Shown in pieces: positions 1-35,752 of a stretch of 35,752 nucleotides of DNA. This DNA comes from Paraglomus brasilianum (lineage: Eukaryota). The position numbers and the translations under genes are program-made. Within the stretch, counting starts at the first letter, position 1. Every line of letters starts with the position of its first letter. The notes under the pieces were generated by a model that saw only the letters and a list, made by a program, of their open reading frames with translations, was not told where the DNA came from and searched no databases. The stretch is from assembly GCA_910592345.1 (NCBI GenBank), contig CAJVPI010000315.1, forward strand, positions 1 through 35,752, read 5' to 3'.

Positions 1-11403: not shown

Positions 11404-12477
11404 ATGTCCACTCAACCATCTGAGAAAGCTCAAGCGTTCATGATGCATATTGTCAAAATACTCAATAATGGAGCGCTTACCCTGATGATATCTCTCGGCC
11501 ATCGTACTGGTCTCTTTGATACTCTTGCGACAATCTATCCAGAATACGTCTCGTCACAAGCCCTTGCCGATAAAGCTAAACTCAATGAACGCTATGTCAG
11601 GGAATGGCTGGGAGCCCTGGTAATTGGGGATATTGTTGAGTATAATAGTGAATCAAAGACTTATAGACTTCCTCAAGAACATTCGCAGTTCCTTACAAGA
11701 GCGTCTGGGCCTCAAAACCTTGCCATCTTTGCTCAATACATTGCGATTCTTGGATCTGTCGAAAATGGCATTCTTGAATGCTTTAAAAATGGCGGTGGAT
11801 TGCAGGAAAGCGAATATCCTCGAATTCAAGAAGTCATGGCCGAAGAAAGATACCTGTCCGTTGGCTCCATATTGCATACTGTCGTTCTTCCTGGTCTTAC
11901 TGTGCTACACGACAGACTTAACAAAGGAAGCAAAGTGCTCGATGTTGGTTGTGGACGCGGTCAAGTAATTATCGATCTTGCCAAAACCTTTCCAAACAGT
12001 ACTTTCGTCGGATATGACAGATCGACCGAAGCAGTAGCTGTCGCCAATGCGGATGTCGCGTCTGCTGGTCTTACTAATATCTCCTTCCGCGTACAAGATA
12101 TTTCCAAGCTGAAAGAAGCTGGCGAATACGACGTCATCCTTGCTATGCATACTATCCACGATTTAGCTGACCCAGTGAACGCACTAAAGGGTATCCATCG
12201 TGCGTTGAAGGCAGACGGAGTATTTATAATGCAGGACGTTGGTCTTTCAAGCGATCTCGAGAAGAATAGGCCTCACCCTTTCGGTACTGCGATGTATAGT
12301 GCTAGCACCATGTGTTGTGTGCCCAGTTCTTTGGTAGACGGTGGACCGGGTTTAGGCGCTTGCTGGGGAACAGAAACTGCTTTAAAAATGTTAAAGGAAA
12401 ATGGATTCAGCAAGACCGAAGACAGCGTTGTGTTTCCACATGATCCTCTGGGCGTCTGGTTTATCAGTTGGAAATAA
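11404..12477 (+). CDS. Class I SAM-dependent methyltransferase with N-terminal winged helix (Rv2258c-like)
   Basis: Intronless 357-aa ORF. SLGHRTGLFDTL and LNERYVREWL in the N-terminal domain, SAM motif VLDVGCGRG, IHDLADP, C-terminal GLGACWG. TATAAATA near 11321. Confidence 0.9.
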   Translation: MSTQPSEKAQAFMMHIVKILNNGALTLMISLGHRTGLFDTLATIYPEYVSSQALADKAKLNERYVREWLGALVIGDIVEYNSESKTYRLPQEHSQFLTRASGPQNLAIFAQYIAILGSVENGILECFKNGGGLQESEYPRIQEVMAEERYLSVGSILHTVVLPGLTVLHDRLNKGSKVLDVGCGRGQVIIDLAKTFPNSTFVGYDRSTEAVAVANADVASAGLTNISFRVQDISKLKEAGEYDVILAMHTIHDLADPVNALKGIHRALKADGVFIMQDVGLSSDLEKNRPHPFGTAMYSASTMCCVPSSLVDGGPGLGACWGTETALKMLKENGFSKTEDSVVFPHDPLGVWFISWK

Positions 12478-13692
12478 CAGTTGCCAGTGCTGAGGATTAA
12501 AGGTGATAGAGTCTACTGATAATCTATGTTAATATAGTTGGTTAGCACATACATTTATTAAACTTAGCTATGATTAAATATAGCTTTAAAAGTTAATTAT
12601 CACTTACATGAGCCTGTGCTTGCATTGAATTCTACGAAAACGGTTCTGAAGCTTTGACTAAGATTTACGTTGAAATTAAATACCGCAAATAATGTCTCAT
12701 GTCTGTTATTCACTGAAGAAATTAGTGTCTTTATATATTACTTGAACTCGTTCTTAACGGTGCTATAAAAGATTCGATCAAAGTCGGTATTCTTGTAATC
12801 CATGTTTCAATGTAAAGGTCGGGCACGTTTGCTAAGAACAAGACTTAAAGATGTCGTGTTAACATTTTATTTGTATCAATACGGGGTGTGTCTTTCTGTC
12901 GGCTCGTAACGTAGTGGCTACATAACAAACTTCGTGAGATTAATACAAAAGAACTATCTAATGTTTACAGTCTTTTAGCATATGTTCATATATAAATATA
13001 TGTATGCGGGAGAAATAACTAAATACTATTCGCTCATTCCAGAGTTAAATCTTATTCCTTAATTTGATGCCTGGTTCTTTAGTTAATTAAGCTGGGGACT
13101 CTGAACAAGTTATTAAAGAGAATATTAATTATATTCTTTTCATACAATTAGAAGTTTCCTCTATTTACAAGAGAGTTATTGTCGTACGCATAGTTGTCGT
13201 TTTCCATACGGCAATGCATTTTGAAAGGTTCAAACAAAATGTGGTAAATTCTATTCGCCGATCTCAATTTTAGTCGTACACATGCCGATCAGGGTAAGAG
13301 TTAATGCATAGAATTAATACACCCGAGTTCTGCTTTCAGACAAAGATACGTTGTAGGGAGACAAACCCGTTTCATGCCCTGAAACCGCAAAAGCCCTTTG
13401 AATGGTGCAAAGAGTGCTATAATGCAATTGCAAAGAATGGGACATAATATTCCTTAACAATACTCTCAAATATCACGTGGTTGATAACAATACAAAACCG
13501 TGTTTTGATTGGCCTATTACAATATTTAAAAACATTGGGCACAAGGACTAATCGCTGCCTCTTGCTCTTTGCTCAGCTTGGACGAGGGGTTAGTGACAGG
13601 CTCGATCTCATATAGCTTACTGAACACGTACATATTTACTACATTTTGTCGACATGTTCTAACCAGTTCACTTTTTGTCATATCTAGCAAAA

Positions 13693-16227
13693 ATGGCAAA
13701 CAGGTACAACAACTCAACTCAAGGACAATTTAGACCTAGTATGCAACCATCCGCACAACCAAGGCCACAAGCTATCTCAACTTTACAACAACAAACACAA
13801 CAAACGCAACAGCAACAGCAACAGCAACAACAACAACTTCTTAGTTTCCAGTCGAGAGTGCTAAACCAATCGGGAACCATGGTTAATCAAAGACTTTCAA
13901 TTAATCAACCGCGGCCAAACTCCATAGTTCAACCGAACGTCAGCCACTCTATTGTACGACAACAGCAAATGATTAGCGTATCTCGTTCGCAACTCCAAAG
14001 ATCCGTTATTCAACAGAGTAGACAAGTATCGATGGTTCATCAACCGCAAAGGCAATATTTTCAGCAGCAGCAACAGGAAAGATCGGGAGAAGGATCATTT
14101 ACACAGTTTAAATTAAAATCTTCTTCTATAAAAGCAAAAAACAAGGTAAATCTTATGAATTTTATATCATCCAAGCGTGTTGATCCAAGCCTGTTCACCC
14201 CACCCGTTAAGCTTGTGCGGCGAGATCCAAGTGCGCCTCCTCGCAATCAAGCAACTGCCTCACCTGTTGAAAACGCCATAATTAACACGCCAACTCCAGG
14301 TCCATCAGCAAAAGCACCTGGTACAGATACATCCCAAATAGCACCATACGGTAATGCCACCAGAAATCGCCAAAATCTGTTCAAAAAAAAAACGAAACAA
14401 GTCCACATTGCGCCAGAAGAATCTAGGAAGCTCAGAGCAGAAGAAGAAAAACCATGGGTTCTCGAAGATTACGACGGAACAAACACTTATATTGGCGAAC
14501 TCGAAGGCGGACAACGAGCTAATTATGCCCTGTTTCTCCTCACAGACGATGGTTTCAAAGTGGTGTGCGTAGATAAATGGTATAAATTCAAACCAAAGAT
14601 CAGACATCGTACACTGACTATAGAAGAAGCCGAAGAGGCTATTGCGAAAGCAGCTAAACGTGACAATGACCGTTGGATGATGCACAAATGGAGTAAATCA
14701 GCGGAGGATGAACAGCTCGAAGCAAAAGAAGGAGGCATATTTGACCGAAAATCAACCCTGAAAACAGTCGAAACGTATGATGACGATTTATTTGGGGAAG
14801 AAGATGACGAAGAGGCACATGTTAATAAGCGGAAAGTTCGGGGTGACGTTGATGAGGAGTGGGACTTTGATGAAGTGTTTGAAGATGACGAGGAAGCTCC
14901 CGCTGAAGTAAAAGACGAAGAGGAAAAAGAGGTCGAGAGGAGACAAAAGAAATCAATGAGGAAGGGTTCGGATGATGAAGATTTGGAGGAAGAGGTACCG
15001 GAAACACTCACATCTACTGGTAAACAGATGAAGAAACTCGTGCGCTCTCTGGAGGAAAACGAAGCGTATGTTAGTGATAAAGAAGAAGATCCCTATGCTA
15101 GTAGTGTAGAAGAAGAGGATACTGAAGATGAGGAAAAATCGTCTGGTGAACTCGGTAAGACTACATCAGGTACAGCAACACAGAAACCGCCACAAATAGC
15201 ACCGAAAAGTAAGGCTGGCAGTACGACCAAGGTAGGCACTGTCCCCCAAAAAACCAGACCAACCACCGGCACAAAGCTGCCCACAGATTCGAAAAATAAA
15301 ACCGTCCCTTCCAAATCAAAACCATCAGCCATTTCTAAATCAACGGCAGATGCTAAAGGTAAACCTGTGTCTGCCGCACAAAAGACAAAGGATGGTACGA
15401 AGCTCTCTCAATCGCATAAATCAAAGTCATCCCAGCTTTCTCACCAGAAGCTATCGGCCGTGCCTCGATCTCAATCACCTGTACCCCCAATGCGCACCAA
15501 TGCGTCTGTTAACGGATCACAAGCAGTATCACCAGGATATGTTTCGTCATCGAATAGTGTTAAATCGCCGACGAATACATCTGATGTTACTGGAGCAGCG
15601 GCAGGAAAAGCAGGATTAGTAGCAAAACGCAAGCCTGCTGCTTCGACATCACAGTCTGGTACCGAAACAAGTGGTATTCCACAGAAGCGTTCTCTGCCAA
15701 AAGTCTCCACACAGCCAGCAAAGAAACTTAAATCGGATACTGGCGTTGATGTTAAGCCTGTCTCATCTTCCAAACCTAAAATTAACATTGTTATGGGACG
15801 GTCTACTTCTGAGACTTTTGCAGAATCGAGGGATGCTCCCAGGAAATTAAAAATTACTACATCAGCGTCATCAGCCTCCTCGACAGCTTCGCAAACCAAA
15901 CCGTCGTCTCAAAATAAACCACCATCTCAAAATAAACCACCATCTCAACCCAAGCCATCGTCCCAACCCAAGACGTCAACACAGACTGGACAGACTCCTC
16001 GGCCTTCTCAAGCGCCTACAACTAACTCTTCTTCTGCTGTAATTACAGAGGCGGAGGTCGTGCGTATCATTTCAAGTAGTCCGCAGATGACTACACGGCA
16101 GTTGATCAAAGAATTAAAAGATAAAATAAAGAAAGATGATCGAAACCGAGCAATTCTGAGGGAGTTGGTAGCACGAGTAGGCGTTATTAGTGGAGATGGA
16201 TTTCTTGTCTTAAAGAATAGAGAATAA
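13693..16227 (+). CDS. TFG1: TFIIF large subunit (Tfg1/RAP74)
   Basis: Uninterrupted ORF from ATG 13693. Conserved core PWVLEDYDG...GFKVVCVDKWYKFKP...TLTIEEAE, acidic region, C-terminal winged helix ITEAEVVRII...MTTRQLIKEL. Confidence 0.92.
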   Translation: MANRYNNSTQGQFRPSMQPSAQPRPQAISTLQQQTQQTQQQQQQQQQQLLSFQSRVLNQSGTMVNQRLSINQPRPNSIVQPNVSHSIVRQQQMISVSRSQLQRSVIQQSRQVSMVHQPQRQYFQQQQQERSGEGSFTQFKLKSSSIKAKNKVNLMNFISSKRVDPSLFTPPVKLVRRDPSAPPRNQATASPVENAIINTPTPGPSAKAPGTDTSQIAPYGNATRNRQNLFKKKTKQVHIAPEESRKLRAEEEKPWVLEDYDGTNTYIGELEGGQRANYALFLLTDDGFKVVCVDKWYKFKPKIRHRTLTIEEAEEAIAKAAKRDNDRWMMHKWSKSAEDEQLEAKEGGIFDRKSTLKTVETYDDDLFGEEDDEEAHVNKRKVRGDVDEEWDFDEVFEDDEEAPAEVKDEEEKEVERRQKKSMRKGSDDEDLEEEVPETLTSTGKQMKKLVRSLEENEAYVSDKEEDPYASSVEEEDTEDEEKSSGELGKTTSGTATQKPPQIAPKSKAGSTTKVGTVPQKTRPTTGTKLPTDSKNKTVPSKSKPSAISKSTADAKGKPVSAAQKTKDGTKLSQSHKSKSSQLSHQKLSAVPRSQSPVPPMRTNASVNGSQAVSPGYVSSSNSVKSPTNTSDVTGAAAGKAGLVAKRKPAASTSQSGTETSGIPQKRSLPKVSTQPAKKLKSDTGVDVKPVSSSKPKINIVMGRSTSETFAESRDAPRKLKITTSASSASSTASQTKPSSQNKPPSQNKPPSQPKPSSQPKTSTQTGQTPRPSQAPTTNSSSAVITEAEVVRIISSSPQMTTRQLIKELKDKIKKDDRNRAILRELVARVGVISGDGFLVLKNRE
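15889..15975 (+). repeat. In-frame 18-bp tandem repeat (about 5 units, SQxKP[S/P]) within TFG1
   Basis: tcgcaaaccaaaccgtcg / tctcaaaataaaccacca x2 / tctcaacccaagccatcg / tcccaacccaagacg. Confidence 0.8.
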
Positions 16228-16597
16228 TTTTAGAGATCAGTAGAGCGTTGTTTGAAAAGATAACATTCTATAGATATAAAAGGGAACATTGACCTAATTG
16301 TTTGAATAAAGACAAAAAGGCGCGATGAGCCTTTTTGTTGCTTTCAATGATGTGTGTTTTTTGGCGATATTAATGGCTTATCTATCCCCATTGTAAATAG
16401 AGAATTTACTTTAATTGTTCTTTTTATGTTTTTGTAAAAAAAGAAATAAAAAATTTGCATAACTATTCTCTTGGTAACGTGATATGGTCACATGCTAGCC
16501 ACACAAAATTTTTTATTTCCACTAGAATGTAGGCTACTTGTTCATTCTCTTTTCACATCCATTGCTTGGCTGATTACCTTTTAACGAATTGACAGCA

Positions 16598-17231
16598 ATG
16601 GCTCAACGCCTCACATATAGACGACGTTTATCCTACAACACTCGGTCGAATAAAGTGAAAGTCGTCAAAACGCCTGGTTAGTAACGATCCGTCGTCTCCA
16701 GAGGTCGTACATTTAAAAGTCGTTTATGCAAAGTGAATATTGTTGACAGGTGGCAAGTTGACGTATCTTTACAAGAAAAAGCAAGCCAAAGGTCCAAAAT
16801 GCGGTGATTGTGGGAATCGACTTCCAGGGGTAAGAATGAGTTTCGAAATGCTATAAGTGAAGAGGGAAAAGCAAGATTTTTCTTTATCTGTCTATTAAAT
16901 AATCGTTAATTATAACTATCATCAATGATTTCTCTTTTTTTTTATGCCAATTGAATAGATTCCAGCTCTTCGTCCCCGCGAATATGCTCGCATTAGTAAA
17001 CGACAAAAGACAGTCACGCGAGCTTATGGTGGAAGTCGGTGTGCCAGATGCGTGAGGGATCGGTGCGTCGTTGATTTCTATACAAGTTTTGCAACTTTTG
17101 TTGGCAAGATTTCATTCGCGTCGTACTCATTTTTTTTGCATTATAGCATCGTTCGTGCTTTCCTCATTGAGGAGCAAAAGATCGTTAAGAGGGTCATAAA
17201 ACAACAGAGCAAACCGGGGGGCAAGAAATAA
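16598..17231 (+). CDS. RPL34: 60S ribosomal protein L34 (eL34)
   Basis: Exons 16598-16676, 16750-16829, 16959-17062, 17147-17231. [18 protein letters not shown]...KTPGG...PKCGDCG...RAYGGSRC...[11 protein letters not shown]. Probable 5'UTR intron at 16529-16595. Confidence 0.97.
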
Positions 17232-18783
17232 TGTACCAAACAGACATTCATTAAAGCTAATGTTCACGTGTGTTATTGGAATATATATCATGTTCGTGGC
17301 TACATATTGATTACTGACTGTCATGCATAAGGATTTGGTGAACTTTCAACATAGATGGATGATATCAAACATTTGCTTAATGACCTGATCCTGGATATTG
17401 ACCATTGCTCAATCATGTGAGGACATCTAGACGTGACCCTTTATTTAAGCCTCTTCTGGGCCTTATCTGTAGCTACGGCCCTCGGTGGTGCTTCCCTGAT
17501 CCCAATTGACCTAACGCCGGCGTCTAGAATGTACTTTTTTCACATGCTCAACGGATTGTGTCTTGTGTCCGAGGGGTTCCAATTATCGAAAGTCTAATAC
17601 ATAAGAGCATAACGTGGGGGAAATAAAGTAATATGAGGCGCACGATAAGTGTCTGTTGATCTACGAGGACAAAAAGCTCAGCTGAACACGACCCTTTTGA
17701 CTAACTTGGCTAACCTTATTATTTATTATATCAAGAGAATCAAAACAATCCCTTCTATTAATACCTCATCTTTCTGTTCGTAAACAAATGTTAGCAAGTT
17801 GCGGATCTCCCAATTATCTTGACAACTCAACTTATGTTGACGATGAGAATCGTAGGAAGTTATCTTGGAATTTTGAATTTTATATAAATAGACCTCGTTA
17901 AACGGACCGATTATACAGATTAGTTAGATGGTATTTTGAGTCTAGTATAGATCCAGTTGACACTGTACTAAAACCATGTTCTCTATACTAGCTTATTGAT
18001 TCTTTGCAATGGCAAATGTGTCTACTCGGAACGATTCGTTTAAATCTGTCACAATCATTATTACAGTAAAAGGTTTGAAGAGTCAATGTATGGGCAATTT
18101 CTTGCCATTAATTTTTCCGCGGTAAATATTTGATCAAATCAAGTAGGCCTGAATATGAACAACGATCAGAGTGTATGCCGAAGGATAATCTTGTATAAAT
18201 TCGACAATTTTAAATATCATTCGTGCCTTATTCGGGTAAATGAACGGATATTACTTTTTCGGATGGTGGCCGTGACAACGGAACGTTCTGTCACGAAACT
18301 AAAACGGTATTCCATACTTTATTGGCATATCAATGCAATAATAATAGTAGACTCTACTTGTTCAACTGGATCAGGAAAACTAGACGAGACATATGTTTGA
18401 TATGTCTAATAATCGTCTGATAATGCTTAGCTCGTCCCGAATATACGCTCAAAGAAAATATGCAGCAGTGATTTCTTCACTGGTGACATTGATTGAATTT
18501 TTCACACACCCACTTTCTCGTAGTATAGACATTTTTTAGAAACAACGAAATATATTGTACTTGGTGTTAATTCTTGTCCTTTCCGGCGTGTCATACTCGG
18601 AAATTCAATCAAAAATCAACAAACCAATGCCTCATTATACTATTATCATTATAAACGACTCAATACCCAACACTACGGCAAGTCCTGTCTGCGAATAAAG
18701 CATTTGCTAAATTACATATGAAATACCAATCGCACTCAAATTTGTACACCTAAGAAGACACCTTGGACAACGGCAACGGCGGT

Positions 18784-19407
18784 TTATTTTGAATGCACTT
18801 TCATATAACCAAACCTACAAATCAACGATTTACGGTCGATTTAGTGTAAACTCTCATAAGAATTACAATAATGCTCGCGCACAATCTCTTTTTTTTTGTT
18901 CGTCACGATTCCCCTTCCTTACCATTGCCAACCATAAAAAGCAGACAGTCCAATGCTGCCAAACGTGATAAAACTTTTGTTGAGCGGTCTCTGTCCTTTA
19001 TATATCCATCCAACAAACAGACCAGCCAGAACAACGTCAATTGCAACATTTAAAGCAATCATTTTCCCAGTCAACTCTTTCTTTGGTTTATCTTTTTTAA
19101 TATCTCTTGTCCTTGTTGTATTCTTCCGCCTCTCCTCGTGTTCCCCACTGTCCTCATTGTCGCCCTCTCGTAGAGACTTTAAAGTTTCCGGAGAGACATC
19201 TCGTCTTTTCAAAGTGGCAGAATAGTTCTCTCCAGTCTTGTCTTCGACTTCTGAGCTTTCTGAGAATTGGTTTGTCGCGCTGGAGGAGGTTTGAGAGTTA
19301 ACAGCGTTCTTTGCTTCGATTATAATATTAGCTTCGAGGTTTTCATACGAAGAGTCAAGCGAGGGCAGCGGAGGTTTTCGTGCTGCATCGGCGTAGGAGA
19401 ACGACAT
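18784..19407 (-). CDS. 171-aa membrane protein, mitochondrial outer membrane OM14-like (tentative)
   Basis: Exons 19407-18923 and 18814-18784. N-terminal SYADAARK, charged middle region and two C-terminal hydrophobic segments; architecture recalled from fungal OM14-like proteins. Confidence 0.6.
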
Positions 19408-20538
19408 TGGGAAATAGGGAAAATTTAGATGTGCACGTATAGATTTAATTACAGTTAAAAATGTGTATTTGGGGATCAAATTTTTAAATAAAAAATAAGC
19501 CACAGTACGCCACGTATAGATTAGATAATAGAATATGACGTCAATTAATCAGTAAACTATATTTGATCACGTGTCTTACGTAGCCATGCAATCAATTGCC
19601 TTTTGGCAAGGCAGTTATTCTATGATGAGATACGAAAGTGAACATGTATTGAAGAGATTCGACAGAGTTCTGAACCTGCAACTCACAATTACTTGTGATT
19701 GCTACAGTTAATTTAACTTTGTCTACTTCGCTTGTAATAAAGAAAGAGTTTGAAAAACAATGAACAAGGTAAATAGATCATAATGCATTATCTACAAAGG
19801 TCGATTCAACCATATTATCAATGCAAGCATCTCTAGCTTACAGTCCGTTAGTAATTTGTATACAGATGTCGGCATTATAAATTGCTGAAATGATTGGGCT
19901 CTTTTTCGATGAAAGCTTTCGCAATTAAACATAATAAATGCAGCCCCTATATTAATATTAAATTACAGATTTTATGCAAAGCGATCATGGAGAAAGAGTA
20001 AGAAATAACCAACATTATTACATGGATAAATATTTTACCTTGAATCTTATCCAAGTTGGGAGCAAGACTGTCTATCACTGCTTGTTCAGGGATAACACAT
20101 GGGATACCCCTAACACATGTTATGCTGGTACTTAATGTTGAAACTGCACATGTCGGATGTTAAATTTGAAAATTTATAATTAAGAATCATAATGAATAGT
20201 ACTGTTATTACTGCAATCAGAGAGCATTGTTCATGTGGCAACATTTCTTCACTCAAATCAACTTTTGCACATGAAACCAATTGCTTGACTATCAGTGTTG
20301 ATACGGTTCTTAGATTTATGTAAGATGCAAAGTAATGGAAGAGCTGCAATGACCAATAAACAGAGCTGTTCGGTTTGCCAAGTTGCTTTTGTCGTTGTAG
20401 ATACAACACTTGGCGAAAACAATATTAAATTAACCAGTTTATTTACTTTTATTACAAAATTCACAATTATACGACAGTTCCCATTCTATAAACAAATTAA
20501 ATACTAATGTCTATATCAAGTCTATCCACGTCTTGTGC

Positions 20539-22297
20539 TCAATCACTGTTATTCCCAGTGATATCAAAGTCCCGTACAATTGTTTTCTTGCCAATTTTTG
20601 GCAAACTCTTGACTCTCTTTACTCTGTTACCCGATTCTCCTCTATTTTCGCTCCTTTGTCTCGTTACCGACAACCGTCTTCTAGAACTATTATTCCGCAT
20701 GAGATTAGGTAACGTTAGCGAACGTTTAATCTTGTGACTATCATCTGTGTTCATATGAACAACTAACGTAGGGTTGTACTTCCGTCCGCTCATGCTATTC
20801 CGACTTATCGTTTTTACAGTATCTCTTCGTATCAAAATAGCTTGCGAAATATTGGTAGAGGTTGGCTCTAGCGACTCGGAGTCTTCTCCGAATATTTTTT
20901 CACTTGCATCAGCATTTGTTCCTTCAGAATCAGATCCAATTTCCCCGGCATCAATAAGCACGTCATCATCTTCTCCCTTTCGATCTTCTTGCTCGCTGCT
21001 ACTATCTTTCGGGCCTTCATCCTTGATCTTATTAACAGGGTCGATACTACCAGCGCCAACATGATCATCAACATTAATAGTCCATTCTTCATTTGATCTT
21101 TCCTCGTGCTTATTCTCAATCTCAGCTCCACTGTCAAACGACAACAACATAGACGTCCGTGTTGGCAATACCGGTTCAACTATCGTTGCTCTCGCCAGAC
21201 TCACCGGACGTATGAACACTGCCGATTGTATAGTATATGGTTCTGGCAACGCGGGTTCCGTTGATGTTGTCGACATTACTGACGTTCGGAAAGATGGAAA
21301 TCCAGATGGTTCACCAAGGACGACTAGCCGAAGAAAGAGAACAGAAGTTAGGATCATTCCAGGATCCGAGTTGAAGAATTTGAGAGTTGGGTTGGGTAAA
21401 ACAAGAATCATAACAAGGGTAATGGTGTGGATGAGGAATATGAGAGCCAAGTGAAAGACGCCCTGGAATTTCAAAAATATTTGTTAGTCATAATTTGTTT
21501 ACGATTTTGGGGTATCTAACAGTGGTTGGTGAACTAATTTCTTGGGAAAATGCATCAATATAATTATACTCACATCCTCCAAAGCAATCTTGGAAATTGG
21601 CCTTTTCTGAGATTCGCTATCATTCGTACTCTTGTTGCAATTATTGTTCCAAACTTTTATCATGATTGCAACAAGCACAATGCCACAGAACACACTCATC
21701 ATAGCAAATCCATAGACGACCCCGCTTTCGACATTTGTATAGCTACAATTGCCACCATTCTCGACGATAGATTCACCGTACCATGGTATGTTTACAAAGT
21801 GTAATGTAAAAGTGCAACCACCCACAAGAAATAGTGTACAAAAGAGGTGGTGACTGCATGGATAGAAGTAATAGAAACGAGAAAGTAGAATGAATATCTG
21901 AATAAATATCCCCGTTGCGCAGAATGCGTTCAGAATGTTGGAGAAGAGTGTACAGAGTGTCGACGCAAAAGACCATGGGTAGTGGGTAAGAATAACCGAT
22001 ATGACAAAGAGTAAAGTGTTCACTCTTAAGAATAGAAATAATTATTGTGCGTTAGATATGATATATAGCTTGGGTTGTTTTAGATTGATTGACTTACTTT
22101 ATTAGCAAATAAAATAACACTTCGAACGAGCGCCATTTCTTCTTCTTGTACCAGTTTTGATAATCGGATCTTAAATATACTAAAGTGTCGTAGACATACA
22201 CGGCAATTGCACATGATACATATATCTGTAGTGCGAATATCTGTCGTGACTGGCTTTTGGTCAGCGGAACTTGTGGTGAGGTTGTTAGCGTTGCCAT
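20539..22297 (-). CDS. Multi-pass membrane protein, DUF6533-like N-terminus, long disordered C-tail
   Basis: Exons 22297-22098, 22024-21574, 21462-20539 join in frame. AVYVYDTLVYL...WRSFEVLFYLLIK and LEDGVFH motifs; about 7 hydrophobic segments. Confidence 0.75.
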
Positions 22298-22326
22298 GCC
22301 TTTATTGCATATGCAAGAAAGGGTAG

Positions 22327-22428
22327 GAGGAATAGGGAGTGAAGAGAGTGAGGAATAGGGAGTGAGGAATAGGGAGTGAGGAATAGAGAGTGAGGAATAG
22401 AGAGCGAGGAATAGAGAGTGAGGAGAGT
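22327..22428. repeat. 14-bp minisatellite GAGGAATAG(G/A)GAGT
   Basis: Six full units plus two 9-bp partial units, starting 30 bp upstream of the ATG at 22297. Confidence 0.95.
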
Positions 22429-22895
22429 CTTAGTCGATAAGACGTCTAATACAGTGTGTTTCTATTCCTCGGGGGTTTCTCTTTAAAGAAATGAATAGGG
22501 TCGGTTAAAGAAAGGAAGAGAAAAGAATAAAAGAGGGAACCTGCCCTCTTATTTTATAATCCAAACAGTAAAAAACTCCAGTTTGTGAGCGATTGGTTGT
22601 TTGACAGGACAGTTTTATATGCAAGCGGTTTATGGTAGTGCTAATACTATTTGGGTTAGGTTGAATTAACAAATCAAATAAATTGGAATCATAAATCACT
22701 TGGCTGCATCAATTCCAAATCAAAGGATCGAATAAATGTGGTCCATACGCAAGATTACAATTATGTATACTAATACCTGATTCGTATTGTGTGTTATTTT
22801 ATTATGAGTGGATGTGAGTAATCTACATAATTACTATAGAAGGTATGCAATATCTGTTTACATTCTAAATATTATATAACTAATATAATGTAATT

Positions 22896-24912
22896 TTATT
22901 CAAGGCCGACAGGCACGTTCTCTCCGGGCCGTCGACCAATGTCCTTATTTCTCCCAATAAATACAGAAGCCAAGAAAGATAAACAACCCATTGGAATTAT
23001 ACATGTGAATGCCAGTTGTAATGCTTGCACGTAGGCATTAATAACCTGGCCCTCCACGTTTGGAGGAAGCTGCGTGATGATATTCGTATTCTTCTTAAGG
23101 ACGTCAAAGGAGAGGTCTATGTTTAATGATTCGATCTGATTACGGAGTTCGTTATTGAAAACGGTGCCTATTATGGCAACTCCGAAAACAAATCCAACTA
23201 GATAAAGCAAACAAAGAGAGAAGATGAGTATATCACAGATTACTTCGCGCGCTCTCCACACCATTTCTACCACACTCTGTACCCGTGTATACGTGAAAAA
23301 TGCTCACCTGTCCTGAAGAACATCAGAACCGAAGAAATAACAGCGACATCCGAAAACACGACAGAAGCCTGACCAATCAGCAGTGTCGTCTGCATAATCA
23401 ACCCTACTCCAACTCCCATAATGAGCAAATACCCGATTTGTTTTCCACGGTTAGTTTCAGTGTCGAATGTGGTTATCAGTCCCGCTCCGATGGTAATTAG
23501 CACCGAGCCAGCAATACAGAATATTTGTTTTCTTAGCTTTGGTACCCTCGACATTGCTTGTCCGGATATAATTGATGCAAACACAACACCAAGAATGAAT
23601 GGTACCAATTCCAATCCCGCAATAGTTGCCGAGTCATGATGGACAACTTGGAAATACAACGGTATGTAATAGATAGCGCCCAAGAATGCCATTCCTTGGA
23701 AAAAGTTGACCAGTAGACTTGACACCAAAGTCCGACTTTTGAATAGTCGAAGCGGAATGATGGGCTCGACAGCTATAAATCCCTCGACACATATTAGAGC
23801 TGCATAGAGCACTGCCCCCACAACAAAGAGGGAGATAATTATTGGATCGTTCCATTCATATTGATCTCCGCCCCAATTTAAAGGTAGTAACAAGCAAACC
23901 GTCGCGGCTCCCATTAACAGGGTACCCCACCAGTCGACACGGGCGAGTTTCCTCATAAACGAGCCTTGCGGCCGGGGAAGTTGTAGCAGGAAGATTACAA
24001 TGACAAGCGTTATTGCTCCAAACGGCAAATTAATGTAGAAAGACCATCTGTGAATCGAGAAATCAGTTAATTAGGCAAACAGAGGCATTAGGACTCTTTC
24101 CTTGTTTCGCAATCCATACCTCCAAGTAACATGATCGGTAAAAGCCCCACCCAATAGAGGACCGACAATTGACGCAATACCAAACACTGCACCGATAAGA
24201 CCCTGGTATTTTCCTCTGTCTTCGAGACTAACAATATCTGCAATTATAATTATTACCAAGCCTATTATACCACCACCTCCAATTCCTGCTATAGCTCGGA
24301 ATATTATCAGTAGTGTCTAATAGAATAGAAAAGCATTGTGAGTTGAGAATGGTGGTTTTTTTGGGGGGTTTTTTTTTGTACGAAATTTCTTTTTATACAG
24401 CTTTTCCTACTTACCATATTTGGTGCCAATCCACATAACAAGCTACCCAATTCGAATACCAAAATGGCAAACAAAAATGTTGCTTTTCTTCCAAATATGT
24501 CAGAAATCTTTCCGTATGTTGGTTGAAATGCGGTAGCTGTTAACAGATATGCGATTGCAACCCAGGCAATTTCGTTCAAAGCGTTAAAGTCAGAACCTAT
24601 CCTGTATAGTGATGTTGCGACAATGGTTTGATCTAATGCAGCTAGAAAAATGGCAAAGCCAAGACTAAAAGGGCAGATATTGTAATGATTAGAAAACGTT
24701 GTTTAATAACTGGCATCTCCTTCTATCCAAAGTAAATTAGAAAAATACCCGATCATAACCCAGAATAGTCGCCAACGCGACAGTTGCACCAAAGGTTCGC
24801 TTTTTGCATTTTTTGACCCTAGTTTTTCGGGTTGTGATTCTACATCCGTTGTTGATTCCTGACTATTATTCACTGTCGCTGTCGTGCTCGATTCGGTGTC
24901 GGTAAATGTCAT
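22896..24912 (-). CDS. MFS drug:H+ antiporter, DHA2 (14-TMS) family
   Basis: Exons 24912-24749, 24664-24415, 24316-24120, 24047-23308, 23197-22896. Motifs [61 protein letters not shown]. Confidence 0.93.
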
Positions 24913-26923
24913 TTTTGATTTGTATATTATCGTTTATATTTTACTTTTTTTTTGTGGTTGTTTTTTTTTGTTTTGTATTTGTTTCTCTGATTTAGTTTAT
25001 TTATTATTATTAATATGCTTGAGACTAGAATAAGAAGAGCTATATTAATATTAAACAATTATTGTTATTTTACTGGTACTGTTTCTTTTTCAGTCTGTTA
25101 TCTCGAATACCATCTGTTGCAAGCAGATGTCTGTGAATTCGATGAATCGCAGCAGTCATATTTATACATTTTTCCCAACAGCTTTGTGAGATTCGATAGT
25201 AGTATAATAAACAAATTATTACTAAACTGGAAACTTTAAATCGGAAAGCACATGTAATTGGCCTATACGGATAAACTCTGCGAATGCAATTATATGCGGC
25301 TAAATATATTTAACCAGCCGGTTATTCGGTCTCGTCCTGAAATGGAATTTTTATATATGTTTGTGTTTATGATCGGATAAATTTGTGGATCTAATATTTA
25401 TAAAATCATGGGGTAAAAATTGAAGGTAAATTCCGAAAGATGACGACAGTTTCCGCACGCTAAGGGTAGAAAGTTTATGCGTTTTTGTCTTTCTACATTA
25501 GTAATTTCCCAACCTTCTGGAAGAAAAGATTTGTCACCGCCACTTTTCCAAGGACTTTTGCGCATGTACATTGATACAAACGTACAATCGGATAGAAATA
25601 TTAACAAGTGGGAAGAAGCAAAATATCGACTTTTGCTTTGTCTATCCTAACCTAAAACGTTACTCGTTTTAAAAGATCGCTTCAATAGGGGAATTTGACT
25701 TTACCAAATAATGCAAAGAGTGATCGATTTGTAATAATGTACAAATTATACTCCCAGATCTGTTATTACAATATTTTGTATGATTAACCAGAGATCATCA
25801 ACAAAGGCAAACTGGTTATGATTATACGGTCTATGTGTATTACTTGCATAATAATAATAGTAATAGTTTCGCGAACGGTGGATTCCCACTTGACGGCCGA
25901 GAGATTTCTTACAACTTCTTTTTTGTAGACATTCCTTGCGTTCGGTAGAAATGTTTCTTTTTGGCAGTATACTATCAACATGTTCGTTCTATCGGTTTGC
26001 TCTAATCGTAAACTGTTTTTAAGGTGACTTCTATGACACATGCAACTGTCAATTACACATTTGGCATAGTTTTTTCCAACGTGTTCGAAATAAGCAACAT
26101 CATTCTTTTCAAAAATGGTGATGATTGAGCCGTGCTTTGTCATAAAGTAAAAGTGGCAAGTAGCCGGTGAAAATTGTGCTAAAATATTCAAACCTATTGC
26201 CTTAATATGCGCACGGCCACTTCACATTGAGCGACATCCAAGTCTCCTAAGGTGTTAGTATAAGACAATATGAATTTGCATCTTACTTGGCTCAACAAGT
26301 AAGTTATTCTGGGCTAGTAGACGACAGTGACTGATTAAGCAAACAAGCAAGTTTTCATAAGTCCACATTCTACGTCAATATAATGGCTTTATTAAAACGA
26401 GTCCTTTATTGAATTGGTTGCATTACCAATTTATTTGCAAATGTATAAACAATGCCTTGATCATCTAAAAATAATAGCTACAGAAACAAACGTTGATGGA
26501 GATTTGCGCTCTTTTACGGGCTGCACCTACGATTGCACAGGTCGTTATGGGTTTTGCTAAATTATTTCGTTCCGCCACGACAGCAAAGGTAATTTCTTGT
26601 TGCTTCGCCGTGGGCTTTGTGTTTAAGTTACAGTAGGACGATAGCGTCGAGTTATAACATGCAGGAATTTTGTGAAGGGCTCCACTAGTATTTACAACCG
26701 AGACTCATCTTGATAGCTTATTTGGTTTGTCAAGGAAAACCGCTACATTAAGACCCCATAGTACATATGCAAACCTTACACTGATTAATGTAATTTATTA
26801 AAAGCGACTTTACGATTTTGAACTCGTGATTTGTTTCAAGAGCTTCCCTTCATAAAGACACCCAATTTATTGAATAATACACATGTTCTGTACCAGTCAT
26901 TCTATTGATATCGACGCTCATAT

Positions 26924-28415
26924 TCAATCATCGTCGTTATTTTCAACCATCTCGTCATCATCGTCATTATTTTCAAGAGCAATGTCGTCATCATCCATCA
27001 ACAAAACACCCGAGTTGCCTGATACCAATCCAACTGGGGCAATAGATTCATTGGTTGCAGCGTGACGACTGTACTCGGACTTCAGATGATAGCAATTGGT
27101 GTACGCTCCTTTTTTATCTAACGTAGCGATCTCGCTCAATACTTCTTTTAAATAGGACTTCAATATGCTTAGTAGATTAGTAAAATTCCACAAGACACAC
27201 ACCCAGACAAGACATACAGACATTTGTATATATATTACATAACGACAATATGAACGTTAACATATATTACCTCCGGTTGTTTGACATAAATCTTTAATCC
27301 CTTTAGCGACCAATATGCGTACAACTCGAACGCATTGAACAATAAATCAATAAGTTCGTTCTTCGGCATACGAGTTGTCTTTTGTTCGATCGAAACTTTT
27401 TGTTTCTTTTGCTGCAAATATATAGATAGGCATTAATTGGTAAACATCCGTGTTTGAGTGATTGTAGCAAAGTCGTCGGGTAATTCCCCAATGCACACAA
27501 CAAACACATACCACTAGATTGCCGAACTTAGTAATTGCAGCGCCGGATGATCCAGGCGGAACATAGGCCCCACGATTCTCATTCTCATCCATCATCTTAA
27601 TAGCTCGCTTAGGTTGTCCAGCCTGCATAGTGCGCTCTCGTAATTTTCTACTGTAATCACCCGTCAATATGGGTTTTGAGAGACAGTTATGGTGCACTGT
27701 AGCCGCCAAAGATACAGCTATACAATAAACCGTTTGGTCAAACTGCGATCGTTCAACAGCATCCAATACTAAAAGATCAAGTAATTAACAAATACCTCCA
27801 GATTCTTTGTTTTGATAGAAAGTATAGATATCTTTTACATCTTGATTTATAATTTGAAGTTCATATTCCTTTGGTATTTCGGTGTGTGCATCAATATTCG
27901 ATAATATTAATCTTATCTTTTAAATCGCATAACGTGTGTTAGTAGCACTCGGTTATTCAAAAATAGCAACGAGGTAAAGATACAGACTTTATTAGCCCCA
28001 GGACCCAGGCTAAATACGTCGAACACGTTACAAGTAAATTGCTTAGCCAAAAGAAGAAGCAGAATACCCCATGACCTAACCCGAAAGAATGCAAGCAACA
28101 CTTACTCATCGTTGGAGATCTGTACTGTACCCAGATCTATGTCATCACTCTCTATATCACACCACTTTTCGAACAGGAACTTGGGCAACTGTTCCCAGAG
28201 CATACGTTTCTGTTAATAAAGCTTCCTCACATACCGATCGACCAGAAGAACATTCCGCATACCTTCACCAGCCACGCTTTGATAGCCATGTTCTTCATGT
28301 CAAGGTCGTCGGCATCGTCGTCGTCCAAACTGACGTCTGAGCCAACTACCATAGGTGAATGGTGCTTGTCTATCGAATCATCGAGATCCATATCGTTGGG
28401 GTCTTGGTCTATCAT
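26924..28415 (-). CDS. TFG2: TFIIF small subunit (Tfg2/RAP30)
   Basis: Exons 28415-28263, 28188-28106, 28009-27988, 27916-27796, 27717-27512, 27411-27271, 27156-26924. Motifs AWLVKLPKFLFEKW, IPKEYEL, RMPKNELIDLLFNAFE, KQPESYLKEVLSEIA, YHLKSEY. Confidence 0.93.
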
Positions 28416-30343
28416 TGTGGTCGGTTCTGTGAAGAGTCAAATTGGGCGAAGGAAATGATGCAGGGAAACATTCACGGCGTTCTTTATTTTTGCTTAATAG
28501 TTAGGCCCCCAAAAATTTTGAGGGTTAATATTGTTTGCATTATCCGACGGTAATGGCTCTTGTAACCGTATCTGGTGATTCGAGTAATACCAAGTTTTAT
28601 CATTATCGATACTGTAAAATTGGTGTATAGGATTAAGAATGTTTCTTGTTTCAATAACACTTTGAAATGCAAGTATTATATCTTCTATTTCTGTCAAGAA
28701 CTATTGGCTGTGTTTTATAGCAAATACTTCCATACTGTGAAGTTGTCAGAATGCACAAGAACATGGTCGCTGCAATTGCCATAATGACAGTTGCAGGTCA
28801 TCATCATACTCGAGTTTCTATCAGTCGCACGTATAGCCAAAAGTCTTAATTAAACTTTGAGATGAGTTTACAGCTGGATTTTTAGTTTTAAGAATTAGTT
28901 CTGCACGTGCAATTTGCATTCTGAAAGGTTGCTAGACCGAAACATCTTGGGTATGGCAACCTCTTATATGGCTGTTCGTTTGCTTAAATAGAAGTATTGT
29001 ATTTGTAAATGCTACCATGACATTCTGGACAGTTGGCCAGACATTAGTTATTGAAAAGAGTAAAAAATTTGCTCTACAAGATATTTTTGAAAGAATCCTG
29101 AAACTCTTACCGAGAACATCTCCTTCACCAACAAGCTTATGACTAACTGTGAGAACAAGAAGCTAATCGTTTAGCCCAAAAGCATTCACTAAAAATCGTA
29201 CACAAACGGAATGACAAATTATGTAGTCTTGAGCTGTTTGTCATTCGTCGAATAGATTCTTAGAAGCGCTAGCCTATGAAAACCATATTTGATAATTGAG
29301 CGTTAAATTTTATTGGCTTTTAACATACAAATTGTTTATTTTGTAGAGTAACTTTTGCTTGTACTTTTAAACAATTGTTGGAATCTCTAAAGGATAGAAA
29401 ATATGCTCTTCTTGACCAAAATAAGCGTCATTGGTCAACGTATAACGTCAATGGAATGTGTTCATCGTAATACAAGAATTGAGAGAAATTAACAAAGCGA
29501 AACTCTCTAATGCCATATTAGTACTACTAATAATCGGTCTTTGTTACTATCATCGATTTTATAAGACTTTATTGCTTTTTATTACTATCATCATCATCAT
29601 GTTCTTCATTAGCTCTTCATTAAACAGGGAATCACATCAAAACTGGTCACGCGATAAATGTGCTTAACGGCAGTATAAGCATTGTTACGAAGACATTTGG
29701 TTAATGCGTAAACGTTTCCGCGGACACTCTTCATATAATCGTTTTGCGCTTACGGCTTACATGATTTGGTTGCAATAATTATAATTAACACATTTTACAT
29801 ATAATTAGGTGTAATGCAAAGATACTCAAACCAATTGTCTGGATGTAACCTACAAGTTATTAAACGATTGGCGAGCTTATAGAATTATTGTCAAGGGGGT
29901 GTAAGACTTAAAATTTCTCACATCTACAAAATGGGTGGTTTTCACAATATACGCTATGTCGCACGACTTCCTGAATATGACCAAATATTCCGCTTTCGAT
30001 TTTTGGCACGGTTCCTAAATAAACCTATGAGCCAGAGAATGTCTTGTAAAAATTTTAGTCTCTATGAAATTATCGGACAATGACTTTTTCAAAAAGCCCG
30101 AGGGAGAGAGAAGATCTAACGAGTCCGTGCACATTAAGATGTATATTTTCGTTAAAAAGTCTCCGGTTACTATTACTGTCGTCATTTGTGACCGTGACAC
30201 TAACTATGTAATACCCAATACTTTACTGCAATTAGGAAGTGTCACTGCAGATAACCTTAGCCAACCAACAGCCAGCGTAAATGAACAAAAGGCGCTAAAT
30301 TTACAGAGTTTTACTTCTCACCTCAACAACCCACCTCTCAACA

Positions 30344-31712
30344 ATGTCGGAAAACACGGCTGATCAGGATGAAGATTTTGGGCCTAGTGCGACCCCTGGC
30401 TACAAAATTACTGAAAAGAAGTCCATTCAGGAGTATCAGAATCTAGACGCTAATGACGAGTCTCTGAAAAGATGGAAGGAATCTCTTGGTCTGACCAGTA
30501 GCGTACCCGGTTAGCATACACACATACATATATATTAATTGCGCTCTGTTGTTTGTCAAAGCAAAGTTTAACTGTTTCTATGCTTTCTTTGCTGGTTGTA
30601 CTTCAGGTCCGGCAGATGATCCACGTAGGGTATGTGTCGTGGTTGCATTGCGCTCACTATAATTATAGTCTGTATTTACTCGTACTTTTGCGTGGAAAAG
30701 GTTGTTATTCTTGAACTAGCTTTGGAAGTTGCGGGTAGACCGGATGTTGTCCTGGACTTGTCTAATACAAGTACGTCTTGTTACAAACTTGTGTGCGTTC
30801 TTCCGGAGAATAACATTGCCTAATATCATAACGCACGCACATGTTTTAAATCTAGCAAATTTGGAAGAAATAAAAAAAAAGCCATTCGTAATTAAAGAAG
30901 GTGTCGAATATCGAATGAAAGTCAAGTTCAAGTAAGTAGGAATAAGAATTCTATCACCCGTTCAAGTAAGGGAGAGCAGGGCGATTCCTTACGTAGTTTT
31001 CTTTTGTACAGGATCCAACATGAAGTGATCACCGGCCTTAAATACTTGCAAGTCGTCAAGAGAAAGGGAATTCGAGGTAACGCGTTTATGTTATCAATAC
31101 TGGGCATAATAGCTAACAATACAGACAGTGCAAGATCACTTATAATTAATTACCTATGCTCGATTGCCATAATTAATTTACGTCATTGTCAGTGATAATG
31201 AGATGTAGAAAGAATATTTTAAATATTTTACCTATGTCCAGCTTATTTTTTAACCGTTTTTTTCTCTGATCAGACAAAATGGAAGAAATGATTGGTAGTT
31301 ATGGTCCGTCCGACCAACCTTATGAGAAAAAGGTGCATTTTTAGTGTATACTATTGAATTGCTCACACATTCTGGTTTCGTTGAATAGTACTAATTTGAG
31401 AAAATAAACGCCTCATCCAGTTTCCTCTCGAAGAAGCACCTAGCGGAATTTTATACCGTGGTCATTATACGGCAAAGGTACGACACTTTAAAAAGGTGAT
31501 TTCTCATTCTTTCAAAGTTGAGTGTTGCTAACGTCATCTTTATACAGAGCAAATTCGTTGATGACGATGGAAAAGTTCACGTTCAGTGGAGTTGGGTATG
31601 TAGTTAGCAACGATATTTTGATTAGTCTTTGTCCTTTGTTGTAACTCATTTCTGATTCGTTGCTTTTATTTGTACTATGCAGTCTTTCGACATTAAGAAA
31701 GACTGGAGCTAA
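30344..31712 (+). CDS. RDI1: Rho GDP-dissociation inhibitor
   Basis: Nine exons (30344-30509, 30607-30629, 30701-30770, 30856-30931, 31012-31076, 31274-31332, 31421-31477, 31548-31595, 31683-31712). Motifs LDANDESLKRWKESLG, FVIKEGVEY, EMIGSYGP, EEAPSG, WSFDIKKDW. Confidence 0.95.
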
Positions 31713-31840
31713 TTAAAATATTTATCTAAAGTTCGAGTCAAGTTTAACTGTACATCCTTGAATTCAGACGTTTAATGATATTGTGACATTATGTCGTGAT
31801 CGCGTATCGTATGCTCCTTTACTGCATTTTTACCTCTTCC

Positions 31841-32870
31841 TTACTCCAATACAACGGTTGCGCCAAGTGCTTCCAGTGTCGATTTGATCTTCTCTGCTTC
31901 TTCTTTATTTGCGCTTTCTTTAATAACTTTTGGTGCACTTTCAACGAATTTCTTGGCCTGCGATAGATAAGTTAATTATAAGTGACGAGATTTACTTGTG
32001 CAACGTCGCATGTAATTTACCTCTACTAAGTTCATTCCTGGTAATATGTTCTTCATCTCCCTGATTACTTTCGTCTTCGAAGCCGGATCAAATTTCTCCA
32101 GCTTGACTTTGAATTCCGTCTTCTCGGGTGCCTTCTCCTCCTGCAATGAATGTCAATGCAAAGCCTTAAACCTTTCTGCAAAAGATGTCACCAGTGATAA
32201 TAGGTAAACCACAAACCTCAGCAGCGGGGGCCCCAGCGTCTGTCGGGGCAGCAGGAGCTACCATGCTTGGTAAAGGCATTGCAACATCCTGTATGTTTAA
32301 GCGAGTCTACAAGCAGAATGTTGGAGATTTATGAACTAGTACACGTGAGCTGAACTTGAGAAAGTGCGCTTTTTCATGAATATATCATAATTTCGTTCTT
32401 TGAACAAGGCGGACAATTGCATACCTTTAATAATTGAAGTAATTGTGAAACTTCCATTAGCGTGAGTGATGAGATATCATCTGCAATCTTGGATATCTTG
32501 GCATCTACAGTGTTACTTCCTCCTGGTGCAGGCAATTTAATTTTTGGTTCAACGGGAGCGCCACCAGCAGCTGCTTCCGTTGCATATGATGCTATAAATG
32601 TGTATCTATGCCGAGTCCGGCTTGACATTACAAAGCAAGGAAGGGCATTGCTATTCGCAAACGAGAAATTTTCAGCAAAATACACGTACTAGGATTGAAA
32701 AATGATACAAAGAGTTGTAGAAGGTCTAGCTACCGAGTCAGCCCTAGTCGATTTGCCCATAGGGCGGCGGTTGACGGACGTAGATGTTTAATAGAGTGTG
32801 ACTATTGAATTGTAAAAGTAAGAGGCTATCGTAAGATATAAAATGATAGTCTAGTATGGTTACTTACCAT
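31841..32870 (-). CDS. MRPL12: Mitochondrial ribosomal protein L7/L12 (bL12m)
   Basis: Exons 32870-32868 (ATG only), 32801-32734, 32620-32425, 32306-32217, 32140-32021, 31957-31841. Arg-rich presequence, [39 protein letters not shown]. The 5' exons are less certain. Confidence 0.92.
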
Positions 32871-32982
32871 GATCCACGAACTTGCAACAAAAGTTCGTAG
32901 ACTTTTTTGTGTATCATCTATGGGCAGATCCAATAGAATTTATTCGAATCATGTGATATATGTTTAAATTATCAACAGAAAA

Positions 32983-33671
32983 CATAGCACCTAGACGAAA
33001 GTATCGGGACATCCTAACTTTATTAATTGCTCAAAAGTGTACATAATAATTGAGGCTAAAATTTTTATATACTATAGTCTAGCTTCTTGTAAATCCATTA
33101 TAAGACTTACTTTGTTGGCCAGCTCTTACTCGAAATACATGCTTCGACTCTTCTAGGCCTACTTTATCAAAACATCGTTAGTAATTTGGCTCCATTCCTC
33201 CTGTAATGCCGTCTCAAGTTCCCTAATATTTTTTCTAATACGCCTTTCCAGCTCTGACCATAAATGTTCAATAAGGTTCAATTATTTCTTTCAACACACC
33301 AATTTAGGCGATTTCCTAATAGTTCGGTAGAGCCAGTGCGTGGTTGGGTTGCAAGACTTTTTAAATTGTTCGTATTACTGATGCTCTAGGGAAGCCAAGA
33401 GTTTAGATATGCTCGTTTTGTAGCACCACTTTTAAAAAGTCCGATAATTTGGCCTTCGGTTAAGTCAGACATTTTCAAGTTAAAAGATTAAAATAAAAAC
33501 ACCAATCCCGTTTATTATATTGTTTATAAAAGAAATAAATATAAACACGTAAAATTGTCTCCGCATTTCATAAGAAGTTAGACTATGACATATTAATATA
33601 AAACTTTAGCATGTACACTTTAGAGCAATTGATAAAGTTATGGTGTCCGATACTTTTGTAGAATTGTTGTA
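32983..33671 (-). mobile_element. Internally deleted, decayed Tc1 transposon
   Basis: N-terminal HTH remnant MSDLTEGQIIGLFKSG...GFPRASVIRTI...QPRTG (from 33472) and C-terminal LNLIEHLWSELERRI...LQEEWSQI...PRRVEACISSKSWPTK* (about 33280-33108). Degenerate TIR core AAAGTATCGG(G)ACA near 33000 and inverted near 33645-33657; TA at 33670-71. Confidence 0.85.
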
Positions 33672-33856
33672 ATACTGAGCACTTGTTGATAATCCTCCAA
33701 TACCCAAGATATTTGACAATTATTGTTTCGTCTACAAGATAATACTATATTCAACGCTCACGTGATAAATGCTAAGCCACATTCTGGTTATTGTTGTGTG
33801 CAACGCGTTCTACTTTAATTCTCGTCAATGTTATTGCATAAGTTGTCCTCAAAACA

Positions 33857-35012
33857 ATGACTTTCGCTTACAACGATACACACCGTCTTTTCTTGCAAGC
33901 CTCTATTGCAGAACGAATCTTTTCAGAGACCACAGCAGAAGAAATGTACCGTAAGTCCTGTGAAGCGACTTCAGGTATATCAGTATGGCCCAGACCTCAC
34001 TATCAGAACAAGCCGTCTTAATACTTTGCGCAATTAATATATTCGCTTGACGATGTTGATTCTAATGCTGCGTCTATTTTGTTTTCAGTGGAATATGAAA
34101 TCGAAAGCTTTGATGATTTTATGGCAGCATTAAACGATAGGCTCCATCGAGTTGATATGGAATTTCGCAAGAGCCACGACGAAGAAAATGGAAACACGGT
34201 TTGGGCACTGGTTAGAAACTATGTCTCATGAGCCTTTCGTATGCTATAATTTTACATTCCGTAAAGTCAAATAACCTAATGTGAGATTTTATAAAGGTAA
34301 ACACAAACGGAGACGAGGTTGCGAAGTTGGCGACAGAATATTCACCGAATGAAATCGCTTTTTTCAGACGAATTGTAAGAACATCTTTTAATTTGGTTTA
34401 AGTAAGACATTTTCTATCAAGCTCTTGCGAGCCTCAGCTTTCTGTCTCAGCTTGAACTGATAGTAACTGCAGATGGCGAAGCATTCTCAGTGTCCTCGAT
34501 CTCTGCTTTGCGAGAAGGTCCGTTGTTGAAACCACAAATTACAAAAACTGCAACAGAAGCATTATTACAGAAATTTGTAGATGATAAGTGGCTTATAAGA
34601 TCCTCGTGAGTTTTCCATAATAATTATGCGTTGATCGAATTCTTTCTTCTTTTTCTTACCGTTTGATCTATCAGATCAGGTAGATATTCAATGAGTGCGA
34701 GAGCTATACTAGAGTTACAGAGTTTGTTGAAGGAGGAGTTTGAGGATTACATATTAGAATGCACTTTGTGTTACGAAATTGTTACTAAGGTAATTGTCAC
34801 GTAGTTTGTCTGTAAACCTTTGTAATCCCATGTTATCGCTCACTCTGCAACAATTCTAACAGGGTCAACGCTGTAAGACCACAAAGTGCAAGGCACGATT
34901 TCATCATCATTGTGCGCAGGTATACTATGCCAGATCAAATAATAATAAGGTTTGTCCCGCGTGCTCAACTGAATGGACAGAGAGGGATCTTGTTGGTGGA
35001 AGAGCAAAATGA
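33857..35012 (+). CDS. NSE1: Smc5/6 complex subunit Nse1 (RING E3 ligase)
   Basis: Exons 33857-33974, 34089-34210, 34297-34374, 34451-34605, 34675-34789, 34863-35012. Motifs YNDTHRLFLQA, ALVNTNGDEVAKLATEYSPNEIAFF, RAILEL, RING CTLC...C...C...HHHC...CPAC...W. Confidence 0.94.
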
Positions 35013-35519
35013 AATTTTGGGAGGGTCGGTTTACCTAATAATGGGATATATTAAAGAAGTGACGGTAAACAGGGAATAATCATAAATACTGGCTCGACCT
35101 AGACCTTTTTCTTACAAATTAGCCAAGTTTCAAGTGATTTGGTAACATTCTCACGTGTCTCGGTGAATGCGTCTATAATATCAACGGCAGCATAACTTCT
35201 TTGGAGGATGTTAATGATTCAGGCTTGGTATTCTTGCCAGTAGCGATGATAGTAGCCAAAATGTTGCTACTGATATAGCATATCAGAAGCTAACATAACT
35301 TTATTGGAAAATATCTTTGTACTACTCTGTCTGGTTATCAATTTGTTAGAATTCTGATATTGGAATCAAATCGAGAATATTGTAGATTTTATTGCAAACA
35401 TTACAAATTGTTGCATATAATGCTTATTTGTCAGATTTATTAATAGAATAGCTGTGCATTCACTATAAATATCAGTGAATTCAAATACTCATTGTAGGTA
35501 TCAGATGGATTGTAACATA

Positions 35520-35752
35520 TCAATAGTAGGCATTACTACTACTACTACTATTTCCTGCATGATCTCCGGAGAGAATCAAGGCCCCATCAAGCAATGCCCG
35601 GAGAAAGATTCCCCGAGCGCCATTTTCATTACAGTTCCACAATTCCGGCACTTGTACAAGTATAGGCCTCGTTTGGGATAATAACACGGACCCCTAATTC
35701 TTCTGCTTTAGCCACCAGGCGTTGGCGAAATTGATAGTGGCCCCAGCAGAGC
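35520..35752 (-). pseudogene. 3' end of a Fanzor/TnpB (IS607/Fanzor2-like) RuvC nuclease gene, frameshifted; 5' part beyond window
   Basis: Three consecutive frames: LCWGHYQFRQRLVAKAEELGVRVIIPNEAYT (35751-35659), YKCRNCGTVM (35656-35627) and ENGARGIFLRALLDGAL...* (35627-35520). These are colinear with the TnpB C-terminus W.HY.F...L..K....G..V....E.YTSKTC..CG...C..CG...DRD.NGARGI. Confidence 0.88.

Follow-up and report, generated by a model that had tools for sequence, protein, structure and literature searches.

A Fanzor2 transposon end in an arbuscular mycorrhizal fungus

The window, by which we mean the whole 35,752-nt stretch of DNA analysed here, very probably ends in the right end of an IS607-type transposon that resides in the Paraglomus genome and whose Fanzor2 gene no longer yields a protein. 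The minus strand from 35752 to 35502 corresponds to the final 251 nt of such an element; this is the visible part of the copy, with RuvC-I, the transposase and the left end lying beyond the window edge. Paraglomus is an arbuscular mycorrhizal fungus.

The original prediction read a TnpB/Fanzor relic in three minus-strand frames, and all three peptides are present: WGHY...NEAYT at 35745-35659, YKCRNCGTVM at 35656-35627 and ENGARGIFLRAL at 35627-35592, the third frame remaining open until a stop codon at 35522-35520 (Table 1). Profile searches agree with this reading. Segment 1 alone matches Pfam PF07282 (E 1.5e-4; 22 bits, below the 26.3 cut-off) and NCBIfam guided_TnpB (E 1.6e-5), and it retrieved 10 proteins from 13 candidates, the best with an E-value of 7.5e-11 and 87% identity over 31 residues. 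On a family profile built from 14 relatives, segments 1 and 3 score 49 and 23 bits, against 4.5 bits for the next best window position and 0.9-4.0 bits for the best position in five out of five shuffled windows. These matches are not due to chance. The RuvC-II glutamate that had been predicted is found, in its shifted position, in NEAYT and is invariant in 82 of 82 aligned proteins; as to the RuvC-III motif, its second half is there but DRD has been deleted. No further pieces of the element were detected elsewhere in the window, and CpG ratios were uninformative.

Table 1. Coordinates of the Fanzor2 remnant, its predicted RNA and the inserts of related loci (window positions unless a locus is named)
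Feature	Position	Strand	Remark
Fanzor2 coding remnant 1, end of RuvC-II region to shifted catalytic glutamate	35659..35752	-	truncated at window edge
Shifted catalytic glutamate codon	35670-35668	-	in remnant 1
Deletion 1, 52 nt relative to L008	35658..35659	-	SKT and first zinc-finger CxxC gone, frame shifted
Fanzor2 coding remnant 2, second zinc-finger CxxC	35627..35658	-	
Deletion 2, loss of 10 nt flanked by two ATG triplets	35629..35630	-	DRD with RuvC-III aspartate gone, frame shifted
Fanzor2 coding remnant 3, remaining RuvC-III and C-terminal tail to stop codon	35520..35627	-	overlaps predicted RNA
Predicted omega-RNA scaffold, 117 nt	35502..35618	-	four hairpins and a pseudoknot
Predicted scaffold hairpins	35618-35596, 35592-35581, 35578-35560, 35552-35522	-	
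Predicted scaffold pseudoknot	35588-35584 with 35508-35504	-	
Transposon right end	35502..35503	-	terminal TG here, CG in relatives
Host flank, would-be guide if the RNA were made	35487..35501	-	inferred from IS607/Fanzor2 architecture
GT-AG inserts	L001 1020-1110, L015 458-533, L021 502-577, L025 134-185		

Full-length relatives and family assignment

A metagenome scan gave 201 matches, of which 168 were confirmed as relatives and 80 kept. Full-length relatives measure about 2.2 kb; in them a transposase of MerR-resolvase type overlaps the start of Fanzor2 in another frame, and their right end corresponds to window position 35502. This overlapping TnpA, with a MerR helix-turn-helix and a serine recombinase domain, was seen in L004, L007, L014, L016, L018 and L019; its frame is open in L018, where it scores 156 bits on the IS607 transposase profile (cut-off 110), and has one stop in L004. 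Open Fanzor2 frames of 627, 639 and 596 codons occur in L004, L009 and L018, all scoring above the NCBIfam guided_TnpB cut-off and reaching 57-73 bits on IS607_TnpB, far under its cut-off of 350. The full-length relatives carry DPG at RuvC-I and the shifted glutamate six residues before the zinc finger, the canonical RuvC-II site being a proline in most rows; these features together are the signature of Fanzors (Jiang 2023, Yoon 2023). DPG is also present in the protein subfamily nearest to the window copy (P0209).

The alignment-based model of L004 (pLDDT 84, compared with only 40 for a single-sequence fold) has mimivirus Fanzor2 9B0L as its best structure match (E 4.9e-20, TM 0.64), with SpuFz1 at rank 31, and L004 also contains the N-terminal HTH_OrfB domain PF12323. 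The window copy was aligned at the DNA level with 14 relatives. A quick tree was computed from 122 loci and 92 proteins, dropping duplicates and rows that lacked the DPG-to-DxDxN core; it comprised 109 rows with that core complete and no Fanzor1 rows. In it, 20 close rows fall on one side of a branch with 74% support, beside IS607 loci from bacteria and viral contigs. The family is thus assigned to Fanzor2 rather than Fanzor1, given that 9B0L ranks first, PF12323 is present and the tree neighbours are IS607 loci, and the predicted IS607-derived type is borne out by the IS607 transposase of the relatives. Where members of the close group have names, these are fungal (Diversispora, Geosiphon and the chytrid Borealophlyctis), with no Paraglomus member named among 20 protein clusters.

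Two observations on individual relatives may be recorded here. In the gene models P0022 (Borealophlyctis) and P0046 (Geosiphon), Fanzor2 is joined with FHA and HMG-box domains or with an ICMT-type membrane domain, and these fusions may be annotation artefacts. The flanks of L004 (1-160 and 2716-2884) contain inverted copies of another repeat, 88% identical over 106 nt.

Residence in a fungal genome

The element sits in eukaryotic DNA. The TFIIF-alpha region of the window shares 98% identity with a protein of Paraglomus occultum, the next nine named matches reaching at most 57% (the second being Ambispora at 57%), and a unique contig crosses the border between host DNA and the end of the element without a mismatch. 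That a bacterial TnpB, from an endosymbiont or a contaminant, was joined to fungal DNA is extremely improbable, even if the C-terminal motif is common to bacterial IS607 TnpBs. Besides the contig, the fungal names in the close group and a putative GT-AG intron in the nearest subfamily (see below) argue against it, as does protein identity, since 21 loci from prokaryotic genomes show only 26-67% in their best segment (33-53% among full-length matches), whereas the nearest metagenome proteins reach 74-100%.

Other parts of the window have features of their own. An uninterrupted 383-codon frame (11326-12477, plus strand), possibly of bacterial origin, combines an Rv2258c-like winged helix with a methyltransferase domain amid intron-rich genes. 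A non-coding element at 33007-33648, likely a decayed non-autonomous DNA transposon, has 43-nt inverted arms (86% complementary) with very high depth at both arms, and its sibling contigs extend into ends that we take to be CACTA-like. Two MITE-like structures were also noted: a 202-nt element at 7592-7793 that has internal repeats and inverted ends of 26 nt (96%), with a copy of one end at 423-459 next to a palindrome of 50 nt (362-411), and a near-perfect hairpin at 1325-1429 with arms of about 41 nt and a 24-nt loop.

Transposon ends and crossover dinucleotide

Right ends were compared in 19 close loci with 18 distinct flanks. The terminal triplet is CCG in 16 of the 18, CTG in one and CCA in one; the window element reads CTG at 35502, and contig ends diverge at 35504 in two of four runs. 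We infer that the CTG and CCA exceptions are the transitions expected of methyl-CpG decay. The left end was recognisable in three of eight loci examined, and all three start with CCG after an A-rich stretch. L004, L007 and L018 lack terminal inverted repeats and have short direct repeats at both ends, of GCTTA type and partly 10 nt apart in L004 and L007, and no target duplication beyond the shared CCG was seen in these three loci. Direct repeats at the ends are likewise known in IS607 (PMC6188088, PMC4058570). The occurrence of 18 distinct right flanks with one and the same end suggests IS607 transposition in a eukaryote, a question left open by Gilbert and Cordaux (2013), for which this fungal family offers a test case.

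The ends do not carry the GG dinucleotide seen in the relatives from bacteria and viral contigs: CG is found at 16 of 18 right ends and at all three recognisable left ends. The crossover in this fungal family thus probably takes place at CG, and the predicted target and TAM of the family is CCG. GG targets are required by CboIStron (PMC10690162), and a 2026 review states that IS607 integrates strictly at GG (PMC13565253), a statement that the CG ends contradict. Other dinucleotides were observed in further IS607-type elements, L035 and L042 ending in CG and L051 and L052 in AG, so that GG looks typical of IS607 rather than defining; L041 and L043, also of IS607 type, begin with CCG, and L053 is a further such element with a CG or AG dinucleotide at its terminus. 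Among 120 loci returned by a scan of viral contigs with the 14-base right end, none resembled the element.

An intron predicted in the nearest subfamily

At one Fanzor2 site, AG|G is interrupted by an AT-rich GT-AG insert in 5 of 14 loci (L001, L008, where it is partial, L015, L021 and L025), and the insert is absent from the other nine. The four complete inserts measure 91, 76, 76 and 52 nt; none is a multiple of three and they break the frame, and removing the one in L001 yields an open frame of 651 codons. L014, 95-99% identical to L001, has no insert and represents either a spliced RNA or an intron-less copy. We consider the insert a putative intron, with splicing predicted from these sequences; introns are known in Fanzors in general. 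Since the loci closest to the window include L008, L015 and L021, the window copy likely derives from the intron-bearing subfamily, an assignment qualified by L001, which shows that 5' and 3' halves can differ in history.

The predicted omega-RNA scaffold

The bases that hold the coding remnant double as the right end of the transposon and as a complete predicted omega-RNA scaffold, a point that the first reading had missed. Across 18 sequences the scaffold model has 33 pairs, with 99.1% of 562 cells paired and changes on both sides in 9 of the 33 pairs; none of 500 shuffles scored as high. As the structure was drawn from the same sequences these pairing counts are inflated, and the related rows are not independent, so that they count as support and not as proof. 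The pseudoknot does not vary in the fungal rows, but the five LLDGA codons in which it lies are themselves invariant; only one codon is used at 6 of the 15 invariant residues that begin with NGARG, compared with 3 of the 67 that precede it (p 0.0009, 9 loci). In a wider set with right ends set by flank divergence, 23 of 26 loci show complete pairing of the pseudoknot, involving seven different 5-mers, the window row being matched separately from this count, and the pairing across the 26 loci fixes the terminal dinucleotide. Covariation therefore points to a structured right-end RNA in which a pseudoknot adjoins a variable guide, as in OMEGA systems. A pseudoknot is needed in ISXfa1 and predicted in Fanzor2 (Yoon 2023). 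Rfam gave no match in the window at gathering score, and the guide flank has no match elsewhere in the window (12 nt, 0-1 mismatches).

By analogy with characterised IS607 elements, the serine transposase would both cut out and insert an intact copy by way of a two-base crossover, likely at CG. Fanzor2 would load an RNA spanning the 3' end of its gene, the right end and some 15 bases of the flank, and would cut empty donor sites behind the TAM, predicted to be CCG; repair of the cut site would then copy the element back.

Decay of the window copy

The window copy was called dead in the original prediction, and two deletions relative to L008, of 52 and 10 nt, account for this. L008 is the closest locus, with 84 of 94 nt identical in segment 1 (89% DNA identity). 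The first deletion follows the NEAYT codons, with one base common to both sides of the junction, and the second takes out DRD. Its R and D show no variation among the aligned proteins (82 of 82). A complete C4 zinc finger and the RuvC-III aspartate in one open frame, intact in L004, L009 and L018, are thus broken here. Since both deletions shift the frame and together remove the first CxxC and DRD, the copy cannot make a nuclease and, to judge from its sequence, encodes none.

The deletions could themselves be an assembly artefact, the last 220 bases being a mosaic of a high-copy repeat and the true copy perhaps more complete. Unique contigs end at 35533 in X1 and X4, with only short pieces beyond, some of which retain the 10-nt and 52-nt pieces, and none of the 32 contig pieces listed (there are 281 further pieces) spans both deletions. 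In the best-matching sample, contigs include sibling copies that keep both deleted pieces, with no whole gene there, and several internally deleted variants. As expected of a repeat, read depth in X1 is 1151-2211 for the element and 38-99 for the adjoining flank; in X4 the corresponding figures are 2530-14204 and 15. Such depths do not equal copy number. We nevertheless regard an artefact as unlikely: the second deletion lies between repeated ATG triplets, as is typical of repair deletions, and other copies (L026, L077, P0005-P0010) have small deletions of their own. The family assignment is the same either way.

The window copy has lost none of the four helices and keeps the pseudoknot; at two helix positions it differs in ways that preserve pairing (A-U to G-U and G-U to G-C). 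These features would suit a protein-dead guide donor, transcribed into an omega-RNA that is loaded in trans by the Fanzor2 of an intact copy, and there is a precedent in the Spizellomyces ghost loci, whose omega-RNAs function with SpuFz1 (PMC10432273). Such a role appears doubtful, because decay does not generally spare the RNA: sibling variants lack segments of the scaffold (joints 35582-35693 and 35536-35598), and the right end is lost in L025, L058 and L077. The terminal CG of the window copy is moreover mutated. Most likely the copy is ordinary, inert debris, in which small deletions killed the protein after insertion, a C-to-T change in the terminal CG likely left the element immobile, and the scaffold survives because the deletions happen to fall upstream of it.

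Comparison with known systems

Fanzor2 is widespread in fungi (Saito 2023, PMC10432273) and IS607-Fanzor2 elements have been described since Bao and Jurka (2013). Although the prediction spoke of a hidden element, the clade has already been tabulated as Fanzor in print for three further genera of mycorrhizal fungi and is thus not a new system: the tables of Yoon 2023 label as Fanzor the proteins CAG8580437.1 of Cetraspora pellucida, RHZ87106.1 and RHZ89779.1 of Diversispora epigaea and CAG8488239.1 of Dentiscutata heterogama, which by their DPGVRTPF motif and RALLDGA tail belong to the same clade as the window family. Their Glomeromycota rows list proteins alone, without ends, RNA, crossover dinucleotide or intron, and the sole Paraglomus row belongs to a different Fanzor2 family. 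The supplements of Jiang 2023 held none of the six taxon names looked for. Our literature search, which ran outside Repbase, ISfinder, subscription papers and Saito's supplements, found nothing on Fanzor or IS607 in Glomeromycota or arbuscular mycorrhizal fungi and nothing on CG-ended IS607, and the matches listed for Fanzor in Rhizophagus were off topic by title; those sources may hold such families already. The protein clade is therefore known, whereas the CG ends and the putative subfamily intron were not found in print. A naturalised mycorrhizal IS607-Fanzor2 that switched from GG to CG (with CCG as target and TAM), depends on splicing for its nuclease in one subfamily and uses dead copies as guide donors in trans would be a far-reaching interpretation, and as a whole we give it little credence. 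For the full-length members the ends are mapped, the RNA model shows covariation and a CCG TAM is predicted, which makes them candidate compact RNA-guided nucleases.

Among solved structures, mimivirus Fanzor2 (ApmFz2, PDB 9B0L) is the best match both by sequence (E 3.8e-26) and by fold, and it resembles the fungal family in its shifted glutamate, serine transposase partner and IS607 element. Yet the two share only 22% identity, the mimivirus TAM is reportedly TGGG instead of the predicted CCG, and the mimivirus RNA lies mostly behind the stop codon, whereas that of the fungal family overlaps the last codons. Bacterial IS607 pro-Fanzors (ISXfa1 and loci of Ca. Uabimicrobium, Magnetococcus and Synergistaceae) have overlapping tnpA and tnpB and no inverted repeats, as in the fungal family, and loci of the bacterial type have the same pseudoknot at the same 36-nt offset in nine loci; they differ by GG on both sides, where the fungal family has CG and gained a putative intron in one subfamily. 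The Spizellomyces ghost loci act as RNA-only donors (PMC10432273), but they are a conserved Fanzor1 family with inverted repeats, while the window holds a single decayed copy. For NlovFz2 of Naegleria a 5'-CCG TAM has been measured, the same as predicted here, although that nuclease is reported without a clear transposase link, unlike the fungal family (PMC10432273).
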